The translations under genes and the position numbers were made by a program. A stretch of DNA of 64,000 bases, taken from positions 96,001 through 160,000 of the IMG/VR virus record IMGVR_UViG_3300042691_012617. The stretch is one strand, 5' to 3'. Source of the stretch: a virus. Of the stretch, positions 1 to 64,000 are shown piece by piece. The number at the start of each line of letters is the position of its first letter. Positions within the stretch are counted from its first letter, which is position 1. The notes below the pieces were generated by a model. The model was not told the origin of the DNA. It was given only the letters and a program-made list of their open reading frames with translations, and ran no database searches.

Positions 1-3000
1 ACAGTAACCACCGTGTCGCCCGTGACTGCGTAGGATCCCGTGAGGACTAGATGTCCTGTGGAACCGATGCCAAAGAAACGGGGGTCAAAAGATGCAACGC
101 CAGTAAGAGTGTATGATGCGCGACGAGCAGCAATCGTATCGTTTGATACCCCATAGACCGCACCACCGTCACCTGTTAGAGTTACTACTGAGGCAAGACC
201 ATTTACTGTCAACACACCTGTGTTTGATATGTTGATGTACGGGTCTAGGAGGGTCGGTTCATTGTCCCAAGCAGCAACAACACTAATTCCGCTACTGGAA
301 CGAATTTGCGGGCCTTTTTGGTACCAAGTCGGGGTAGTAACAGCCGTATATCCCTGAACAGTAAGTGCGCGAACCCCCGTATTCTCAATAACGATATTTC
401 CCGTTAGCGAACTTACACGAATTCCATTAACGCCTGCTTGACCGTATGAAAGGGTTCCTGTTGTAACACCTGTCACTCCTGAATTCGTAATGACTTTGCC
501 TGTACCGATTACGATTCCCGATCCTGCCTGTACGGTATCTCCCGTGACCTGATACGCGCCCGTGAGGACGAGATGTCCCGTTGAGCCGATGCCAAAGAAG
601 CGAGGATCATAAGATGCAACACCTGTCAGCGTATAAGACGATAGTCTTGCGGTGATGAAAGCATCAAACTCACCTTGAATTGCACCACCATCACCCGTGA
701 CAACAGTAGCCGCAGCAACCGTAAAGTTTCCGTTCGCATCGGGTGCTTGACTGTTGATGGTGATGACACCCTTGCTGCGGACATGACCCGAAGATCCTAC
801 AGCAAAATGAGATGCGTCAAAAGACGCAACACCCGTCATGGCATTATCGCCAACGACTCGTACTGTAATAGAGTTGTTCAGTTTGCCTTGGACAGCACCG
901 CCGTCACCCGTGAGACTCACATTTCCTGTCAGCCCGTTGAACGCGGTGACACCGATGTTGTTGATTGTCTTGGTCGTTCCCGACTGCGAGAAGTTGATTG
1001 CTGAACCCGCAACTATTGTGTCGCCCGTGACCTGATATGGAGATGTTAGCGCAACTCTTCCATCACCACGAACAAAGAAATGGCTATCGTTAAACCAAGA
1101 AACCCCCAAAGTTCCCGCTGTGTCGGCTTGTTGAGCAAAAACACTAACAACTGGAGGATTGCCATTTGGTTGTGTTGCCACCACGGAGACAGCAGTTCCA
1201 CCCGTAATCACTACTAGACCACCACCGATCAAGTCTTTTGTATCGGTGCCATATTGATCTCTTATCGAAAGAGTTCCTCCCGCAATCTGAATCAAATTCC
1301 CCGCTGATCTGAACAGGGTGATGTTTGATCCTGAGGTGATGTTGATCTTACCTGTGAGACCCGCATCGTTGTTTCCAAAACCGATACCTGTGACACCGAT
1401 GTTGTAAAGAGTATCTGTTCTTCCATTTGTAACGATACCGATACCTGAACCCACAACCGTGATGACGGTATCGCCCGTGGCTTGATAGGCAGCAGCAAGT
1501 TGAACATGCCCTGTCGCATCAACTAGGAAATGAGTATCACGGAAAGATGCGAGACCTGTTGCTCCCGCTGCCGTAGTCAACCTTGTGGTAATTGTATTGT
1601 TCAGTTTGCCTTGGACAGCACCGCCGTCACCCGTGAGACTCACATTCCCCGTCAGCCCGTTGAAACTTGTCACACCAATGTTGTACAAAGTATCTGTTTT
1701 GCCCGATGTGACAATGCCGATACCCGATCCCGCAACGGTGATGACTGTGTCGCCCGTGGCTTGATAGGCAGCAGCAAGTTGAACATGCCCTGTTGCATCG
1801 ACTAGGAAATGAGTGTCACGGAAAGAAGCAAGGCCTGTTGCCCCTGCCGCCGTGGTCAACCTTGTCGTAATTGTATTGTTCAGTTTGCCTTGGACAGCAC
1901 CACCGTCACCCGTGAGCGAGACACTTCCTGTCAATCCATTGAATGCGGTGACACCGATGTTGTTGATGACCTTGCCAGTTCCGATGTTGATTGCAGAACC
2001 CGCCTGAATCGTGTCTCCCGTGACTTGATACGAACCCGTAAGGACAAGATGTCCCGAGGTGCCGATACCAAAGTGACGAGGATCAAACGATGCAACACCC
2101 GTCAGCGTGTAAGAACCAAATCTTGCACCAATAGTGTTGTTCGTTGCACCATAGATTGCGCCGCCATCACCTGTAAGCGTCACGGCACCCGTCAATCCAT
2201 TGAACGCTGTGACACCAATGTTGTTGATTGTCTTGCCAGTTCCAATATTGATTGCAGAACCCGCTTGAACCGTGTCACCTGTGACTTGATATGCGCCTGT
2301 AAGTACTACATGCCCCGAGGCACCGATACCAAAGAAGCGTGAATCAAAAGATGCAACACCTGTGAGAGTGTAAGATCCGAGCCTAGCACCAATTCTGTTG
2401 TTTCCATAACCAAATACACCACCACCATCACCTGTTAGTGATACTGCACCCGTCAATCCATTGAATGCCGTGACACCAATGTTATTGATAACCTTGCCAG
2501 TTCCGATGTTGATAGCAGAACCAGCCTGAATGGTGTCGCCCGTGACTTGATACGCGCCCGTGAGAACAAGGTGACCTGAAGTGCCGATGCCGAAGAAGCG
2601 CGGGTCGAACGATGCGATACCTGTCAGCGTGTAAGAACCAAGTCTTGTCGTGATAAATGCGTCTGCTTTGCCCTGAACTGCTCCACCGTCACCCGTAACA
2701 ACAGTAGCAGCGGCAATGCTAAAGTTTCCGTTCGCATCGGGTGCTTGACTGTTGATGGTGATGACACCCTTGCTGCGGACATGACCCGAAGATCCTACAG
2801 CAAAATGAGATGCGTCAAAAGACGCAACACCCGTCATGGCATTATCGCCAACGACTCGTACTGTAATAGAGTTGTTCAGTTTGCCTTGGACAGCACCGCC
2901 GTCACCCGTGATCGAAACATTTCCTGTCAGCCCGTTTACACCAGTAACGCTATACGAGTCAGTTGTAAATTGGATAAGTGAGCCATTGGTTCCACCAATG

Positions 3001-3107
3001 AACAACTTGCCATCTACAAGATTTGCAGCGATTTCGCCCGATGTCAGAGAGGGGGTAGCACCCGCGACATCTGATCTGTATATCCGAATGTATTCTTCAC
3101 GCGCCAT
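1..3107 (-). CDS. Long repeat-rich tail fibre/adhesin-like protein, 3' end runs off the window start (absent from ORF track)
   Basis: ATG at 3107 (MAREEYIRIYRSDVAGATPSLTSGEIAANLVDGKLFIGG...); I translated the first ~1.1 kb by hand and the same frame reads as the same repeat at base 1; ~60-aa repeats TGVASF...GH..L...YQVTGDT...NNIGV..FNGLTGAV..TGDGG shared with the next gene. Confidence 0.8.
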   Translation of the reverse strand, partial: MAREEYIRIYRSDVAGATPSLTSGEIAANLVDGKLFIGGTNGSLIQFTTDSYSVTGVNGLTGNVSITGDGGAVQGKLNNSITVRVVGDNAMTGVASFDASHFAVGSSGHVRSKGVITINSQAPDANGNFSIAAATVVTGDGGAVQGKADAFITTRLGSYTLTGIASFDPRFFGIGTSGHLVLTGAYQVTGDTIQAGSAINIGTGKVINNIGVTAFNGLTGAVSLTGDGGGVFGYGNNRIGARLGSYTLTGVASFDSRFFGIGASGHVVLTGAYQVTGDTVQAGSAINIGTGKTINNIGVTAFNGLTGAVTLTGDGGAIYGATNNTIGARFGSYTLTGVASFDPRHFGIGTSGHLVLTGSYQVTGDTIQAGSAINIGTGKVINNIGVTAFNGLTGSVSLTGDGGAVQGKLNNTITTRLTTAAGATGLASFRDTHFLVDATGHVQLAAAYQATGDTVITVAGSGIGIVTSGKTDTLYNIGVTSFNGLTGNVSLTGDGGAVQGKLNNTITTRLTTAAGATGLASFRDTHFLVDATGHVQLAAAYQATGDTVITVVGSGIGIVTNGRTDTLYNIGVTGIGFGNNDAGLTGKINITSGSNITLFRSAGNLIQIAGGTLSIRDQYGTDTKDLIGGGLVVITGGTAVSVVATQPNGNPPVVSVFAQQADTAGTLGVSWFNDSHFFVRGDGRVALTSPYQVTGDTIVAGSAINFSQSGTTKTINNIGVTAFNGLTGNVSLTGDGGAVQGKLNNSITVRVVGDNAMTGVASFDASHFAVGSSGHVRSKGVITINSQAPDANGNFTVAAATVVTGDGGAIQGEFDAFITARLSSYTLTGVASYDPRFFGIGSTGHLVLTGAYQVTGDTVQAGSGIVIGTGKVITNSGVTGVTTGTLSYGQAGVNGIRVSSLTGNIVIENTGVRALTVQGYTAVTTPTWYQKGPQIRSSSGISVVAAWDNEPTLLDPYINISNTGVLTVNGLASVVTLTGDGGAVYGVSNDTIAARRASYTLTGVASFDPRFFGIGSTGHLVLTGSYAVTGDTVVT
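722..913. repeat. 192-bp exact direct repeat, copy 1 (copy 2 at 2720..2911)
   Basis: Base-by-base identity, offset 1998 bp (in frame) inside the fibre gene. Confidence 0.9.
2720..2911. repeat. 192-bp exact direct repeat, copy 2
   Basis: Identical to 722..913. Confidence 0.9.
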
Positions 3108-3149
3108 GGTCGATCATACCTTCGCAGAACATTTGATACAGTATGTAGA

Positions 3150-3174
3150 CAGCCTCCCCACAAGGAGGAGGCTG
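3150..3174. terminator. Intergenic stem-loop between fibre genes
   Basis: CAGCCTCC-N9-GGAGGCTG; no clear U-tract. Confidence 0.4.
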
Positions 3175-3195
3175 CTCAAAGATCGTCTTTTGCGA

Positions 3196-4917
3196 TCAGA
3201 AGGTGCCGCCATCGATCTTAGCAACGACCGTGGCAACTGAGTATCCCGATCCTGCATCGTTGACGAAGGTGGTGGGTTCGACACCACCCGACAGCCCCGT
3301 AAAGAATTTGAACTTGCCGCTGTCGGAGGCATCCCTGAAGATACCCGCAAACCGCTTACCGCTGCTTGTGTACTGTCCATAGAAACCGAGGTCAACGCTG
3401 TCGGCTGCGTTACCTGTTCCCAACATGATCAGGGGGTCTTCAACAACGAATGAATCAACATTTGCTGTAACTACCGTTCCGTTGACTGTTAGGTTTCCTG
3501 GAATTGTTACATCATTTGGAAGACCAATTGTAAAGGTGGTTGTCGATCTGCTTACATCGATCTGATTTGCTGCACCCGTGATAGTGATCGAACCGCCAAG
3601 CGCAACAGTAGATCCGCTGTCTGCGCTACTTGCCTTGAGTCCAATTGTGTTTGAGGAAAGTGTAACAAGCCCCGCTGTGCTGACATTAAAGTTTGAAGAC
3701 GAGAACGAAGCAACACCAGTAACGCTTGCGGATGCAATACGATTGTCAATAGTTACTGTGTTTCCCGAAGTGGAGACCAACAGGGATGGACCGCCCGAAA
3801 CAACAGTTTGACCTGTGACTTGGAATGGGGCGGTAGGGGTTACAAGACCCGCTGCACTTACTGAGTAGTAAGTCGAATTAAAAGCAGCAACACCTGTCAG
3901 GGTCGCAGTAGCCACTCTGTTTGTGATCGTGTTGTTTCCAACCACCGACTGAGAACCACCATCGCCCGTGATGGTGATTGCACCTGTGAGACCATTAAAA
4001 GTCTGCACACCGATGTTGTTGATGGTCTTGCCTGCACCGATGTTGATGAACGAACCCGCTTGTACCGTGTCGCCCGTGACCTGATATGCAGCAGCAAGAT
4101 CAACTAATCCCGCAGCAGAAACCGTGAATCGTGTTCCGTTGAAAGATGCAACGCCAGTAACGCTAGAGGTTGCAATACGGTTGTCAATCGTTACCGTATT
4201 GCCCGAGGTCGATACTAGTTGTGAGGAACCGCCCGAAACAACTGTCTGTCCCGTGACTTGGAACGCAGCAAGCAGATCGACATTTCCCGTAAGAGAAACT
4301 TGGAATCTGTTAGGATTGAACGATGCGGTACCTGTCAGCGATGTTGTGGCAAGGGGTACAGTAAAAGAGACTGCCCCCGTCAAACCATTGAATGTCTGAA
4401 CGCCGATGTTGTTGATCGTCTTTCCTGCACCAATGTTGATGAAGGAACCCGCTTGAACCGTATCGCCCGTGACCTGATATGCAGCAGCAAGTTTGACATG
4501 TCCAGTTGTGTCTACCGTGAAATGGGTATTGCTGAAAGAGGCGACACCTGTAACGCTTGTGGAAGCAAATCTTGCACCAAATGTTGTGGTGGTTCCCGAT
4601 ACAGTTTGTGTGATCGCACCCGATCCCGTGACAGTAAGATTGCCACCCGTACCGTTCAGGGAGTTGACAACGCTGCCACCACCGACTATACCATCGACAT
4701 ATGTCTTGACAGCGGATTGCGTGGGGATAGCGTACTGACTGTTTGTAGAGAGACTTCCGCTAGTGACTTGGGCACCGACCCAAATCGAATTCCCCGCAGC
4801 ATCACCAACGAACAACTTTTCGTTTACATCTGAATAGGCAAGTTCACCGAATGTCAGACCTGTTGGAGTGTCTGTTCCAGTTGAACGAAGAATTTGAATC
4901 GTACTCTCGCGGGGCAT
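3196..4917 (-). CDS. Repeat-rich tail fibre-like protein
   Basis: Mtd-N-like start (IQILRS..GELAYS..KLFVG), Thr/Gly/Val-rich repeats as in the neighbouring gene, ends DGGTF; AGGAG RBS and late promoter. Confidence 0.75.
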   Translation of the reverse strand: MPRESTIQILRSTGTDTPTGLTFGELAYSDVNEKLFVGDAAGNSIWVGAQVTSGSLSTNSQYAIPTQSAVKTYVDGIVGGGSVVNSLNGTGGNLTVTGSGAITQTVSGTTTTFGARFASTSVTGVASFSNTHFTVDTTGHVKLAAAYQVTGDTVQAGSFINIGAGKTINNIGVQTFNGLTGAVSFTVPLATTSLTGTASFNPNRFQVSLTGNVDLLAAFQVTGQTVVSGGSSQLVSTSGNTVTIDNRIATSSVTGVASFNGTRFTVSAAGLVDLAAAYQVTGDTVQAGSFINIGAGKTINNIGVQTFNGLTGAITITGDGGSQSVVGNNTITNRVATATLTGVAAFNSTYYSVSAAGLVTPTAPFQVTGQTVVSGGPSLLVSTSGNTVTIDNRIASASVTGVASFSSSNFNVSTAGLVTLSSNTIGLKASSADSGSTVALGGSITITGAANQIDVSRSTTTFTIGLPNDVTIPGNLTVNGTVVTANVDSFVVEDPLIMLGTGNAADSVDLGFYGQYTSSGKRFAGIFRDASDSGKFKFFTGLSGGVEPTTFVNDAGSGYSVATVVAKIDGGTF

Positions 4918-4939
4918 TGTCAATTTCTCCTAGGGTAGG

Positions 4940-4946
4940 TATTTAG
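4940..4946 (-). promoter_or_regulatory. T4-type late promoter (CTAAATA)
   Basis: CTAAATA upstream of RBS of 3196..4917. Confidence 0.7.
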
Positions 4947-4950
4947 TGTC

Positions 4951-7386
<2,436 letters not shown>

Positions 7387-7415
7387 CGTAAACCCAAGGG
7401 GGGCAGTTTACGAGG

Positions 7416-7422
7416 TATTTAG
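7416..7422 (-). promoter_or_regulatory. T4-type late promoter (CTAAATA)
   Basis: Intergenic CTAAATA upstream of collagen gene. Confidence 0.65.
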
Positions 7423-7429
7423 GGGTGCC

Positions 7430-8110
7430 TCATTTGGCAGTCAATGCCTTCCACGAAACAGGAAACAAAGGTTCAATAAGAGTGGAAATGGCATCGGCGT
7501 ATTGCCGAACTTCCCATTGTGCATGGGGATCCGAACGCAAGGCGTACACACGGGCATACGCAGCGAGACTGCCTGTCCACCACCATTCCGTGTAAGTCCC
7601 CTGTGGAAGGATGAACCGTGCCTGCTCAGGTGCGACCCCCGAGCCGATCAGGAAGTTGTAATACCCGTGGGCTTTTGCTATCGATTCTTCGTAGATCTGT
7701 GTCAGGTGTTCCGTCATCGCATCGTGGTCGATGAAGTCCTCGCTGCCCTGCTTGGCACCATTCGTGGGCTTTGATCGCCATTGTGGGATGTAGAACTCAG
7801 GCTCGTTCGTCACATAGCGACGAGACACTTCGTTCTCCACGAACCCCTGCTTGTGCTTGAAGAGTTGTGTGCGGATGGAGATCGGTGCCTTGATACGCAG
7901 GGTGATCTGCGGATGTGCGAAAGGAGTCCAATGGTTGTGCTTGGCAAGATAGTTGATGAGTTTTTCGTCTCGCTCACCGAACTCTTCGCTTTCCTTGCTG
8001 AATGATACACGGGCAGCATTGACAACCGTTAGGTCATCACCCATGTGAGAGACATATTGAACAAATCCCACCCCGTCCAAAACGGGGATCGATTCACGAA
8101 CTGCTTCCAT
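7430..8110 (-). CDS. thyX: Flavin-dependent thymidylate synthase
   Basis: VNAARVSF, HWTPF, NEVSRRY, EQARFILPQ, HAQWEVR motifs. Confidence 0.95.
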   Translation of the reverse strand: MEAVRESIPVLDGVGFVQYVSHMGDDLTVVNAARVSFSKESEEFGERDEKLINYLAKHNHWTPFAHPQITLRIKAPISIRTQLFKHKQGFVENEVSRRYVTNEPEFYIPQWRSKPTNGAKQGSEDFIDHDAMTEHLTQIYEESIAKAHGYYNFLIGSGVAPEQARFILPQGTYTEWWWTGSLAAYARVYALRSDPHAQWEVRQYADAISTLIEPLFPVSWKALTAK

Positions 8111-8113
8111 TGT

Positions 8114-8356
8114 TTACTCCTGCTCTTGTGGTTCCTGAGTCGTATTGATGGCTCCGCGAATCTCAGGCTTGATCGCGTCGATTCGCTCTCCTACCTTTTG
8201 GTAGAGGGAAGCATAGATTGCTTCCTTGGCTTCGCTTGCCTTGCCATCCATGACTAGGTCGATGATCGTGGGGACATCACCAATGATCTCATCGGTATCG
8301 GTCTCAGCCACATCAACTTCGTTTTCCATGATCTCGTCATTCTCTTCGGGGTTCAT
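8114..8356 (-). CDS. Small acidic protein, possibly gp67-like prohead core protein
   Basis: IIDLVMDGKASEAKEAI..SL..KV.ERI helical pattern recalls T4 gp67; late promoter at 8374..8380 and GGAGG RBS. Confidence 0.45.
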   Translation of the reverse strand: MNPEENDEIMENEVDVAETDTDEIIGDVPTIIDLVMDGKASEAKEAIYASLYQKVGERIDAIKPEIRGAINTTQEPQEQE

Positions 8357-8372
8357 TCAGAGTCCTCCATGG

Positions 8373-9404
8373 CTATTTAGCCCACCTCTTCATGGCAATA
8401 TGTCCCGCAAGTCCTGAAAATGCATTTCTTATGATGTCATGTTGGATGTTTGTCCTGCCGTTCCCTGCAAGAACCATGTCATTGATATCCTTCAACCCAC
8501 GGAATCTCTCAGACCAAACACATACCTTATGACCGTCCTCCAAAAGACGCTCCATCGCTTCGGCAACTTGCTTGTTGCGAGGCTCATTGTCCAATGCATA
8601 GATTAGGTCTGAATCCTTCAGTTCATCGGGAATATTCGTGGCATCCGACAATCCGACCATGGCTACGCAGTTGTCCAAGAACAGACTGTCCAATGGACCT
8701 TCGACTACGATGACTTGCTTCTTGGGATCGCATCTGTCCAAGCCATACCATGTCTTTCCCGCGTCCTTGTCTGCCTTGACTGTCAGATATCGAATGGTGC
8801 TTCGATCAGGCTTACCATTCCCAATGATACGACCCTGTGCGCCAACCACCTTGCCATCTGTATCCAAGATCGGAATGACGATTCGTTCATCATCCCCTGC
8901 CTGTACATCGGGGTCAATGTTCTTAGCCCACTCGCCATAATCCTCTGAGTAATAGAGCCGACTCAGACTTTCCTTTGGCAAGCGTCTCTTGTGTGCCCAC
9001 TTGACGGCGGGGTGATCGTCAGGCAGGGAATCCAATCGGGGAAGAAGGGCGAGGATCTTATCCTCTCTACGCACGGGCGCGTGTGGGAGCGCGTCCGCGT
9101 GTGTGCGCGTGTGCCCGTGCGAGACCCCCGTTTCCTTGAGTACTTCGAAGATGTACTGCTTGTATAGATTGGGATCTAGCATCTTCAACAGCCAACCTAT
9201 GCTTGCGCTATAGTCGCAGTTGTGACACTTGCAGGAAAAGGATCCCTTCTTCTCGTACAGATAGAACCGAGCCTTGCTCTTGCTCTTCTGACTGTCACCA
9301 CACATGGGACATCGACACACCGCAAGACTCTGCTTCTTCCATTGAAAGCGGTCTAGGCGTGGTGATAGCAAGTTGATGTACTTCGTGTCGATGTGGATCG
9401 GCAT
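8373..9404 (-). CDS. 61: DNA primase (T4 gp61-like)
   Basis: CPMCGDS...CHNC zinc finger, VVEGPLDSLF TOPRIM, DNEPRN, KDINDM. Confidence 0.95.
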   Translation of the reverse strand: MPIHIDTKYINLLSPRLDRFQWKKQSLAVCRCPMCGDSQKSKSKARFYLYEKKGSFSCKCHNCDYSASIGWLLKMLDPNLYKQYIFEVLKETGVSHGHTRTHADALPHAPVRREDKILALLPRLDSLPDDHPAVKWAHKRRLPKESLSRLYYSEDYGEWAKNIDPDVQAGDDERIVIPILDTDGKVVGAQGRIIGNGKPDRSTIRYLTVKADKDAGKTWYGLDRCDPKKQVIVVEGPLDSLFLDNCVAMVGLSDATNIPDELKDSDLIYALDNEPRNKQVAEAMERLLEDGHKVCVWSERFRGLKDINDMVLAGNGRTNIQHDIIRNAFSGLAGHIAMKRWAK

Positions 9405-9416
9405 TAGATTTGGAAT

Positions 9417-9445
9417 ACTGTACCCCACGATCTGTGGGGTGTCAA
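9417..9445 (-). promoter_or_regulatory. sigma70-type promoter for primase, palindromic spacer
   Basis: TTGACA-17-TACAGT; spacer CCCCAC-AGATC-GTGGGG. Confidence 0.6.
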
Positions 9446-9575
9446 GTAAAATCGCCCATGATGAGCAAAGTTATAGGATGTTATGACTTGACGATTTTGG
9501 AAATCGACAAATACAAAATCTTATCAATCTACTTAAAAGTCAGCAGATTCTTATTGACATGCTTATAGATAGCCG

Positions 9576-10175
9576 TCAAAGTTTGCGCTTCAACTTCTTG
9601 TTAAGGTCTTTGGTCTTCTTCAGGTTACGAGCGAAGTACATGCCACGCTTGCCTGGTGGTTCTTGTCCTGGAGACACACCCGCGATGTTCCCACCCCCGA
9701 CATTGTTGACGGGAGCATCTTCGCGCTGAACAGATTCGATGGTGAAGACTTTTCCTTCATGCTTGTAGATCGGATGTCCCAAGAACTCATCCGATGGAAG
9801 AAGTTCTTCCTCTAGCACGATGGACATTGCGATTCCATGGATAGAAATCGTTCCCGCAGGAATCGCAACTGGCTCTGCATTTTCCATGATCGTGCGGTGA
9901 GTCAATCCACGCTTGGTCAGTTCCTCAAGCATTAGTCTTTCGATTGCGCTTTCGGGCATGTCATCGCTGCAATACTCTTGGATCTTATATCCATACTCTG
10001 CGACTGCATGTGGGGTGTACGGCTGCGACCAAATGGTAAACGGTTCACCCGCCTCCATGACTTGGCGCAGTTTATAGATGTACGATTCAAACCTATTCTT
10101 GCGCTCAGGGAAGTCCCTCCAAGGGCAATTCATGAGATGCTTGAAACGCTCTGTGATCAGGTGTTGAATGTCCAT
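9576..10175 (-). CDS. Hypothetical protein (T4-like conserved C-terminal motif)
   Basis: EDAPVNNVGGGNIAG motif typical of T4-like phage proteins; abuts upstream gene. Confidence 0.6.
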   Translation of the reverse strand: MDIQHLITERFKHLMNCPWRDFPERKNRFESYIYKLRQVMEAGEPFTIWSQPYTPHAVAEYGYKIQEYCSDDMPESAIERLMLEELTKRGLTHRTIMENAEPVAIPAGTISIHGIAMSIVLEEELLPSDEFLGHPIYKHEGKVFTIESVQREDAPVNNVGGGNIAGVSPGQEPPGKRGMYFARNLKKTKDLNKKLKRKL

Positions 10176-10567
10176 CAGATGCTCCGCAGTTTCTTTATGA
10201 TGTCCTTGTCCATTGGAATCTTGACGAGGTCAATGCTCAGGTGAAACCGAGTCGGTTGGCTGTCGGGCAAGTACTCCAAGAAGACCAAGAATGTCTTCAG
10301 TATGTAGTGCAAATCCTCGTCTATCTTGAAGAACAGGAGTTGCGTCCCTGCCTCCACCCCGAAGACATTGCAGAATGTGATTATGTGATTGAGGATCAGA
10401 CGATCCCGAAGGACACCCGACTTCTTGTAGCGTCGAAAGAGACGCTTCAGGTAGACGATACGGGCAAGATCTTCTTCGAACTCTTTGACCCCCATGCATT
10501 GGGGATTGTCGTAGTTCCGCATCGCGTATCGGACATAGTTTTCATCGGTCAGGCTGTCGCCTTTCAT
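10175..10567 (-). CDS. Conserved T4-like (cyanophage-type) hypothetical protein
   Basis: YDNPQC...F.EDL.R..YLKRLF..Y...G.L..RLILNHII...NVFG pattern. Confidence 0.8.
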   Translation of the reverse strand: MKGDSLTDENYVRYAMRNYDNPQCMGVKEFEEDLARIVYLKRLFRRYKKSGVLRDRLILNHIITFCNVFGVEAGTQLLFFKIDEDLHYILKTFLVFLEYLPDSQPTRFHLSIDLVKIPMDKDIIKKLRSI

Positions 10568-10585
10568 TACGAAGAGCCATGGCTA

Positions 10586-11077
10586 TTAGCCGTTGGGCAC
10601 GATCATCGCATGGACTTGAGTCAATCCATTTGGCAACTTGTTGGTCTCAACACGGAGTGCGAGACCATGACCGAGCATGGGGGTGATTCCGTCATCGTGA
10701 TTTGTTCCGTAGGTCGTGCCGTCAGAACCAAACACGCCACCGAAACGAACAAGAGGAAGAAGTTCCTCTGTCTGTGTTGAGAGACGCATGGCACAGTCAC
10801 GATCCATATGGAAATCTAGACCGACCATCTGAAGCCGACCCTGTGCCTGTTTTAGGGCAGACACAGGGTCGATGTATGGCTTCGCAGATAGCGCACCGAG
10901 ATAGGTGTTGATACGAGCAATCGCTGCATTCGAAAGAGAGGACAGGTTGATGTCGGTGCCATCAAGTGCGTTGTCGCCATCCTGTGGACCTACCCGACCA
11001 CGAATGCCCACCATGTCATATGCGGCATGGGCAGCGGTTTCGTTGATTGTCTTTCTCAGTTCTTTGAACGATCTCAT
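10586..11077 (-). CDS. Hypothetical protein with capsid-targeting-like N-terminus
   Basis: AGGAG RBS; starts MRSFKELRKTINE. Confidence 0.7.
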   Translation of the reverse strand: MRSFKELRKTINETAAHAAYDMVGIRGRVGPQDGDNALDGTDINLSSLSNAAIARINTYLGALSAKPYIDPVSALKQAQGRLQMVGLDFHMDRDCAMRLSTQTEELLPLVRFGGVFGSDGTTYGTNHDDGITPMLGHGLALRVETNKLPNGLTQVHAMIVPNG

Positions 11078-11088
11078 GTTAACTCCTA

Positions 11089-11874
11089 TCAAGCGGTTGT
11101 ACCAAAGGACACATAGAAGGTAGTGGCAGCAGTCAGTCCACCCGCACCATTATCGGTGACAAGAAGAGTTACTGTGCGAGGTCCGCTGTTTGCAGTTGCA
11201 CCAACCTTGTTGATCTTGAACACGGCGATGTTGTTGTTGATGTCCGAAGTGGGGCCAAAGAAGGTTTCATAGATCGCGGAGGGAACACCAGTTAGGAGAG
11301 TGCTTCCTGAGATGATGTTACCCGCTGCGCCGAACTGATCGGTTACTTCAGAGAAAGAAAGATTCTGCGTGAAGTTAGCGTCATTTGCAACAACCTTGAT
11401 GTAAGCGGTCTGACCACCACCAAACTGCAAGGTAGAGACTCCGTAACCATTTACGGCATAACTTCCATAATTGGCACCACTTCCAGTAGCAGAGTTGGCG
11501 AAAGAGAGACCAAGCCCATCAACACCACCCGCAGTTGCGCTGTCGCCGCTGAACGGACATGTAAAGTACGGACGAGTGTTTGCCGCTTCTCCCGATGCAG
11601 CCGCGCCACCCGTAGCCGAAATGCGACCCGCATAGGATGAACTCGTAACGCCCGTGATCGATGGATCGATTGGCATTGCAACGAGAAGTTCCATAAACGG
11701 AGTACTGAATGTCAGGGAGGTCGCACCTCGGACACCCATCAACTGACCGCCAAGCGAAGTGCCGTCAAGTGGAAGTTCCCAACCCGCAACTGTGCGGATG
11801 CAGCGAATCTTTTGCGATGCGTTGAGCCATGTAGGCTTAGATTCCTCGCGGTCGTTTGCGTTCCAGTAAGACAT
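11089..11874 (-). CDS. Putative virion structural protein
   Basis: Late promoter ATAAATA at 11900..11906, GAGGAG RBS, Gly/Thr/Ser-rich beta protein. Confidence 0.6.
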   Translation of the reverse strand: MSYWNANDREESKPTWLNASQKIRCIRTVAGWELPLDGTSLGGQLMGVRGATSLTFSTPFMELLVAMPIDPSITGVTSSSYAGRISATGGAAASGEAANTRPYFTCPFSGDSATAGGVDGLGLSFANSATGSGANYGSYAVNGYGVSTLQFGGGQTAYIKVVANDANFTQNLSFSEVTDQFGAAGNIISGSTLLTGVPSAIYETFFGPTSDINNNIAVFKINKVGATANSGPRTVTLLVTDNGAGGLTAATTFYVSFGTTA

Positions 11875-11902
11875 TTTTGTGGTTCTCCTCTGTGCTTTCT
11901 AT

Positions 11903-12340
11903 TTATCCGCCGATTTTCGGTGGGTTCTTGCCCTTGCCTGCTAGACCGTCATTGGTACCGAGACTCGACTTGGAAGTCGGCTTGGCAGTCTTGCTAGCAA
12001 CAGAGGCGGGGGTTTCTAGTTCATTTGCCTTATGCGAAGGGTTCGAAACCTTTCCTGCGGGAACGACTGCTGTCTTTCCCTCAAGGTGCAGTTGAACTGC
12101 CTTGGCAAAGTCATTGGCTTCCTTGGTGGTACCACGGCAACCACAATCCTTCACAGCCTCATTGAAGAGATTGACAAGGGTGTTGCGACGATCCTCAAGG
12201 ACGGTCTTTTCTGCAACGATCTTGGCGGCTTCAGCAGCCTTCTCTCCCAAGCAAGGGAGGATGTCTACATCGTTGCGATGTTCGTTTAGGAACTTGGTGA
12301 TGTCAGCGACCACCTTAGAGTTGAATGGATTGTGGAACAT
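11903..12340 (-). CDS. Hypothetical late protein
   Basis: Canonical TATAAATA at 12363..12370, AGGAG RBS. Confidence 0.7.
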   Translation of the reverse strand: MFHNPFNSKVVADITKFLNEHRNDVDILPCLGEKAAEAAKIVAEKTVLEDRRNTLVNLFNEAVKDCGCRGTTKEANDFAKAVQLHLEGKTAVVPAGKVSNPSHKANELETPASVASKTAKPTSKSSLGTNDGLAGKGKNPPKIGG

Positions 12341-12362
12341 GGTGTCTCCTGTTGATACTGGT

Positions 12363-12370
12363 TATTTATA
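12363..12370 (-). promoter_or_regulatory. Canonical T4 late promoter TATAAATA
   Basis: Exact gp55 consensus, intergenic. Confidence 0.8.
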
Positions 12371-12378
12371 GATGCGCG

Positions 12379-12639
12379 TTATCCGCCCTTTGCTTTCTTC
12401 CAAAGATCGGCATCAGCAGTCTTGCGGGTCTTGCCACCCACAATGAAAGAGTTCACACGGGCGAATGCCCATTGATGGCTTGTAGCACCAGGACGGTGTC
12501 CCCCCTTCCATGCAGCCATGCCCCTGTCATACACTTTCTTGAGGATGCCGTATGAAATGCCGCTAGCCTTTGCTTTTTTTTCCAAAGCGGCGATGCGAGC
12601 CTCTGTAATGTCTTGTTTCAGGGACTTGTAGTTTTTCAT
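12379..12639 (-). CDS. DUF5824-like small basic protein
   Basis: SGISYGILKKVYDRGMAAW..GHRPGA...QWAFARVNSF...K..ADADL; ATGA overlap with upstream stop; starts MKNYKSLKQDITE. Confidence 0.7.
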   Translation of the reverse strand: MKNYKSLKQDITEARIAALEKKAKASGISYGILKKVYDRGMAAWKGGHRPGATSHQWAFARVNSFIVGGKTRKTADADLWKKAKGG

Positions 12640-15600
12640 GACTTCTTCTCGGGGTTGTAGCCCCATACCTTGAGTGCGAGCAACTTGCGTGTTGGGCGAC
12701 CCTTCTCGTCACGCATGCCGCCCTTGGCACCCTTCATGCGGTTGATGAAGTTAACTTGCTTACCCGCCCATTTCCAATCGTTTGGTGTCCACTTTTCCTT
12801 GGGGGTGTCAAGCATGCGGATGATGGCACGGGCAGAGTCACGACCACTTGTGATCTTCTTGCCTCCTGCTCCTGCCTTTCCTGCCTCCTTGCGAGACAGA
12901 CCCGCTTCCTTGCCCTCGTCAGAATCAAGGAACGACTGAATCTCCTTGCCCGACATGTTTACGAGTTTCTGCCACTCCTTGTAGAGAGCCGACTTTTCCT
13001 CTTCCGACTTCTCTTCGCCAAGCCGCTCACGCTCTCCTGGAGTGTCCTTCTTATATGTCTTGACGATCTCGTCGCTGCCGACCAACAGCGGGCCTCTCTT
13101 GCCCATTGCAGTCCATTGCAGGACAGCATTGATCTTCTTCGATTCGTTCAGCCAGTTCTCTGTGGTATCGGTTTCCTCGCCGTGCATCTTCCACGCAGTA
13201 GCATAGAAGACTTCCTTCCAACGCTTGCCATATCGCTTTTGGAACTCCTTCTTGATCTTCTCTTTCTTGGAGAAGCGACGAGCAGGGCCGCTTGGAGGAC
13301 TGACTTCGACCAAGAGGTAGTCAAAGTCTTCGTTGATGTCGGTCTTGGGCAATTCGCTGCCCATCTCGCTATCGCGGATTTCCTTCAGCAAATCAATGTA
13401 TGAACGAGTCAATTGGGCAGCCTCCTGCATGTTACGAGTCAAGCAACGCTCCTCGTAGGCAATTGCCATACGAAGTTTGATTGCGTTTCTTTCATCAGAT
13501 TCATCGATCTTGGACAGACGCTCCATTGCATCGTCGTGTTCGTAGCCATTCTTGAGAGCCTTCAACTTACCCTTCTTGGCGAGTTTCTTGTACAGGGTGC
13601 TGTACTTCGATGGCTTGGTCTTGATGTCTTTCTCATCGGGATTGACAAACTCCCATGTCTGTGGATCGTCATCAGACATTGTCTTGCGCTTTTCAAGACG
13701 CTTCTTGCGAAGTTCGGCTTCTTTCTTGCTCAGACCCGCGACATACTTCTTGGGTAGACCCGAACCCTTGTCCTTTGGGCTTTCCTTTGTTTTACCTGTC
13801 TTGGTCTTGAACTCCTTGCCCTTCGTGACATCTGCTTCAATAAGGGGATTGCCTTCCATCTCATCGCCCATACCGAGCATGCTGAGGAAACTCATGGCAC
13901 CCGACACCAACTTAGTGGCGTAGACACCAATATCAATACCACCCGATTCCATGAACTTGTGGAATAGTTTGGCAATGATCTTGCCAATCTTGTTGTCTTG
14001 GGCAAACATTGAAAGGGTAACCCCTGCGCCCGAAGCCTTGTATGCCTGAAGCATGACTTCATCGCGGACACGCATGACTTCTCGCTTGAAATCTGCGGGT
14101 GGAATCTTGCCTTTCTTGTTCACCAAAGTGAAGACCTTTGCGCTGACTGCGGGAGTCTTCATGATCTCCGCAACAGCCTTCGCAGCATCTTTGACTGCGG
14201 TCTTTTCAACAAGTTCTTCCTCTTCTTCCTCGTCGCCCTTGCGCTTGGAGTTGATATCGGGCTGTGGGTAGATCGCTTCTGCGGGATCGACAACCATGCC
14301 TGTCTTACTGAGGAACTGCAATCCAATCAGCACCTTTGTGGACATGTGACTGCGGTCGCCAAGGCTGAACTTGATGTTGGGATATTTCTTGCCATGGAAC
14401 TCAATGTCCATGAGAACCACAAGACGCTTCTTCTCACCGATACCGCTCTTGACGGTGATGCGACTGACGATCTTTTTAGTGACCTTCTTGCCATTGGGCA
14501 ACTTGAAGGTGACTGTGTGATCGCCGTTGTCCTTGATGTCCTCGGCATGGATCATGTTGTAGCCGCTGTTGCCCGTGTCGATCTTGGCGGTGTACTCCGC
14601 ACCATCGATCTTCACTTCTTCACGCACGGCTAGGTTGGAGAACAACTTCCAATGTGCCTTGTTGAGGATGTAATCGACCAAGTCCTCTACAAGTTCCTCC
14701 CCCTTGACATTGTTCTTGCCCTTGCCATCCTCGTAGTAGCGGTAGTAAATGTTTCCGCTACCTGGGCTTGCATTCATCTCAATGATGTATGGCTTGCCCT
14801 GATTGATGACATGGTCGATACCGACATAGTAGCACTTGCTTACCCTTGCAGCCCGCTCCACCAACTTTATTTCCTCGTCAGAAAGTTGGAAAGACCCGCC
14901 CTTTGAACCACGGGCGATATTCGTGCGGAAGTCCTTGGGTGCCTTGTCTCTCTTGGCACACGCAAAGATCTTTCCGTTCAGCACGATGCTGCGGACATCG
15001 TTCTTGAAGTCAGGTAGGAACTCCTGAATGATGACTTCTGCCTTGTACTTCCATAGCGTCTGAAGCACCGACTTCAGGCTCTCCATGCTTTCGATCTTGG
15101 AGACACCGATGCCTTCCGCGCCCGTGAGAGTCTTCACAATGATCGGGAACTTGCCACCGACTTCCTTGACCGCAGTTTCAATGTTCTCCTCGTTGGCAAC
15201 GAATGCCGTGCGGGGGTGGGGCAACTCATGCTTCTTCAGGGCGATTGCCGTCTCCAACTTGTTGGCGCACAGTTCCATGCCACCACGCTCGTTGACCATG
15301 AACACGCCATTGTTCTGTAGGATGGTCATGATTGCGACTCCGATGTCGCTATTCATCACGCCACCGCGAACAATAGCAACCGTGTCGCTTGGATTGATGG
15401 TGCAGTCCTTGCCTTCACCGTCATAGTTCTTGATGACGATCTTCTTCGATGCAACGCTAGAAATGTCAACCTGAGCCTTGCTCGTCTTCACGGCATAGAA
15501 CTCAATCTTTCGTCGCTTGCAGATCGCTTCCATCTTCTCAATGGTGTCGCTCAGATCCTTCTCCGACGATGTGAGGGCTAGGATGGTTACCTTGTCCTCT

Positions 15601-16241
15601 CCATCCTTGGCTTCGAAGATGTACTCTTCCTTGAGGTTCAATCCTTTTCGGACATCGTTGTACATCTTCTTCTTGAGAGCCATGTCGGTTCCCGCGACAC
15701 CTGTGGCAAACTTCTTGAAGTCGCCATCAAATGCTGCTGCTCTCATCTTGGAGGCAGACATGCCCTGAACGCCCTGTGCATCATCGTCACGGGCTTCCCC
15801 TGCCTGTACGACTTCGAAGTTGTCGAATGAGTACTTGCGCTTCTTTGGATCGCGCTCGGCGGTTCTGCCCTTGTACTTTGCGATGTTCTTGAAATTCTCG
15901 ACCTGATCGCTGCCTGCAATCATCACGATGTTCTTGTAGCCCAAGTCACAGACATGCAGAACCGCAGAGTATGGATCTCCCGCCTTGTTCAGAGGGAACT
16001 TCGCCTTGGGGAAGAACTTCTTCAAGTACTCCACCTTCTGCTTATGTGTCAGGGGATTCTTTTTGGGATCCTGTGAGGTAGAGGCAAAGATGAAGTGATC
16101 GGCATTCCGCTTGGATGCCTCGGAGAGAACTTTGTCAACAAGCACACCGTGACCGATTGTCGGTGGGTTCATGCGACCGAATGCAATGACTACCGTGTCT
16201 TTCTTCGGTGCTTCCGTGAGGTGCTGTGCAAAGTTCTTCAC
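12636..16241 (-). CDS. Multidomain protein: HIGH-family nucleotidyltransferase + RimK-type ATP-grasp ligase + RimB-like aspartyl protease + small domains (C-terminal DUF3140-like)
   Basis: FGRMNPPTIGH/MSASKMR (aa ~1-210); FPIIVK..G.EG.GV, IIQEF, DVR, FRTN..RG, EMNASPG (~212-510); AKIDTG, DRSHM..KVLIG (~540-655); VNMS..E...L...E....G, SGR..A..I, L..WG.NP (~1085-1201). Confidence 0.85.
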   Translation of the reverse strand: MKNFAQHLTEAPKKDTVVIAFGRMNPPTIGHGVLVDKVLSEASKRNADHFIFASTSQDPKKNPLTHKQKVEYLKKFFPKAKFPLNKAGDPYSAVLHVCDLGYKNIVMIAGSDQVENFKNIAKYKGRTAERDPKKRKYSFDNFEVVQAGEARDDDAQGVQGMSASKMRAAAFDGDFKKFATGVAGTDMALKKKMYNDVRKGLNLKEEYIFEAKDGEDKVTILALTSSEKDLSDTIEKMEAICKRRKIEFYAVKTSKAQVDISSVASKKIVIKNYDGEGKDCTINPSDTVAIVRGGVMNSDIGVAIMTILQNNGVFMVNERGGMELCANKLETAIALKKHELPHPRTAFVANEENIETAVKEVGGKFPIIVKTLTGAEGIGVSKIESMESLKSVLQTLWKYKAEVIIQEFLPDFKNDVRSIVLNGKIFACAKRDKAPKDFRTNIARGSKGGSFQLSDEEIKLVERAARVSKCYYVGIDHVINQGKPYIIEMNASPGSGNIYYRYYEDGKGKNNVKGEELVEDLVDYILNKAHWKLFSNLAVREEVKIDGAEYTAKIDTGNSGYNMIHAEDIKDNGDHTVTFKLPNGKKVTKKIVSRITVKSGIGEKKRLVVLMDIEFHGKKYPNIKFSLGDRSHMSTKVLIGLQFLSKTGMVVDPAEAIYPQPDINSKRKGDEEEEEELVEKTAVKDAAKAVAEIMKTPAVSAKVFTLVNKKGKIPPADFKREVMRVRDEVMLQAYKASGAGVTLSMFAQDNKIGKIIAKLFHKFMESGGIDIGVYATKLVSGAMSFLSMLGMGDEMEGNPLIEADVTKGKEFKTKTGKTKESPKDKGSGLPKKYVAGLSKKEAELRKKRLEKRKTMSDDDPQTWEFVNPDEKDIKTKPSKYSTLYKKLAKKGKLKALKNGYEHDDAMERLSKIDESDERNAIKLRMAIAYEERCLTRNMQEAAQLTRSYIDLLKEIRDSEMGSELPKTDINEDFDYLLVEVSPPSGPARRFSKKEKIKKEFQKRYGKRWKEVFYATAWKMHGEETDTTENWLNESKKINAVLQWTAMGKRGPLLVGSDEIVKTYKKDTPGERERLGEEKSEEEKSALYKEWQKLVNMSGKEIQSFLDSDEGKEAGLSRKEAGKAGAGGKKITSGRDSARAIIRMLDTPKEKWTPNDWKWAGKQVNFINRMKGAKGGMRDEKGRPTRKLLALKVWGYNPEKKS

Positions 16242-17440
16242 GACTCGTTTACCTTTCTATTCTGTCTGCTGAACCGCAGACGATTGACCAACTTGACCGC
16301 CGTACCCGTTCTGACGATCACGATTCCTTCGGGGTCGGTGGGACGAATACCATCAGCATCCATGAAGAAGTGACCAAGGGCAGAGACCGCATACAACTTT
16401 CCAAGGATCATCTCCTTGACCTTTGCGATCTTGTTATGCAGTTCAAACATAGCATTGAACTGATCCTCGTAAGCATCGATGAAAGCGAGGATGTCGTTCA
16501 TGGCGGTTTCCTTCGCCTGTCTCCCCTTCTCGGTCTTCAACTTATTTAGTTCCTTTTCCAACTTAGTCTTTACATACAGTTTCAGACCACTTGCGCTGAA
16601 ACTGGTCAGACCGCCGTTGATCGTGCTGTTGATGTAGGGGAGCATCAGCGGCATGAGGTCTTTACGGGCAAGCAGGGGCTTCAGGAAAGGCTTTACCTTC
16701 TTGGCTAGCGTCTCGCACTCGGTGATGCCCCGAAGCGCGGTATCGCCTTCCCCGCCCTTCAGGAGGGCAGGGGTGAGGTCGTAGATGTTCGGATCGGTGA
16801 ACCAAACATCAGGATGCTGCTTGAGTTTGCTAGCGTTGAAGTTGAAGGTGGTTGCCTTCAAATCGGCAAGGGTCTTGCCTGAATACTCGGTGTGGAATGT
16901 AATTCCAATCTTTGCGGCTGCAATCCGCTTGCCGATTTCGCTGTCAGACGGGACGGTGTATAGAATCGTATTTGGTTGGAATCCAATATGTGGCTTTCCG
17001 CCAATCGTCAGACTCTTCTTACCATCAGCGGTGAACATCAGGTCGCCCTGAAGCACACCCTTGATTCCTACCTTTGGCAAATACTTCAGGCATTGAACCA
17101 ACTTGTCTGCCAAGTCCTTGATGTCAAATCCCTTGCGAATCTCTTCTTCGGTATGAAACACCTTCTGCACTTGCTTGCCGAAGACACCCTTGATAGCGAC
17201 GAAAAACTTCTTGTTCTCGGGATTGATGCCGCAGATAACAGCAGGCTTTCCATCCCATTTTGTGGACATTCCTAGCGATGTGTTGCCCGTCTTGAGACTC
17301 TGAACGATGTCCTTCATGAAGGCAATCGCATTGTCCAAGCCACTCCCACCCTTGAGGAGCATGAGATCTTCGATGTGATCTAGGTGCTTGTTCTGCTCAG
17401 TTTGCTCCATGAGAGGGAGCATTTGCTTAAATGACAGCAT
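16238..17440 (-). CDS. Conserved T4-like protein (DUF6267-like) with ligase-type nucleotidyltransferase motifs
   Basis: HLDHIED, KWDG, LQGDLMF, EGIVI, VKLVNR; late promoter at 17460..17466. Confidence 0.7.
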   Translation of the reverse strand: MLSFKQMLPLMEQTEQNKHLDHIEDLMLLKGGSGLDNAIAFMKDIVQSLKTGNTSLGMSTKWDGKPAVICGINPENKKFFVAIKGVFGKQVQKVFHTEEEIRKGFDIKDLADKLVQCLKYLPKVGIKGVLQGDLMFTADGKKSLTIGGKPHIGFQPNTILYTVPSDSEIGKRIAAAKIGITFHTEYSGKTLADLKATTFNFNASKLKQHPDVWFTDPNIYDLTPALLKGGEGDTALRGITECETLAKKVKPFLKPLLARKDLMPLMLPYINSTINGGLTSFSASGLKLYVKTKLEKELNKLKTEKGRQAKETAMNDILAFIDAYEDQFNAMFELHNKIAKVKEMILGKLYAVSALGHFFMDADGIRPTDPEGIVIVRTGTAVKLVNRLRFSRQNRKVNES

Positions 17441-17459
17441 AGGGTGTCTCCTGTGCGGT

Positions 17460-17466
17460 TATTTAG
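17460..17466 (-). promoter_or_regulatory. T4-type late promoter (CTAAATA)
   Basis: Upstream of AGGAG RBS of 16238..17440. Confidence 0.7.
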
Positions 17467-17478
17467 GCTCATATGAAA

Positions 17479-17553
17479 TAGGCGGGGCGGGAGTCGAACC
17501 CGCATGAGGGCGATTATAAGTCACCACCTTTTACCACTATCAGGCACCCGCCC
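17479..17553 (-). tRNA. tRNA-Ile (anticodon TAT)
   Basis: GGGCGGG/CCCGCCT acceptor, GGTGA-CT-TAT-AA-TCGCC, GGTTCGACTCC T-arm; no encoded CCA. Confidence 0.85.
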
Positions 17554-17558
17554 GTAGT

Positions 17559-18992
17559 TTAAGACCAACCCTTTATGGTTGGCTTCTCGCGCCCGTACCC
17601 GCCCGTGCGCCTGTGTGCGCCCCCGCCCCCGTGCGCGTGAGGGGCATCGTCTTCGTCTTGGTCATCGGCACCGTTGCCTTGAATCAACTGCTGTTGCGAT
17701 TCGTCCACATCAAACAACTTCATCTTGGCACGGTCGATCCCGATCACGAACTTGCGATTCGTGGCGACATCGTTGTAGCGGTTCTTCAACTGCTTGACCA
17801 TGACCTGTCCCAACTCGTCCAACTGTTCCGTGGCGATGAGGGCGAACATGAAGTCTGCGGTGGCGGGTAGACCAAAAGATTCCGATGTGTCAGTCAGTTC
17901 CACATCGGTATTGCCGAAGCCCGAACGATTGGTCTGTGTTGCGGTGAAGATCGGCACCCCAACCTCCACAGCCAAGCCGCGAAGTTCCTCTGCAATTGCC
18001 TTGACATAGGTGTACGAATTGACATTTCCGTTCGCCTTGAAGCGAGACGATGCACAAATGTTCAGGTAATCGATGAAGATAACATCGGGCTTGAAGTTCT
18101 TCTTCAGGCGCAGTTCATCCAACAAGTGACGGAAGTGATTGGCATTCGCAGATGCCGTGGGGTACTCCTTGATCAGAAGTTTGCCTGTGATGCCCATGGT
18201 CACCTTGGCAAGCCGCTTGGCATAGATCTCCATTGGCAACTTCTTGAGATCGTCTAATGTGATATCCATAAGGTTAGCATCGATTCGCTCTGCAATCCGC
18301 TCCTCTGCCATCTCACAGGTGATGTACAGGACATTCTTGCTCTGTGACAAGCAGTTAGCGGCATGGTGGCACATGAACAGGGACTTGCCCACGCCTGTAC
18401 CCGCGAGGATGACATTCAGAGTCTTGTCGGGCACACCGCCGTTGGTGATCTTATTGAAGTAGTCTAGGTCGAATGGTGTCTTCTTTTCTACGCGGTGGTA
18501 GAAGTCGTACCGCTTCTCGGCATCCTCAATGAAATCGTGACCGATGTGTTCATCGAACGACACGCTGAGTGCCTTGGTCAGGATCTCGGGGATGGCGTTC
18601 TTCGACCGACCCTTCGCCTTCTTCTCGTCAAGGAGTTCGATGGACTCCATCAGGGCGTTGTAGACCGCCTTGTCCTTGCAGAACTTCTCGGTCTGATCAA
18701 CAAGCCACTCCTCATCAGGCTCCTCGGTGCCTTTGTCCATCGTCTCTACCAACTTGACACACTCATCAAACTCACCCTGAGATAGACCGTCCTGTTGATT
18801 CAGGATGATCTTCAGGGCTTCGCGGGTGGGAGCGGTGGAGTACTTTTCGATGAACTCAGACACCGTGTTGAACAGCCGCTTCTCACAGGAGTCGTGAAAG
18901 TACTCCTGCTTGAGAAATGGTTGGACGCGGCGTGTGAACTCGGGTCTGTGAAGAAGACTGCGTAGGATGATGAGTTCAATCTTGTCGCTCAT
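17559..18992 (-). CDS. 41: Replicative DNA helicase (T4 gp41-like)
   Basis: LAGTGVGKS, IDYLNIC, AEELRGLA, TATQTNR, SESFGLPATAD, KQLKNRY. Confidence 0.97.
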   Translation of the reverse strand: MSDKIELIILRSLLHRPEFTRRVQPFLKQEYFHDSCEKRLFNTVSEFIEKYSTAPTREALKIILNQQDGLSQGEFDECVKLVETMDKGTEEPDEEWLVDQTEKFCKDKAVYNALMESIELLDEKKAKGRSKNAIPEILTKALSVSFDEHIGHDFIEDAEKRYDFYHRVEKKTPFDLDYFNKITNGGVPDKTLNVILAGTGVGKSLFMCHHAANCLSQSKNVLYITCEMAEERIAERIDANLMDITLDDLKKLPMEIYAKRLAKVTMGITGKLLIKEYPTASANANHFRHLLDELRLKKNFKPDVIFIDYLNICASSRFKANGNVNSYTYVKAIAEELRGLAVEVGVPIFTATQTNRSGFGNTDVELTDTSESFGLPATADFMFALIATEQLDELGQVMVKQLKNRYNDVATNRKFVIGIDRAKMKLFDVDESQQQLIQGNGADDQDEDDAPHAHGGGGAHRRTGGYGREKPTIKGWS

Positions 18993-19038
18993 ATGTTAAT
19001 GCAGATCATAACATACCTTCTTCAGAAGGCAATAGAAA

Positions 19039-19668
19039 TCATTTCTGAAGAACAAAGATTCCACACCCATTCCACCAACCACTTGAATCGTCTGAGCCGT
19101 AAAACTCTTGCTTATGAAGCGTTTTAAGTTTTAGTTCGTTTATGGCACGATATGTTCCATTTTGAACTTTAGACCATGACCAATCATCAACCATGAAGAT
19201 GAAGGTTTCTGCCATCGAATCGTAGTAATGTTGAAGTGCGCGGTACTGATTGATCTCTTGATGCTCACCATCGTAGAAGTAAACATCAATATTTGAGATG
19301 CCTCTTTCTATTGGATTGAATGAGAAGCAATCCTGATCGATCAAGTTTGGCTCTCCTCCGATCAATCGCTTCCAATTATCAACAAACTCTTGACGAGGTC
19401 CACCAAATTCAGAGAAGTCATCGATAACTGTGTAGTTGAGTCTGCTGTGGTTTCCACGGAGGGCTGCAATTGCAGTAGATCCCTTCCACACCCCAATCTC
19501 CAAGTAGTTCTTTACGATTTCCTTAGAAAGCAGTCTGTTTGCAAACCTCTTGTATTTCGCTCCCGAAAATCCCTGAATAGAAAGGATATCGTCAGTTACA
19601 TTTGACGGCTGCGTGTCATCTAGAGACTCTTGTAGGGAAGTAATGAGTTGTTCTACTCTGTTTGTCAT
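19039..19668 (-). CDS. Class I SAM-dependent methyltransferase (Methyltransf_24-like)
   Basis: YLEIGVWKGST, FYDGEH, MVDDW. Confidence 0.8.
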   Translation of the reverse strand: MTNRVEQLITSLQESLDDTQPSNVTDDILSIQGFSGAKYKRFANRLLSKEIVKNYLEIGVWKGSTAIAALRGNHSRLNYTVIDDFSEFGGPRQEFVDNWKRLIGGEPNLIDQDCFSFNPIERGISNIDVYFYDGEHQEINQYRALQHYYDSMAETFIFMVDDWSWSKVQNGTYRAINELKLKTLHKQEFYGSDDSSGWWNGCGIFVLQK

Positions 19669-20594
19669 TGTGTTGCCTCTGTTGTACGAATGTTCTCACC
19701 TAGCCATGCCATGAGTTTTACCTTTGGTGTCCAATCAAGAAGTTCCCGTGCTTTTGTATTGTTGCAAAGAGTATGTCGGGCTTCACCTTGTCTAGGAGGA
19801 AGGAATTTGATCGTACCATCCTCTCCTGCAATGGTTCTAGCGATATGAATTACAGAATGAGATTGTCCTGTTCCGATGTTGATGATTCCACCATTGAAGA
19901 ATTTGGTAGAGGTTCCTGCTAGTATGTTTGCTGACACAATATCGGACACATGTATGTAATCCCGTGTTTGCATCCCATCTCCAACAACTGTAAGAGGCTT
20001 ACCCTCTTCCTTCTGCCGCTTGAAGACAGCGACCACGGGACAGTACTGCCCCTTGTTTGACTGCCCCTCCCCGTACACATTGAAGTATCGAAGACAAACA
20101 GTATCCATGAACCGTGGCTCGGCATACAGTTTGCACAGTTGCTCACACATCAACTTGCTTGTTGCGTAGATGTTCAGACAATCGACAGGCTCGTTTTCGT
20201 CCTGTCCACCGCCATAGCCACCCTTACCGCCGTTACCATAAATTGCGGATGTGGAAGAGAAGACAAATCGATTGACTCCACCCTTCTTTGCACAGTCCAA
20301 GATATTGAATGTCCCTGTGACATTCGATGCAAATGTCTTGGCGGGATCAGCAATGCAACGCTGAATGCTAACCTCCGCTGCCATGTGAAACACAGTATCA
20401 ACTCCCTCAAAATCCGAAGGGACTAGGTCATTGATGTCTGAATTGATGTTGATGGCACGATCATTCCACTTGAAAGATTCATGCCCTTCCGAACTTTCGT
20501 TGTCCACACAGATGACTGTGTGTCCTTGTTCGATGAGTGTGTTGACTAGGTGTGAGCCGATGAAGCCCGCACCGCCAGTAACCATGTATTTCAT
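19665..20594 (-). CDS. NAD-dependent sugar epimerase/dehydratase (extended SDR)
   Basis: VTGGAGFIGSHL, YATSK, LRYFNVYG, RDYIHV. Confidence 0.92.
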   Translation of the reverse strand: MKYMVTGGAGFIGSHLVNTLIEQGHTVICVDNESSEGHESFKWNDRAININSDINDLVPSDFEGVDTVFHMAAEVSIQRCIADPAKTFASNVTGTFNILDCAKKGGVNRFVFSSTSAIYGNGGKGGYGGGQDENEPVDCLNIYATSKLMCEQLCKLYAEPRFMDTVCLRYFNVYGEGQSNKGQYCPVVAVFKRQKEEGKPLTVVGDGMQTRDYIHVSDIVSANILAGTSTKFFNGGIINIGTGQSHSVIHIARTIAGEDGTIKFLPPRQGEARHTLCNNTKARELLDWTPKVKLMAWLGENIRTTEATQ

Positions 20595-20604
20595 TGTGCA
20601 TACC

Positions 20605-21522
20605 TCATGATGTAAATTTCTTCAATTGCTTGCTGTGGATATGTAGGCTGAGAATTTTGGCTCTATCTCCCGTTCTGCGATCTACCACGGAGAAATACCG
20701 TTTTCCTTGCTTGTCCCGCATCTCCTCGAATCCCCACTTTTTCGTTGCCAACATTCTTCCAATGTAATGATGACCAAAGATAGTGCCAGGTGGATTTCCA
20801 TTGTTACATCCACCAAAGAACTGACCGATGCTGATCGGATCAAAGATGCCTCCGATGAAAGACCAAAACTTTGAGAAGTCGCCTTCGACCCAAACGGGAA
20901 GAGTATTCACATACACATCTCCCAACTCTCTCTGAACACGCTTCCACAAGTACATGTCATACGCTGCTTGTGGATTGTCCTTCTCGTTCATCATCTCCCA
21001 AAACTTGTCATTGATGTCCATCAAAGACCTGTAATCCTTGATGTACACCATTCCAAAGATCAGGGCATTTTCATGCTCGGCAGTCATGGCGGTTCTGTTG
21101 TACAGACGCTTCACTTTTTCGGCTACCTCATCCATATTACAATAGATCATGACATCGTTGTCGAACGAGAATGTGTTCTTCAAGTTGTGCTTTTTCATGA
21201 CCTCTTCAATATAGAAGGGGCGCATCAAGCAAGCCTTCCAAAGAGGATCCCGATCTCCTGCCCAATGCCCCGTCGAGTCAACATCATACCTAGGCTTCAG
21301 ATCAGAGATTTTTTCCCACTTGACATTCAGCCGTTCGAAGTTTTCTTTGTTGGAAACATTCTCATCGTCCAAGATAACGACGATATCGCTGTTAGGCGAC
21401 CACTTTCTCGCTTGCTCTAGAGATGTCCAAATGTGGTTTTCCCACGGATCGTAGTGGGTGTTCGTCTTGGGATCGTATGACTTGTTTCCCATTTGAAAAA
21501 TGACAATAGATGATTCTGACAT
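20605..21522 (-). CDS. Putative glycosyltransferase (GT-A, DxD)
   Basis: FDNDVMIY, IFDP..IGQF.GG, SLHIHSK; within glycan cluster. Confidence 0.55.
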   Translation of the reverse strand: MSESSIVIFQMGNKSYDPKTNTHYDPWENHIWTSLEQARKWSPNSDIVVILDDENVSNKENFERLNVKWEKISDLKPRYDVDSTGHWAGDRDPLWKACLMRPFYIEEVMKKHNLKNTFSFDNDVMIYCNMDEVAEKVKRLYNRTAMTAEHENALIFGMVYIKDYRSLMDINDKFWEMMNEKDNPQAAYDMYLWKRVQRELGDVYVNTLPVWVEGDFSKFWSFIGGIFDPISIGQFFGGCNNGNPPGTIFGHHYIGRMLATKKWGFEEMRDKQGKRYFSVVDRRTGDRAKILSLHIHSKQLKKFTS

Positions 21523-21534
21523 GATGATTACCTT

Positions 21535-22245
21535 TCAGGATGGATTTCTTGTGTGAATGATGCAGGGGTCTACTGGATTGCTGTATTGAGTTATGTCCTT
21601 TTCCGAGTAGACAAATGTGTTGTGCTTCCATGAGAGCAGGCTCATGATGCTTTGGTCGTGTCTGTGATCCTTGAACTCTTCGTAGTTGGGCAACCGCTGT
21701 GTGTTGGGCAAGTCTGTGAGAATCCTAGGATCTTTCGCGTACTCCAACCACTCCTTGACAAAGGACATGCTGCCCTCCGTCTTCTTGCATACGAAGATGC
21801 TAGCCATTCGCTGATCTGCTCTTCGCATTTCCTCTGTGTCCATGCCCATCAGGACAAAGCAGTCTCGTTTTGTGAACATGCCGTTGGTCCCACACCAACC
21901 GAATGTGAGGATGCCCATGCTGCCGATGCGATCTTCTATAGCATCTATGTCAAGCCATTTCCATGGATTACTTTGGAAGTACATTCCTGCGTCCGTGTAC
22001 ATGAGCCAATCGTTGGTGTTCATTTGCTCCAAGTGACGGAGAATCAGGTATGGCTTCCAAAGCCAGTATCCCGCACCTCTTGTCTGAGAAAGCGTATACG
22101 CATTCTCTTCTCTGAAGCGATCATCCAAGTCTTCAAGACCATATCCGATGCTCTTGTCGAATCCACCGTGAGATAGTGCGGTATCGCAACACAGTTTCTG
22201 TGATGCTTTGTATCTACCGTGGGCGTAGTTGATGTGAATTTTCAT
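21535..22245 (-). CDS. Putative glycosyltransferase-like protein
   Basis: GYWLWKPYLI, YTDAG, HRHDQSI. Confidence 0.55.
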   Translation of the reverse strand: MKIHINYAHGRYKASQKLCCDTALSHGGFDKSIGYGLEDLDDRFREENAYTLSQTRGAGYWLWKPYLILRHLEQMNTNDWLMYTDAGMYFQSNPWKWLDIDAIEDRIGSMGILTFGWCGTNGMFTKRDCFVLMGMDTEEMRRADQRMASIFVCKKTEGSMSFVKEWLEYAKDPRILTDLPNTQRLPNYEEFKDHRHDQSIMSLLSWKHNTFVYSEKDITQYSNPVDPCIIHTRNPS

Positions 22246-23624
22246 GCAGTTGCAGAAAGATTATTAAAGAACTGATCCACAATCTTGGAGATGTATGAAA
22301 TCTGTTCCTCTGTGATAACGGGGCTTGTCCCCAAGAAGAAGGTGTCTTTGGTCACCTTGGTTGCCACGGGGAAGTCATTCTTGGCATCCATATCAACTGC
22401 TAGATGCTCATATCCAGGCTGTAGCAGAATGTTGCCACCGAAATAGTTCCTTGTTTGAATCTTGTTGTCTTCCAAGAACATCGTGAGATCGGTTCTCTTG
22501 AAGGGTGCCCCATCTCTGATTGTAAGTGGAAATGCAAACCAAGCAGGATCGGCCTTTGGTGTGGGGATCGGCAAGTGGAAGTACTGCCCGTACTTGGAGA
22601 ACACATTCAAGAGCAGGGAGTAGTTTCGCTTTCTGATGTCGATGATGTTGTCCAACCGATCAAGTTGAACAAGTCCCATCGCTGCTTGCAGATCAAGAGG
22701 CTTTAGGTTGTAGCCAATCTCCTCATAGACATACTTGTGATCGAAGATCTCATCAGGCATGCTTGGAAGCCAGTTGCTGAACCGCTTCTTGCACATACCG
22801 TTCTTAAGACAGGACGCAGCCTTGCCCGAGCAATAACAGCCTCGCCCCCACTCCCTCAGACTCTTGATCAGCATTTCCTGCTCTTTAGTTCTAGTGGCAA
22901 TGAAACCACCTTCGCCCATCGTTATGTGGTGGGCAGGATAGAATGAACAACTAGCCATCTCACCGAACGAGCCTAGCATCTTGCCATCGTAGGTGCTTCC
23001 CAAGGCATCGCAGCAGTCCTCAATCAAGATGAGGTCATACTTTTTCACGATGTCCATCACGGCATCCATGTTGGGAGGATTGCCTAGGACATGTGCAAAC
23101 ATCAATGCCCGTGCCCCGTTCTTGGCGGCTTCCTCCAACTTGACCACATCCAAATTCAGAGTATCGACTTCAATGTCGATGAATACTGGCGTGAATCCGT
23201 TCTGAATGATGGGGTTCACAGTAGTCGGAAATCCTGCAACAGGGGTGATGATCTTGGACCCCTTCGGAAGATTCCAAATCTTCCGCGATGTGAGAGCAGA
23301 CACCATCAGGAGGTTTGCGCTAGAACCGCTGTTTGTGAGACAGCCGTGATCCTTTCCAAGCCGCTTGGGGAACTTGTTTTCAAACCTAGTACCGTTCTCT
23401 CCTAGGCAGAGCCAACCACCCAAGAGGCATTCAATGACTGCGATGTACTCCTTCTCGTCCATGAACGAGCCTGAATACTGCACCCAATCAGTTCCTTCCT
23501 GCCAAGTCTTTTTCTTGGAAGAAACAATTTCGGTGACCAGTTTGTTGATCAACTGCTGCTTGTCTTCAAGACGAATGTTTAGTTCCACCACTTGTAGATA
23601 CCTCTTGCTTGCTTTGGTGTCCAA
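22242..23624 (-). CDS. rfbH: NDP-4-keto-6-deoxyglucose 3-dehydrase (RfbH/DdhC, E1); start uncertain
   Basis: DegT fold with SFYPAHHITMGEGG (His at the PLP-Lys position), EDCCDALG, WGRGCYC...C...CKKRF Fe-S cysteines. Confidence 0.88.
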   Translation of the reverse strand: MDTKASKRYLQVVELNIRLEDKQQLINKLVTEIVSSKKKTWQEGTDWVQYSGSFMDEKEYIAVIECLLGGWLCLGENGTRFENKFPKRLGKDHGCLTNSGSSANLLMVSALTSRKIWNLPKGSKIITPVAGFPTTVNPIIQNGFTPVFIDIEVDTLNLDVVKLEEAAKNGARALMFAHVLGNPPNMDAVMDIVKKYDLILIEDCCDALGSTYDGKMLGSFGEMASCSFYPAHHITMGEGGFIATRTKEQEMLIKSLREWGRGCYCSGKAASCLKNGMCKKRFSNWLPSMPDEIFDHKYVYEEIGYNLKPLDLQAAMGLVQLDRLDNIIDIRKRNYSLLLNVFSKYGQYFHLPIPTPKADPAWFAFPLTIRDGAPFKRTDLTMFLEDNKIQTRNYFGGNILLQPGYEHLAVDMDAKNDFPVATKVTKDTFFLGTSPVITEEQISYISKIVDQFFNNLSATA

Positions 23625-24472
23625 CCTATGTTGCGAATTTTACTGGTGTTCAGCGAGTAGCGCAAGTCTTGTCCCCACCGATTCGGAACAAATTGTATCT
23701 CGTCTCTTGTTTTTCCAAAGACATTCAAAAGCGTTTCAACCACCTCAAGATTGGTCATGTGGTTGTCTGCACCGATATTGAAGGTATCGTTCTTGACACC
23801 GTTCGCAATCAGGGTGTAGATTCCATCTGCATTGTCCTTCACATAAATCCAATCTCGCACATAGGAACCGTCTCCGTGGAGAGGAATCTTCTTTCCAGTT
23901 TCAAGGCAGCGAATCGACTTGGGGATCAACTTTTCATAATATTGCCGCTGACCATAGTTGTTCGAACTGCGGGTAATCAGGTAGTTGATTCCGTAGGTGC
24001 GATGATAGGAAAGAACAAGCATTTCCGCTGCTGCCTTGGACGCGGAATACGGGTTGCTAGGAGTCAGTTTGTCAGACTCGCTGAAAGACCCATTTGGTCT
24101 ATCTCCATAAACCTCATCTGTGCTGATCTGTACAAATAGAGGTCTCTCATGTGGTGGCTTGCCACGGATGATCTCAAGTAGATTGTGAACCCCAATGATG
24201 TTGCTTCTGATGAAGGGGTTTGTATCGTTGATTGAGTTGTCAACATGAGTTTCGGCAGCAAAGTTGACAAGAACATCACAAGAAGGGAGATGCTTTATCT
24301 CGCAGATATCTGCCTTGTGGTGCTTGTAGTTTGGATTGCCATCGAAAGGCAGTTCCTCATTTGAGCAGTAGGTCATGCAGTCGAAATCAACGACCTTATG
24401 CCCCTCTGCAAGAGCCTTTTCGACAAAGTGACTACCAATAAAGCCACGCCCGCCTGTCACAACTAGTTCCAT
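23579..24472 (-). CDS. rfbB: dTDP-glucose 4,6-dehydratase
   Basis: NFAAETHVDNSI, ISTDEVYG, PYSASKA, EKLIPK, VRDWIYVKD. Confidence 0.92.
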   Translation of the reverse strand: MELVVTGGRGFIGSHFVEKALAEGHKVVDFDCMTYCSNEELPFDGNPNYKHHKADICEIKHLPSCDVLVNFAAETHVDNSINDTNPFIRSNIIGVHNLLEIIRGKPPHERPLFVQISTDEVYGDRPNGSFSESDKLTPSNPYSASKAAAEMLVLSYHRTYGINYLITRSSNNYGQRQYYEKLIPKSIRCLETGKKIPLHGDGSYVRDWIYVKDNADGIYTLIANGVKNDTFNIGADNHMTNLEVVETLLNVFGKTRDEIQFVPNRWGQDLRYSLNTSKIRNIGWTPKQARGIYKWWN

Positions 24473-24489
24473 GATAAACCTTTCAGATG

Positions 24490-25317
24490 TCAAATGCCTA
24501 GAATTTTGTCAACCGCTTGCATCGTATTTATGGATGGTCTGTATCCATAGGATCGAAGTTTGTCGTTGTTGAGACAAACATCTTTCACCTGTACAACCCG
24601 ATGAAAATGCGGAGTTTCAATCGACACCAACTCCGATGATGAGTTCAGTTTGTCCTTGCTATATCGTATGATGTCGCCAATCTTGCTTGGCTCAGAGTTG
24701 CTTATGTTTATGATCTCGCCCACGGGGGCGCGAGTCACGGATGTGTTGATAGCCCTACATGCATCTTCAACATCCATGAAATCTCTGATGTTGGAACCCC
24801 CGTCATAGAGTTTAACTGGCTCGTCTGCTCTCAAGAGGTTGATCATGTTTTGCAGAGCGTTCTTCTTGGGGGAAACACCCCTATCACCGCTGCCAATGAT
24901 GTTGGTTAAGCGAAGTATTCGGTACTTCATCCCCATCGTTTCACAGTAGCAAATCAGCATCTGCTCTGCCGCTCTTTTTGTGATGGAATAGAATCCTCTA
25001 GGATCGCAGGGATCAGATTCCTTTGTGTCTAGAGTGCAGTTCATCCCATATACAAACCAAGAACTCACAAAATTGAAAGTGGCAGTTGGATACTTCTTTC
25101 GTGAAGATTCCAACACATCAATCAACTTGCTGAGATTGGTGTCGATGTCCTTGTGCGGTTCTGTAAAGATGTGATAGTTGTGAGTCGTACTGATGAAGTA
25201 CAAAATGCTGTCGGACAGCGGCTCGTCTTGATCCCGAGGAACCAACACAGTATCACCGCCATACATCTTCGCGTATGTTCCACCAACAAATCCTGTGCCA
25301 CCATATACAGAGATCAT
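24490..25317 (-). CDS. NAD-dependent epimerase/4-ketoreductase (SDR)
   Basis: GGTGFVG, SSWFVYG, YSITK, RDFMDV. Confidence 0.8.
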   Translation of the reverse strand: MISVYGGTGFVGGTYAKMYGGDTVLVPRDQDEPLSDSILYFISTTHNYHIFTEPHKDIDTNLSKLIDVLESSRKKYPTATFNFVSSWFVYGMNCTLDTKESDPCDPRGFYSITKRAAEQMLICYCETMGMKYRILRLTNIIGSGDRGVSPKKNALQNMINLLRADEPVKLYDGGSNIRDFMDVEDACRAINTSVTRAPVGEIINISNSEPSKIGDIIRYSKDKLNSSSELVSIETPHFHRVVQVKDVCLNNDKLRSYGYRPSINTMQAVDKILGI

Positions 25318-25321
25318 GATG

Positions 25322-26206
25322 TTAGGCCCCAATCTTCATCTGTTCAATCCACCAAGAAGACTTCAACATATTCATATTCCATGTTGTCTTACTGAACTCT
25401 TCGTATGTCTTGTTTAGAAGGTCTTCAGTCACATCTTGGTACGAATTTACGAACAGAATCGGTAGATTTCTCTCTAGCGAGGAGTGAACATGATTCCTCT
25501 GAACAATAGGAATCACACCACAATAAAGAGACTCCCACATTCGATGTGTATCAACTCCATTACCACGCGGGCAAAGCATGAACTTGTGATCAAGAAGTTC
25601 TTCTTTGTATGACCCCAATTGACCACCCTCTACGGGCTGACGAACAGTAGCCCACGGCTTGTCCGAGAACATTGGATACAGAGGCTCACGAACATCAGGT
25701 CGAGTCCATGTACGATGGTTCACATAAAGAAGACGGTTGCCTTTTGTTTTGGCAGCATCAAGCCCCCTCTTAGCGGTTAGACCCAACACACAGAAGTCAT
25801 CCGCGATTCCTAGGGGGACACCGTGTGCCCTACTGCACTCATTATTACATCCCCACCATGTGACTGAAAGTTTTGACTGCATCGCGTCAAAGATAGAGTC
25901 GGTGATTGCGTAATCACTTTGTCCCGTCAGTAGAATGAAAGGAGTGCTACATCTGTTGTTGTTCAGGTACGCAACTAGATGTCGCAAGTAGTCGAACTTA
26001 CAGTAGACTACGGATTTTGGAGTTAGGGCAGCAAAGTTAAACAGATTGATATAATCGCCGTGATGATTGCTTCTACGGGCAACTTGCTGTGCTGTTGGGG
26101 GAATTCGATATGCGCCATCCAATGCAGATATGGCAAACCAAAAATCACATTTGGATATTAGGTTTTGAGAACTTAGTACCTCTGTTGGCTCAATTTGCAG
26201 ATTCAT
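25322..26206 (-). CDS. Exostosin/GT47-like glycosyltransferase
   Basis: KFMLCPRGNGVDTHRMWESLYCGVIPIV. Confidence 0.75.
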   Translation of the reverse strand: MNLQIEPTEVLSSQNLISKCDFWFAISALDGAYRIPPTAQQVARRSNHHGDYINLFNFAALTPKSVVYCKFDYLRHLVAYLNNNRCSTPFILLTGQSDYAITDSIFDAMQSKLSVTWWGCNNECSRAHGVPLGIADDFCVLGLTAKRGLDAAKTKGNRLLYVNHRTWTRPDVREPLYPMFSDKPWATVRQPVEGGQLGSYKEELLDHKFMLCPRGNGVDTHRMWESLYCGVIPIVQRNHVHSSLERNLPILFVNSYQDVTEDLLNKTYEEFSKTTWNMNMLKSSWWIEQMKIGA

Positions 26207-27009
26207 AGTTCGTGTCGATTCTCCCTGAACCATGTCTCCCCTGGGTACATGTGAGGAGTTTCCATGCCCGTTCTAGTCTTGAAGGGCGTAGCCATGCAGC
26301 CACATGCTTTGTTAGTTCCTGTCGGATCCTCTTCCATCTTCATCCCAAACATGAAGTGAGTATTGTAAGCGGTGTACTTACTGTTTGGCTTGGTCTTGGT
26401 GTTCTTTCCAGGCAAGCACTTTTCGTCGCAGTTGTAGAGCAGATTTGGTGTGAGATAGTTTCGCATGTGGCGACCAAAACGATTCTCAAATCGCCACATC
26501 CAATCGCCATCCTCCTCACCAAAGCCAATCAGTCTCTCGTCAAAGTATCCAACTCTTGATGGATCCGTCATGTCCTTTCGATACACACAGAAATGACCCC
26601 AATGGTAGTTGATTCGGAAGGACTCGTCGCTCTGAGTCCGATTTTCAACAAGCATCTTCTCAAAGTCATCGAAGAACCCATCCTTGAAAATGGTGTCATC
26701 GCTGAGGATCAGGGTGTAGTCATGGCTTGTGAAGTTCACGGAGGTGTTCCACATGAAAGAACAACCACGCATAAATGGCGACATCACAAGGTAGGTGTTT
26801 GGGAAGTTGGAGGCATAGTTAAGCATGCCCCTTCGATAGTCTTCACTAAACGGCTCGTTGTTTTGACCGTTAACAAAGATCACCTTCTCAACGCTCGGTC
26901 TCTGACGGTGAAGGTTCGCAAGAAGAACCTTGAAGTACGAATCGAATCTATAGACATATGTCTGAACTGCGATGCTGTAAGTTGGTTTTTCCATGTTGTA
27001 GTCTTTCAA
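26203..27009 (-). CDS. Glycosyltransferase family 2-like
   Basis: LILSDD, GYFDER..GFGEEDGD. Confidence 0.75.
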   Translation of the reverse strand: MKDYNMEKPTYSIAVQTYVYRFDSYFKVLLANLHRQRPSVEKVIFVNGQNNEPFSEDYRRGMLNYASNFPNTYLVMSPFMRGCSFMWNTSVNFTSHDYTLILSDDTIFKDGFFDDFEKMLVENRTQSDESFRINYHWGHFCVYRKDMTDPSRVGYFDERLIGFGEEDGDWMWRFENRFGRHMRNYLTPNLLYNCDEKCLPGKNTKTKPNSKYTAYNTHFMFGMKMEEDPTGTNKACGCMATPFKTRTGMETPHMYPGETWFRENRHEL

Positions 27010-27653
27010 ATCTTAACTCGTTGAATTTGATCGTGTGGGATCGGCTGAAATGGTGCTTGCGAAACAGTCGAAGACCATTGATACTTGCACATCACCTTGT
27101 CGATTACCAATTCTGTCTTCGCTTTTGAGATTGCGTCCATGACAAAGATGGTGTCCTCTTGAGTGTTTGAATCGCCAAAAGGAATGTTTCTTGCAAACGC
27201 AGTCTTCCATGCACACCAATGCCAAGGCGGTCGATTACAAGGAATGGGATTGCCGCGATCATCTGTGGCTAGTTGATCGAAAGGAAACTTACAGTTGTGC
27301 TTGAGACTTGTGCGGATAGTCCACGACTTGCCATCGATGTTTGCATCTTGGTTATAGCAAATGACATCCACATCCAAATCGTTGATAATAGCCTTCCGCA
27401 TGGTTTCAACGAAGTCAGGGGTCACATCGTCATCATCATCAATGATGCATGTGTACTTGCCTTGAGCGATGTGAAACAGGCACGACCTCTTTCTGCCAAT
27501 GCTCATGACCCTGTTGTCCATGATAGTCAGCACTTCAATGTCCTTCTGATCACCGATCTGTGACAGAAGCCTAGCATAAAGAGGCTCCAAATGCATTCGT
27601 GTTCTGTTCGGAAGGCTCGGAATACCGATTGTAAGTTTGATGTTCTTGTTCAT
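27006..27653 (-). CDS. Glycosyltransferase family 2
   Basis: LTIGIPS, SIGRKR, GKY..IIDDDD, QED. Confidence 0.8.
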   Translation of the reverse strand: MNKNIKLTIGIPSLPNRTRMHLEPLYARLLSQIGDQKDIEVLTIMDNRVMSIGRKRSCLFHIAQGKYTCIIDDDDDVTPDFVETMRKAIINDLDVDVICYNQDANIDGKSWTIRTSLKHNCKFPFDQLATDDRGNPIPCNRPPWHWCAWKTAFARNIPFGDSNTQEDTIFVMDAISKAKTELVIDKVMCKYQWSSTVSQAPFQPIPHDQIQRVKI

Positions 27654-28246
27654 CGTGCCACCTGATGGTTGTGCGTCTCTTCGAAAGTCTTGCTGCACTT
27701 GTAGTTGTAGATCACTCCCTCAATCCACTCCTCTTTCTTGAGGTAATGGCGAATACCCATGCTGAACGAACGGTCCTCCCCGCTGTTCCATGGTGGAAAC
27801 CCAACCTGTACAGCAATTGCCCTACGAACAGCATTGAGGTGGTTCGGGGGTCGATAGTACACCTTGCCCTCATGATCATCAATCCATTGAGTATAGCGAA
27901 GCGAGTGAATGAACGGTCGGCTATAACCATCTGAGAAGACGATCTCGCCCGTGAGGGACGAGCAGTCGGGGTTCTTCGTCAGAGCATTCAGAACCTTTTC
28001 GATATAGTCGGGGCTGACCGTGTCATCGTCATCAACAAAGGCAACATACTCGCCTGTTGATTGGGTGAGCAGCATGTTGCGCTTCTGCCCGATGCTCATC
28101 TGCCTGTTGTCAGACAGGGACAGCACTTCGACATTTCGCTTGCCGATCTGATTTGCCAGTTCGGCTTTCAGTTGCTCAAGTTTGGGCTTCCGCTCCTCTA
28201 GGCTAGGAATCAGAATAGAAAGTTTATGCATTGGTCGCCAAGACAT
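27650..28246 (-). CDS. Glycosyltransferase family 2 (paralog of 27006..27653)
   Basis: LSILIPS, SIGQKRN, GEYVAFVDDDD, GED. Confidence 0.82.
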   Translation of the reverse strand: MSWRPMHKLSILIPSLEERKPKLEQLKAELANQIGKRNVEVLSLSDNRQMSIGQKRNMLLTQSTGEYVAFVDDDDTVSPDYIEKVLNALTKNPDCSSLTGEIVFSDGYSRPFIHSLRYTQWIDDHEGKVYYRPPNHLNAVRRAIAVQVGFPPWNSGEDRSFSMGIRHYLKKEEWIEGVIYNYKCSKTFEETHNHQVAR

Positions 28247-28952
28247 TCTTGATCTCCTCGGGCTTTAGGTCAAAGTTTCTTGCAAGACGCTCCTCAAAAA
28301 GCGGCTTGTCGTGTGCATACATTTCGGGAGACTCGTTCCGCGCATGGAGTGCATCGGGAGTCGTAGCCCCAACCCATTGGTGCTGAATGATGACATGATC
28401 AATGAACACGACCTTGCCAAGCATCTTCGCAACTTCCGTGAACTCATTGTCGCAGAATACGGACTTATACCCAGGGTAGTAAAGGTACCCAAAGCGTTCG
28501 AAATACTTGCGCCCCAAGATGGATAGTGTGATCAACTTGTTGCCTCCTGAGAATCCATCGTTAAACCACAGGACACCATCCGTGTCGGGGAAGAACTTCG
28601 CCATCGCCCGTGCAATGACATCGTCGTAACCTCCGTGGATAGGAATCATATCATCGGATGCAAGCAGGATGACATCGGGATTCAGGCGACGAACCACATC
28701 CAAGTCAGCGTTGATGGCAGAGATCTTGCCCGTGGACTTGCCACATACGGGATGGATACGCCCCTCAAGTTGTGAATTCAAACGACTGAACAGCGACCAC
28801 ATGTTGTCATTGTTCATGCTCGGATCGTCGTGATCAAACGAAACAACGAAATGTACCTCATGCATCCCCGAAAGGAAGTTGATGTACTTGTTCAATACTC
28901 CCACAAACTTTTCAGGTCGCCCCCGCGTGGGGAACTTAATCACCATTCTCAT
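28224..28952 (-). CDS. Glycosyltransferase family 2-like
   Basis: KFPTRGRP, LASDDM, YKSVFCDNEFT. Confidence 0.78.
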   Translation of the reverse strand: MRMVIKFPTRGRPEKFVGVLNKYINFLSGMHEVHFVVSFDHDDPSMNNDNMWSLFSRLNSQLEGRIHPVCGKSTGKISAINADLDVVRRLNPDVILLASDDMIPIHGGYDDVIARAMAKFFPDTDGVLWFNDGFSGGNKLITLSILGRKYFERFGYLYYPGYKSVFCDNEFTEVAKMLGKVVFIDHVIIQHQWVGATTPDALHARNESPEMYAHDKPLFEERLARNFDLKPEEIKNVLATNA

Positions 28953-29448
28953 CGGTCTCTCCCTTGTCATCATCGATGAACTCTACGACAGCATTCCCCG
29001 AATAATCGGCGGCATACTGCTTGGCTCGGCTGTAAAGAGATGAATCAACCTCACGGACATACTTGATGAAGTTGAGTGCGAAGTTCTGAATCGCATCATC
29101 AACCATCTGCTGCTCCTCTTCAGTCATCTCCTCGTCTTCCTCAGGATGCTCGTCGCCGTAGTCGCGGTCATCGTTTGGTAGATTGATGCCACACTCCTCG
29201 GCAAGTTCCCGCATAGAGCAACCGAAGACCATGGCGGGTGTTCCCTCTCCAAGCCAACCGCCCAAGCAGTTGTGTTCAATCCATTCAACTGCCTCGTCTT
29301 CCTCCATGTTGTCTCGCTTGATCAGAATGTCAATACAGCGACCATAGTCATAGACCGCGATTGCGCTCTTCTGACCGAATCGGCGCAGGACACCGATGAA
29401 TGCGGGTTCAAAGCCGTCCCATAGGAGCGGCGGTGTATCATTCGACAT
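28936..29448 (-). CDS. Conserved phage hypothetical protein
   Basis: DGF..A.IG...AVYDY..CI..L...M...EA.E....N..G.W.GE.TP pattern. Confidence 0.7.
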   Translation of the reverse strand: MSNDTPPLLWDGFEPAFIGVLRRFGQKSAIAVYDYGRCIDILIKRDNMEEDEAVEWIEHNCLGGWLGEGTPAMVFGCSMRELAEECGINLPNDDRDYGDEHPEEDEEMTEEEQQMVDDAIQNFALNFIKYVREVDSSLYSRAKQYAADYSGNAVVEFIDDDKGETDENGD

Positions 29449-30484
29449 CCTTGACCTCCTCCATGTCCTCATCCTGTCCGTACTTGAACTCCTTGGCAGC
29501 AGCCTCATCAAGAGCCTTGATCACATCCTCTGTGAACCACTTCTCAGGATTCTTGATGATCTTGGATTCAAAGTCAGACTTGCCATCAGGGAATTGAACC
29601 TTGTTTGCAACCTTCTTGAAGATTGCATGCTTGATGCCTAGATCGATCAGACCGTAATACCGATCAAGACCGCTATCGAAGTTCAGGAGGACATCAACCA
29701 CGCGGTTCTCCTTGGTGAGGCGGCTCTTGTAAGCCTTGCAATGAATGATGTTGCCGATGATCTGTCCGTCACCGTCCTTGTGCTTCTTCTTGGACAGGTA
29801 GATGATCGTAGTTGCGGCGTACTTGAGACCGCTGCCGCCACCCATCTCCTTGGTCGGGACATATGCACCCACAACATCGTAGGTGTGGTTCGTCACAATC
29901 ATGGGAATGTTATGCTTGCCCAACTTGAGGGTCACGGTGCGGAAGACAGACTTGATGACCTGACTGCGGGTCATGTCGCGGACTTCCTTGCCTTCTGTGC
30001 TGTCGTTCATCTCCTTGGAAGTCGAAAGCATTCCAAGAGAGTCAAGCACGATCATCATCGGCTTTCGCTCTGCCTTGTCCAACTTGCCGTAGTTCTCAAG
30101 GATCTGAAGCACCTGATGACGGAACTGCTCCACGGTGGAGACAGGGAACACGGCAACGCGAGTCTTGTCAAGACCACGCTCGGCAATCATCGTGCTTGTC
30201 ACAGCCTGTTCGGAATCGAAGTACAGGATCGCCCCGTCCTTGTTGTCCTTGAGGAACTGCGCTGCGATGCCTAGGGCAAAGTATGTCTTGCCCGTGGCAG
30301 ACTCACCCGCGATTCCTAGGATCTTGTTGTCGGGGATTCCCCCCTTCAGACTGCCCGATACGAGGGCATTGAAGGCGTAGGAGCCTGTATCGATGAAGCC
30401 ACCGACATCGGCTTCCAAACCATCGTTTGCGATAGAGGCGTATTCGTTACCGCTGTTCTTGACGAGTGTCTTCAGAAAGTTCAT
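29438..30484 (-). CDS. uvsX: RecA-like recombinase (T4 UvsX)
   Basis: IDTGSY, AGESATGKT, LDSLGML, DMTR, MGGGSGLKYAA. Confidence 0.96.
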   Translation of the reverse strand: MNFLKTLVKNSGNEYASIANDGLEADVGGFIDTGSYAFNALVSGSLKGGIPDNKILGIAGESATGKTYFALGIAAQFLKDNKDGAILYFDSEQAVTSTMIAERGLDKTRVAVFPVSTVEQFRHQVLQILENYGKLDKAERKPMMIVLDSLGMLSTSKEMNDSTEGKEVRDMTRSQVIKSVFRTVTLKLGKHNIPMIVTNHTYDVVGAYVPTKEMGGGSGLKYAATTIIYLSKKKHKDGDGQIIGNIIHCKAYKSRLTKENRVVDVLLNFDSGLDRYYGLIDLGIKHAIFKKVANKVQFPDGKSDFESKIIKNPEKWFTEDVIKALDEAAAKEFKYGQDEDMEEVKDVE

Positions 30485-30517
30485 TGTGTATACCTCACTA
30501 GGTTGATTTAGTTAATC

Positions 30518-31291
30518 TTACACCAAGCCATCGGGCTTGTCAAAGGGATCCGAGCCATATTTACAAACCTTCTCAAAAGTTTCGTATGTGTAGCCAACTT
30601 CATTCAGAGTCTTTAGGACTTGCTCCAACTCCTCCCGCGTGATGTGCGCGTCCGCGTGTGTGCCCGTGTGTGCGTCCGCGCCCGTGGGGCGAATGTCATG
30701 GAAGATGATGCTGATGCCCTTCTGAGCCTCTGCGGTCTCCCGTAGCCCCTCTAGGACGCGCTCCATGGCTCCGCTGCGGATCAGGGCTTCCCGTGGCTCC
30801 TCTTCCTTACCGAGTCTGTTCGGACTGAAAAACATGCGTTGTCCTGAGTAGAAGTGCGACTCGTTCCCAGGTCTTACATAGCAAAAGAATGGACTCACGG
30901 CTGAGTAAAGAGTCTCATCAAAGTGAGAGTATGGAAATGCGAAGTGGGTCGGCTTGAATCCCGCTCCTGCCATGTCTTCCATTGCGGGAAGCACCTCGTC
31001 ATCGATGTAGCGGTCGATGTCATAACGGCGACTGTACACCAATGCATCCTTATGACTCTTGCTATGACAGCCAATCACATGACCATCCTCGCGCAGTTCC
31101 TTGAGCATCTGAAGTTCGCTGACTTCCAACATGTGGAACGAATCGACATAGAACGCAACCTTTGCGTTGTACTTGTTGAACAGGTCACGGCATGCATACC
31201 AGTTCGACACCGAATGGTCATCGAACGAAAGGTGTACATGTGGGTACTTGACCTTTTCCTCGCTGAGAAATGATCGGAATGCCTGAGCCAT
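30518..31291 (-). CDS. Polysaccharide deacetylase (NodB/CE4-like)
   Basis: LSFDD, IGCHSKSH, FAFPY, IIFH; late promoter at 31298..31304. Confidence 0.8.
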   Translation of the reverse strand: MAQAFRSFLSEEKVKYPHVHLSFDDHSVSNWYACRDLFNKYNAKVAFYVDSFHMLEVSELQMLKELREDGHVIGCHSKSHKDALVYSRRYDIDRYIDDEVLPAMEDMAGAGFKPTHFAFPYSHFDETLYSAVSPFFCYVRPGNESHFYSGQRMFFSPNRLGKEEEPREALIRSGAMERVLEGLRETAEAQKGISIIFHDIRPTGADAHTGTHADAHITREELEQVLKTLNEVGYTYETFEKVCKYGSDPFDKPDGLV

Positions 31292-31305
31292 ACGCTCTAT
31301 TTAGG

Positions 31306-33849
31306 TCAGGCGAACAGACCTTCCAACGAGCCTTGCTCCTTGACCTTCCACCCGATGCAGTTGAGAATGTTCGATAGTGGTTCGATGAAAGCCTTCTCAA
31401 ACTGAGTCTCACGGTCAATGAAGCCATCAAGCGCAAACTCCTCGGGGAATGTAGCGGGGAACGAAAGCACTTTCTCCTTCAGCGGATTGGGAACCTTGAG
31501 TTCAACATACTTGATCTTCTCGCTGTTACGGATCAGGGGATACTTCTTTGACAGCCCCATCTTCTTGATCCAATAGTTGTAGACAAGCGACCCCTTGACA
31601 TGCATGGGTGTGCCCTTCTTGTAGATGCTTGCAGCATCAGCGTAGTCATCCATGCCGTTGCACCCACGCGGGAACGCAATGTCATAGATCGGAAGAGTCA
31701 CGAACTCGTCATGAAACTTCTCCACGAAAGAATGCAATGCGCCTTCGTCAGCGGTCAGGATCAACTTGATCGCTTCCTTGAGTCGTGTGCGGACGATCTG
31801 CGGGGTGGACGAACGGGCGGTTTCGATACCCATGATCTTGAGATCGGGATCGTCCATGTAAACATTGTCTTCGCCAAGGTGAACCGCAAGCATGTAACGC
31901 TTCTTGGCGGTGAACACACCCTTTGCAGCGATGGCTTCTCGCTTCATCGACATCCGATTGGCGTAGGCATTCATTCGACCCGACAACTGCTCATACCACT
32001 TGTTGATCTTCGGGGAGATCACATCGTTGCAGAACTTGTCAACCATCTCGGTGGTCTTCTTTTTGTCCTTCTTGGGGAAAGCCTTGGCAACAAGCGGACC
32101 AAGCCTGAGGTACACCGAATCTGTGTCCACGGCAATCACATAGTCCTCGCCCTCCGTGCTGCAAGCCTTGTTGAGGAAACGGTTGAGATTGTCCTCTGCC
32201 CAACGAATCGACAACTGCCCCGACACGGTGATCGCTTCTGCCATACTGAGGTTGTAGTAACGGCAGTACTGATTGCCCAAAGCACCGAATGCGCTGTTCA
32301 ACTGCACCTTACGCACCAACTGGAAGTTATGAAACTTGGACACTTCCTTCTTCTTGGCGGCAACAGTAGCGGGATCAGCCTTGGTTCCCTCGGTCTTGAT
32401 CCATCCCTTCGCGTCAAGCATGCGCCTCTTGTATTCCTTGCGTTGGGCATACATGGTGTCCATGAGTTCGGGGAGGAAGCCTCGGACATCCCTGCGGTAC
32501 ATCGTGCCGTTCGCAGCCACGCAGATGTTCTTCTGCTTTGCCATGGAGAGGAAGCCCTCCAAAGAGGGATCCTTACCCTCGGTCAGCAACGAGTCCACGG
32601 ACACGGCAGGAACCCTGTCGCTCATGATGGTCTCGGGGCTGAGGTTGTACTGCATGATCAGGTGAGGATACAGCGAGTCCAAGTCGAAAGAGACCACCCA
32701 CTCATGTTCACCCACGATGGGAGTCTTGACATATGCACCTTCGAACTGGTTGTCCTTGTCGTTGCCTGTCTTGGGCGGGATGGCGATCTTCTTGGTGCGG
32801 AGGTGGTTGTAGATGATGCTGTCCCACATGCGTACCTGTGAGAAGACATCCCCGAAGTTGCTTCTTGCGCTGTACGCAAGTGCCTGTGCGAGTTCGATCA
32901 GCCGCAACTTGTCTTCCAACTTGGAAACAAGCACCGTATCCTTGATGTTGTACTCCATGAACCGCTGAAAGTCCTTGCGGTACAGGTCCGTCAGGGTACC
33001 GACATCTGAGTAGTCCATCTTCGTCTCGCCCAACTCAACGGACGCGATGTGCTGCAACTTGTATGACTCGGGGGTAATGAAGGTGAACTTCTTGTACAAG
33101 TCCATGTAGTCAAGGATGGTGATCCCTGAGAACTCGTACACCATGTTCTTGCGCTCCATGACATAGACCTCGCGGGAGCGGTACTCGCCCCACGGGGACA
33201 GTCTCTTGGCAGACTTGGTTCCTAGAACCCGTTCGATGCGGCGGCAAAGATAGGGCATGTCGAACATGTTGACATTCCACCCCGTGACGATGTCACAATC
33301 CAACGATTCCCAAACATCCAAGAAGCCGTGGAGCAACTGTGACTCTTCGGAGTAGCGATGGGCAACCACTCCCTCGGGAGCCTTGAAATCGCCCAAGCCA
33401 AATGCATGGATCTCCTTGCCCTGCATGATCGTAATTGCATTGACCTTTTCGGATGCCTCCTCGGGGGTGGCAAATCCGTTTTCGCTCTCAACTTCGATGT
33501 CGATGTAGGAGATGCGGATCAGGGTTGGGTCGTATTCAAGTTCACCCTCGCTGCCATAGTTCTCAGCGATGAACTGATACTGTGATTCGATATCGCCGTA
33601 GACTGTGAAGCCCTCCACATCGGAGTACTTCTTGATGAACTCCCGTGCTTCGAACATGTTTTCAAAGTCAACGGGATCGACCCTGTTCCCGTCGATGGTG
33701 TGCCATGAATCAGGCTTTACCTTCTTCGTGGGTACGAACAGGGTTGGTCGAAAGGTAAGGGATTCATGCACACGCTTGCCATGCTTGTCATAGCCGCGAT
33801 GCAGGAGTCTGCCGCCCTTGGTAACAACATTAGTGTAGAATGGATTCAC
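31306..33849 (-). CDS. 43: Family B DNA polymerase (T4 gp43-like)
   Basis: DIEV exonuclease, SFDLDSLYPH, KVQLNSAFG, DTDS, KKRY, GIETARSSTP; uninterrupted. Confidence 0.98.
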   Translation of the reverse strand: MNPFYTNVVTKGGRLLHRGYDKHGKRVHESLTFRPTLFVPTKKVKPDSWHTIDGNRVDPVDFENMFEAREFIKKYSDVEGFTVYGDIESQYQFIAENYGSEGELEYDPTLIRISYIDIEVESENGFATPEEASEKVNAITIMQGKEIHAFGLGDFKAPEGVVAHRYSEESQLLHGFLDVWESLDCDIVTGWNVNMFDMPYLCRRIERVLGTKSAKRLSPWGEYRSREVYVMERKNMVYEFSGITILDYMDLYKKFTFITPESYKLQHIASVELGETKMDYSDVGTLTDLYRKDFQRFMEYNIKDTVLVSKLEDKLRLIELAQALAYSARSNFGDVFSQVRMWDSIIYNHLRTKKIAIPPKTGNDKDNQFEGAYVKTPIVGEHEWVVSFDLDSLYPHLIMQYNLSPETIMSDRVPAVSVDSLLTEGKDPSLEGFLSMAKQKNICVAANGTMYRRDVRGFLPELMDTMYAQRKEYKRRMLDAKGWIKTEGTKADPATVAAKKKEVSKFHNFQLVRKVQLNSAFGALGNQYCRYYNLSMAEAITVSGQLSIRWAEDNLNRFLNKACSTEGEDYVIAVDTDSVYLRLGPLVAKAFPKKDKKKTTEMVDKFCNDVISPKINKWYEQLSGRMNAYANRMSMKREAIAAKGVFTAKKRYMLAVHLGEDNVYMDDPDLKIMGIETARSSTPQIVRTRLKEAIKLILTADEGALHSFVEKFHDEFVTLPIYDIAFPRGCNGMDDYADAASIYKKGTPMHVKGSLVYNYWIKKMGLSKKYPLIRNSEKIKYVELKVPNPLKEKVLSFPATFPEEFALDGFIDRETQFEKAFIEPLSNILNCIGWKVKEQGSLEGLFA

Positions 33850-34124
33850 TCAGATTCCTTGCGGTCAACGGCGAGAATGATGTCTTGGTGAATGATATCA
33901 CAAGACTCATGACCGCGACCTCTTCCTTTGGTGATGTCCCAAAGAACCTTATCACCAACACGAATGTCCTCGGTGACCTTATCGCCCACCGAAACAACTA
34001 CGCTCCAAATGTTTGGATTCGTGATCTTCTCTGTATAGATGATCCCTGCGTCAGTCTTCTTTTGCTGACCAAGACCTTCTGTTCGTACAGAAACCCACTT
34101 GCCGATTGTCTTCAGTTTACTCAT
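33846..34124 (-). CDS. GroES-like co-chaperonin
   Basis: KTDAGII, VVSVG, IRVGDKVL, DIILA. Confidence 0.75.
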   Translation of the reverse strand: MSKLKTIGKWVSVRTEGLGQQKKTDAGIIYTEKITNPNIWSVVVSVGDKVTEDIRVGDKVLWDITKGRGRGHESCDIIHQDIILAVDRKESE

Positions 34125-35044
34125 GTGCCCCTCTGTTTAGGATATGGTAGTGTCTTGTTACGGGCTTCGAACTCTCTGCGGAGTTTCTTCGTCTCTGCCT
34201 TGGTTGTGGCAAGTACATAAGCATACTTGTGCTTCGATGGCATGTCAATCGAAACCGATTCAGATTGCTTCAACTTGCTATGGGATCTCAGCGCAGCCTC
34301 AACCAACGGGGGCACATTTGCCCAAAGCATTCCGCTGTTGTCGCACCATGACTTGTCCCATTGGATTCCCAACTCTTTGGCATACTTCTTGTATGCACTT
34401 CGTTGGCGAAAGAAACGATCAGATACGATTCGACCTGTGTATGGGTTGATGTATCTCGTAGTCGTTCCCGATTCATTGCCCAAATAATAGAAGTTGCATG
34501 CCTGATAGATGGTACCAATTTCTTTTGCTGTGGGATCGGAATACGCGGTGAACAGCCTGTACTGCGTGTTCTTTACCATCCACCCTATGCTTGACATGAG
34601 GAACGATGATGCAAGATTCTTTGGACTCCATGAAATACATGCACCCCTGCTGATCAGGCGTTCGATGTTTTTTGTATCTTCGCCAAGCAACTTGCTGAAT
34701 GCATTTGGTAGGTTCATGAGAGTCACCCCTGCGAGGATGTCCTTGCCCATAAGACCTTGATCGGGATCGTGATAGTATGCACCAAACCAATGTGTGGTGT
34801 ACTGTGAGAGATTGCCTAGCCACTCATGCCGTTCGATGAACGCGGTGGCATCCTGACGATCACGCTCCGTGGTCAGCGGTCGGAAATGAAAGTCTGCGGC
34901 GGTAAGAGTCTTGATGCGCTCAGGATCGATGCCACTCTCTTGAATGTCCTGTTCAAGATTGTTTACGCGGATATCGTACTGCCAACAATGGTTCTTGTCG
35001 TAGTTCTTGGCGCGTTCGATGATGTCTACCGCAGATCGTTTCAT
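34121..35044 (-). CDS. Mom-like GNAT DNA (adenine) modification protein
   Basis: FIERHEWLG, KNLASSFL, AYSDP...E.GTIYQACNFYYLG matches the Mom-type S(F/Y)xD...G.(V/I)YQA.NF..G motif. Confidence 0.65.
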   Translation of the reverse strand: MKRSAVDIIERAKNYDKNHCWQYDIRVNNLEQDIQESGIDPERIKTLTAADFHFRPLTTERDRQDATAFIERHEWLGNLSQYTTHWFGAYYHDPDQGLMGKDILAGVTLMNLPNAFSKLLGEDTKNIERLISRGACISWSPKNLASSFLMSSIGWMVKNTQYRLFTAYSDPTAKEIGTIYQACNFYYLGNESGTTTRYINPYTGRIVSDRFFRQRSAYKKYAKELGIQWDKSWCDNSGMLWANVPPLVEAALRSHSKLKQSESVSIDMPSKHKYAYVLATTKAETKKLRREFEARNKTLPYPKQRGT

Positions 35045-36123
35045 TTCTTGCCGATGTATTCATGTGAGTAGCAGAGGCGATGGGCATGCTTCATCTTGTA
35101 GCCCTCTTCGTATGTGCTTCTGCCCTTGCTGTAGTCCTCGCGTGTGCGCTCGTTCTTGCTCGTCGGCTTCCACAGGGGAGACCGATTCCTGTACTCGCCC
35201 ATGCGCGGGTGTGCGGTCTTGGAGAAGTACCGACAGCCCTGACGGACGAAGAGTTCAGCCGTGGCATCAGAGATTCGTACCCCTAGCCCCAAGCCTTGGT
35301 AGTCAGGAAGCACCACCGTCCTATGACCACGCCAAGCATTCTTCAGGTTTCCATTGGGGAACGAAAGGGCAGCGGAGAATCCGACAGGAGTTCCGTCCCA
35401 AGCAACGATCCAACATCGTGCGCCTTTATTGATGTTTCCGTCGAGATAGTGATGGTGGCGGAACATTGCCCACGCTTCGGGTGAGCAAGGAAGCATCTCC
35501 AAAACGATTTCGGGTTGCCTTTCATACCCCCTTGCGGTCAACTTACCGCTGCTCGTATCAAACACCCAATCGGGACGCAGCCATTCGATGATGTCGTAGT
35601 GACATGACGCGAACACCAAGCCCTTGATGTTCTTCTGATCGGCATAGCGGCGAATCGAATGGGCACATGACTTGGCGACATTCCTATCTACCACAGATGT
35701 GAACTCATCGATCACGGCACCGTCTTGCAGCCGTCTAGCCAAGTCGGCACGGAACTTCTCTCCTGTGGACAGGACATGATATGGACGCATCCATGCGGGA
35801 ATGGAGTTGAAGCCTACCGCTGACAGCCGCTCACGGGCATCCACGGCGTTGTTGAAGTGCGAACAGACCGCTAGAGAAGGATCCCAATCGATTCGCTGCT
35901 CTTCACCAAACTGACGGAGGATGGTTGACTTGCCTGTTCCCGATGGACCTACGATCAACCCGATCCCATACTCCGATGGGAGTGGTGGGAGAGCGGGGGG
36001 TGTGAAGGTGCTTGTCCCCGTGAACGGATAGTCAAATGCCGATGACAGTTCCTTGACGGTATCATCGACCTTTACATGACTGATCAGTTCTGTTGATTTG
36101 GTAGGCTCATCGAAAAGACTCAT
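35041..36123 (-). CDS. ABC-type ATPase fused to GNAT acetyltransferase
   Basis: GPSGTGKS, LSTGE, IDEFTS; HHYL, RTVVLPDYQGLGLG acetyl-CoA motif. Confidence 0.85.
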   Translation of the reverse strand: MSLFDEPTKSTELISHVKVDDTVKELSSAFDYPFTGTSTFTPPALPPLPSEYGIGLIVGPSGTGKSTILRQFGEEQRIDWDPSLAVCSHFNNAVDARERLSAVGFNSIPAWMRPYHVLSTGEKFRADLARRLQDGAVIDEFTSVVDRNVAKSCAHSIRRYADQKNIKGLVFASCHYDIIEWLRPDWVFDTSSGKLTARGYERQPEIVLEMLPCSPEAWAMFRHHHYLDGNINKGARCWIVAWDGTPVGFSAALSFPNGNLKNAWRGHRTVVLPDYQGLGLGVRISDATAELFVRQGCRYFSKTAHPRMGEYRNRSPLWKPTSKNERTREDYSKGRSTYEEGYKMKHAHRLCYSHEYIGKK

Positions 36124-36554
36124 GTTTCATGCCACTTCTTAAGGATCCAACTGGAGGAATTCTTCTTGTCCTCGCCGCCGACACCAAACACAAACGATAG
36201 GTTGCTGTCTTCAATATCCATCTCGGGGATGTTTTCCTTGGTCCGATCACCCCCGTTTGCAAACACGATGTGTGCATCAGGGTACAACTTTCGCAGGGTG
36301 ATGATAGCCTGTTTCGCGCTGTTATCATCGTCATTGAAGGCAATGATATCATCAACCATCCACAAAGACGAGACAATAGTTGCCCGTTCGTGAAGAGGCA
36401 TGAATGGCTTTCCCTTCTTTCGGGTCAGCCATTCATCAGAGTTGAGACCTACAACAAGGCGGTCGCCAAACCCTCGCGCCGCCTTGAAGTATGCGATATG
36501 TCCGCTGTGAAGGGGGTCGAACCCCCCTGTCATCAAAACGACCTTCTCCATCAC
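36120..36554 (-). CDS. Cytidylyl/adenylyltransferase (TagD/RfaE-like)
   Basis: TGGFDPLHSGH, GLNSD, FANGGDR, NSSS. Confidence 0.9.
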   Translation of the reverse strand: MMEKVVLMTGGFDPLHSGHIAYFKAARGFGDRLVVGLNSDEWLTRKKGKPFMPLHERATIVSSLWMVDDIIAFNDDDNSAKQAIITLRKLYPDAHIVFANGGDRTKENIPEMDIEDSNLSFVFGVGGEDKKNSSSWILKKWHET

Positions 36555-37006
36555 AACTCCTTCTTAATCTTATTCCAGTACTTCGTGGTGTTGTCCCACG
36601 CCTTCTTTTCCTTTGCCTTCTTGCTGTGCTGCTTCTTCAGGATGTTGCACCCGCCGTTGTGAATTCGGGCAAGTTGCTCAACAGTCGCATCAACGGGCGC
36701 GTATCGCTTGAGATAGGCTCGGACAACCCGCTCGGCGTACTCAGGATTGAAGCAGTCCTTGTACGATCCTCCAAGCGACTTGTCGAAGTCAACTGCATCC
36801 TGCCAGTATCCTTGGTGGATCTGATAGATTCCAATCGCAGCACCTCCGTCCCCAACAGCCTTCGGATCGTTCCGCGACTCCACCCGTGCCAACGCAGGAA
36901 GCAGTCGGTCGATGTTGTCTGTGAGATCTGCATTAGCAAGTCTGCACGGAAGGAGAAGGCTCGTAAAGAGGATGACCACCAAGAGGATTCGACGGGACAT
37001 GTTCAT
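36551..37006 (-). CDS. Secreted lysozyme-like protein (i-type/destabilase-like)
   Basis: Signal peptide; VES, GIYQI..GYWQDA, YKDC, LARIHNGG. Confidence 0.7.
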   Translation of the reverse strand: MNMSRRILLVVILFTSLLLPCRLANADLTDNIDRLLPALARVESRNDPKAVGDGGAAIGIYQIHQGYWQDAVDFDKSLGGSYKDCFNPEYAERVVRAYLKRYAPVDATVEQLARIHNGGCNILKKQHSKKAKEKKAWDNTTKYWNKIKKEL

Positions 37007-37328
37007 GCTTCTGCTCCTTCTTTGACTGAAGGTATGAATAGAAGAGGACTGAGTAGTTGATCAGGTCAAGACAAGTGTCCTCTACAGACTCGTCCTTCAC
37101 CTCTAGGGTGCCCGATTCAACAAACGATGAGAGGCGGGACATCTTGTCGGTCATGCGGACAAGCATACCCGCTTCGGTACGGCAGATGCCCATGGCTTCA
37201 CAGCGAGTGAAGTTGGCGAACGGCTCGTCGCCGCCCTTTCCTGCATAGTCGGCGTTCTTCTTCTGCATCAGGGAGAAAGCCTTGTTGCAGAGGGTCTTGT
37301 GGTGGGCAAGCAGTTCATCACGATCCAT
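36933..37328 (-). CDS. DUF1599 / nucleotide-modification-associated domain protein
   Basis: KKNADY, VRMTDKMSRL, ESVEDTCLDLINYS. Confidence 0.75.
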   Translation of the reverse strand: MDRDELLAHHKTLCNKAFSLMQKKNADYAGKGGDEPFANFTRCEAMGICRTEAGMLVRMTDKMSRLSSFVESGTLEVKDESVEDTCLDLINYSVLFYSYLQSKKEQKHEHVPSNPLGGHPLYEPSPSVQTC

Positions 37329-37330
37329 TA

Positions 37331-37870
37331 TTAAGCCTTTCCTGTTGAGCCGAAGCCGCCGCTACGGTCGGTCTTACCCTTAACTTCATCGGCAATCTGC
37401 ACGATGTTCGTGTAGATTTTCTCGACAATTTCCCCTTGGCAGATGCGGTCTCCATGGGTTATGCGGACATTCACGGTGCTAGTGTTGGTTACTGGCACCA
37501 TGAGTTGGTGGGTGTAGTCGGAGTCGATAACACCCTCACAGTTCGAAAGCATCAGACCTCCCTTGAGCGCGAGACCTGAGCGCATGTGTAGGCGCACGGA
37601 GTAGCCCTCGGGAATGTCTAGGACAAGTTGAGTCGGGAGCAGGGCGCGTTCGTTCGGTCTGATAACGATGGCGGCATCCTTGCTGCCTTGCACATCGTCC
37701 ACGAACGCGAGAGCCTTGTAGTTGACGCTGTTGGCTCCCCACATGTCAACCTCGCGCTTACCCGCAGGGAGGCACACGCGCACATCGAAACATGCTGAAT
37801 GTTGGGTTGCGTAAGCGGGAAGGAATGCATCGGGGTGCAACTTGTGGCACCCAAGGGTCACTTGCTTCAT
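37331..37870 (-). CDS. dut: dUTPase
   Basis: SACFD, RSGLALK, GVIDSDY, GDRICQ, RSGGFGSTG. Confidence 0.95.
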   Translation of the reverse strand: MKQVTLGCHKLHPDAFLPAYATQHSACFDVRVCLPAGKREVDMWGANSVNYKALAFVDDVQGSKDAAIVIRPNERALLPTQLVLDIPEGYSVRLHMRSGLALKGGLMLSNCEGVIDSDYTHQLMVPVTNTSTVNVRITHGDRICQGEIVEKIYTNIVQIADEVKGKTDRSGGFGSTGKA

Positions 37871-37898
37871 GGTGTAGATTTCACTTTGCATTACGAAG

Positions 37899-37927
37899 AT
37901 TGTACTACGGGTTTGGCTTCTCGTCAA
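37899..37927 (-). promoter_or_regulatory. sigma70-type promoter upstream of dut
   Basis: TTGACG-17-TACAAT. Confidence 0.55.
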
Positions 37928-38336
37928 GGGGTTTCTTGCGAACACCAATCCGATACTTGGGAATCAGTTCCCAATCTTTCTTCTCACCAAATGGAAGGAT
38001 CTTAAAGTGGGAGATCGGGCATACAGGATCTTTTGTTCCCTCAGGGTTCACGATCTTTACAAGTCCCCATTGCTCCAAGAGATTGACGATTGTGTTGCGC
38101 CGAGCCTTGTCAGAGTCGCTGAAGTCATTCGCCAAGCCATCAAGCATAAAGAGTTCTTTGAAGTGGACAATGTAGTACTTGCCCCTCTTATGCAAGATGT
38201 GGCAAGACTGATACAGTTTGCGTTCAGTCTTGGACGAGATGCCAATACGAGTAAGCGTCTCTTTCACCTTCAGAAAGTTGTCTGCCGAAGGAAGGGTTAC
38301 TTCGACTAAGTTGTTCACTATATCTTCTGTGTTCAC
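37905..38336 (-). CDS. regA: Translational repressor RegA
   Basis: FLKVKETLTRIGI, LYQSCHILHKRGKYYIVHFKELF.LDG. Confidence 0.97.
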   Translation of the reverse strand: MNTEDIVNNLVEVTLPSADNFLKVKETLTRIGISSKTERKLYQSCHILHKRGKYYIVHFKELFMLDGLANDFSDSDKARRNTIVNLLEQWGLVKIVNPEGTKDPVCPISHFKILPFGEKKDWELIPKYRIGVRKKPLDEKPNP

Positions 38337-38368
38337 GGTTCATGCTTTCCATGATTGTTAGTCATGGA

Positions 38369-38764
38369 TTATTTAGCATTAGAACCGCCTTTGCTCTTCA
38401 GGAGAGCATCTAATCGCTCCTTAGGCAGTAAACGAATGTATTCAATCGCCCGCTTGCGTCCAACCTTGTAGGCAAGCATAACAGCCTCAAGCAGAGCCTC
38501 GCTCTCTTCCTCAGGCTTGATCCACTTGTCGAATCGCTTGCGCTTGCGGATGGAGTTGTAGAGATAGTCATACTGCATACGCTTCTCAGTCAGCGGCATG
38601 CAGTTCATCTCGTTGGCATACAGGATCGTATCGGGGCTGAAGGACAGACCGCGATTGACCACGAAAGGAACATAGTCCCGTTCTGCATCGGGACTCATGT
38701 CCATCATGTTTCCTGTCTTTTCGTTGATGCTTTTGATGTAGTCGAAAGGGCTGAGTTTGCTCAT
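38369..38764 (-). CDS. 62: Clamp loader small subunit (gp62)
   Basis: PFDYIKSIN, Y.PFVVNRGLS, ANEMN, QYDY. Confidence 0.92.
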   Translation of the reverse strand: MSKLSPFDYIKSINEKTGNMMDMSPDAERDYVPFVVNRGLSFSPDTILYANEMNCMPLTEKRMQYDYLYNSIRKRKRFDKWIKPEEESEALLEAVMLAYKVGRKRAIEYIRLLPKERLDALLKSKGGSNAK

Positions 38765-39489
38765 GTCATTTCCAAGCCTTCAATATCGATATCATCAGAC
38801 TTCACATTGACGATCAGGCGCATAGGGAGATAGATCCACTTGCGCTTCTTGATGTCATACACGCTGTGAAGATAGAACTGATCATAGGCGTTTGACCCAT
38901 GATACCTGTCGATCAGGGGTGCTTCAATGTAATCCTTGCCGACAACGCAGATTCGGTGCGAAACCTTTGTCTTGACTCGCTTGCCGTTCATGTCCTCATA
39001 TTCGATATCCAAGTGATTCGGATAGATCTTTTCAAGCAGAGAATCCAACCATTCGGCAAGCATGACATCGGTCATGCCCGTGATGTCGAAGTAGGTTCCC
39101 AAGCCACCGTTGCCGCTTTCATCGCTGTGCTTCTTCGCCACCTTCATGGAGAAGTAGGATTTGCGCTCCCGAAGAAAAGCCTGACGGGCACTTTCACATT
39201 CCTTTACGAAATCGGTATATGAATACTTAAGATCAAGCCGCTTGTTGATCTTGGAGACCTTCTCCAGTTCATCGTCCGTGATGACGCTAGACAGGAGCAT
39301 GATCTTCTCCAAAGGATTCACAACCTCGCTTGCTGTTGTAGATCGAAGACCGTCAAACTCATCCCAAAACTTAGAGTTAACTTCAGAAGTCATAGATGAC
39401 TTGAACTCATCGATGTAGTCCTGAATGTTGTACCTCTTGCCGATCTCATGGATCGTGATAGACAAGTCGTTGAGGCTGTTTACAACCAT
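38761..39489 (-). CDS. Hypothetical protein inserted between gp44 and gp62
   Basis: Own late promoter (39513..39519) and GGAGG RBS. Confidence 0.65.
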   Translation of the reverse strand: MVVNSLNDLSITIHEIGKRYNIQDYIDEFKSSMTSEVNSKFWDEFDGLRSTTASEVVNPLEKIMLLSSVITDDELEKVSKINKRLDLKYSYTDFVKECESARQAFLRERKSYFSMKVAKKHSDESGNGGLGTYFDITGMTDVMLAEWLDSLLEKIYPNHLDIEYEDMNGKRVKTKVSHRICVVGKDYIEAPLIDRYHGSNAYDQFYLHSVYDIKKRKWIYLPMRLIVNVKSDDIDIEGLEMT

Positions 39490-39515
39490 CCCGTGCCTCC
39501 CTTCGCTACCTGTAT

Positions 39516-40448
39516 TTAGGCTTTGAAGGTGCATTCGGATGCCAAGGCAACGCAACAAGCGGCTAGGTTGATCTCTTGATCGGCGGCAAAGGCTGCACGG
39601 TGCTGATACTCCGAAAGGGTGAGAACAGCCTGTGGAATCGCTGATGTTTGCAACTCATCCAACAGGGTCTCATAGATCTTGCGGAACACATGTGCCGTAT
39701 CCCTGTCTGAATTGTCAACCACCCACTTTCGGATCTCTCCAAAGTTCTTGGTCTTGAGAGCCTTGACAAGAGTCTCGGTGCTGATATCGGACGCGACAAG
39801 GATGCCTGTGTCGATAGAGCCTGAGACAGCGTATCGCTGAATCTCGTTCAGCACCCTGCGAAAATCGGGGAAGTGCTGAATGATGAGTTCCGCTAACACA
39901 CGCTCGTCATATTCGATCTTCTCTGTATCCAAGATCATTTTTGTGCGCGAGAGGAACTGCTTCGCCATCTTCGGCTTCTCCTTCGCGGGGATCTTGAAGT
40001 CGATGCATGTGCAGCGGCTGTGCAGCGGCTCAATGATCCGATGCTTGAAGTTGCATGTGAGTATGAAGCGACAGTTCTTGGCGAACTCTTCGATGAAGCC
40101 ACGAAGAGCGGGTTGCGTTGACTGTGGATTCAGATAGTCAGCCTCATCTAGAATGACTACCTTGATACCACCGCCCAAAGAAACAGCGGATGCGAACTGC
40201 CGAATGCGAGTCCGAAGCGTGTCGATGCCACCGTCTTCGGATGCATTGATGAACAGCACATCGCGTCCCAACTCATCGCAGAGGGCGCGGGCTACGGTTG
40301 TCTTTCCACAACCCGCGCCCCCTGACAGGATCATGTTGGGAATGTCGCCCAACTTCACGATGTCCGTGAAGGTGTCGGCAAGTGCCTCGGGTAATACACA
40401 TTCCGCGACCGTCTTTGGACGGTACTTCTCTACTAGTAGGTCGTTCAT
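39516..40448 (-). CDS. 44: Clamp loader large subunit (gp44)
   Basis: VEKYRP, GGAGCGKT, ILDEAD, PLHSRC, PDFRR. Confidence 0.97.
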   Translation of the reverse strand: MNDLLVEKYRPKTVAECVLPEALADTFTDIVKLGDIPNMILSGGAGCGKTTVARALCDELGRDVLFINASEDGGIDTLRTRIRQFASAVSLGGGIKVVILDEADYLNPQSTQPALRGFIEEFAKNCRFILTCNFKHRIIEPLHSRCTCIDFKIPAKEKPKMAKQFLSRTKMILDTEKIEYDERVLAELIIQHFPDFRRVLNEIQRYAVSGSIDTGILVASDISTETLVKALKTKNFGEIRKWVVDNSDRDTAHVFRKIYETLLDELQTSAIPQAVLTLSEYQHRAAFAADQEINLAACCVALASECTFKA

Positions 40449-40451
40449 GTA

Positions 40452-41150
40452 TTATCCCTTGGAGGTGGTGCTGTCGGATTCCATCGCTACCCAATAGTTG
40501 ACAGGTACCGTTGCTCCGCTGAACTTCGCAACACGCTTCTCCGCGAGATATACGGTGTAGTCACCATGAATCATCTTCAGGTTCTCCACCTTGAACCAAA
40601 ACTTGAACGAGAGGTCGTTGGGATTCTCGCCCACAGTCAGACTCCAACTGTGTGCCGTGGGATCCTTCTTGTCACAGACGCGGATGCAGATGCCATCGTC
40701 ACAAGACTCCACGCACATGTCGGGTGCCTGAAGAACCGAAGCCGCCTTGAGAATGGATACCAAGTCGGCACCACTCAGGTCAAACGAGACGAACTCCTTT
40801 GGCATGTTGATCTTCTTGTCAGCCTTGGTCAGCAACTGAGGGTCGCTGTAGAAGTACTTGACCGAAGCCTTCGAACCCGTCGAACTCACCGTGACGAAGT
40901 TCTCGTTGAACTCAAACTCGGCATCCTTGAACAGGCTCACCGTAGACAGGAACTTTGCCATGTCCCAAATGCCGAACTCCGTATCGAACTCCTCGGCAAC
41001 CGTTGCCTCAGCAAGGATGGTCATGGACGGCGAGACGGTAGTGATTGTCTTGCCCTGCTTCACATGCAGATTGCTGTTGATGGAAGCGAAGTTCTTGAGA
41101 ATGTTGATGGTGTCGGAAGAGATCTTGATCTTGTTCATAGTCGCGCTCAT
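40452..41150 (-). CDS. 45: Sliding clamp (gp45)
   Basis: ILKNFASIN, FGIWDM..FL, FKVENLKM, YWVAME. Confidence 0.95.
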   Translation of the reverse strand: MSATMNKIKISSDTINILKNFASINSNLHVKQGKTITTVSPSMTILAEATVAEEFDTEFGIWDMAKFLSTVSLFKDAEFEFNENFVTVSSTGSKASVKYFYSDPQLLTKADKKINMPKEFVSFDLSGADLVSILKAASVLQAPDMCVESCDDGICIRVCDKKDPTAHSWSLTVGENPNDLSFKFWFKVENLKMIHGDYTVYLAEKRVAKFSGATVPVNYWVAMESDSTTSKG

Positions 41151-41210
41151 TGTGTAGAAGCCTCCTTGGCTCAGGTCGTTTGGGTAATCATACTGTGTGT
41201 ATGGTCGAAG

Positions 41211-41918
41211 TCAAGTGGGGAAGAGAGATAGTTGTCCCGATTCTTTGAGATCGTTGATGATCGTTTGGACAGGCACGATGTACAGAAGGTTTGCCATCCG
41301 ATTGAGACGAACAACGATGCCAATACATTTACCAGTATGAATGTCGTAAACACCACCGCCACTCAGACCACCTGTTCCGTTGTTCGTGATGACAAAATGC
41401 TTGTCCTTGTTCCACGGAACGGCTCTATTTCGGTGTGCTACGATTCCTTCAGTCACCGTGTTGTCCTCGCCCATCGGTGAACCCGCTGCATATACCCCGT
41501 CTCCAACCCGTGGGGGCAAGGGCATGAAGGTAGTTCCACCCCTGATGCACCGAGTGTCCCCCACGGGCCGAAGGATCGCCCAATCAGATTCGGTTTCGTA
41601 TGCAACGACATCAGCGGTGAATATCTCTTTTACATCATCATTATCAGGGTCAGTCTGAGAGACAAGATAGAGTCCCTTTCCATCGCCAATCACATGCGCT
41701 GCTGTCAGGATGAAGAGTTGTCCATCCTTCGTATACGCAACACCCGATCCAACTGAAATTGTTCCGTCCACACAGGCATGTATCTCAACGGTACTACGAA
41801 GCACCTGTTCAGCGATAGTCTCTTTTGTATCCTGTGTTGATGATATTGAGGGCGAATTGATGGCGACTCCCATCAGAAGAATCGCGGCAACTGCGAAACC
41901 GAACAGCCTGTTTCCCAT
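41211..41918 (-). CDS. Secreted trypsin-like serine protease
   Basis: Signal peptide; ILTAAHV, DWAIL, GLSGGG; late promoter at 41955..41961. Confidence 0.85.
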   Translation of the reverse strand: MGNRLFGFAVAAILLMGVAINSPSISSTQDTKETIAEQVLRSTVEIHACVDGTISVGSGVAYTKDGQLFILTAAHVIGDGKGLYLVSQTDPDNDDVKEIFTADVVAYETESDWAILRPVGDTRCIRGGTTFMPLPPRVGDGVYAAGSPMGEDNTVTEGIVAHRNRAVPWNKDKHFVITNNGTGGLSGGGVYDIHTGKCIGIVVRLNRMANLLYIVPVQTIINDLKESGQLSLFPT

Positions 41919-41999
41919 AGCACACCTCCTCAGAGGGGTGACTCGCCCAAAGGTTATTTATCATTATGTAATGTCATCGCGGACAAGAAATCTCGGAAA

Positions 42000-42073
42000 T
42001 GACCCTAAGGGGATTCGAACCCCTGTTATCTCCGTGAAAGGGAGGTGTCCTAGACCAACTAGACGATAGGGCC
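42000..42073 (-). tRNA. tRNA-Glu (TTC)
   Basis: GGCCCTA acceptor, CT-TTC-AC loop, GGTTCGAATCC. Confidence 0.92.
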
Positions 42074-42080
42074 AAAGAAA

Positions 42081-42109
42081 GGGGGGAGGGGACTACGCCC
42101 ACTCCCCCC
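42081..42109 (-). terminator. Rho-independent terminator
   Basis: GGGGGGAG..CTCCCCCC stem followed by TTTCTTT. Confidence 0.65.
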
Positions 42110-42134
42110 AAAGCGCAAAGGTGTTTCCCTTTGC

Positions 42135-42560
42135 TTAACGCTTAGAGGAGGACTTTTCCTTGAGTTCGTAGAAGTCTTCCTTCATCTCGCTGAGGTCACG
42201 CCACACGGCGGCAAGATCCTTTTCAGAATCATTCTTGCGCTTCTCTTCAAGCGTGTCGATGTGCGTGTACAGATCCTCAAGTTGACGCTGATTGCTTGCG
42301 CGGCGTTCCTCTTCTTCTGCCTCCTTGAGAACCTTCTTCACACGATCATTCGCATCCATGATGCACATTCCTGCCTGATTCACGATGAGACCCATCGCAA
42401 TCCACAGCAGGGCATTTGCGCCACCCTGATACGCCTGATACGCACCGAAGCCGACAGCGACAAGACCCGTAAGAACAAACAGCCCACCGAAGTCAACCTG
42501 TTCGAACCACGACTTGCTCGTACTGCCGCTGTAATACCGATTCATTCTCACAATGCTCAT
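42135..42560 (-). CDS. Hypothetical membrane protein (2 TM + coiled coil)
   Basis: AAGGAG RBS; TTGACA-16-TAGCAT promoter at 42613..42640. Confidence 0.65.
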   Translation of the reverse strand: MSIVRMNRYYSGSTSKSWFEQVDFGGLFVLTGLVAVGFGAYQAYQGGANALLWIAMGLIVNQAGMCIMDANDRVKKVLKEAEEEERRASNQRQLEDLYTHIDTLEEKRKNDSEKDLAAVWRDLSEMKEDFYELKEKSSSKR

Positions 42561-42655
42561 ATCAAATCTCCTTGGTGTCTGTGACACCTTCTTGGGTTCA
42601 AGATCATGGGAGATGCTAACAGGTCTCCCATTCATGTCAAGCAAAATCAAAGGCT

Positions 42656-43063
42656 TCATATGACTGTCAGAGAGCAATATGCTCTGTTTGGAGTTCCACG
42701 GTAGTAGCCGAAGATAAGAAGGTGTCTCTTGTTCTGCTTGCCGCCGCGAACGATTGTTCCGTACTTTATGATTCGCTGACCCATCGTCCGCTGCCAACTG
42801 TTGCTAGCAGCAAAGGCTGTGATTGCGCTTCTCATAGATGTATCGATGGTTCCCTTGAAGAAGTACCCCTTGGTGGAGCCGCCCCATACATTCGACTCCT
42901 TCATGAGTTCTACAAGTTGAAGAATTTCCTTGTAGCCTTTGCTATCAGCCTTGCCGTTCTTCCCCAACTTGGTCGCAAGCAACGCCTTCATCTCGCCCGT
43001 GGGGGCGCATGTGCGTGTGCGACACGCAGTCACACGGGCGTTGTTGCGAAGTGATTTAGCCAC
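42656..43063 (-). CDS. Hypothetical protein
   Basis: Fills the gap on the coding strand, overlaps upstream stop. Confidence 0.55.
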   Translation of the reverse strand: MAKSLRNNARVTACRTRTCAPTGEMKALLATKLGKNGKADSKGYKEILQLVELMKESNVWGGSTKGYFFKGTIDTSMRSAITAFAASNSWQRTMGQRIIKYGTIVRGGKQNKRHLLIFGYYRGTPNRAYCSLTVI

Positions 43064-43460
43064 CGCTCTTCTTCTTCTTGATCAGCGTGATCTTTCTCTT
43101 GACATCAGGACGCTTCATGAACTCCTCAACATCAGCAAGTGCCTGTAGTTTGAAGGCAATGTACATGTTGGAGGAGAACTTGCCCTTTACATCACCAAGC
43201 ATCGCTACCAGTTTTACCGATTCAACTACTCCAATGTACTCGGCAAGACGCATCGCATCCCGCTGAATGTCCCTCTTCAGGGTGGACACCTTCATGGTTC
43301 CATACCCGATCAAGTGAACCACAGGATCATTTACATCATCGCTGAAATCCAAACTCTTGGCATTGATACCATTTATGGGCAGGAAATAAGAAGGAGTGTC
43401 CTGCTCGTTAAGCATGTTGCGAATGTCGTTCACAAGTGGATTGTTGAATGGGTCTTTCAT
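43056..43460 (-). CDS. Hypothetical late protein
   Basis: CTAAATA (43467..43473) 6 nt before ATG. Confidence 0.65.
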   Translation of the reverse strand: MKDPFNNPLVNDIRNMLNEQDTPSYFLPINGINAKSLDFSDDVNDPVVHLIGYGTMKVSTLKRDIQRDAMRLAEYIGVVESVKLVAMLGDVKGKFSSNMYIAFKLQALADVEEFMKRPDVKRKITLIKKKKSGG

Positions 43461-43469
43461 ATCCACTAT

Positions 43470-44075
43470 TTAGTCCCAACTGCTATCAGGATTCTGCTCG
43501 GAAAGAATCTCATACTCCATGCGGGTCGCACAGTCTTCGCAGAGAGTCTTGATCCAAGAGCCGTTCTTGCGCTTGCAGAGGGTTCCAAGGGTGCCGCAGA
43601 TCTCACACACGCTGCCCGACAGGTTCTCTGTCATGTCTACGAGACCGCGAATCCTATCGTTTCCACCCCCATAGTAGAAGCGGAGAGTGCCGAACTTCTC
43701 CTTCATCTGAAGGATCTGAAATGGAGTGTCCCCCTGCGCGAGGGAGGGATCGCGTTCGATCTCGCGGTCGATGGCTGCGGCTAGGTTCTCAATCAGACCA
43801 TCCCATCCGTACCCGAACTCCCAATAAACAGTTCCGACAGATCGTTGTGGATCATCGACTTTGGTGCCGCTCCCGAAGACTCGGGGGTAACGGGCTTCGA
43901 TGTCTTCTCTTCGCTTTTCCTGCGTGTATACGAGGTCTCCGCAAAGTTTGTTGACGGCTTCAACGACTCGGGAGTCTGAAGAGCCGTTTCGACTTCCTCC
44001 CCCTCCTCCTGCTTGAACCTCACCGCCCTGTAGTTGGTCTTCGACGCGCTCTTCTTGTGTATCTCGTTCAGCCAT
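43470..44075 (-). CDS. Conserved phage protein with C-terminal Zn-ribbon (start uncertain)
   Basis: YPRVF, GW..LI..L, QMKEKFGTLRFY, CEICG...LCEDC. Confidence 0.7.
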   Translation of the reverse strand: MAERDTQEERVEDQLQGGEVQAGGGGGSRNGSSDSRVVEAVNKLCGDLVYTQEKRREDIEARYPRVFGSGTKVDDPQRSVGTVYWEFGYGWDGLIENLAAAIDREIERDPSLAQGDTPFQILQMKEKFGTLRFYYGGGNDRIRGLVDMTENLSGSVCEICGTLGTLCKRKNGSWIKTLCEDCATRMEYEILSEQNPDSSWD

Positions 44076-44200
44076 TTTGTATCCTTTTCTGCATCTGATT
44101 CGCTTGCGTAAACACAGACAACACAACCATGGTCTATTAGATAGCCATGATCGTCATTTCCATGAAAGACCCTTACTGCCCATTGCTTTGCTTTTGCCAC
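43793..44200 (-). CDS. Hypothetical protein (overlaps the previous gene)
   Basis: GTG start with GAGGTG RBS, overlapping the upstream stop. Confidence 0.4.
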   Translation of the reverse strand: MAKAKQWAVRVFHGNDDHGYLIDHGCVVCVYASESDAEKDTKWLNEIHKKSASKTNYRAVRFKQEEGEEVETALQTPESLKPSTNFAETSYTRRKSEEKTSKPVTPESSGAAPKSMIHNDLSELFIGSSGTDGMV

Positions 44201-44505
44201 TTCTTCACCTCTTTGTATGCCTTCTCGTTGTATTCTACGGAGATCAGCACGGCAGCGTAACCATCATGCCCTGAATCGATTGGCTGAATGGCAGCGATTG
44301 TACCAAGGTGATAGAACTGCTCACCAATCATGAGGAAAGGCCCACCTTCGAAGTCATACATGTCATGACCCCCGCGAGTAAAGCATGCCTTGCCCATCAC
44401 CTTGTAGACACCGCGCTCGACATCGGTCGGCTTGATAGTGCGAATGTCCCCGTAGCGACTTCGGACATCGAATTCAAAGTGCTGCCAATTTGATTTGGTG
44501 TTCAT
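44173..44505 (-). CDS. Hypothetical early protein
   Basis: TTGACA-17-TATACT promoter 7 nt upstream. Confidence 0.7.
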   Translation of the reverse strand: MNTKSNWQHFEFDVRSRYGDIRTIKPTDVERGVYKVMGKACFTRGGHDMYDFEGGPFLMIGEQFYHLGTIAAIQPIDSGHDGYAAVLISVEYNEKAYKEVKKWQKQSNGQ

Positions 44506-44512
44506 AGCGTTT

Positions 44513-44541
44513 AGTATACCTCAGGAAAAGAGGCGTGTCAA
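44513..44541 (-). promoter_or_regulatory. sigma70-type early promoter
   Basis: TTGACA-17-TATACT. Confidence 0.75.
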
Positions 44542-44542
44542 G

Positions 44543-44624
<82 letters not shown>

Positions 44625-44627
44625 GAA

Positions 44628-44699
44628 AGCCACCTATCGGATTTGAACCGATGACCTGTTCATTACAAGTGAACTGCACTACCGCTGTGCTAAGGTGGC
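44628..44699 (-). tRNA. tRNA-Thr (TGT)
   Basis: GCCACCT/AGGTGGC, CT-TGT-AA. Confidence 0.92.
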
Positions 44700-44702
44700 G
44701 TA

Positions 44703-44773
44703 TTCCCTCGTATGGATTCGAACCATAACTAGAAGAATCAAAATCTCCTGTGCTACCGTTACACAACAAGGGA
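44703..44773 (-). tRNA. tRNA-Gln (TTG)
   Basis: TCCCTTG/CGAGGGA, TT-TTG-AT. Confidence 0.88.
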
Positions 44774-44774
44774 A

Positions 44775-44846
44775 CTGGTTCGGAAGGATTCGAACCTTCA
44801 ACCGTCCCGTTAACAGCGGGATGCACTACCGTTGTGCTACGAACCA
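44775..44846 (-). tRNA. tRNA-Asn (GTT)
   Basis: TGGTTCG/CGAACCA, CT-GTT-AA. Confidence 0.92.
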
Positions 44847-44850
44847 TCAA

Positions 44851-44925
44851 GGGTGTCTGACGGGACTTGAACCCGCAACGGGGAGAATCACAATCTCCTG
44901 CACTACCAATTGTGCTACAGTCACC
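44851..44925 (-). tRNA. tRNA-His (GTG)
   Basis: G-1:C73, TT-GTG-AT loop; one A.A acceptor mismatch. Confidence 0.88.
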
Positions 44926-44928
44926 GTA

Positions 44929-45008
44929 AGCGTAGTGAGGGTCTTGAACCCCTTCTCAATCGCTGCTTGCAAGTCAACGATCCTATCCAACCTAGTGTCG
45001 GGCTACGC
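44929..45008 (-). tRNA. Aberrant tRNA-like element (TGC loop)
   Basis: GCGTAG/CTACGC ends, GGTTCAAGACC T-loop, 7-bp stem around CTTGCAA, irregular D-arm; embedded in the tRNA array. Confidence 0.5.
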
Positions 45009-45012
45009 GAAA

Positions 45013-45084
45013 AGCGAACGATGGGATTCGAACCCACGACCATCGGTTTGGAAAACCGAGACTCTACCGCTGAGTTACATTCGC
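45013..45084 (-). tRNA. tRNA-Gly (TCC)
   Basis: GCGAATG/CGTTCGC, TT-TCC-AA, U73. Confidence 0.92.
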
Positions 45085-45089
45085 GTGAA

Positions 45090-45432
45090 TGGAGTCGGGG
45101 GGAATCGAACCCCCGTGTTGACATGCTTTCCGTGGTGCCTACTACGCCAATAGCCTTCACTTGTTCAGATCCGCCGCTGAAGGCGACTTAGCGGATCAGA
45201 GTGGGACTCTTTGTTCTCGGCTTCCTTCGGCGTTCCCGTTCCCGAAAGCCCAACCGCTGATTTGCTCCTTACACCCTAGCGGTGTCGTAGTGCTTGGAGG
45301 TCACGCTGCGAGAGCGTAACGGCGAGTCTGCTTGTTGGCAGTTTTGGTTTCCATACGCTTTTAAGAGCCTAGCATGGTTCCTCTTGGCGCATCACTCATC
45401 AGTCTTCATGCAATCGATGCCTGATCGACCCC
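45090..45432 (-). ncRNA. ssrA: tmRNA, tag reading frame ANKQTRRYALAA* (45301..45339)
   Basis: 5' GGGGTCG / 3' GGTTCGATTCCCCCCGACTCCA with G3:U70; internal ORF ending YALAA-stop; ~343 nt. Confidence 0.93.
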
Positions 45433-45454
45433 TTATGAACTTGTCAAGACATGT

Positions 45455-45483
45455 AGTCTAGCACACATCTTGGTTCTTGTCAA
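45455..45483 (-). promoter_or_regulatory. sigma70-type promoter for tmRNA/tRNA operon
   Basis: TTGACA-17-TAGACT. Confidence 0.7.
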
Positions 45484-45485
45484 CC

Positions 45486-45851
45486 TCACTTTAGGCGAAG
45501 TAGATACTTTGTTTTGTTCAGGTCGCCTACCATCTCGTCGCGGATGTTGAGAAGATCCGTGTCCTCGGGCTTGAGCATGGCAGGAACATCCTTGGTCATG
45601 TACGCAATAGTTTTGTCGATGAATTCGACACAACCCGCGTTGTCCTTGTAGTTGACCACGGTCAGTTTGTAATCGTTCTTGGCAGTAGGAACGCCATAAC
45701 GCCCTGAGAAAGTCTCAACGAACTCATCGATGTTGCTACCCAGGGAATCATAGAGACCTCCCAAAGCCTGATGTTCGGCGTAAGACTTGGTTTGCCAATG
45801 GAAGACTCGGATTTGAGCCTGAAGGGTGAGTAGGGTGGTGATGAGTGTCAT
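45486..45851 (-). CDS. Ferritin/Dps-like four-helix protein (DUF5856-like)
   Basis: FHWQTKSYAEH.AL..LYD.L...ID.FVE, LLNIRDEM...NK.KYLL; late promoter at 45857..45863. Confidence 0.75.
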   Translation of the reverse strand: MTLITTLLTLQAQIRVFHWQTKSYAEHQALGGLYDSLGSNIDEFVETFSGRYGVPTAKNDYKLTVVNYKDNAGCVEFIDKTIAYMTKDVPAMLKPEDTDLLNIRDEMVGDLNKTKYLLRLK

Positions 45852-45859
45852 ACCGCTAT

Positions 45860-46099
45860 TTAGCCTTCCTCTGTGAGGTACTGGCTGATGTCCTTTTTCA
45901 TCTCCTCAATACTTCTTTTTGCATCCTCAAGGATCTTGCGCGAAGCCTCGGCATAACCAATCCGATACTCCTCCCAATAGACAGTCTTATCACTAGTTGC
46001 GCTGCCCCATCCCATAGGGGAGGCGTTTGGCTTCCCCGCTTGGCGGTCGTTCCAACCATCCTTGTACCCCTGACCAGGGGAATAGATCACATCACTCAT
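45860..46099 (-). CDS. Hypothetical protein
   Basis: ATGA coupling to upstream gene; GY.DG / Y..GY repeats. Confidence 0.6.
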   Translation of the reverse strand: MSDVIYSPGQGYKDGWNDRQAGKPNASPMGWGSATSDKTVYWEEYRIGYAEASRKILEDAKRSIEEMKKDISQYLTEEG

Positions 46100-46437
46100 G
46101 ACTTCTTTCCCTTTCCAACCTTGCGGGTGACGAGGATCTTGCCATCGCGGACGCGGATGTCAAGAGGAGTCCCCACCCGAATCTTCATCTTGCGACAGAC
46201 CTCAGGTGGGATGCGAATATAGCACTTCTTCTCACTTGTCTCCTGACCCGTCTTGGGGTCTAGGTCAAGGAAAAGAGATTCTTCGATGGGAACGATCCAT
46301 GAAGTGGGTGGCTTCTCCGAACGCTTCTGTTTTGGCTTGGACTTTTCACCAAAGATCGCGTCATAGTTCCTGTCGAACTCGGACTTGTTGATTGGGCGAT
46401 ACGAGTCGCCCTTTCCTGCACCGTGAATACCTTCCAT
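46096..46437 (-). CDS. Protein with C-terminal AbrB/MazE-like DNA-binding domain
   Basis: YIRIPPEVCRKMKIRVGTPLDIRVRDGKILV; AAGGAG RBS. Confidence 0.6.
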   Translation of the reverse strand: MEGIHGAGKGDSYRPINKSEFDRNYDAIFGEKSKPKQKRSEKPPTSWIVPIEESLFLDLDPKTGQETSEKKCYIRIPPEVCRKMKIRVGTPLDIRVRDGKILVTRKVGKGKKS

Positions 46438-46459
46438 AACAACTCCTTTCAATCACTAG

Positions 46460-46532
46460 TAGCGCGAGTGGGATTCGAACCCACACTATGTTGATTTTGA
46501 GTCAACTGACTCTGCCGTTGGTCTACCGCGCC
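46460..46532 (-). tRNA. tRNA-Leu (CAA), short variable arm
   Basis: GTTGA-CT-CAA-AA-TCAAC, GGTTCGAATCC. Confidence 0.88.
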
Positions 46533-46538
46533 ATGAAA

Positions 46539-47141
46539 TCATTGTACAGATCTGAACCATGCAGTCATAAAGGAATCCGCTTCCTGATATGACTCAAACA
46601 CGAATGGCTTGCCCTTCATCTTGCTGTAGAACTGGCTCACCTTCATCGGCTTGAAGTCTCCGACAGAGACCTCTTTCCCCATGCCTGGAAACTCTACTGC
46701 ATTTCCATCCTCATCCTTGCCTTGTGTGCCGATCAGCATGCCCTTGCCATCGAACGACTTGTACAACACGGAGTCTTGGTTGTACTTCGATCCCAACTTC
46801 TTTAGCATGCCCTTCAACTTACCGCTGTCATCGCCTTTGTCTCCAATGACGAGAAACGCCTGTTCCTTCACATCCTTGGATACCTCGGAGCCGTACCCTT
46901 CGATGTAATGTCCTTCGACCTTGTAGAAGCCAAACCCCGCAGAACGAATCTCTGCTTGGAGTTGTGCATTCCGCTTCTTGTTCTCGGACACAGGATAGCG
47001 ACCGCGATAGGCGGTGATGATCCCGATGTTGCGCTCCTGCGTGTGCTGCCACAGGCGAACGAGCGATGCCTCGTCAAGGATCTGCATGCTGCTTACTTCA
47101 TTTGCAGTCTCTGTGAGATTCTTTAGGGTGTCCTTGTCCAT
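46539..47141 (-). CDS. Conserved phage hypothetical protein
   Basis: SL.R..QH, IITAYR, N..RN..L...I...GFG...VEG.Y.E, KYNQDSVL. Confidence 0.7.
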   Translation of the reverse strand: MDKDTLKNLTETANEVSSMQILDEASLVRLWQHTQERNIGIITAYRGRYPVSENKKRNAQLQAEIRSAGFGFYKVEGHYIEGYGSEVSKDVKEQAFLVIGDKGDDSGKLKGMLKKLGSKYNQDSVLYKSFDGKGMLIGTQGKDEDGNAVEFPGMGKEVSVGDFKPMKVSQFYSKMKGKPFVFESYQEADSFMTAWFRSVQ

Positions 47142-47151
47142 GCTGCGCCTT

Positions 47152-47679
47152 TCAGTAACCCAACTTCTTTAGCGCAGCAATTGTCTCTGCCGCACTCTTG
47201 TGCTTGATCCCGATGCCACCACGGGCTTCCCATTCCTTGATGTTCTTTCCCCAATCATCGATGAGGATGTTGGGAACTCCCTTGGTGACAGCGTAGTCCT
47301 TCTTCTGATCCCGCAGGAGAACATGGCTCTTGGCGGGAAGGGGGCGAAGGTTCTTTTCGATCCACTTCATCTTGTCCTGCTTGGATTTTGACTGCCACGA
47401 TGTCGTGTGAGCGGACAGGATGTTGGGATCGTGCTTGGAGATGTATGCCCACAACTGCTTGCCGTCCTTCATCCAAGGAAGTTCCGCAAACAGGTGCGGG
47501 TGTTCCTTGTCGATGCGAGGCTTGAGTGGATTGACATACGAGTCAAAGTTCTTGTTGTTCAGGTCTTTGATACCATAAAGGTTGGCGATGCCGCCGATGA
47601 TGTCCACCAAGACACCGTCCATGTCGCAGTAGATCTCGCCCTTGACGGCTTCGTTGATGTGGTGGAGGAATGACTTCAT
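47152..47679 (-). CDS. HAD-family 5'(3')-nucleotidase/phosphatase
   Basis: YCDMDGVLVD, ILIDD, W...GGIGI.H; starts MKSFLHHINE after late promoter at 47687..47693. Confidence 0.85.
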   Translation of the reverse strand: MKSFLHHINEAVKGEIYCDMDGVLVDIIGGIANLYGIKDLNNKNFDSYVNPLKPRIDKEHPHLFAELPWMKDGKQLWAYISKHDPNILSAHTTSWQSKSKQDKMKWIEKNLRPLPAKSHVLLRDQKKDYAVTKGVPNILIDDWGKNIKEWEARGGIGIKHKSAAETIAALKKLGY

Positions 47680-47699
47680 GACCTGATATTTAGTCGAAA

Positions 47700-47772
47700 T
47701 GCTCTCGGTGGGGTTCGAACCCACGACTCTCAGATTAAAAGTCTGATACTCTACCAACTGAGTTACGAGAGC
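47700..47772 (-). tRNA. tRNA-Lys (TTT)
   Basis: GCTCTCG/CGAGAGC, CT-TTT-AA. Confidence 0.93.
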
Positions 47773-47775
47773 GTA

Positions 47776-47849
47776 CATCCCCGACAGGATTCGAACCTGT
47801 AACCAACGGATTAGAAATCCGTTGCGCTATCCTATTGCGCCACGGGGAC
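47776..47849 (-). tRNA. tRNA-Arg (TCT)
   Basis: GTCCCCG/CGGGGAT, TT-TCT-AA. Confidence 0.92.
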
Positions 47850-47857
47850 AGGTTGAC

Positions 47858-48199
47858 TCAGTACTCTCGTTTCCACTTGATCACGGTGCCGATGTTGAAG
47901 GAACGCCATGCTTCCTTCTCCAAGTCCCAAATGGAAATATTGCTTTGGGGCTTGGGCTTCCGCTGCGGAGGGGCAGACGGATCGGTCGGCGGTACAGCGT
48001 CAGGATTGGCGGTGTCCACCTTGACGGATTCCTGCACGGGCAGAAGACTCTGCGCGAGGGTGCATCGCATCGTCCGTTCGGTTCCATCCGTCTTGGTGAA
48101 GATCACCGTGCAGATGCCGCCTCGGAGACCGTCAAGGATCTCACGGCGGTAGGTTTCTTGTGCGGGGGTGAGGGCGATAGGTGCTTGGGTGTTGCTCAT
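47858..48199 (-). CDS. WYL_2/DUF2693-like SH3-barrel protein
   Basis: V.FTK.DGTER.MRCTL, WDLEK.AWRSF; promoter TTGACA-16-TAAGAT at 48207..48234. Confidence 0.8.
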   Translation of the reverse strand: MSNTQAPIALTPAQETYRREILDGLRGGICTVIFTKTDGTERTMRCTLAQSLLPVQESVKVDTANPDAVPPTDPSAPPQRKPKPQSNISIWDLEKEAWRSFNIGTVIKWKREY

Positions 48200-48217
48200 A
48201 TCGAAAATCTTACCACA

Positions 48218-48736
48218 TTACTCAGACTTGTCAAGACCCAAATCGCCAAACGGATCAGAATCGTTCTCGTTGGGTGGGGGAGCGTCCTGCCACTCTCCTT
48301 CTAGGTCGCCGCCGAAGTTATTCGGACTGATCGGGAACTTGATCTCCCCATCCTGCGGCGGGGGGAACTTCATGTTCATCAAATCATTGATCATCTTATT
48401 GAAGAAATCGTGCATCTCTTCAGGAGAACCATGAAAGAACCCGTGCATGATGTTCTGATCAGCCTCAGCCAACTTTCCCAAGTCCTTCTTGGTTGGGCTT
48501 CGCAGGGTTCCCATCTTTTCGAAGTTGCGAATGTCGTTCGCAGAGATCACCTTACGCATGTCCATGCAGAGGGCATGGAGTTCCTTGAGGTCAACGACCC
48601 CCGAGTCTTTGCCTTCCTTGGTGAGGACACGCAGCGTCATTTCGACTACCCGTAGGTACTCCATGAGTTGCTGCTTCTCGCGCAGGAGGGCGGCGTTCTG
48701 AGTGATGAGCGACTTGACTAGGCGTGGTTTGAGCAT
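48218..48736 (-). CDS. Hypothetical early protein
   Basis: TTGACA-17-TAGTAT at 48743..48771 just upstream. Confidence 0.65.
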   Translation of the reverse strand: MLKPRLVKSLITQNAALLREKQQLMEYLRVVEMTLRVLTKEGKDSGVVDLKELHALCMDMRKVISANDIRNFEKMGTLRSPTKKDLGKLAEADQNIMHGFFHGSPEEMHDFFNKMINDLMNMKFPPPQDGEIKFPISPNNFGGDLEGEWQDAPPPNENDSDPFGDLGLDKSE

Positions 48737-48767
48737 TCCCAAATACTACCTCATGTTAGATGACTTG

Positions 48768-49829
48768 TCAACCCCGAACGCCCAAAGCCTTCAAAGTTGT
48801 TGGGTGAACTTGCGTCCCGCCGCCCGATGCAATCGCAGAAAGGGCAGCGGTCTGCGCCTTTTCAGGAGTAATGTCGGGAGTGGGAGCATACTTCTTAATG
48901 TAGTCCATAATAGCAACCAAAGACTCGCGGTTGATCTCGCGGCTTCCTGCCTTCTTGACACGGAAGTACTTGAAGTCCATGATTGCAACGCCTTTGAGAT
49001 CGTGATTCAAGGCAATCGTCTTACCACGGTTTGTGCCCGACTGATAAGTGTACTCACCGCCCTTCTTGATTTCAATGGTGTTCGCCTTGCCGCCGAGAAT
49101 GACAGCGATATCGCCATTGATACCGAGAGAAGGATAGGTGCGGAACATGATGTCCTGCATGGTTCCTGCTGCACCACGATGTGTCTTAAAGAGAATGTCG
49201 GTGGGCACAACGCGACCACGGGTGAGGTTCTGCTGAAGGGCGATCTGATAGTCCGTGAGAATCCATACGATATGGATGTTCTCAGGCTGATAGCCACCCT
49301 GCTTGAGGAACTGGAGGACACCCTGCTCCCCGCCCATTTCTCCGACAAGCGCACCCATGTCCTTTAGAGTCATGTCGAACATGACATTCGGAAGTTGTGA
49401 CCGAGTCTTATCCGCAAAGAATGTCATAAGTTGCTTCTGATCCAAACCAAGACCCTTGACCGCCATGTGCAATTTGCCTGTGTCGTTCGGATCCTTGAGA
49501 TCAAGTGTACGAAGCAGAGGGATGACATCCTTGATCGACTGTGCCTTTGGAAGATCCATCTTGGCGGATGCAATCGCATCGCGCATCTTGAGGAGCGCGT
49601 CCTTGATGTCATCGGGATTGAAGATCTTGAACTTATCTCCCTGCATGAGATTCATTGCAGCGAACGACTTGCCCGATCCTGCTCCACCCGCAAGGATGAC
49701 TGCATTGCCATAGTTGCCGCCCTTGCCAAGGATCAGCAACTTCTCCTCTAGGTACTTCTGAATCTCTTCGTAGAGGGGGGCGTTCTCTTCCTGAATGTGT
49801 TCGTCGCGCAGTTGGAAAAAGGTCTTCAT
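48768..49829 (-). CDS. P-loop kinase (AAA_33/zeta/PNK-like)
   Basis: AVILAGGAGSGKS, NPDD, VMFDMT, N..RGRVVP; late promoter ATAAATA at 49839..49845. Confidence 0.7.
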   Translation of the reverse strand: MKTFFQLRDEHIQEENAPLYEEIQKYLEEKLLILGKGGNYGNAVILAGGAGSGKSFAAMNLMQGDKFKIFNPDDIKDALLKMRDAIASAKMDLPKAQSIKDVIPLLRTLDLKDPNDTGKLHMAVKGLGLDQKQLMTFFADKTRSQLPNVMFDMTLKDMGALVGEMGGEQGVLQFLKQGGYQPENIHIVWILTDYQIALQQNLTRGRVVPTDILFKTHRGAAGTMQDIMFRTYPSLGINGDIAVILGGKANTIEIKKGGEYTYQSGTNRGKTIALNHDLKGVAIMDFKYFRVKKAGSREINRESLVAIMDYIKKYAPTPDITPEKAQTAALSAIASGGGTQVHPTTLKALGVRG

Positions 49830-49841
49830 GGCATTTCCTAT

Positions 49842-50024
49842 TTATGGTCTCGTACTAATGGTTGTCTTCTGTGCCGAGTGGGGTGCCATCACCGTATTGT
49901 TCGGGATCGCATTGCTCTTGGGCTTCCCGCCCTTCTTCAAGGACTTCTGTTGCATGATGTAATCGTCCATTCCCTTGCGGAACTGAAACCAATCCTTGCC
50001 GCGTTGAATGATGTCTTCTTTCAT
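49842..50024 (-). CDS. Small basic hypothetical protein
   Basis: ATGA coupling to upstream gene. Confidence 0.5.
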   Translation of the reverse strand: MKEDIIQRGKDWFQFRKGMDDYIMQQKSLKKGGKPKSNAIPNNTVMAPHSAQKTTISTRP

Positions 50025-50950
50025 ACGGGCAACTTTGGATCAGGACTCATGAAATTGTTCTTCTTCATGGCGGTCATCATCACCATCTTCTTCATCTTGC
50101 CATCCCAATCAAGAGTGAACGGCATGTTGAGACTCTTACTCACATCAAGAATGATCGCCTTCCAATCGACGGGGTGATCCTTGATCTTCTGTGCATGCTT
50201 CTCATATGTCTTGCGGAAGGCATCCTGAATCTCAGGAATCGTGACCGTGCCACCATAGCCACGACTGCCGTTGATGCGTTCCCAAAAGTGTCGGGTGAAG
50301 GCGATGTCCAACTTTGCCGATGCGAACATGGCATCAAGGACAGACTCAAGTCGCTTCAGGTCATTCCATGCCACGGGCGTGTGCGCCTGCGGCTGCACAT
50401 ACGAGTGCCCCCGCGCATACCCGTGACCCGTGGTCGGGCGACCCGTGACGATGCCTTCGCTGACATCCTCTGTGAAGAACGACATGAGTTTGGGGGAGAC
50501 GCGAACCTTGCGCTTCCCGATCTTGCGGGTGCTGCTGATGAAGGTGGTCTCTTCCAATTTCTCGTCCAAGTCCCACGGACCATAGTGTCCCGTGCTTCTC
50601 AACTTGCGAGTCATCTCAATGTAGGTGTATGTCTTGTATGCACCCTTCTCGTTCGGTTTGATCTTTCCGATTGCGTAGTAGACACGCTTGTCAATTCGGA
50701 TGTCATTGCCATTCGATTGATCGATCACCATGTCACCGTCCTCCACCCATGCGTGGGGAAATCGTAGCCCTGCCACAGATCCCTGCCCATACACCAAGGC
50801 ATGGACGAGGACGGGCTTGCCTGAGGTGGACTTGATCGGTTTGCCGAAGAAGGCTGAGTTGAAGCGCATCATGAGATTTACTGCGGCTGTCATACAGTCG
50901 CCATCTCCATCGTGTCGCTCCGTTAGATATTGATTGAAAGACTTGGTCAT
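50021..50950 (-). CDS. Two-domain protein: transglutaminase/papain-like Cys-His-Asp domain + RelE/BECR-like domain
   Basis: GDCM...HAWVE...D; FTRHFWERIN...N.PF...T.MKK; starts MTKSFNQYLTE. Confidence 0.55.
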   Translation of the reverse strand: MTKSFNQYLTERHDGDGDCMTAAVNLMMRFNSAFFGKPIKSTSGKPVLVHALVYGQGSVAGLRFPHAWVEDGDMVIDQSNGNDIRIDKRVYYAIGKIKPNEKGAYKTYTYIEMTRKLRSTGHYGPWDLDEKLEETTFISSTRKIGKRKVRVSPKLMSFFTEDVSEGIVTGRPTTGHGYARGHSYVQPQAHTPVAWNDLKRLESVLDAMFASAKLDIAFTRHFWERINGSRGYGGTVTIPEIQDAFRKTYEKHAQKIKDHPVDWKAIILDVSKSLNMPFTLDWDGKMKKMVMMTAMKKNNFMSPDPKLPV

Positions 50951-51249
50951 CTATTCCTCGACTGCCAATCAGGAGTGATTGGAATACTCTTATCGCTCAC
51001 GGCTCTCTTGCTCTGCGCTCCTGCCGCCTTGAGCCATTGCAGGACATGTGTTCTTCGCGTGGTCGCTTCGACTGCATTGGTGACTTCCCAAGGCCCCATT
51101 TGATCCTTGTCATCTGCCCAAGTTTCAACATCGAAATCTGTGGGAACTTGGTCAACTGCAAAGTTTGCACCGTCATAGCCTACTGCCCTTGTGTAGACCA
51201 TGTTGGCGGTGCTATTGCTCTCATGGATGTACTGCTTGAAGGACTTCAT
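50947..51249 (-). CDS. Small protein with capsid-targeting-like leader
   Basis: MKSFKQYIHE; CTAAATA at 51256..51262. Confidence 0.7.
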   Translation of the reverse strand: MKSFKQYIHESNSTANMVYTRAVGYDGANFAVDQVPTDFDVETWADDKDQMGPWEVTNAVEATTRRTHVLQWLKAAGAQSKRAVSDKSIPITPDWQSRNR

Positions 51250-51266
51250 GTCCTTTATTTAGCCGT

Positions 51267-51296
51267 AAAAGAAAGAGGGAGACCCGAAGGTCTCCC
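51267..51296 (-). terminator. Rho-independent terminator, UUCG loop
   Basis: GGGAGACC-TTCG-GGTCTCCC-TCTTTCTTTT. Confidence 0.85.
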
Positions 51297-51326
51297 CCTA
51301 TCCAATGTATGAAATGTTTTACCGAC

Positions 51327-51485
51327 TCACTTGGTCAGCGTGGTGACGGCGGCTTGCACCGTCTCCCAAGCCACCACAAGACCCTTCAGGGCGAAGGGGA
51401 GGATGGCAAGGAACAGAACCGCATGAATCGGGTTCTTCCAGCAGAAACCACAGCCAGTAACGGGGCACTTGTTGTTAGCACTCAT
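51327..51485 (-). CDS. Small single-pass membrane protein
   Basis: AAGGAG RBS; CPVTGCGFC then a hydrophobic helix. Confidence 0.6.
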   Translation of the reverse strand: MSANNKCPVTGCGFCWKNPIHAVLFLAILPFALKGLVVAWETVQAAVTTLTK

Positions 51486-51529
51486 TTTCGTTTTCTCCTT
51501 TGTAGAAATTGGAAAGTACATTACAAACC

Positions 51530-52312
51530 TCAGAACTTGATGCCGACTCCGAAGGTGACGATTGCGTCAGCCTCAGGGGTGGCGACATCCTGCGACACAG
51601 GGACAAGCACCCCTGCATTCAGATCAATGTTCGACGCGACATGCCAGTTGGCGACAGGACCAAGGAACAGTTGGTTCTCACCGCTGTTCACATAGTAGAC
51701 CTGATCGAACTGTACGCCAAGGTCGAACGAATTCCACTTGTAGGAAAGGTCGGTGCCGAGCGTAACGACATCGGAGTCTGTCTTGGCACCGAGCCAAGTG
51801 ATATACGACTCCCCGCCGTCGAAACGATATTCGGCAGTCTGCTTGAAGTCGAAGACCCACAACTTGCAGTCGAACGCCGCGTTGATGTACGGGTTGACAT
51901 TCGCGTTACGGAAATACTCCGAACCCACAGGCAGATACACACCGCCGCCAAGAGCCAAATCCCACTTACCGATGACATCGTTGTTTCCTCCGATGAAGTC
52001 CCACGAACCGCCGAGGCTGATGTTGCTCACGGTTGTGTTGTCATCCTGCGAGTACACAGGAATGTTGAGATCAAGGCTGATGTCCTTGGTGAGGTCAACG
52101 CCGAGAGTCGAGTTGAAGGCGAACAGAGTGCTGCCCGAACCCTTGAAGGTGTGGATGTCAACGGATTCGCTGAGGTACCACTTCAGGTCAGACACCGCGC
52201 TGATTGCGGGTTCTGCCTGAGGAGCCGCCGTCTGTGCCTGAGCAACAGCAGCGGTGGAGATGAGAGCAGCAGCAGCCACACTCGTTCCGATCTTACTAGT
52301 CATGTTTGTCAT
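51530..52312 (-). CDS. Outer-membrane beta-barrel protein
   Basis: Ala-rich signal peptide, alternating amphipathic beta strands, terminal FGVGIKF beta-signal; AAGGAG upstream. Confidence 0.75.
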   Translation of the reverse strand: MTNMTSKIGTSVAAAALISTAAVAQAQTAAPQAEPAISAVSDLKWYLSESVDIHTFKGSGSTLFAFNSTLGVDLTKDISLDLNIPVYSQDDNTTVSNISLGGSWDFIGGNNDVIGKWDLALGGGVYLPVGSEYFRNANVNPYINAAFDCKLWVFDFKQTAEYRFDGGESYITWLGAKTDSDVVTLGTDLSYKWNSFDLGVQFDQVYYVNSGENQLFLGPVANWHVASNIDLNAGVLVPVSQDVATPEADAIVTFGVGIKF

Positions 52313-52423
52313 TCCTATCTTTCTCCTTTGCACCGCCCGTTCATTCGGGAGGTGCGGATACTTATACCTGATGATGGTGAACCTGAGCGCAATCTTAACC
52401 AACTCCAATCAAGTGAAAAGAGA

Positions 52424-52451
52424 AACCCCCACCACAGAGCGGCAGGGGCTT
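52424..52451 (-). terminator. Rho-independent terminator after the 52487 gene
   Basis: AAGCCCC...GGGGGTT stem then TCTCTTTT. Confidence 0.65.
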
Positions 52452-52486
52452 ATCTTTCTTTCGGACTTGACCGCTTTCTTTTCTGC

Positions 52487-55400
52487 TTAGGTCAGAACTC
52501 TGTCCTTGATCAATGCTTCGATGGTGGTCGCATCGACATTTCTGACAGCCGTTCTGTACCCGATGGCTTGGTGAACGAGATCCACTTTGCCCTTCGCGTT
52601 GGTGGCTACCTTATAGTTCTCACCCTTCACCACGCTGCCGCTCATCATACTCTTGCTCTGAAGCGCACGGAGTCTTTGACCGACATAGACCATCTTCGAT
52701 CCTTGTACCGCGACACGATCCTGCTCTTCGATCACTTCACCATCGATCTCTGTGATCTCAGATACGGTTCCCTTATCTACTAGTTTCTTCCAAATCTCCC
52801 ATGCCTTCCCCTGCTGCGTTTTGGCTCTTGTGTACATGCTCTTCAAGTTTTTATAGGATGGAACTGCTCCTTCAAACGGAGGAACCGCTCCTGTTGCCTT
52901 GTACCAAGTCCTCAGATCATTCTCACTTGGAACACCCTTCGCCTCTGTGACATCGATTTCTACACTCTCTGCCTTCACATACTTGACATGGTTGCGGATC
53001 GCCCACTTCTCCATCACGGGCTTGCCGTCCGCACCTTCATCAACGGCGATGTAGCAGACGGTTCCCTTGACATTGGCTGATCTCCATTGCTCCTTGCGGT
53101 CCCCACCATAGGAGACGCAGACTTCGTGCGGGAGACCATGGCTCTTGCCCCATGAGTCGGTTGAGTTGCGGTACTCAAACCGCTTCTTATAAGTTGCCTC
53201 CGTGAAGGCACCGACGATTCCCTTCGTGTCCAAGGGAGCGTATGCTTCTGTGAATGATTCGAACACAGCCTTGATCTTAGAGTTGTTGCGATCCTCAGGC
53301 TTGAGGAATTCACGAACTCCCTTAAGAACATGTGCAACCATGTTCTTCGGTTCTCCACGCAGGAAGTCGGTTAGCCCGTCGATCATTTCCCACACAGGGC
53401 CTGAGTCACCGTTCGGAACTTTCATAGTTCCATTGAGACCACCCTTCTTATATGCCTTCTCTAGGTCATCGATCAAACCATCGGCATCCGTCTTGGTCAG
53501 GGAGTCTGTTCCCTTCCACCACACCTCGCTGATGTCGAATGATTCGACCATCGACATGCCGTGCTTGTCCATCCACATGGCGACAGCCTTGAGCAACTGA
53601 CGAGGAGCGAAACGCATTTCCTTGTCACCGACGAAGCGTGTCGTGCTGTCGGGGAAGGCAGTCAGAACCAACTTTGGATTACCCTGCTGCTTCGTGTTGA
53701 AGAAGACCTTATGTGGTGCAATCGATGTGCGGGTGTTCTTCTTGGCGGGTTCTTCGATGAAGCCTACCTCGCCCTTGTTTTGAACGCTGATGAGCCAACC
53801 CTTGAGACTGCCCTCCACGAACGAAGTGAAGCGATACTTGCCGATGACCTGTTGGGCTTCGGTCAGTTCCTCGCCGTCCTCTTCGACGCTCTCGCCCCAA
53901 CTCTTGTTGACGAAGGCAGCGGCTTCTCTCTCGCTATTCATATCCTTGACCCACTTGCCGCTCATCGTATAGATTCCGATGATTCTCTTGGAGTCACGCT
54001 TGCCAGGACCCGTGAGATATTTTACCTTTGCCTCTTCGATATCTACTTCTTCCTTCTGCACCTTCTGCTTGGGAACGAGTACGCTTGCAGGCTCACCGAC
54101 ATCGACCACATAGCCACCGCCATGCTGCCGTGCCTTGTCCGTGCCGCCGTCATCGTAACGGACGATCTTGCCGCTGACCATCTTGCCCTTATGCGGAACC
54201 TTGACCTTGTCGCCCGCCTTGAACTGTTCAGCGACTTCGACTTCTTCCTTGATGGCGACCACGGTGACCTCGCCGCCCGACCAACTTCCCTTGGAGCCGA
54301 CCTTGGCTTCAGGCTTCTTGGTGAGTCCCTTGGTGAGAGAAGCGAAGTCGCTAGGAGCATACACCTTGATCGACATGCTCTCGGGACTCTTCTCCTTGGT
54401 GACAACCAACACGCTGCCCGTGGGCTTGCCCTCAAGAGACTTCTTGGCAGCACGAAGAGAACTGACCATGGAGGATCCGCCGATAGGATCGTCCTTGACC
54501 ATCTTCTCGGCACCCGCCATCATGCGGACACCTTCTTCAACATTTTCAACTTCTTCCTTCACTCCTGCGTTTCTCTTCGCAGCGGCGATGGCTTCGTCCC
54601 TAGTGGCATATCTGCCGATCACCGTTCCCTTGCGACCATCGGGGAAGCGGACACTACCTTGGCTGTAACTTAGTTGGTACAACACGAACTTGCCGCTATC
54701 TCGGTCGAGGCGAAACCCATAGGTGCCGATGTTCAAGTTCTCCTCGTTGACCTCGACCTCTTCCTTAGTTCCAAGATATTTGACTTCGTTCTTGTGCTTG
54801 GCGATGTCATATCTCGGATTGCTACCGACATTCACCATCAGAGCGTCTGAGCCAACCTTGACCACGACTCCACGACGAGGCTTGCCGTTGACCATGGTCT
54901 GCACGGCATCACCAACACGGAACTGATGTGTATCGGTTGCCTCTGCAACCTCGACGCTCTCACCGTGGAATGTGTTGAACATCATCTCTAGTGCAGCGAT
55001 GTCCGACTCCCGTGACTTGTCGCCCATGGCAGGAGCGACCTTGTTCTTGTCTAGGAGTTGCTTGAGTTCCTTGCGAACGGGATCGGTCTTGGACAATCCC
55101 TTCATCTCTGCTGCCTTGAGTTTGGCACCGTACTTGCGACTGATCTCCGCAACCACAGCCTTGGGCAGACCTTCGACCCAATCCTCCATGGCTGCTTTGA
55201 CTGCGCCCTCTGTGATGTACTCTTCGTGAAGCGATTCAAGCATGAGGAACAGATGCGACTCTTTGTCCAAGCCCTCTGTCTTGAGCATGCTGAAGTCAAC
55301 GGTGACGATGGCATTGGTTCCCGCAGGAGCCTTGACCTTGTCGAACGATGTGTTGATCGACGCGGGTGAACCCGTGGCTTGACGCTTGGTCAGACCGTTG

Positions 55401-55690
55401 AAGGTGATGATGAAGTCCCGTGCCTTCGCAGCGTTAGCGAAGTACAGCATCATCTTCTTGTCGCTGACTTCCATCTTGTTGATGCCCTTTTCGAAACCCA
55501 TCTTTTGGATGAGTTGACGCATCTTGGCTTCGAACTGCTGCTTGCTGTAGCCGAACATCGCGCCGCCCCCGCCTGTGGCGAACAGGGGTGCTTCGTTGAT
55601 CGCCTTCGCCATCTGCTCGTTCTTAGAGGTGGCGGCACCGCCGAACTTGGCGGCTTCTGCGAGGATTCGTCTTTGGAATTCGTTCATCAT
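52487..55690 (-). CDS. Modular putative polyprotein (~11 small domains separated by Glu-rich linkers)
   Basis: Late promoter at 55716..55722, AGGAG RBS; recurring KEEVEVAE/ESVE..TE linkers; two SH3/KOW-like modules. Confidence 0.8.
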   Translation of the reverse strand: MMNEFQRRILAEAAKFGGAATSKNEQMAKAINEAPLFATGGGGAMFGYSKQQFEAKMRQLIQKMGFEKGINKMEVSDKKMMLYFANAAKARDFIITFNGLTKRQATGSPASINTSFDKVKAPAGTNAIVTVDFSMLKTEGLDKESHLFLMLESLHEEYITEGAVKAAMEDWVEGLPKAVVAEISRKYGAKLKAAEMKGLSKTDPVRKELKQLLDKNKVAPAMGDKSRESDIAALEMMFNTFHGESVEVAEATDTHQFRVGDAVQTMVNGKPRRGVVVKVGSDALMVNVGSNPRYDIAKHKNEVKYLGTKEEVEVNEENLNIGTYGFRLDRDSGKFVLYQLSYSQGSVRFPDGRKGTVIGRYATRDEAIAAAKRNAGVKEEVENVEEGVRMMAGAEKMVKDDPIGGSSMVSSLRAAKKSLEGKPTGSVLVVTKEKSPESMSIKVYAPSDFASLTKGLTKKPEAKVGSKGSWSGGEVTVVAIKEEVEVAEQFKAGDKVKVPHKGKMVSGKIVRYDDGGTDKARQHGGGYVVDVGEPASVLVPKQKVQKEEVDIEEAKVKYLTGPGKRDSKRIIGIYTMSGKWVKDMNSEREAAAFVNKSWGESVEEDGEELTEAQQVIGKYRFTSFVEGSLKGWLISVQNKGEVGFIEEPAKKNTRTSIAPHKVFFNTKQQGNPKLVLTAFPDSTTRFVGDKEMRFAPRQLLKAVAMWMDKHGMSMVESFDISEVWWKGTDSLTKTDADGLIDDLEKAYKKGGLNGTMKVPNGDSGPVWEMIDGLTDFLRGEPKNMVAHVLKGVREFLKPEDRNNSKIKAVFESFTEAYAPLDTKGIVGAFTEATYKKRFEYRNSTDSWGKSHGLPHEVCVSYGGDRKEQWRSANVKGTVCYIAVDEGADGKPVMEKWAIRNHVKYVKAESVEIDVTEAKGVPSENDLRTWYKATGAVPPFEGAVPSYKNLKSMYTRAKTQQGKAWEIWKKLVDKGTVSEITEIDGEVIEEQDRVAVQGSKMVYVGQRLRALQSKSMMSGSVVKGENYKVATNAKGKVDLVHQAIGYRTAVRNVDATTIEALIKDRVLT

Positions 55691-55739
55691 AGGGTTAATG
55701 CTCCTGAGTAAGGAGTATTTAGCCTTTGACAAACGGGGA

Positions 55740-55848
55740 AAGAGAAAGAGTGGGGAACCTGTTCAACCACCCACGGCTGCTAATCGTGCAACCTTGCTCC
55801 TGTCTTAGTACCCCCGCTAGTGGGGCGCAGGACGGCTTTACTAGACGG
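55740..55848 (-). ncRNA. Candidate small RNA
   Basis: Own TTGACA-16-TATAGT promoter (55854..55881), terminal hairpin 55750..55774 plus U-tract, no sizeable ORF. Confidence 0.45.
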
Positions 55849-55902
55849 ATGTAACTATACAGCGACGAAAGTTGCTGTCAAGAACCTTGTCGAAAGATTC
55901 TT

Positions 55903-56232
55903 TTACTTGGCTCTACCGCCAAGGAACTTCGTGTGGATAGGATCGCCCTTCAGATGAATGCCGACGATCTCATATCCGTTTGTTTTGAGTCCCGCAACAT
56001 ACGCATTTAAGTGTCGATTAAATTCGTACTTGTTGTCGGTCGTCTTCAGTTGCACGGGTGGGAACACCGCATTGACCGTGGTCTTCTCGCCCGTCTTTGG
56101 AAGAACGATTCGATAACGAACGACAGCCCTGATGTCATACTCATCATCAGGTTCGTATGCGTTCGATTTGTACTTGAAAACCTTGAACGAGTCGAATGTC
56201 GATTCGCTGATGTAGTCCTTGTATGACTTCAT
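55903..56232 (-). CDS. Small protein with capsid-targeting-like leader
   Basis: MKSYKDYISE. Confidence 0.7.
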   Translation of the reverse strand: MKSYKDYISESTFDSFKVFKYKSNAYEPDDEYDIRAVVRYRIVLPKTGEKTTVNAVFPPVQLKTTDNKYEFNRHLNAYVAGLKTNGYEIVGIHLKGDPIHTKFLGGRAK

Positions 56233-56234
56233 GG

Positions 56235-56624
56235 TCAGCCGTATGCCTTCCCGCGAACGAAGAAGTGATCCTCATGCTCCTTGAATCCGAAGCACTCCCG
56301 AGCGTAGTCAAGGATCACCTGTTTGTCAAACTCCTTGCATGAGTAGACATCAAGGGTGATGAAGTGAGTCGGTTCGATGGAGTGAATCTGAATGCCGCTT
56401 TCGATCAGGGGCACCCACCCACTCACTCCTGCCTTCTCAGGATATAACTCGCGTCCGTGGTCAGTCGGGCCGTGGATCACTACGGGCTGCGACATGCGAG
56501 TCATGCCGATGCGATCCACTAGCCGCTCAAGGAACCGATAGGTCAGTTCCATGTCATCTGCTACTCCCTCGTTACATCCATACATGTCGAGAAAGTATGA
56601 GTATCCAAAAGCCTTGTTCTTCAC
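56235..56624 (-). CDS. speD: S-adenosylmethionine decarboxylase proenzyme-like
   Basis: LDMYGC, GVSG...LIESGIQIHS (ES autocleavage), LDVYSCKEFD. Confidence 0.8.
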   Translation of the reverse strand: MKNKAFGYSYFLDMYGCNEGVADDMELTYRFLERLVDRIGMTRMSQPVVIHGPTDHGRELYPEKAGVSGWVPLIESGIQIHSIEPTHFITLDVYSCKEFDKQVILDYARECFGFKEHEDHFFVRGKAYG

Positions 56625-56965
56625 TTGATCACTACCTTTGCGTTACGAAGTGTCTCTTCCAATCGTTGCTCAATCAGGTTCATGTTTCCACCATTATCAG
56701 CCTCATGTCGCATCTCAATGATGGCAGCATGAAGGGCCGCATAACGAGCGAGTTCCTTGACCACCACCCGTTCAGCCTTGGTCAGGCGGCTTGCCGAGGG
56801 GGCAGCAGGACGGCTCACGGGCGCGGGGGCAGGGGGAGCCACCGCTACCGCCTCTCTCAGGGCGCGGGGCAGGAGGGGCTGCTTGGGGGCTTCCTGCGCG
56901 TCCTTCTTCTTGCCTCCCCCGAGGATGCCCATGGCTTGGGCAATCACATCATGGTTATCAGCCAT
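56621..56965 (-). CDS. Hypothetical protein
   Basis: Coupled to neighbours; Pro/Ala linker. Confidence 0.6.
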   Translation of the reverse strand: MADNHDVIAQAMGILGGGKKKDAQEAPKQPLLPRALREAVAVAPPAPAPVSRPAAPSASRLTKAERVVVKELARYAALHAAIIEMRHEADNGGNMNLIEQRLEETLRNAKVVIK

Positions 56966-57089
56966 TACGAGCCTCCCGCTTCTTGGAGGTTCCCTCTTGG
57001 TTGCGCTTGCGGTTCAGAGCCTTTACGAAAGCGGCATGCTTCTGCGCTCTCTTGCTTGCGTTGCGAAAACCACCTTTGCTGCTTGCCAT
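56958..57089 (-). CDS. 43-aa basic peptide MASSKGGFRNASKRAQKHAAFVKALNRKRNQEGTSKKREARNG (below ORF-track cutoff)
   Basis: CTAAATA at 57112..57118, GAGGAGG RBS, stop overlaps next ATG. Confidence 0.7.
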   Translation of the reverse strand: MASSKGGFRNASKRAQKHAAFVKALNRKRNQEGTSKKREARNG

Positions 57090-57128
57090 GAAATGCCCTC
57101 CTCTTTGCTGATATTTAGGGAAGCCGAT

Positions 57129-58196
57129 TCATACCCGTGGCTTGCCTGTCGGAGGATCTGTGTTGATTGTCCCCGAGGTAACAACGGCTTGTTGAAAAGT
57201 TGGAATATTGTATGACCCCCATGCTGCCAGTACGCGAGAGAGATCGATCCCATCAACCTTGCCGTCCCCATCCATGTCCTCAAAGATAGGTTTCGTCTGT
57301 CCCCACCGAGCAAGGATTTGGCTCAGGTCTGCCCCATCGACCACACCGTCCTGATTGATGTCTTCCTTCTTGGCAGACAACTTCACATGCTGCAACTCAT
57401 ATCCGAAGGGAGCAAGTGCTGCAACGAGGTTGGCAAAGGTAGCCTTGTTGATCGACTGACCACCATACTGCAATCCAACGAAGACGGTCTCTCCATATGC
57501 ATCCCGTACCATCACGGGAGAACCCGAGTCGCCCACGAAGATCGCAATTGTTCCATTCGGATACGCACCATCATTGATGCCGTCCAAGGACGGTGTCAAG
57601 TTGTATCCACCTGTATCGTTCGTAGTTGTATTCAGATATGCATTCTTAAAGAGTGTCTTGTAGATCTTACCGTTGCTGTCCTTCGTCCACAGCGAAGTTC
57701 CCGTGGGGATGTAAAGCGGGTCAGCGATCCTGTTGTAGATCTTTAGGTCTGCATTTGGGAACTCTCTGTCGAACTCAAGCAGGGTCAGGTCGGGACCGAT
57801 GTTGAGATAAACACGGGTCACCTTGTTCTCATAGAACGCACCGCCCTTGCCGAGAAAACGAATGCCACCCGTATTGATATTTGGGTCTGCGTGTCCACCA
57901 CGGAAGTGTTGACAGATCAATGCATGGCGGGGCGAGATCAGTACCGCACCGTAGGTGCATTGGTTCCAAAAGTTCACGCTGTTTCGATCATACGGAATCG
58001 TAAACATACCGCTGTTCGAAATGTTGTTGCAGAAGTATCGATGGAGGGCGCGTGTGCCCGACCAATCGATGTACTCATATGTTTGACATTCCGAATTGTA
58101 ACCATCGGGCGCAATACCCCCGCTCGTTGGTGTGGCTTGTGTTGGGTAATGGTATACATCATGGATCGCGGGTGTGTAATAGCGCAGGACTGCCAT
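57129..58196 (-). CDS. Trypsin-like serine protease with C-terminal dockerin-like double EF-hand repeat
   Basis: LISPRHALICQH, PDLTLL, GDSGSP; DINQDGVVDGADL..IL..WG / DMDGDGKVDGIDL..VL..WG; late promoter at 58223..58229. Confidence 0.82.
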   Translation of the reverse strand: MAVLRYYTPAIHDVYHYPTQATPTSGGIAPDGYNSECQTYEYIDWSGTRALHRYFCNNISNSGMFTIPYDRNSVNFWNQCTYGAVLISPRHALICQHFRGGHADPNINTGGIRFLGKGGAFYENKVTRVYLNIGPDLTLLEFDREFPNADLKIYNRIADPLYIPTGTSLWTKDSNGKIYKTLFKNAYLNTTTNDTGGYNLTPSLDGINDGAYPNGTIAIFVGDSGSPVMVRDAYGETVFVGLQYGGQSINKATFANLVAALAPFGYELQHVKLSAKKEDINQDGVVDGADLSQILARWGQTKPIFEDMDGDGKVDGIDLSRVLAAWGSYNIPTFQQAVVTSGTINTDPPTGKPRV

Positions 58197-58234
58197 GTGA
58201 CTCTCCTTGAAAGGGTTGCCACTATTTAGCCCAA

Positions 58235-58272
58235 AATGAAAAGACCGCCCCCGTCTTTCGACGGAGGCGGCC
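58235..58272 (-). terminator. Rho-independent terminator
   Basis: CCGCCTCCGTC-GAAA-GACGGGGGCGG-TCTTTT. Confidence 0.8.
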
Positions 58273-58312
58273 CAAAGTTCAGGTCTTCAGTTGTCAGCGG
58301 GAACCGTTAGGT

Positions 58313-58612
58313 TCACGCCGTGGCGAACTGCTCTTCAAGCACATCGAAGTAGTTCGGGTAGCCGTTGCGGCGCAGCGAGTTGCGGCGGTACGCATGACGG
58401 GCAGCGGTCTCAATGATGAGAGCCTTGCGACCCCAAGTGTACTTGCGCTTCATGCCGTTGCTGAAGGTGACGGTGACGATGCCGCCGTCCTCGTTGCGAC
58501 GAACCTTCTCCACGAAGATGTTCGGCTCACCGTGCATGACGAACTCGTCGCCCTCCATGAGGTTCTGCGAAGCGACCCACGAACGATTCCCATTGCTGTT
58601 CTTGCTAGCCAT
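58313..58612 (-). CDS. Hypothetical early protein
   Basis: Coding-strand ORF before the terminator. Confidence 0.6.
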   Translation of the reverse strand: MASKNSNGNRSWVASQNLMEGDEFVMHGEPNIFVEKVRRNEDGGIVTVTFSNGMKRKYTWGRKALIIETAARHAYRRNSLRRNGYPNYFDVLEEQFATA

Positions 58613-58720
58613 AACTAAAACTCTAACTCTTTCTGAGTGGAAGACTGTCCACTCGCAGTTGTGACTGCTCCACACGCAGTCTTTGGTGATGATCCTAACC
58701 TTCGGATACGACCGACAGGA

Positions 58721-59047
58721 TTAGGAGTTGTGGTTTGATTCCTCGCTGCCCGTGGCGGGAGTATCATCAACGGGGGTCGCAGAATTGCTCTGGCCCTTCC
58801 ATGAGTTGTACTCCGTCCATGCTGCCGACATCAAGAATTGTCCCCTGCGGAGACTCTTGAATGGACGGTCAGCGGACTGATTGTAGGTCAGCCACGCAGG
58901 CCACCGTAGGGTAAACCCTAGCGGTCCCTTTGCCCCCTTGTGCTTCTCGACAAACTCAAGGAGCGTTTGCCGAGCCACATAGTCGGGCTGACCATGCTCT
59001 GCCTCAAAGGCAGCGAGGAAGTTGAACTGACGGGGTCGTAGTGACAT
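58721..59047 (-). CDS. Hypothetical early protein
   Basis: AAGGAG RBS. Confidence 0.7.
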   Translation of the reverse strand: MSLRPRQFNFLAAFEAEHGQPDYVARQTLLEFVEKHKGAKGPLGFTLRWPAWLTYNQSADRPFKSLRRGQFLMSAAWTEYNSWKGQSNSATPVDDTPATGSEESNHNS

Positions 59048-59065
59048 ACTGTAAAACTCCTTGAA

Positions 59066-59314
59066 TCAGGCGACCGCCGTCAGGTCGGGGGTGTTGGTGT
59101 TCACCGAGGTCGTGGATGCAGCGCGAACGCCGCCGTTGCGACCAGGGACGAATTCGATCTTGTCACCGAAGTACTCGCTCAGGTACCGCTTGATCACGGG
59201 AGGGCAAGTGCCGTACTCAGCAGCGAGAACCTTCAACTTAAGAGTCTCGCCGCGAGTGATGGCGGCTTCGATGGCGGGGAAGTTCAGGGTGACGATCTTG
59301 CGAGGACGAGGCAT
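59066..59314 (-). CDS. Small HTH-like early protein
   Basis: AAGGAG RBS; LKVLAAEYGTCPPVIKRYL HTH-like. Confidence 0.6.
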   Translation of the reverse strand: MPRPRKIVTLNFPAIEAAITRGETLKLKVLAAEYGTCPPVIKRYLSEYFGDKIEFVPGRNGGVRAASTTSVNTNTPDLTAVA

Positions 59315-59373
59315 TTTGTATTGCTCCTTGTTGAGTGTGTGGTGTGTGGCGAACTTGTTTTGTTCTTGCGTTA

Positions 59374-59401
59374 AGTATACCGTCTGTTTTGGTCTTGTCA
59401 A
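59374..59401 (-). promoter_or_regulatory. sigma70-type early promoter
   Basis: TTGACA-16-TATACT. Confidence 0.7.
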
Positions 59402-59474
59402 GCCCTTTTGGAACCTGACTCAAAGATTTTTTACTGACTCACTTCTGCTTGCTGTTTCTGCGTTGATAGGGTGA

Positions 59475-59503
59475 AGTATACACTCCACCCTAGCCGTTGT
59501 CAA
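59475..59503 (-). promoter_or_regulatory. sigma70-type early promoter (tandem)
   Basis: TTGACA-17-TATACT with extended TG. Confidence 0.75.
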
Positions 59504-59510
59504 TCCTTTT

Positions 59511-60410
59511 TTAAGCGGTGGTCTTCAGGGCGACGAGGGCAACAGCCGAAGCATCATCGCGCCCGTTCGCATTCTTAACCATATCGGTGAGGACTTCAAT
59601 CAGTCGCTCACGCACGGACGCGGCATCGTAGCCCGTCTGCTTGAGCCATGCGGCGACCTGATCCTTGTACCACTTGGTAGCCGCCCGAGTACCGACACCG
59701 TCAGCGTCAGCACGGGCAGCAACATTGTCAGCGAGAGCCGCGCCCACCGTGGCGGTTGCTGCGCTATCGGGCACATACTCAAGGTTCTTGAGGGCGACAA
59801 AGACAACATCAAGGTTGCGACCACGGGGATCCTTGCGGTCAGAGGTGGAGAGACCCACACTCATACCCCAACCCTTATCGCCAAACCAAAACACCTTGCC
59901 CGTGGTGCCGAGCGGAACCTTGCGTCCGCGCACCACCTTATATGTCTGTCCTTTAGCAAGGGCAGGGGGCGCAGCCAACTGCTCACTCGCCTCGTCAAGT
60001 TCCTTGATGTACTGAGCCTTAGCGGACTCGCCAACCTTCACAGCCTGAGACGGCAGAGAGATCGACAGGTACCACTTGTAGTACGCCGCCATGACATCGG
60101 GAGACGCATCGACATCCCACGCGGTGGCGCGACCGCCCGTGCCGTAGTACGCAACATCGGAGTCGAAGGTCGAAGCCTTGACTCCGTCGAAGACCGTCAC
60201 GGTGCGGCGGTAGACATTGTCACCATCGTCCCACCCGCGAGACTCGTAACGCTCGTTATCGGACACGGCAACCACCATGCCCAAGTACTGCTGCCGCTTG
60301 GCGCGGTACTCTTCATGCACCTTCAGCCCGTGCTGAGTGTCCCCGCGCTCACCGAGATGTTCGGGGGTCAGGGCGGCGAGGGTGACTGTCGGTAGTGGAG
60401 TCGTTGGCAT
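59511..60410 (-). CDS. Hypothetical early protein (SH3-like central segment)
   Basis: AGGAG upstream; V.RGRKVP.GT.G.VFW; promoter TTGACA-17-TATCTT at 60436..60464. Confidence 0.7.
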   Translation of the reverse strand: MPTTPLPTVTLAALTPEHLGERGDTQHGLKVHEEYRAKRQQYLGMVVAVSDNERYESRGWDDGDNVYRRTVTVFDGVKASTFDSDVAYYGTGGRATAWDVDASPDVMAAYYKWYLSISLPSQAVKVGESAKAQYIKELDEASEQLAAPPALAKGQTYKVVRGRKVPLGTTGKVFWFGDKGWGMSVGLSTSDRKDPRGRNLDVVFVALKNLEYVPDSAATATVGAALADNVAARADADGVGTRAATKWYKDQVAAWLKQTGYDAASVRERLIEVLTDMVKNANGRDDASAVALVALKTTA

Positions 60411-60524
60411 GAGGGGTGTTCTCTCCTACACCCAAAAGATACACTATGTCGGGGTGGCTGTCAAGCCACTTAGACCATCAGAAAGAGATTTTCTGCAAGT
60501 CCTGATAACACAAGCAGTTATCGG

Positions 60525-62108
60525 TCACAGGGGGCGAACGCCTAGCCATGTGATGTTACGGGACGGGTCTCCCGCAGACTGCTTGCCGCTGTCGAAGACC
60601 ATGCCTCCGCTGTTCGCGCTTGCCTGACTGACCGTGAAGACCGCCTTCCCGCTGCGAACGAACTCCATGTTGTTCAGGGTGACTTGCCATGAGATGGAAG
60701 GACGGAAGTCCGAAGTGTCATGGTTCAATCCATAAGTGATGGCATCACAGAATATGTCGGATATGTACTTGCAGAAGTCCTTCCATTGGAAGGGCTGAAT
60801 GTACTTGGCAGCATTCTGATTCAGGGGTGCCCGAACGCCGATGCCCGTCAACGGAATGCCATTGCTGTTCTGCACGAACTTCTGTACGAGATGTACATCG
60901 CGCTCAAGATCCTTCATCTCCTGCGCGGTAAGTTTGCCCTGACGCTTGCCATGCAACTTGCAGATGTCGTTCCAAAACTTCACGGGATCTTGGATCTTGA
61001 GTTTCATGACTTCCTTGATCATGAACGGGTAGATCGTCTGTGCGCCACGGCTAGATGTCTTAAAGTAGGGAAGCATCGCAACCAAGAACTTGTTGCTGAG
61101 TACCTGTAGGTTCGTGAGGTTCTTTCCCATGGAGTGCAACTTGGGAAGGATGCTTGATCGCGCTCCCTTGTTGCTGCCGCTAGACATTGCCTTCGAAGAC
61201 ACCTTGAGGTTACCGATCTCGCCTGTCTTCAGCGTACCTCTGAGATATGAGTCATAGGATGTATTCGTGTTGTCGGTTGGCACCGCGAAGAATGTCATCG
61301 TGCTGAAGTTCGGGAAGTTGCCGATGCTCTTGCCGCCCCAAATAAGAAACGGATATGACAACTCCGATATGAGATAGATGCCAAACTTCGCCTTGTCCTG
61401 TGGTGCCATGATCTCGCCAACCTCAGACCAATCGAACTGTACTGCACCACCGTTGAAGAACTCCTCGGTCGCCTTCAGCACCGCAGGATCCTTGAGGATC
61501 GCATAGGAACTGCCCTTCATGTTTGTGAGGATACGACTCTTCAATTCCTCAAGGCCCTTGAAGATGTAGTGAGGCACATCGTTGTCGCTGATGCGGATCG
61601 CCTCTGTCCTATGCCCTTCAAGGAAGTGAGAAGCAGTCAGGGTCTGCAACTGGCTACCCGCCTTGGTGCGTCTCTTAAATCCCGCGTCCGAGAACTCGGA
61701 GTTGTTAATCTTCAGGGGATCGCTGTCCTTGGGCAAGTGTCGCCCGACGATGATCGTCTTGCTCTTCGAATCCTTCAGCGTGACAAGAATGATTCCCTTG
61801 CTCTTGGTCTTCGCTTCATTGGTGTCGATTGGTCCAATGAACAGATTGACATTGATCAGAGCCTTCAGGAACTCGGGGTTCTCACCCGCAGACAATCTTG
61901 CTTTCTCTTTTGAATGCAAGCCACCGCTAGAAAGATATCGGGGGACGAACACCCAATTCGTCGCAGCCCAAACGCCGCCTTCCTTGTCGCTGAACAGAAT
62001 CTCTCCCGCAGCAACGCGGTCGGGCTGAACGCCCTTCGACTCCGCAAGCATGCGCTCGGTTGTCTCTCTGCGTGTCTCCTCGGTGACTCGTTCGATGAAT
62101 TTCTTCAT
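60525..62108 (-). CDS. Large hypothetical protein, possible PD-(D/E)xK-like nuclease
   Basis: ATGA coupling; YDSY...KVSSK..GA.SS motif; starts MKKFIERVTEE. Confidence 0.55.
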   Translation of the reverse strand: MKKFIERVTEETRRETTERMLAESKGVQPDRVAAGEILFSDKEGGVWAATNWVFVPRYLSSGGLHSKEKARLSAGENPEFLKALINVNLFIGPIDTNEAKTKSKGIILVTLKDSKSKTIIVGRHLPKDSDPLKINNSEFSDAGFKRRTKAGSQLQTLTASHFLEGHRTEAIRISDNDVPHYIFKGLEELKSRILTNMKGSSYAILKDPAVLKATEEFFNGGAVQFDWSEVGEIMAPQDKAKFGIYLISELSYPFLIWGGKSIGNFPNFSTMTFFAVPTDNTNTSYDSYLRGTLKTGEIGNLKVSSKAMSSGSNKGARSSILPKLHSMGKNLTNLQVLSNKFLVAMLPYFKTSSRGAQTIYPFMIKEVMKLKIQDPVKFWNDICKLHGKRQGKLTAQEMKDLERDVHLVQKFVQNSNGIPLTGIGVRAPLNQNAAKYIQPFQWKDFCKYISDIFCDAITYGLNHDTSDFRPSISWQVTLNNMEFVRSGKAVFTVSQASANSGGMVFDSGKQSAGDPSRNITWLGVRPL

Positions 62109-62398
62109 GGGATCCTCACGATCAGATTGCCGTTCCAAATGCGAATGGTCGCATCGGGATACATTTCCTGCACCAGTTCGATGAGTCTCCGTTCACGCTC
62201 TTTCCTACTCTCTCGCTTTGCCTTGGTGGGATTACCAATCGGCATGCCGCCGTTCAGCGACTCGTTCAGGTTGAAGTCAGGTGCGTTGTCGAAGTTCGGG
62301 ATCGTCATCAACAGATCGTGAATCGGAATAACGACCGTCTCCGCTGCCACCGCAGGAGTAGAAAGGAGAAGAGACAGGGAGACGATCATCGATTTCAT
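62105..62398 (-). CDS. Small secreted protein resembling a secretin N-domain fragment
   Basis: Signal peptide; IHDLLMTIPNFDNAPDFNL...LIELVQ...WNGNLIVR; CTAAATA at 62433..62439. Confidence 0.5.
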   Translation of the reverse strand: MKSMIVSLSLLLSTPAVAAETVVIPIHDLLMTIPNFDNAPDFNLNESLNGGMPIGNPTKAKRESRKERERRLIELVQEMYPDATIRIWNGNLIVRIP

Positions 62399-63090
62399 AC
62401 GATTCCCTTTAGCAGACTATGGTCTTCGATGATATTTAGGGCAGACTCCGCAAGCATCTTTCCTGCCCTCAGGTCGGATGGGAAGTGTACCCCTGCGACC
62501 ACCCGCGAGTGACTGATCCCATCGGCAATCGTATAAAACTTCCTTTCATGGACAGGATGTCTCTTTGATAGAACGAAAGCGAACATCCATGCGTCCATGG
62601 AGTGACCCGATGGATATGAGGCTGTCCTTGGGTCGGGGATGATCTTGTCCACGCGCTTGCCCATCAAGGGTGCCAACTGGTACGGACGAGGACGGTCGTA
62701 CTTCATCTTCATGTAGTTGAGGTAGCCGTCGATGCAGTCAGAGATCTTGAAGAAGAAGTCATAATCATATTTCTGTCCCGCGATTCGGCTTACTTCCTGC
62801 GCCCACATCTCGTAGTGGTTCTTCAGGATGTCCATGCTCACGGCATACTCACGCTCCTGCTCGGTTGAACTCGTCTGCACATCGATCATATAGTTCAGTT
62901 CGATGATGGTATCTGCTCCTCCGTTCGGTGGGGGTGGAGGCAGGGGGCAAGGACGAGTCGGCATGGAGAGGTACACGCCCAACACGGTGGACATGTCCCT
63001 GCTCTGAGCGTTCACCTTGTCGATGTGCTTCTGAGCGGTGTTGCCATAATTGAGTGCGTCCACTTTGGTGTGCCCCCTGAAAGTATGCAT
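62395..63090 (-). CDS. PAP2/acid phosphatase-haloperoxidase family protein
   Basis: K..YDRPRP, SYPSGHS, SRVVAGVHFPSD. Confidence 0.88.
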   Translation of the reverse strand: MHTFRGHTKVDALNYGNTAQKHIDKVNAQSRDMSTVLGVYLSMPTRPCPLPPPPPNGGADTIIELNYMIDVQTSSTEQEREYAVSMDILKNHYEMWAQEVSRIAGQKYDYDFFFKISDCIDGYLNYMKMKYDRPRPYQLAPLMGKRVDKIIPDPRTASYPSGHSMDAWMFAFVLSKRHPVHERKFYTIADGISHSRVVAGVHFPSDLRAGKMLAESALNIIEDHSLLKGIV

Positions 63091-63092
63091 GG

Positions 63093-63626
63093 TCAGAACT
63101 CCAATGGCTTTCGTGTGACCGCCGTGATCTTTGCGATCTGCTTGTTCACCATCTCGGTTCTGTTAGACCACTTGATGTATTCTTTGTCGGGGTTCTTCAG
63201 GAGGTTGTAGAGAAGCGGGAGGATCAATGCCTCCACTTCCTTCATCCCTGCGTTGTACGCATCAACAACCACCTTCTTGCGCTCATCCACCTCATCGATG
63301 ATGGCGCGGATGTTTCCCTCGGTACCCTCAAGGCTTGTCGCAAGTTCCTTGATCTCCATCGACAGCACCTTGTCGATCTTCTCCTCCACTCGGGCGATTT
63401 CTGCCTTACGGGCTAGGTCGGATGGAATCGTGACGGTGGGTGCTGTCGTGGGAATGCGCGAGATGCGAGTAAGGATCTCGTTCAACTTCCCTTCGACGCT
63501 TGACATATCGACCACGGGTGCAGCCGTGGTGACAGGTGCAGCCGCTGTCTGCTCGGGGGCATCAACGATCTCAAACCCGAAGTCCTGTTCGGCAAATGGA
63601 TTGTTTGGGTCGAAGGTATCTGACAT
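63093..63626 (-). CDS. Conserved T4-like late coiled-coil protein
   Basis: DFGF; LILPLLYNLLKNPDKEYIKW.NR; CTAAATA at 63647..63653, AGGAG RBS. Confidence 0.75.
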   Translation of the reverse strand: MSDTFDPNNPFAEQDFGFEIVDAPEQTAAAPVTTAAPVVDMSSVEGKLNEILTRISRIPTTAPTVTIPSDLARKAEIARVEEKIDKVLSMEIKELATSLEGTEGNIRAIIDEVDERKKVVVDAYNAGMKEVEALILPLLYNLLKNPDKEYIKWSNRTEMVNKQIAKITAVTRKPLEF

Positions 63627-63649
63627 TCCGCAACTCCTGTGTGGAGTAT

Positions 63650-64000
63650 TTAGGGAATGCGCTCGTAAGTCCGTTCGAACTCTGCCTTGGCAATACGATA
63701 GTAACCATTGCCGTCAGCCTCGCGGACGATGTAGTCGCCCTGCTTGACAATCATGTCCTCGCCCCATTGTGCCTTGAAGGTGATCGACTTGGAGTCCGTA
63801 TAACGGGCAACCATGCGGGGGGTCTGCTCGGGATTGACGGTGCTGCCAATGCTCCCCGTGTACAACTTGGAGAACTTCGCAGCCTTCACCACATACTTCT
63901 CTCGGCTCACGCCCGACATGATAATGTCACCCTTCATTGCAATGTTTTCCGTTTCCTTGCCATCGGGCAGGACGGTCATGACCTTGACATTGTTCTCGGG
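63650..64000 (-). CDS. PGDYG-like protein, 5' end beyond the window
   Basis: WGE.M....GDYIV, Y.I....FE.TY; frame open to the window end. Confidence 0.6.
   Translation of the reverse strand, partial: PENNVKVMTVLPDGKETENIAMKGDIIMSGVSREKYVVKAAKFSKLYTGSIGSTVNPEQTPRMVARYTDSKSITFKAQWGEDMIVKQGDYIVREADGNGYYRIAKAEFERTYERIP

Follow-up and report, generated by a model that had tools for sequence, protein, structure and literature searches.

A polyprotein of an uncultured T4-like phage joins a candidate capsid-targeting leader to a nucleotidyltransferase and a RimK-family ligase with a RimB-like protease

Previous studies showed that the T4 internal proteins IPI-III and Alt carry a capsid-targeting sequence (CTS), are processed by gp21 and are ejected with the DNA; the internal proteins are described as basic. 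In the T4 CTS, MKTYQEFIAE, targeting depends on residues 4 and 7 and processing on residues 8 and 10. RimB was reported to cut tracts of at least six contiguous Glu, internal tracts included, and it cleaved an internal eight-Glu linker joining two foreign domains (PMC11957791). In virion mass spectrometry of phage S-SM1, the T4-GC190 'cytidyltransferase' gave 25 peptide counts, above gp21, gp14 or gp53, and the neighbours of this protein, gp190, were likewise found in virions (gp188, gp191 and gp192); T4-GC190 went undetected in virions of Syn9 and S-PM2. A RimK-protease homologue of phage YerA41, encoded by a middle gene, was listed without comment as particle-associated in 2020 (LC-MS/MS, purified particles).

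We analysed a window of 64,000 nucleotides from an IMG/VR virus record (IMGVR_UViG_3300042691_012617, positions 96,001 to 160,000). The source genome is that of an uncultured T4-like phage, with a gp21-type prohead protease (Peptidase_S77, E 1.3e-33) and a gp23 capsid protein (Gp23, E 1.8e-150). The open reading frame, domains and motifs listed in the original prediction were all present (Table 1), and the cleavage sites lie where it had placed them: HLTE10/A, YIFE210/A, EEELVE679/K, PLIE802/A, LLVE979/V and WLNE1033/S. The frame encodes, in order, the leader, a nucleotidyltransferase, RimK plus a RimB-like retropepsin, three basic modules and a DUF3140-like end, and this architecture is kept in more than 100 metagenomic relatives together with the leader and the phi-x-E (hydrophobic-x-Glu) border sites. 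The stop codon of the upstream gene overlaps the GTG start of the polyprotein in the sequence GTGA, which suggests translational coupling to the DUF6267 gene. A single profile, phrog_455, spans DUF6267 plus the nucleotidyltransferase; the order of these two genes recurs in L007, L008, L009 and S-SM1, and the downstream position of the DUF5824 gene is likewise occupied in L007 and L008. Across the genome, 9 of the 23 genes with a leader have TAAATA in the 45 nt before their start, compared with 29 of the remaining 169 (Fisher p 0.023).

Table 1. Positions within the window of the polyprotein gene, its predicted parts and its neighbours
Feature	Coordinates	Strand	Description	Basis
Late-promoter-like motif	17460..17466	-	CTAAATA, T4-type; 19 nt before the start codon (ATG) of the operon's first gene	
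DUF6267 gene, upstream	16238..17440	-	400 aa; begins MLSFKQMLPLME	PF19782, E 3e-94
Polyprotein gene	12636-16241	-	1201 aa, 133 kDa	Single ORF, GTG start
Leader (candidate CTS)	16212..16241	-	(V/M)KNFAQHLTE, 10 residues; candidate cleavage site E10/A11	T4 CTS likeness, family conservation
Nucleotidyltransferase fragment (predicted)	15612..16211	-	aa 11-210, 22 kDa, pI 9.6; ends YIFE210	phrog_3041
RimK-family ATP-grasp domain (alpha-L-glutamate ligase family)	14745..15551	-	aa 231-499	PF08443, TIGR00768
RimB-like retropepsin domain	14274..14624	-	aa 540-656; predicted catalytic D555-T-G	PF05618
Disordered acidic linker	14205..14234	-	D670-EEEEEE-LVE679; six contiguous Glu, then phi-x-E	Sequence, pLDDT
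Basic module	13836..14204	-	aa 680-802, 13 kDa, pI 9.5; phi-x-E at both ends (PLIE802/A)	Present/absent cassette
Lys-rich basic module	13305..13835	-	aa 803-979, 20.5 kDa, pI 9.1; ends LLVE979	phi-x-E borders
Small basic module	13143..13304	-	aa 980-1033 (VSPPSGPARRFSKKE...), pI 9.75; ends WLNE1033	phi-x-E border
C-terminal module	12639..13142	-	aa 1034-1201, pI 9.9; DUF3140 core aa 1089-1171	PF11338
DUF5824 gene, downstream	12379..12639	-	86 aa; begins MKNYKSLKQDITE/A (leader)	PF19141, E 9e-19

The leader was compared with the T4 CTS. The two agree exactly at positions 1, 2 and 10 and differ conservatively at positions 4, 7 and 8, with F4, H7, L8 and E10 here at the key positions, so the leader proposed in the original prediction fits the CTS format where it matters. 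It is conserved among the polyprotein relatives and is common to about 15 other genes of the genome, unrelated proteins among them. A loose form of the pattern was present at 22 of 192 gene starts, against a chance expectation of about 1.4 per start tested and at most about 6, with up to 4 starts tried per gene. Stand-alone DUF3140 genes carried phi-x-E within the first 16 residues in 53 of 74 cases, most often as E10, versus 9% in windows elsewhere in these proteins, and T4-like leaders such as MKTYTQLIGE were found on stand-alone DUF3140 homologues. S-SM1 gp190 begins MKKFSAFLNE/A.

The nucleotidyltransferase domain (aa 8-208) matched the 'cytidyltransferase' profile phrog_3041 (E 1.2e-52) and S-SM1 gp190 (37% identity, E 2e-37); Pfam PF01467 scored 18.3 bits, short of its cut-off of 21. 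Its FGRMNPPTIGH (TxGH) and GMSASKMR (SxSxxR) motifs are conserved in the family. The ATP-grasp domain matched PF08443 (E 4.7e-30) and TIGR00768 (146.5 bits, cut-off 143.4), and in a search of the family profile against the PDB it reached RimK at 7e-39, ArgX/LysX at 1e-19 to 1e-16 and GshB at 1.5e-6. The best Foldseek matches were the RimK structures 5ZK6, 5ZCT, 7QYS and 7QYR. E488 and N490 are invariant in the family and D476 nearly so. Judged by profile and predicted fold, the domain is therefore grouped with true RimK enzymes and not with glutathione synthase, the clustering that the original prediction had named as evidence against itself. The retropepsin-like domain scored 37.5 bits with PF05618 (cut-off 27), its profile matched PDB entries 9G58, 9G59 and 2PMA, and D555-T556-G557 is invariant, with DTGN in all 44 sequences. 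The remaining domain profile proposed for checking, DUF3140 (PF11338), also lies above its cut-off (29.9 bits versus 25). Both enzyme domains fell under the equivalog cut-offs, the ligase at 72 bits versus 331 for the S6 ligase and the protease at 28-33 bits versus 200 for RimB; host S6 may be the target, and it is the sole precedent.

The original prediction saw no acidic linker between ligase and protease and expected the two to stay together. Two phi-x-E motifs, ELVE519 and AVRE541, do lie between them, but in the AlphaFold model they are buried in a confident helix and strand, whereas the fragment borders at 211-214 and 652-679 are disordered; RimK and the protease would therefore stay joined. 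The linker at 670-679 after the protease domain has a pLDDT of 27-44. Border phi-x-E sites are kept in 78-98% of the non-redundant relatives having the segment, with flanks of 29-60% identity; individual sites are retained in 57 of 58 relatives (E210), 29 of 37 (E679) and 38 of 40 (E1033). In Lys-rich linkers, a control that is not clean, the median retention of phi-x-K was 0.61 versus 0.78 for phi-x-E, and indel boundaries near phi-x-E sites were enriched 1.5-fold only. Every predicted cleavage product ends in Glu, and the predicted fragments have basic pI values throughout (8.1-9.9). Conservation in the family is highest in the C-terminal module and the ATP-grasp, and the modules spanning 680-1033 are poorly conserved. 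Segment 680-802 is missing almost exactly in many relatives; it gave no family or PDB match and contains no transmembrane-grade hydrophobic segment. Module 803-979 gave a weak DUF5824 match (E 0.07). For the C-terminal module the model shows helices at a pLDDT of 69, and a fold search with it gave no match.

We consider that the gene probably encodes a late-expressed head-cargo polyprotein that is packed, cut and injected with the DNA. We infer packaging from three independent lines, namely the S-SM1 orthologue, the YerA41 homologue (28% identity over 443 residues, E 3e-41) and the leaders on stand-alone DUF3140 genes; since many replication enzymes are also on the YerA41 particle list, that detection may reflect carry-over. 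The leader would act as a T4 CTS and target the polyprotein to the prohead's scaffolding core, where the prohead protease would cut after Glu at exposed phi-x-E sites (E10, E210, E679, E802, E979, E1033 and perhaps E1076). This would release the nucleotidyltransferase (22 kDa), an undivided RimK-protease (52 kDa) and four basic proteins between 6.5 and 20.5 kDa, all of which would remain with the DNA and be ejected into the next host like Alt and the T4 internal proteins. By homology only, the RimK domain would then use ATP and glutamate of the host cytoplasm to add alpha-linked Glu to a C-terminal Glu, or would make free poly-alpha-Glu, and the retropepsin domain would shorten runs of Glu and perhaps stimulate ligation. 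It may in addition cut the six-Glu tract that follows it. If packaged, cut and injected, the polyprotein would represent a novel type of enzyme cargo injected by a phage. The earlier interpretation of an injected writer and eraser of glutamylation is partly upheld, through the architecture, the T4-like phage, the CTS-format leader, the conserved border sites, the RimK grouping and the published S-SM1 and YerA41 proteomics; its statement that no virion-delivered RimK-RimB had been described needs softening, as the YerA41 'ribosomal protein modification protein' was already particle-listed.

It is unlikely that the product is instead an ordinary enzyme of several domains that stays in the cytoplasm and is not packaged at all. 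The N-terminal motif would then merely form helix 1 of the nucleotidyltransferase or serve as a common signal for translation or stability, and phi-x-E would be a compositional feature of Glu- and Lys-rich linkers, in line with a phi-x-K control retained almost like phi-x-E. Related phages have leaderless RimK-protease genes (P0130-P0152, P0165 and P0186), the Mosig homologue is placed among replication genes, with regA on one side and the DNA polymerase gene on the other, and both the middle-gene class of the YerA41 homologue and the Syn9 and S-PM2 proteomics fit this account. The 25 counts in S-SM1 virions speak against it, as do the leader on unrelated proteins of the genome and on stand-alone DUF3140 genes, the late-promoter motif, the sites in disordered linkers and the basic nature of all fragments. 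Self-processing at the six-Glu tract, in cis or within a RimK oligomer, would free the enzyme from its basic tail, whether or not the prohead protease cuts at other places; it is compatible with the head-cargo reading, and we regard it as possible though doubtful. The tract just past the protease domain is a new observation here. It is as long as the shortest tract that RimB is reported to cut, so self-cleavage is possible, and D-EEEEEE-L lies directly behind the protease domain of the polyprotein (P0001) in a disordered tail; the run is at least six Glu long in 25 of 59 non-redundant relatives and at least five in 30 of 59. However, about half of the family, distant branches included, has two Glu or fewer and yet keeps phi-x-E, and a protease so far under the RimB equivalog cut-off may differ in specificity.

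The place and the substrate of the ligase were also weighed. It is very unlikely that it acts in the producing cell or prohead and not in the next host, extending the C-terminal Glu left by prohead-protease cuts (its own ...EEEEEELVE end included) or making free poly-alpha-glutamate as an internal polyanion, which is of the same kind as the second suggestion of the original prediction, poly-glutamate inside the head. RimK does depend on an acceptor that ends in Glu and, stimulated by RimB, can also produce free poly-alpha-Glu (PMC11957791), and the Glu-ended products would suit it; this is nevertheless pure inference, an extra polyanion is ill suited to basic internal proteins and DNA, and a search of the literature found no report of poly-Glu ladders in T4-like virion proteomes. 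We give similarly little credence to a biosynthetic role in which the ligase, in concert with the nucleotidyltransferase and the DUF6267 protein, glutamylates a small molecule or cofactor, like CofF and MptN, and not a protein. Scores with the MptN and CofF models (122 and 67 bits) and the nucleotidyltransferase-DUF6267 link, conserved from cyanophages to this phage, are consistent with such a role, but RimK structures and models match best by a wide margin, the RimK-protease occurs also without the nucleotidyltransferase, and the protease domain is constantly fused to the ligase, which points to a peptide substrate.

We finally compared the locus with known systems. Like T4 IPI-III and Alt, it has a 10-residue leader with an aromatic residue or His at 4 and 7, L/I at 8 and E at 10, together with a gp21-type protease and sites of the L/I-x-E type; its predicted products are basic and, as with Alt, would include enzymes. 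Unlike T4, which has one protein per gene, a 133-kDa precursor would give about six predicted products here, and the predicted nucleotidyltransferase and RimK-protease cargo has no counterpart known in T4. In the giant phages phiKZ and SPN3US, gp21-like proteases likewise cut many head-internal proteins after Glu at short motifs, often more than once, before these proteins are ejected into the host, but these phages belong to another lineage with another motif logo, and no RimK-type cargo is described there. With the Pseudomonas RimK/RimB system (RimABK), the polyprotein shares an ATP-grasp closest to RimK in sequence and fold and a PF05618 domain with DTG; it differs in its scores below the equivalog cut-offs, in lacking RimA and in being a predicted late phage gene with a leader. 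The Desulfotalea RimBK hybrid also holds ligase and protease in one chain, but with B N-terminal, whereas the order here is K then B. YerA41 Gp066 (g112 in its paper) has the same RimK-then-retropepsin fusion, but it is a stand-alone protein of 473 aa without the nucleotidyltransferase or basic modules, encoded by a middle gene of an unrelated myovirus, and its N-terminus has no clear T4-type leader. The T4-GC190 proteins (S-SM1 gp190 and Syn9 gp184) share 37-40% identity with the nucleotidyltransferase, the same leader and a position behind a DUF6267-like gene, but each stands alone at about 385 aa, differs in its flanking regions and lacks the RimK, protease and DUF3140 parts.

The reading frame predicted at window positions 12636-16241 (-) was recovered as a single open frame of 1201 codons. 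It starts with GTG, the final two bases of which are shared with the TGA of the upstream gene, and ATG occupies this position in close relatives. The source record is a virus of 168,426 bp (93% complete), which encodes a prohead protease of the T4 gp21 type (Peptidase_S77, PF03420, E 1.3e-33, 112.7 bits) and a gp23 major capsid protein (PF07068, E 1.8e-150, 497 bits). Comparison of the capsid protein placed Methylophilales phage Melnitz and the Pelagibacter phages Mosig and HTVC008M closest among cultured phages, with 62-64% identity. Megablast of the polyprotein gene against 50,697 phage records gave zero matches, and tblastn with the protein found no phage record covering more than 35% of it. 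The whole polyprotein is absent from every cultured phage in this 50,697-record set, including Melnitz, Mosig and HTVC008M. The order of a gp41-type helicase gene, followed further on by the DUF6267 gene and the polyprotein gene, was conserved in all three relatives examined, two of which also had the DUF5824 gene downstream, and a late-promoter-like CTAAATA lies upstream of the DUF6267-polyprotein operon. A tRNA-Ile gene (anticodon TAT; 17479-17553 (-)) was found between the helicase gene and this CTAAATA.

Several further features of the region were recorded. The DUF6267 protein (16238-17440 (-)) has a conserved K-W-D-G motif (STKWDGKPAV), whose counterpart in gp189 of phage S-SM1 (L010:796-1770) is SVKWDGAPAI and which is similar to motif I in the covalent nucleotidyltransferases (ligases); ligase identity was dropped for this protein, as PDB and NCBIfam searches gave no match despite the motif. 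Paralogy between the DUF5824 gene and polyprotein residues 680-1201 was likewise rejected after a comparison showed no similarity. A total of 11 tRNA genes was counted in the window, and a phage tmRNA gene (45090-45432 (-); tag peptide ANKQTRRYALAA) lies within a cluster of tRNA genes. An 811-aa tail-fibre protein (4951-7386 (-)) has long collagen-like repeats and matched many PHROG tail-fibre families, and a long ORF of 1081 aa (52487-55732 (-)) had no family match.

Profile searches recovered every domain that the original prediction had named, and its Glu sites were found at residues 10, 210, 679, 802, 979 and 1033.

Domains of the polyprotein and the profile matches that define them
Domain	Residues (aa)	Match
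Nucleotidyltransferase	8-208	phrog_3041, E 1.2e-52
RimK-type ATP-grasp	231-499	PF08443, E 4.7e-30
Retropepsin-like protease (PF05618)	540-656	37.5 bits (cut-off 27)
DUF3140 (PF11338)	1089-1171	29.9 bits (gathering cut-off 25)

Against PF01467, the nucleotidyltransferase scored 18.3 bits, below the Pfam gathering cut-off of 21, and its (T/H)xGH and SxSxxR motifs were invariant or nearly so in the family. In the ATP-grasp site, E488 and N490 were invariant and D476 nearly so in the family alignment; these three residues are taken as the putative metal-binding triad. The catalytic D555-T-G-N of the protease domain was invariant in 44 sequences. The complete architecture occurs in at least 178 metagenomic protein clusters, with identity down to 42%. 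Shorter natural forms were also found, namely nucleotidyltransferase-RimK-protease (~680-720 aa), RimK-protease alone (~460 aa, e.g. Mosig_00005 and YerA41_066), the nucleotidyltransferase on its own in cyanophages, and a stand-alone DUF3140 module. Because such forms exist, the parts of the polyprotein can be regarded as separable units, with RimK followed by the protease as a constant pair.

The ligase domain scored 146.5 bits against the RimK family model TIGR00768 (curated cut-off 143.4) and 105 bits against PF08443 (cut-off 21). Searched against the PDB, the family profile gave E 7e-39 to 2.5e-34 for the solved structures of RimK, compared with 1e-19 to 1e-16 for ArgX and LysX and 1.5e-6 for GshB. 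Foldseek with the AlphaFold model of residues 211-679 (mean pLDDT 81) returned RimK for all of the best ten matches, with 5ZK6, 5ZCT, 7QYS and 7QYR at the top (E ~1e-21). RimK is therefore closest by both profile and fold, and a grouping with glutathione synthase was not found. The equivalog models gave a different result: the S6--L-glutamate ligase model PRK10446 was not reached (72.1 bits, cut-off 331), nor was the RimB model NF052261 by the protease domain (28-33 bits, cut-off 200), which scored slightly better against the RloA3 model (35-41 bits, cut-off 210). At the level of sequence, the two domains are members of their families and not demonstrable orthologues of the S6 ligase or RimB. 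S6 as the target of this ligase is only a precedent. A characterised bacterial RimBK hybrid has the two domains in the reverse of the order seen here, K then B. Structure prediction with two copies of the protease domain, as a homodimer, scored 0.19 against a mark of 0.42, a value that we take neither for nor against dimerisation. A link to thymidine hypermodification (YerA41, Carin-5) was dropped because RimK, ATP-grasp and glutamate go unmentioned in the Carin-5 paper, in which YerA41 DNA is re-analysed as well.

The C-terminal half was searched by sequence and by fold. No match was found for residues 680-1201 in the PDB by sequence search, or for residues 680-1040 and 1034-1201 in NCBIfam. 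The C-terminal module was modelled by AlphaFold as helical (pLDDT 69); Foldseek against the PDB had no match at E <= 0.001, and VIA-align reached a Z of 5.1 at most, under the noise level for helical proteins. Fold and sequence searches thus gave no match for the four basic modules and DUF3140. A membrane segment in residues 680-802 was rejected, as the top Kyte-Doolittle value over 19 residues was 1.34, below transmembrane grade. Metagenomic relatives P0004, P0019 and P0050 (family alignment A1) carry a mini-module of ~50 residues (GGKWVIYSKDGKKKLGTY...AKKRL..IEFFK), which is missing in the window's protein; its slot differs between relatives, always with flanking hydrophobic-x-Glu (phi-x-E) motifs, the candidate prohead-protease sites. 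The most distant full-length relatives, P0114-P0120 (L009:6001-9480), have an extra insert, ~200-250 residues long, whose DGHHRWAA motif recalls ParB/sulfiredoxin-like domains, yet Pfam gave no ParB match and a ParB-like module was not accepted.

Packaging in T4 needs no more of IPIII than its first 10 residues (MKTYQEFIAE); residues 4 and 7 of the capsid-targeting sequence act in targeting and residues 8 and 10 in processing, and gp21 cuts after L/I-x-E. The polyprotein leader, M/V-K-N-F4-A-Q-H7-L8-T-E10 followed by A, fits the T4 rule at positions 4, 7, 8 and 10, and was kept in relatives even where the following residues vary; the aligned relatives that carry it include proteins of 1023 aa. 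About 15 unrelated genes of the same genome have the leader. Of 192 gene starts, 22 fitted a loose form of the pattern, where 1.4 would be expected for each start tested, and a late-promoter-like TAAATA motif accompanied 9/23 leader genes compared with 29/169 others (p 0.023). The stand-alone DUF3140 genes carried phi-x-E within the first 16 residues in 53 of 74 cases, most commonly with Glu at position 10, whereas other windows of the same proteins contained the motif in 9%. Typical leaders, MKTYTQLIGE, MKNFKQLIGE and similar ones, with which genes of ~134-138 aa (P0256-P0269 and others) begin, are nearly the T4 sequence. The DUF3140 module has its own T4-like leader when it is a separate gene and an internal site before it when it is fused. 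For one stand-alone DUF3140 gene (L021:5001-5417), located on a contig of 79 kb, a nearby gene gave a weak match to the Collar domain (PF07484). An NT5C-like 5'-nucleotidase (PF06941, 26.6 bits; window 47152-47679 (-)), encoded directly downstream of two tRNA genes, begins with MKSFLHHINE followed by A and may be another head-targeted enzyme.

The phi-x-E sites at the fragment borders were retained in 78-98% of the non-redundant relatives that have the segment, with flanks 29-60% identical. In a motif-retention control on Lys-rich linkers, phi-x-E ranked best (median 0.78), and because phi-x-K reached 0.61, the retention statistic is only suggestive. Indel boundaries fell near the sites in 69 of 188 cases against 45 expected, a weak 1.5-fold excess blurred by alignment error. 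The only clean indel cassette was residues 680-802, as the E679-E802 segment is missing almost exactly from many lineages. AlphaFold modelled both ends of fragment 211-679 as disordered, which leaves the border sites accessible, and the two internal motifs (E519 and E541) lie within a confident helix and strand; this model supports the predicted persistence of RimK and the protease as one joined product. The predicted fragments are all basic (pI 8.1-9.9), as are the T4 internal proteins.

Virion proteomics of homologues also bears, indirectly, on packaging. In purified S-SM1 virions, the T4-GC190 'cytidyltransferase' (gp190) had 25 peptide counts, compared with 8 for gp21, 6 for gp53 and 5 for gp14 (Sullivan et al. 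2010, Suppl. Table 8). This protein is 37% identical to the polyprotein nucleotidyltransferase, begins with MKKFSAFLNE followed by A, and is preceded by a DUF6267-like gene. Its neighbours gp188, gp191 and gp192 were virion-detected as well, and gp192 begins with MLSFKELQE. Clear leader genes number only one or two in S-SM1, both virion-detected, and such small counts cannot be tabulated meaningfully. An EEVENVEE-type linker, KKEEVENVEEGK, was noted in S-SM1 gp191 (L010:2922-4343; detected in virions). The RimK-protease homologue of YerA41 (28% identity to the polyprotein, E 3e-41) is listed as particle-associated. Both the S-SM1 and the YerA41 detections came without comment in the original reports.

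Together, several independent lines agree that the polyprotein is probably packaged in the head and processed, and we also lean, more cautiously, towards the full reading, in which the cargo would have an enzymatic role. The packaging reading has its weak points. The nucleotidyltransferase was not detected in Syn9 and S-PM2 virion proteomics, RimK-protease genes lack the leader in some related phages, and the Mosig homologue is located among replication genes. In YerA41, the homologue belongs to the middle genes, and the particle list of this phage has many replication enzymes, and the phi-x-K and indel controls count here too.

How the fragments would be separated was also considered. RimB cuts any run of at least six contiguous Glu, even one that forms an internal linker joining two foreign domains, and stimulates free poly-alpha-Glu synthesis by RimK (Little et al. 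2025, PMC11957791). The disordered tail that immediately follows the protease domain of the polyprotein contains D-EEEEEE-LVE followed by K. Because this six-Glu tract adjoins the protease domain and fits the RimB rule, the protease may release itself from the basic tail. Among 59 non-redundant relatives, the Glu run at this position was at least six residues long in 25 and at least five in 30. About half of the family has no Glu run yet keeps the phi-x-E site, which makes the head protease the more general explanation. Since each gp21-type cut would leave a C-terminal Glu, the acceptor needed by RimK, a coupled system is conceivable, in which the prohead protease and the RimK-protease form a virion-borne, self-priming poly-glutamylation writer/eraser. 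The packaged ligase would lengthen the Glu tails of processed phage proteins, its own ...EEEEEELVE end first, or alternatively act on host proteins following injection, and the fused retropepsin would trim the tails, with action within seconds of infection. We consider this coupled system very unlikely.

In our literature search, we found neither a phage RimK-RimB pair nor its delivery described, and likewise no paper about DUF3140 or about capsid-targeting sequences of cyanophages. Among enzymes that enter the host along with phage DNA, T4 Alt is the textbook case. If head packaging and processing hold, abundant uncultured aquatic T4-like phages would use the Alt route for a much richer set of enzymes. 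A nucleotidyltransferase and a ligase-protease pair for protein poly-glutamylation would belong to this set, made economically from a single precursor that the head protease cuts. RimK/RimB, so far associated with S6 of the ribosome and with adaptation to stress, would gain a role in host take-over. The appearance of the S-SM1 nucleotidyltransferase in virion proteomes would be accounted for, and the head interior would be the likely location of the DUF3140, DUF6267 and DUF5824 families. Injected proteins could then be predicted from metagenomic T4-like genomes by a simple rule at the sequence level, the presence of the leader together with hydrophobic-x-Glu sites. On this reading, the mechanism would be like that of the T4 internal proteins and Alt, from which the polyprotein would differ in its cargo and in yielding several products from one precursor.

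Follow-up and report, generated by a model that had tools for sequence, protein, structure and literature searches.

The T4 internal proteins, such as IPI, which blocks a restriction enzyme, and Alt, which modifies the host RNA polymerase, represent the textbook case of phage proteins that are injected together with the DNA; each is one gene product equipped with its own leader. The prohead protease gp21 of T4 cuts after accessible L/I-x-E motifs, and Asp in place of the Glu prevents processing (PMC9026906). In the description of phage polyvalent proteins, T4-like phages are mentioned only with regard to stand-alone Alt-type ARTs (PMC5512222). Here, a gene from the 168-kb genome of an uncultured T4-superfamily phage was analyzed that joins one leader to 12 modules by acidic linkers. 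No earlier description of such a polyprotein was found in the literature.

The corresponding ORF is located on the minus strand of the window, i.e., the whole analyzed stretch of 64,000 nucleotides, and spans positions 52487-55732 if opened at TTG. The probable start is the ATG at 55690, which is preceded by AGGAG and yields a protein of 1067 aa (52487-55690); MMNEFQ also forms the N-terminus of close homologs. All 11 linkers quoted in the first-pass annotation were found in this one ORF, within a few bases of where it had placed them, and a 12th junction beyond that list (INE/A at aa 33/34) lies between a leader of 33 aa and the first domain (Table 1). Lysine accounts for 11% of the residues; the module cores are basic (pI 9-10) and the linkers acidic (net charge -4 to -6). 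Since tblastn searches with the modules returned no match to each other or elsewhere in the genome, the polyprotein is not a repeat protein, as had been stated before. The accompanying claim that the modules all differ from one another holds at this level of similarity but not for Modules 3 and 6, which are distantly related (hhalign 92%).

Table 1. Features of the polyprotein gene and its surroundings. A slash marks the putative cut position; the last residue and the lowest coordinate of Modules 1 to 11 are those of the last Glu of the respective linker.
Feature	Window position	Strand	Remarks
Two neighbour genes with CTS-like starts	50021..51249	-	100 aa, MKSFKQYIHE/S (own CTAAATA); 309 aa, MTKSFNQYLTE/R
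Terminator-like hairpin and T run	52423..52451	-	36 nt past stop codon; 13-pair stem, 7 G-C pairs
Module 12, aa 990-1067, C-terminal	52490..52723	-	pI 10.2
Module 11, aa 917-989	52724..52942	-	ends EVIEE/Q; few homologs
Module 10, aa 816-916	52943..53245	-	ends ESVEIDVTE/A; equals phrog_23785
Module 9, aa 723-815, helical	53246..53524	-	ends ESFTE/A
Module 8, aa 612-722	53525..53857	-	ends ESFDISE/V
Module 7, aa 554-611	53858..54031	-	ends ESVEEDGEELTE/A
Module 6, aa 489-553	54032..54226	-	ends KEEVDIEE/A; most widespread and most conserved module
Module 5, aa 387-488	54227..54532	-	ends KEEVEVAE/Q
Module 4, aa 318-386	54533..54739	-	ends KEEVENVEE/G
Module 3, aa 251-317	54740..54940	-	ends KEEVEVNEE/N
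Module 2, aa 162-250, helical	54941..55207	-	ends GESVEVAE/A
Module 1 core, aa 34-161	55208..55591	-	ends EEYITE/G
Leader, aa 1-33	55592..55690	-	MMNEFQRRILAE/AAKFGG...AINE/A; two L/I-x-E sites; candidate prohead-targeting sequence
CTAAATA late-promoter motif	55716..55722	-	28 nt upstream of ATG
Neighbour gene, T4 CTS-like start	55903..56232	-	109 aa, MKSYKDYISE/S

As best explanation for this architecture, with a probability of roughly 0.6, it is proposed that the gene encodes a prohead-targeted polyprotein that yields small basic internal proteins upon cleavage by gp21 and whose linkers serve as recombination joints as well. The late-expressed chain would be taken into the prohead core by its leader of about 33 aa, a short helical peptide of CTS-like build. 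An active gp21-type prohead protease would then cleave every acidic linker behind its final Glu, the cut motif being V/I/L/F-x-E followed by A/G/Q/N/V, and would free about 12 domains that are folded and basic and have sizes of 6-14 kDa. The latter would remain associated with the DNA and reach the host together with it, as do T4 IPI-III and Alt, so that a single leader would bring in different cargo proteins at a fixed ratio. We infer prohead targeting, cleavage, packaging or retention in the head, injection of the products, and any function of the modules.

The junctions carry a pattern resembling protease cut sites. Strict linker sites, defined by V/I/L/F at P3, Glu at P1, at least four acidic residues in nine and a non-acidic P1', occur six times in the polyprotein, as compared to 1.04 +/- 0.99 times in composition-preserving shuffles, of which 2 in 5000 reached six. 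Each of the 12 junctions carries a motif of the L/I-x-E type, in which P3 may also be V or F. Among 279 non-redundant module junctions of relatives, Glu occupies P1 in 79% (background 8.5%), a V/I/L residue is found at P3 in 71% (background 18.5%), and P1' holds A/G/Q in 73%. This pattern matches the gp21 rule L/I-x-E at the level of sequence, and the same type of junction follows nine different N-terminal leader types. As about 34 hydrophobic-x-E motifs occur in the whole chain, the motif alone represents weak evidence; conservation of the acidic linkers could also result from a linker or charge-balancing role or from recombination history rather than from cleavage.

In line with the first-pass annotation, the phage encodes a gp21-type protease. 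A Peptidase_S77 match (PF03420, E 1.3e-33) was obtained at G000 16467-16904, and its His and Ser motifs (GELxHP and GVSSRG) align with those of T4 gp21. The same genome contains a Gp23 match (E 1.8e-150). In the alignment of gp23 with its T4 counterpart the region of the maturation site is too gappy, so that L-R-E/S at about aa 44-46 is a candidate only.

AlphaFold2 models, which cover aa 1-250 and aa 612-916, are in agreement with the expectation of independent domains joined by disordered linkers and do not show one compact fold. The model of aa 612-916 comprises three domains with pLDDT values above 90 and linkers below 50 (pTM 0.43), Module 8 being confidently modelled as a beta-rich domain with a helix behind it (pLDDT above 90) and a subsequent linker below 50. 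In the model of aa 1-250, values below 50 are seen for the leader as well as for the last linker. Altogether, five modules fold independently in these predictions, and three of the four modelled linkers show pLDDT values below 50. The junction between Modules 1 and 2 was modelled within a helix (pLDDT about 70) and would consequently be a poor protease substrate.

This helical junction is among the observations favouring an uncut polyvalent virion protein that is packaged in or attached to the virion, is delivered whole and in which the acidic stretches act only as flexible spacers and recombination joints. Phage polyvalent proteins with 2-15 domains are known and predicted to be injected (PMC5512222); moreover, LPD29 was found in 11 of 62 relatives of the polyprotein, and some relatives feature endolysin-like and peptidase-like PHROG matches. 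A mere spacer, however, would need neither Glu at P1 nor V/I/L at P3 at the frequencies observed, and the occurrence of the same junction directly after the short leaders of solo forms would be unexpected. Furthermore, the phage possesses a gp21-type protease, and the T4 enzyme cuts accessible L/I-x-E sites. Delivery as an uncut protein is considered unlikely.

Searches of Pfam and PHROGs with the polyprotein and its pieces identified only phrog_23785, a family without assigned function (Module 10, E 1.4e-12), and no Pfam family at cut-off. PDB profile searches of Modules 4, 5 and 6 yielded no significant match. None of the modules belongs to a known family or adopts a known fold. The SH3/KOW-like assignment that the first-pass annotation gave to Modules 3 and 6 is based solely on sub-threshold Pfam matches (L21e, E 0.012; S1, E 0.025; Phage_ProQ_C_like, E 0.012, the last belonging to Module 3 and lying below cut-off). 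Module 10 showed a fold match to protein S5MD99 of phage phiM12 (TM 0.83).

At least 434 cluster representatives (50% identity) share modules of the polyprotein. As had been anticipated from the sequence, modules occur stand-alone, in solo forms of 91-180 aa, and shuffled, with other orders in 105 long relatives; an invariant order, which would have counted against the original proposal, was not observed among the latter. When relatives were aligned to the whole 1067-aa protein with MAFFT for structure prediction, most fragments that consist of a single module were placed wrongly. Solo modules are located behind leaders of about 20 aa. Module 2 is found behind other leaders and also after a cytidylyltransferase domain, some relatives lack a leader and open straight with the cytidylyltransferase domain, Module 8 is also encoded stand-alone as 113-aa proteins, and Module 12 mostly occupies the last place in relatives as well. 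For Module 6, about 100 homologs were found, with a mean column identity of 78% in 41 diverse copies; it occurs alone behind three leader types and is fused to HicA in one relative (P0106). All long relatives are of metagenomic origin and none was present in the cultured-phage collection. Distant relatives were also detected in T4-like genomes, adjoining gp44/45-like or gp46/47-like genes. Module 10 is encoded as solo ORFs of 84-93 aa by the Sinorhizobium phages phiM12, phiM7 and phiN3 and by Limnohabitans phage DC31. In phiM12 it lacks a leader and lies among early-type genes, so that packaging into the virion is not obligatory for the modules; like the relatives that open with the cytidylyltransferase domain, this counts against the proposed explanation.

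The linkers had also been regarded as joints for module exchange, and gain and loss of modules were indeed located there and traced to shared DNA stretches of 8-11 nt. One relative of 96-98% identity lacks exactly Modules 3 and 5; the breakpoint of Module 3 falls in GTCGAGGT and that of Module 5 in AAGGAAGAAGT, both being short repeats within linker codons. Furthermore, the locus is syntenic in the relatives L005 and L007 and differs in module content. The GAA/GAG-GTN linker codons would supply the short shared DNA for deletion, insertion and reordering of modules, and exchange at these repeats would keep reading frame and cut sites intact. Since relatives carry the same domains alone, reordered or recombined, the gene has the appearance of an interchangeable collection of proteins packaged in the head.

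Such exchange also bears on the possibility that the protein is an expendable accessory of the prohead core or scaffold, like gp22, gp67 and gp68, whose pieces leave the head or remain as inert filler. In T4, cleavage of the core proteins takes place at numerous L/I-x-E sites (PMC9026906), and the phage's own gp22 is likewise rich in acidic V/I/L-x-E stretches. Against this stand the individual conservation of modules (78% for Module 6) and their shuffling, which suit independent functions rather than a size-determining scaffold, and the varying content of this gene among near-identical phages. Moreover, the modelled modules are compact, folded and globular and not coiled coils, and BLASTP of gp22, gp21 and small nearby ORFs against 227 family proteins gave no match at E 0.01. 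A core accessory is judged very improbable. A relationship of the 148-aa ORF beside gp21 to the MERLTYKF-type leader domain of some relatives was also considered; BLASTP found nothing.

Regarding the leader, two sites of the L/I-x-E type were noted, I-L-A-E/A at aa 9-12 and I-N-E/A at aa 31-33. The same leader type opens 92 of the 227 family proteins, and it adjoins other modules directly in relatives. Genes on both sides of the polyprotein gene begin with leaders of the T4 CTS type, in which the propeptide comprises 10-19 aa, as represented by the starts of IPII and IPIII (MKTYQEFIAE/A) and IPI (MKTFKEF...ITE/A); the 109-aa neighbour is missing from the same place in L005. The leader of the polyprotein belongs to another sequence class, and since it is unlike the T4-type CTS borne by its neighbours, the prohead-targeting role assigned to it by analogy to the T4 CTS is a guess. 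A megablast comparison of cultured phages with 20 kb of the window remained without a match.

The late promoter postulated for the gene is present at the motif level, in the form CTAAATA and not in the T4 form TATAAATA. CTAAATA represents the late promoter of the T4-like phage Aeh1 (PMC1524935). In the present genome it occurs in 36 copies on the gene strand as compared to four on the opposite strand, and each gene-strand copy lies shortly ahead of a start codon, including that of gp23, with which the polyprotein gene thus has its late-type motif in common. A strong sigma-70-like promoter was found 160-190 nt upstream, so that expression of the polyprotein may not be purely late. The upstream untranslated region showed no credible Rfam match (best SNORD46, 16 bits versus a gathering score of 40 bits, E 0.67) and an ordinary folding energy (z 0.28).

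The additional promoter would also suit a protein that is not part of the virion, either a cytoplasmic multi-domain protein or one cut by another enzyme. A candidate for the latter is encoded two genes upstream, namely a conserved late trypsin-like protease with dockerin tail (Dockerin_1 Pfam match; trypsin fold read from the sequence). This gene keeps its syntenic place in L005 and L007 as in the window, and the P0053 contig contains a Trypsin_2 gene; Glu-specific trypsin-fold proteases exist. In addition, the polyprotein gene is located far from, and not beside, the head genes, and Module 10 is leaderless in the early-type region of phiM12. On the other hand, the combination of a hydrophobic P3 and Glu at P1 corresponds to the gp21 rule, the CTS-like leaders of the neighbours and solo forms are sensible only for head targeting, and the late promoter is common to gp23. 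A non-virion protein appears improbable.

If the polyprotein is indeed cut in the head, the ratio of many cargos would be fixed, individual targeting signals would be needless for each cargo, and fast in-frame exchange of cargo domains would be possible. As a broader and more tentative proposal, held at slightly less than even odds, environmental T4-like phages may follow a principle of 'one leader, many cargos', in which the head protease would release a dozen injected proteins from one chain loaded by a single prohead-targeting leader and the linkers would act as in-frame joints, so that lineages could rapidly compose sets of their own out of hundreds of small domains held in common. In this way, gene-cassette shuffling for counter-defence would have a counterpart at the level of proteins. 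Given its size, the large uncharacterised family offers many small domains that are candidates for host takeover or anti-defence, among them Module 6 with its conservation across many contexts. The junction rule V/I/L-x-E followed by A/G/Q offers a simple way to divide such proteins into testable units and predicts exact peptide ends for metaproteomics of virions or viral fractions.

In comparison to known systems, the gene resembles those of T4 IPI, IPII, IPIII and Alt in belonging to a T4-superfamily phage and in being a late-type gene in a variable region near a tRNA cluster. Shared features are also the short N-terminal leader ending in L/I-x-E (a candidate one here), the small basic mature products (predicted here) and the gp21-type protease. 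In T4, each gene provides one protein with one leader, whereas here one leader precedes about 12 cargo domains with cut-site-like linkers; the leader itself (MMNEFQRRILAE/A...INE/A, 33 aa), known from sequence alone, differs from the MKTYQEFIAE/A class.

With the polyvalent proteins of phages and conjugative elements (Iyer, Burroughs, Anand, de Souza, Aravind 2017, PMC5512222), the family has in common many unrelated domains per chain, variable architectures, a shared vocabulary, predicted delivery with the DNA and the occurrence of LPD29 in relatives. Its 12 modules, shuffled in the long relatives, lie within the 2-15 distinct domains of variable architecture that define the class. Described members are for the most part composed of enzymatic domains that can be recognised, and a metallopeptidase embedded in them is held responsible for their processing (PMC5512222). 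In contrast, the present protein contains no known domain and no embedded peptidase; the polyvalent vocabulary (LPDs, MPTase, ART, ParB-like, lysozyme and others) is absent from it at the Pfam cut-off, and regular inter-domain sites fitting a prohead protease are found instead.

In the giant phages phiKZ, 201phi2-1 and SPN3US, a gp21-related protease likewise recognises a three-residue motif ending in Glu and processes many head-internal proteins (ejection and inner-body proteins) behind it, some of them more than once. However, these are encoded by separate genes, many of them paralogous, and do not form a single chain of shuffled, unrelated modules; the cleavage removes a propeptide, and the motif is S/A-x-E and not V/I/L-x-E. 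Finally, the linkers recall the PeSLs of hyperplastic regions in T4-like phages (Comeau, Arbiol, Krisch 2014, PMC4122927), where short conserved flanks serve as exchange points between unrelated sequences. Whereas PeSLs are intergenic promoter/stem-loop elements supporting swaps of whole genes, the element proposed here is a coding linker within one ORF that would permit in-frame swaps of domains.

With the likely ATG start, the minus-strand late gene encodes a polyprotein of 1067 aa (P0002), in which modules M1-M12 are parted by acidic linkers. All eleven linkers quoted in the first-pass annotation were found, a few bases at most from its coordinates, with the last Glu at aa 161, 250, 317, 386, 488, 553, 611, 722, 815, 916 and 989. 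A twelfth junction, I-N-E/A at aa 33/34 (the slash marks the presumed cut), became apparent in comparison with relatives and sets the first domain apart from a leader of 33 aa. The polyprotein contains 11% Lys; most module cores, linkers excluded, show a pI of 9-10 and a net charge of +3 to +8, and the linkers carry -4 to -6. Based on a strict linker definition (V/I/L/F at P3, Glu at P1, >=4 acidic residues in 9, non-acidic P1'), 6 sites were counted, as opposed to 1.04 +/- 0.99 in composition-preserving shuffles (2/5000 shuffles reached 6). The twelve modules gave no tblastn match to each other or to the rest of the genome, in agreement with the earlier statement that this is not a repeat protein; profile comparison connected M3 and M6 (hhalign 92%). 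As a whole, the initial observation of a chain of unlike modules was confirmed.

Coordinates of the polyprotein gene and further features (window positions unless marked G000, whole record, or L004, Sinorhizobium phage phiM12)
Feature	Coordinates	Strand	Remarks
Polyprotein ORF	52487-55732	minus	counted from TTG
Likely polyprotein start, ATG	55690	minus	ten bases past AGGAG; close homologs begin alike
Near-consensus sigma-70-type promoter	in 55733-55881	minus	TTGACA, 16 nt, TATAGT; 11/12 matches; 160-190 nt upstream
Downstream gene, ~260-290-aa protein	51530-52408	minus	signal-peptide-like start (…AAALISTAAVAQAQTA); C-terminal …GVGIKF
Phage S-adenosylmethionine decarboxylase	56235-56624	minus	PF02675, E 1.5e-16; two genes upstream of polyprotein
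Late gene, 355-aa protein	57129-58196	minus	CTAAATA 5'; dockerin type I repeat tail (Pfam E 4.5e-7)
Further CTS-like leader genes	G000 143679 (= window 47679), 162852, 164218, 166291	minus	
gp22-like scaffold protein	G000 15176-16273	minus	
157-aa ORF	G000 18249-18722	minus	between portal and protease genes
Module 10 homolog, SmphiM12_312	L004 4043-4324		leaderless 93-aa ORF

Close variants provide direct evidence that the linker codons act as in-frame joints. L005, a 175-kb ENA contig with the same gene order around the polyprotein gene, encodes an 898-aa version (per-module identity 93-99%, mostly 96-98%) from which exactly modules 3 and 5 are absent. Around the first indel, the window has ...GAGAGCGTCGAGGTTGCAGAG/M3...GAAGAGGTCGAGGTCAACGAGGAG/ where L005 has ...GAGAGCGTCGAGGTCAACGAGGAG/, which places the breakpoint within the common GTCGAGGT; at the second, it lies within the common AAGGAAGAAGT. 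In a third close variant, P0005, modules 5 and 6 are missing and an additional insert of 155 aa sits between linkers of like kind; at the more distant syntenic locus L007 the module set is largely different. PeSLs mediate the swapping of whole genes in variable regions of T4-like phages (PMC4122927); exchange at the polyprotein linkers is a parallel inside one gene.

A word-indexed search yielded 105 long relatives (586-1221 aa), and exhaustive HMMER searches of 50%-identity representatives yielded 434 at E <= 0.001 (91 to ~1200 aa). All relatives were metagenomic; among the cultured phages searched, only module 10 was found, as a solo ORF. BLASTP matches of the twelve modules to the long relatives had both their starts and their ends at linkers, and module order varied (e.g., 1-2-8-7-6-9-4-5, 1-2-5-6-7-x-10-12 and 6-x-12). 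In short relatives, a leader of ~20 aa is followed immediately by one or two modules. The question raised earlier, whether modules occur stand-alone or shuffled, was answered on both counts. Module 6 stands out for its conservation: column identity averaged 78% across 41 copies in widely differing contexts. The short leaders form several recurrent classes, all ending in hydrophobic-x-E just before the module: MKSFNDNWDG...LNE/Q, MSGTAKRLAEAANQ...IAE/A, MYYYQRRLLEEAAKY...ITE/V, MSDINKEK...VNE/G and one T4-like class, MKRYRDFIVE/A. Nine classes cover the starts of 157 of 227 family proteins, 92 of which belong to the polyprotein's own class. Relatives that are more distant and have other leaders likewise reside in T4-like genomes, adjoining gp44/gp45-like or gp46/gp47-like genes.

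Among 279 non-redundant junction contexts, Glu occupied P1 in 79% (background 8.5%), V/I/L occupied P3 in 71% (background 18.5%) and A/G/Q occupied P1' in 73%; many exceptions are alignments shifted by one residue. T4 gp21 cleaves after L/I-x-E, and few further determinants are involved (PMC9026906); the aligned junctions match this rule. A plain spacer would hardly account for three features in combination: one three-residue rule applies at hundreds of junctions, the same junction trails short N-terminal leaders in single-module proteins, and canonical CTS genes adjoin.

The simplest account covering all observations, to which comparative and indirect evidence lends a probability of roughly 0.6, is that of a late chain targeted to the head by its leader and cut by a gp21-type protease into packaged small basic proteins. 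The polyprotein would enter the prohead by way of the leader and would then be cleaved at every linker; the released proteins would remain associated with the DNA in the manner of T4 IPs and Alt.

An uncut polyvalent protein is the first alternative. Hydrophobic-x-E is short and occurs 34 times in the chain, and some relatives start with an enzyme domain and no leader; both points speak against the cargo reading. P0161, P0216 and P0219 have a cytidylyltransferase-like domain ahead of family modules, joined in P0161 at least by V/I/L-x-E junctions; P0106 (1146 aa, 61-kb JGI contig) joins modules to a HicA toxin domain. No Pfam family exceeded the cut-off in the polyprotein, and the sole Pfam domains in 62 diverse relatives were LPD29 (11), a cytidylyltransferase domain (2) and HicA (1); in a small number, PHROGs added pieces resembling endolysins and peptidases.

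Folding was limited to two regions with verified alignments, because MAFFT was unable to position single-module fragments on the full-length query. The aa 612-916 model (mean pLDDT 83.7, pTM 0.43) comprises three confident domains, with low confidence at aa 717-727, just past the 811-815 linker and at aa 907-916, and looks like independent beads on a flexible chain. In the aa 1-250 model, pLDDT was <50 across the leader (aa 1-43) and the final linker, aa 45-145 form an alpha/beta core and module 2 is helical; the M1/M2 junction was modelled within a helix at middling confidence. Both models agree with the independent domains expected initially. Solved structures offered no convincing fold match to the models, and profiles of M4, M5 and M6 found nothing among PDB sequences; the module 10 model resembles the phiM12 93-aa protein S5MD99 (TM 0.83).

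Late expression is suggested by CTAAATA, reported as the late promoter in T4-like phage Aeh1 (PMC1524935), of which the genome holds 36 copies on the gene strand vs 4 on the opposite strand. Each gene-strand copy lies shortly 5' of a start codon, including that of gp23, and one is 28 nt 5' of the polyprotein ATG; past the stop codon lies a hairpin that resembles a terminator. Between the strong sigma-70-like promoter, 5' of the late promoter, and the gene lie ~125 nt of untranslated sequence; this promoter would allow earlier expression, a point against the cargo reading. Its stretch is identical in L005, and the 3' part (GCCGTGGGTGGTTG...GGTTCCCCAC) is kept in divergent L007; it had no credible Rfam match and ordinary folding energy (z 0.28), and might represent either an early promoter or an element of the PeSL type.

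Three adjoining genes start MKSFKQYIHE/S, MKSYKDYISE/S and MTKSFNQYLTE/R; in the T4 record, IPII and IPIII start MKTYQEFIAE/A and IPI starts MKTFKEFTSTTTPVSTITE/A, their genes adjoining the tRNA cluster. With this parallel, the locus looks like the internal-protein region of the phage. Further leaders (MKSFLHHINE/A, MKSFSQHITE/A, MQSFLAHITE/A, MKSFNENWDG...), several with their own CTAAATA, suggest that leader-tagged late genes are unusually numerous in this phage. An expendable core accessory is another alternative for the polyprotein. The downstream product resembles an outer-membrane beta-barrel, is conserved at the corresponding position in both L005 and L007, and matched nothing in Pfam or PHROG.

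The source record (168,426 bp, IMG/VR; estimated completeness 93%), of which the window covers bases 96001-160000, encodes a prohead protease of the Peptidase_S77 family (E 1.3e-33) with GELxHP and GVSSRG motifs that line up with T4 gp21. Its major capsid protein, Gp23 (E 1.8e-150), has its nearest cultured relatives (60-64% identity) in Methylophilales phage Melnitz, Pelagibacter myophages and cyanomyophages. The gp22-like protein and the 157-aa ORF have the motif KF(A/G)GLY(K/D)DG(T/S)GKGA(V/I)(I/V)P(G/A)PVD in common. The proposed magazine of effectors released by head maturation was supported in part: modules are shuffled, linkers serve as exchange points and a gp21-type gene is present.

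Against the cargo reading, the polyprotein leader differs from the T4 type, the gene is distant from the head genes, and M10 is leaderless among phiM12 early-type genes (RNA ligase, MutT, nrdC.11-like). The polyprotein could instead be a non-virion protein, or one cleaved by another protease. The leaderless M10 has a T4 precedent: Alt is injected, whereas expression of the Alt paralogs ModA and ModB follows entry (PMC5512222). The M10 domain may be delivered via early expression in some phages and via presumed packaging in others. The 355-aa dockerin-tail protein, syntenic in L005 and L007 and trypsin-like according to the first-pass annotation, is a possible alternative linker protease or virion-surface enzyme.

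The finding yields precise predictions that can be put to the test, and it brings into view an extensive family of small, uncharacterised domains. Full-text searches, with subscription journals outside their scope, returned no description of a prohead-protease-cut cargo polyprotein in T4-like phages. By analogy, the polyprotein would behave as T4 CTS cargo does, and also as do the polyvalent proteins described by Iyer et al. (2017), being a clean member of neither group: T4 cargo has a single protein per leader, and described polyvalent proteins have recognisable domains and processing attributed to an embedded metallopeptidase (Iyer et al. 2017). Giant-phage inner-body proteins are cut several times after Glu, yet are encoded by separate genes.
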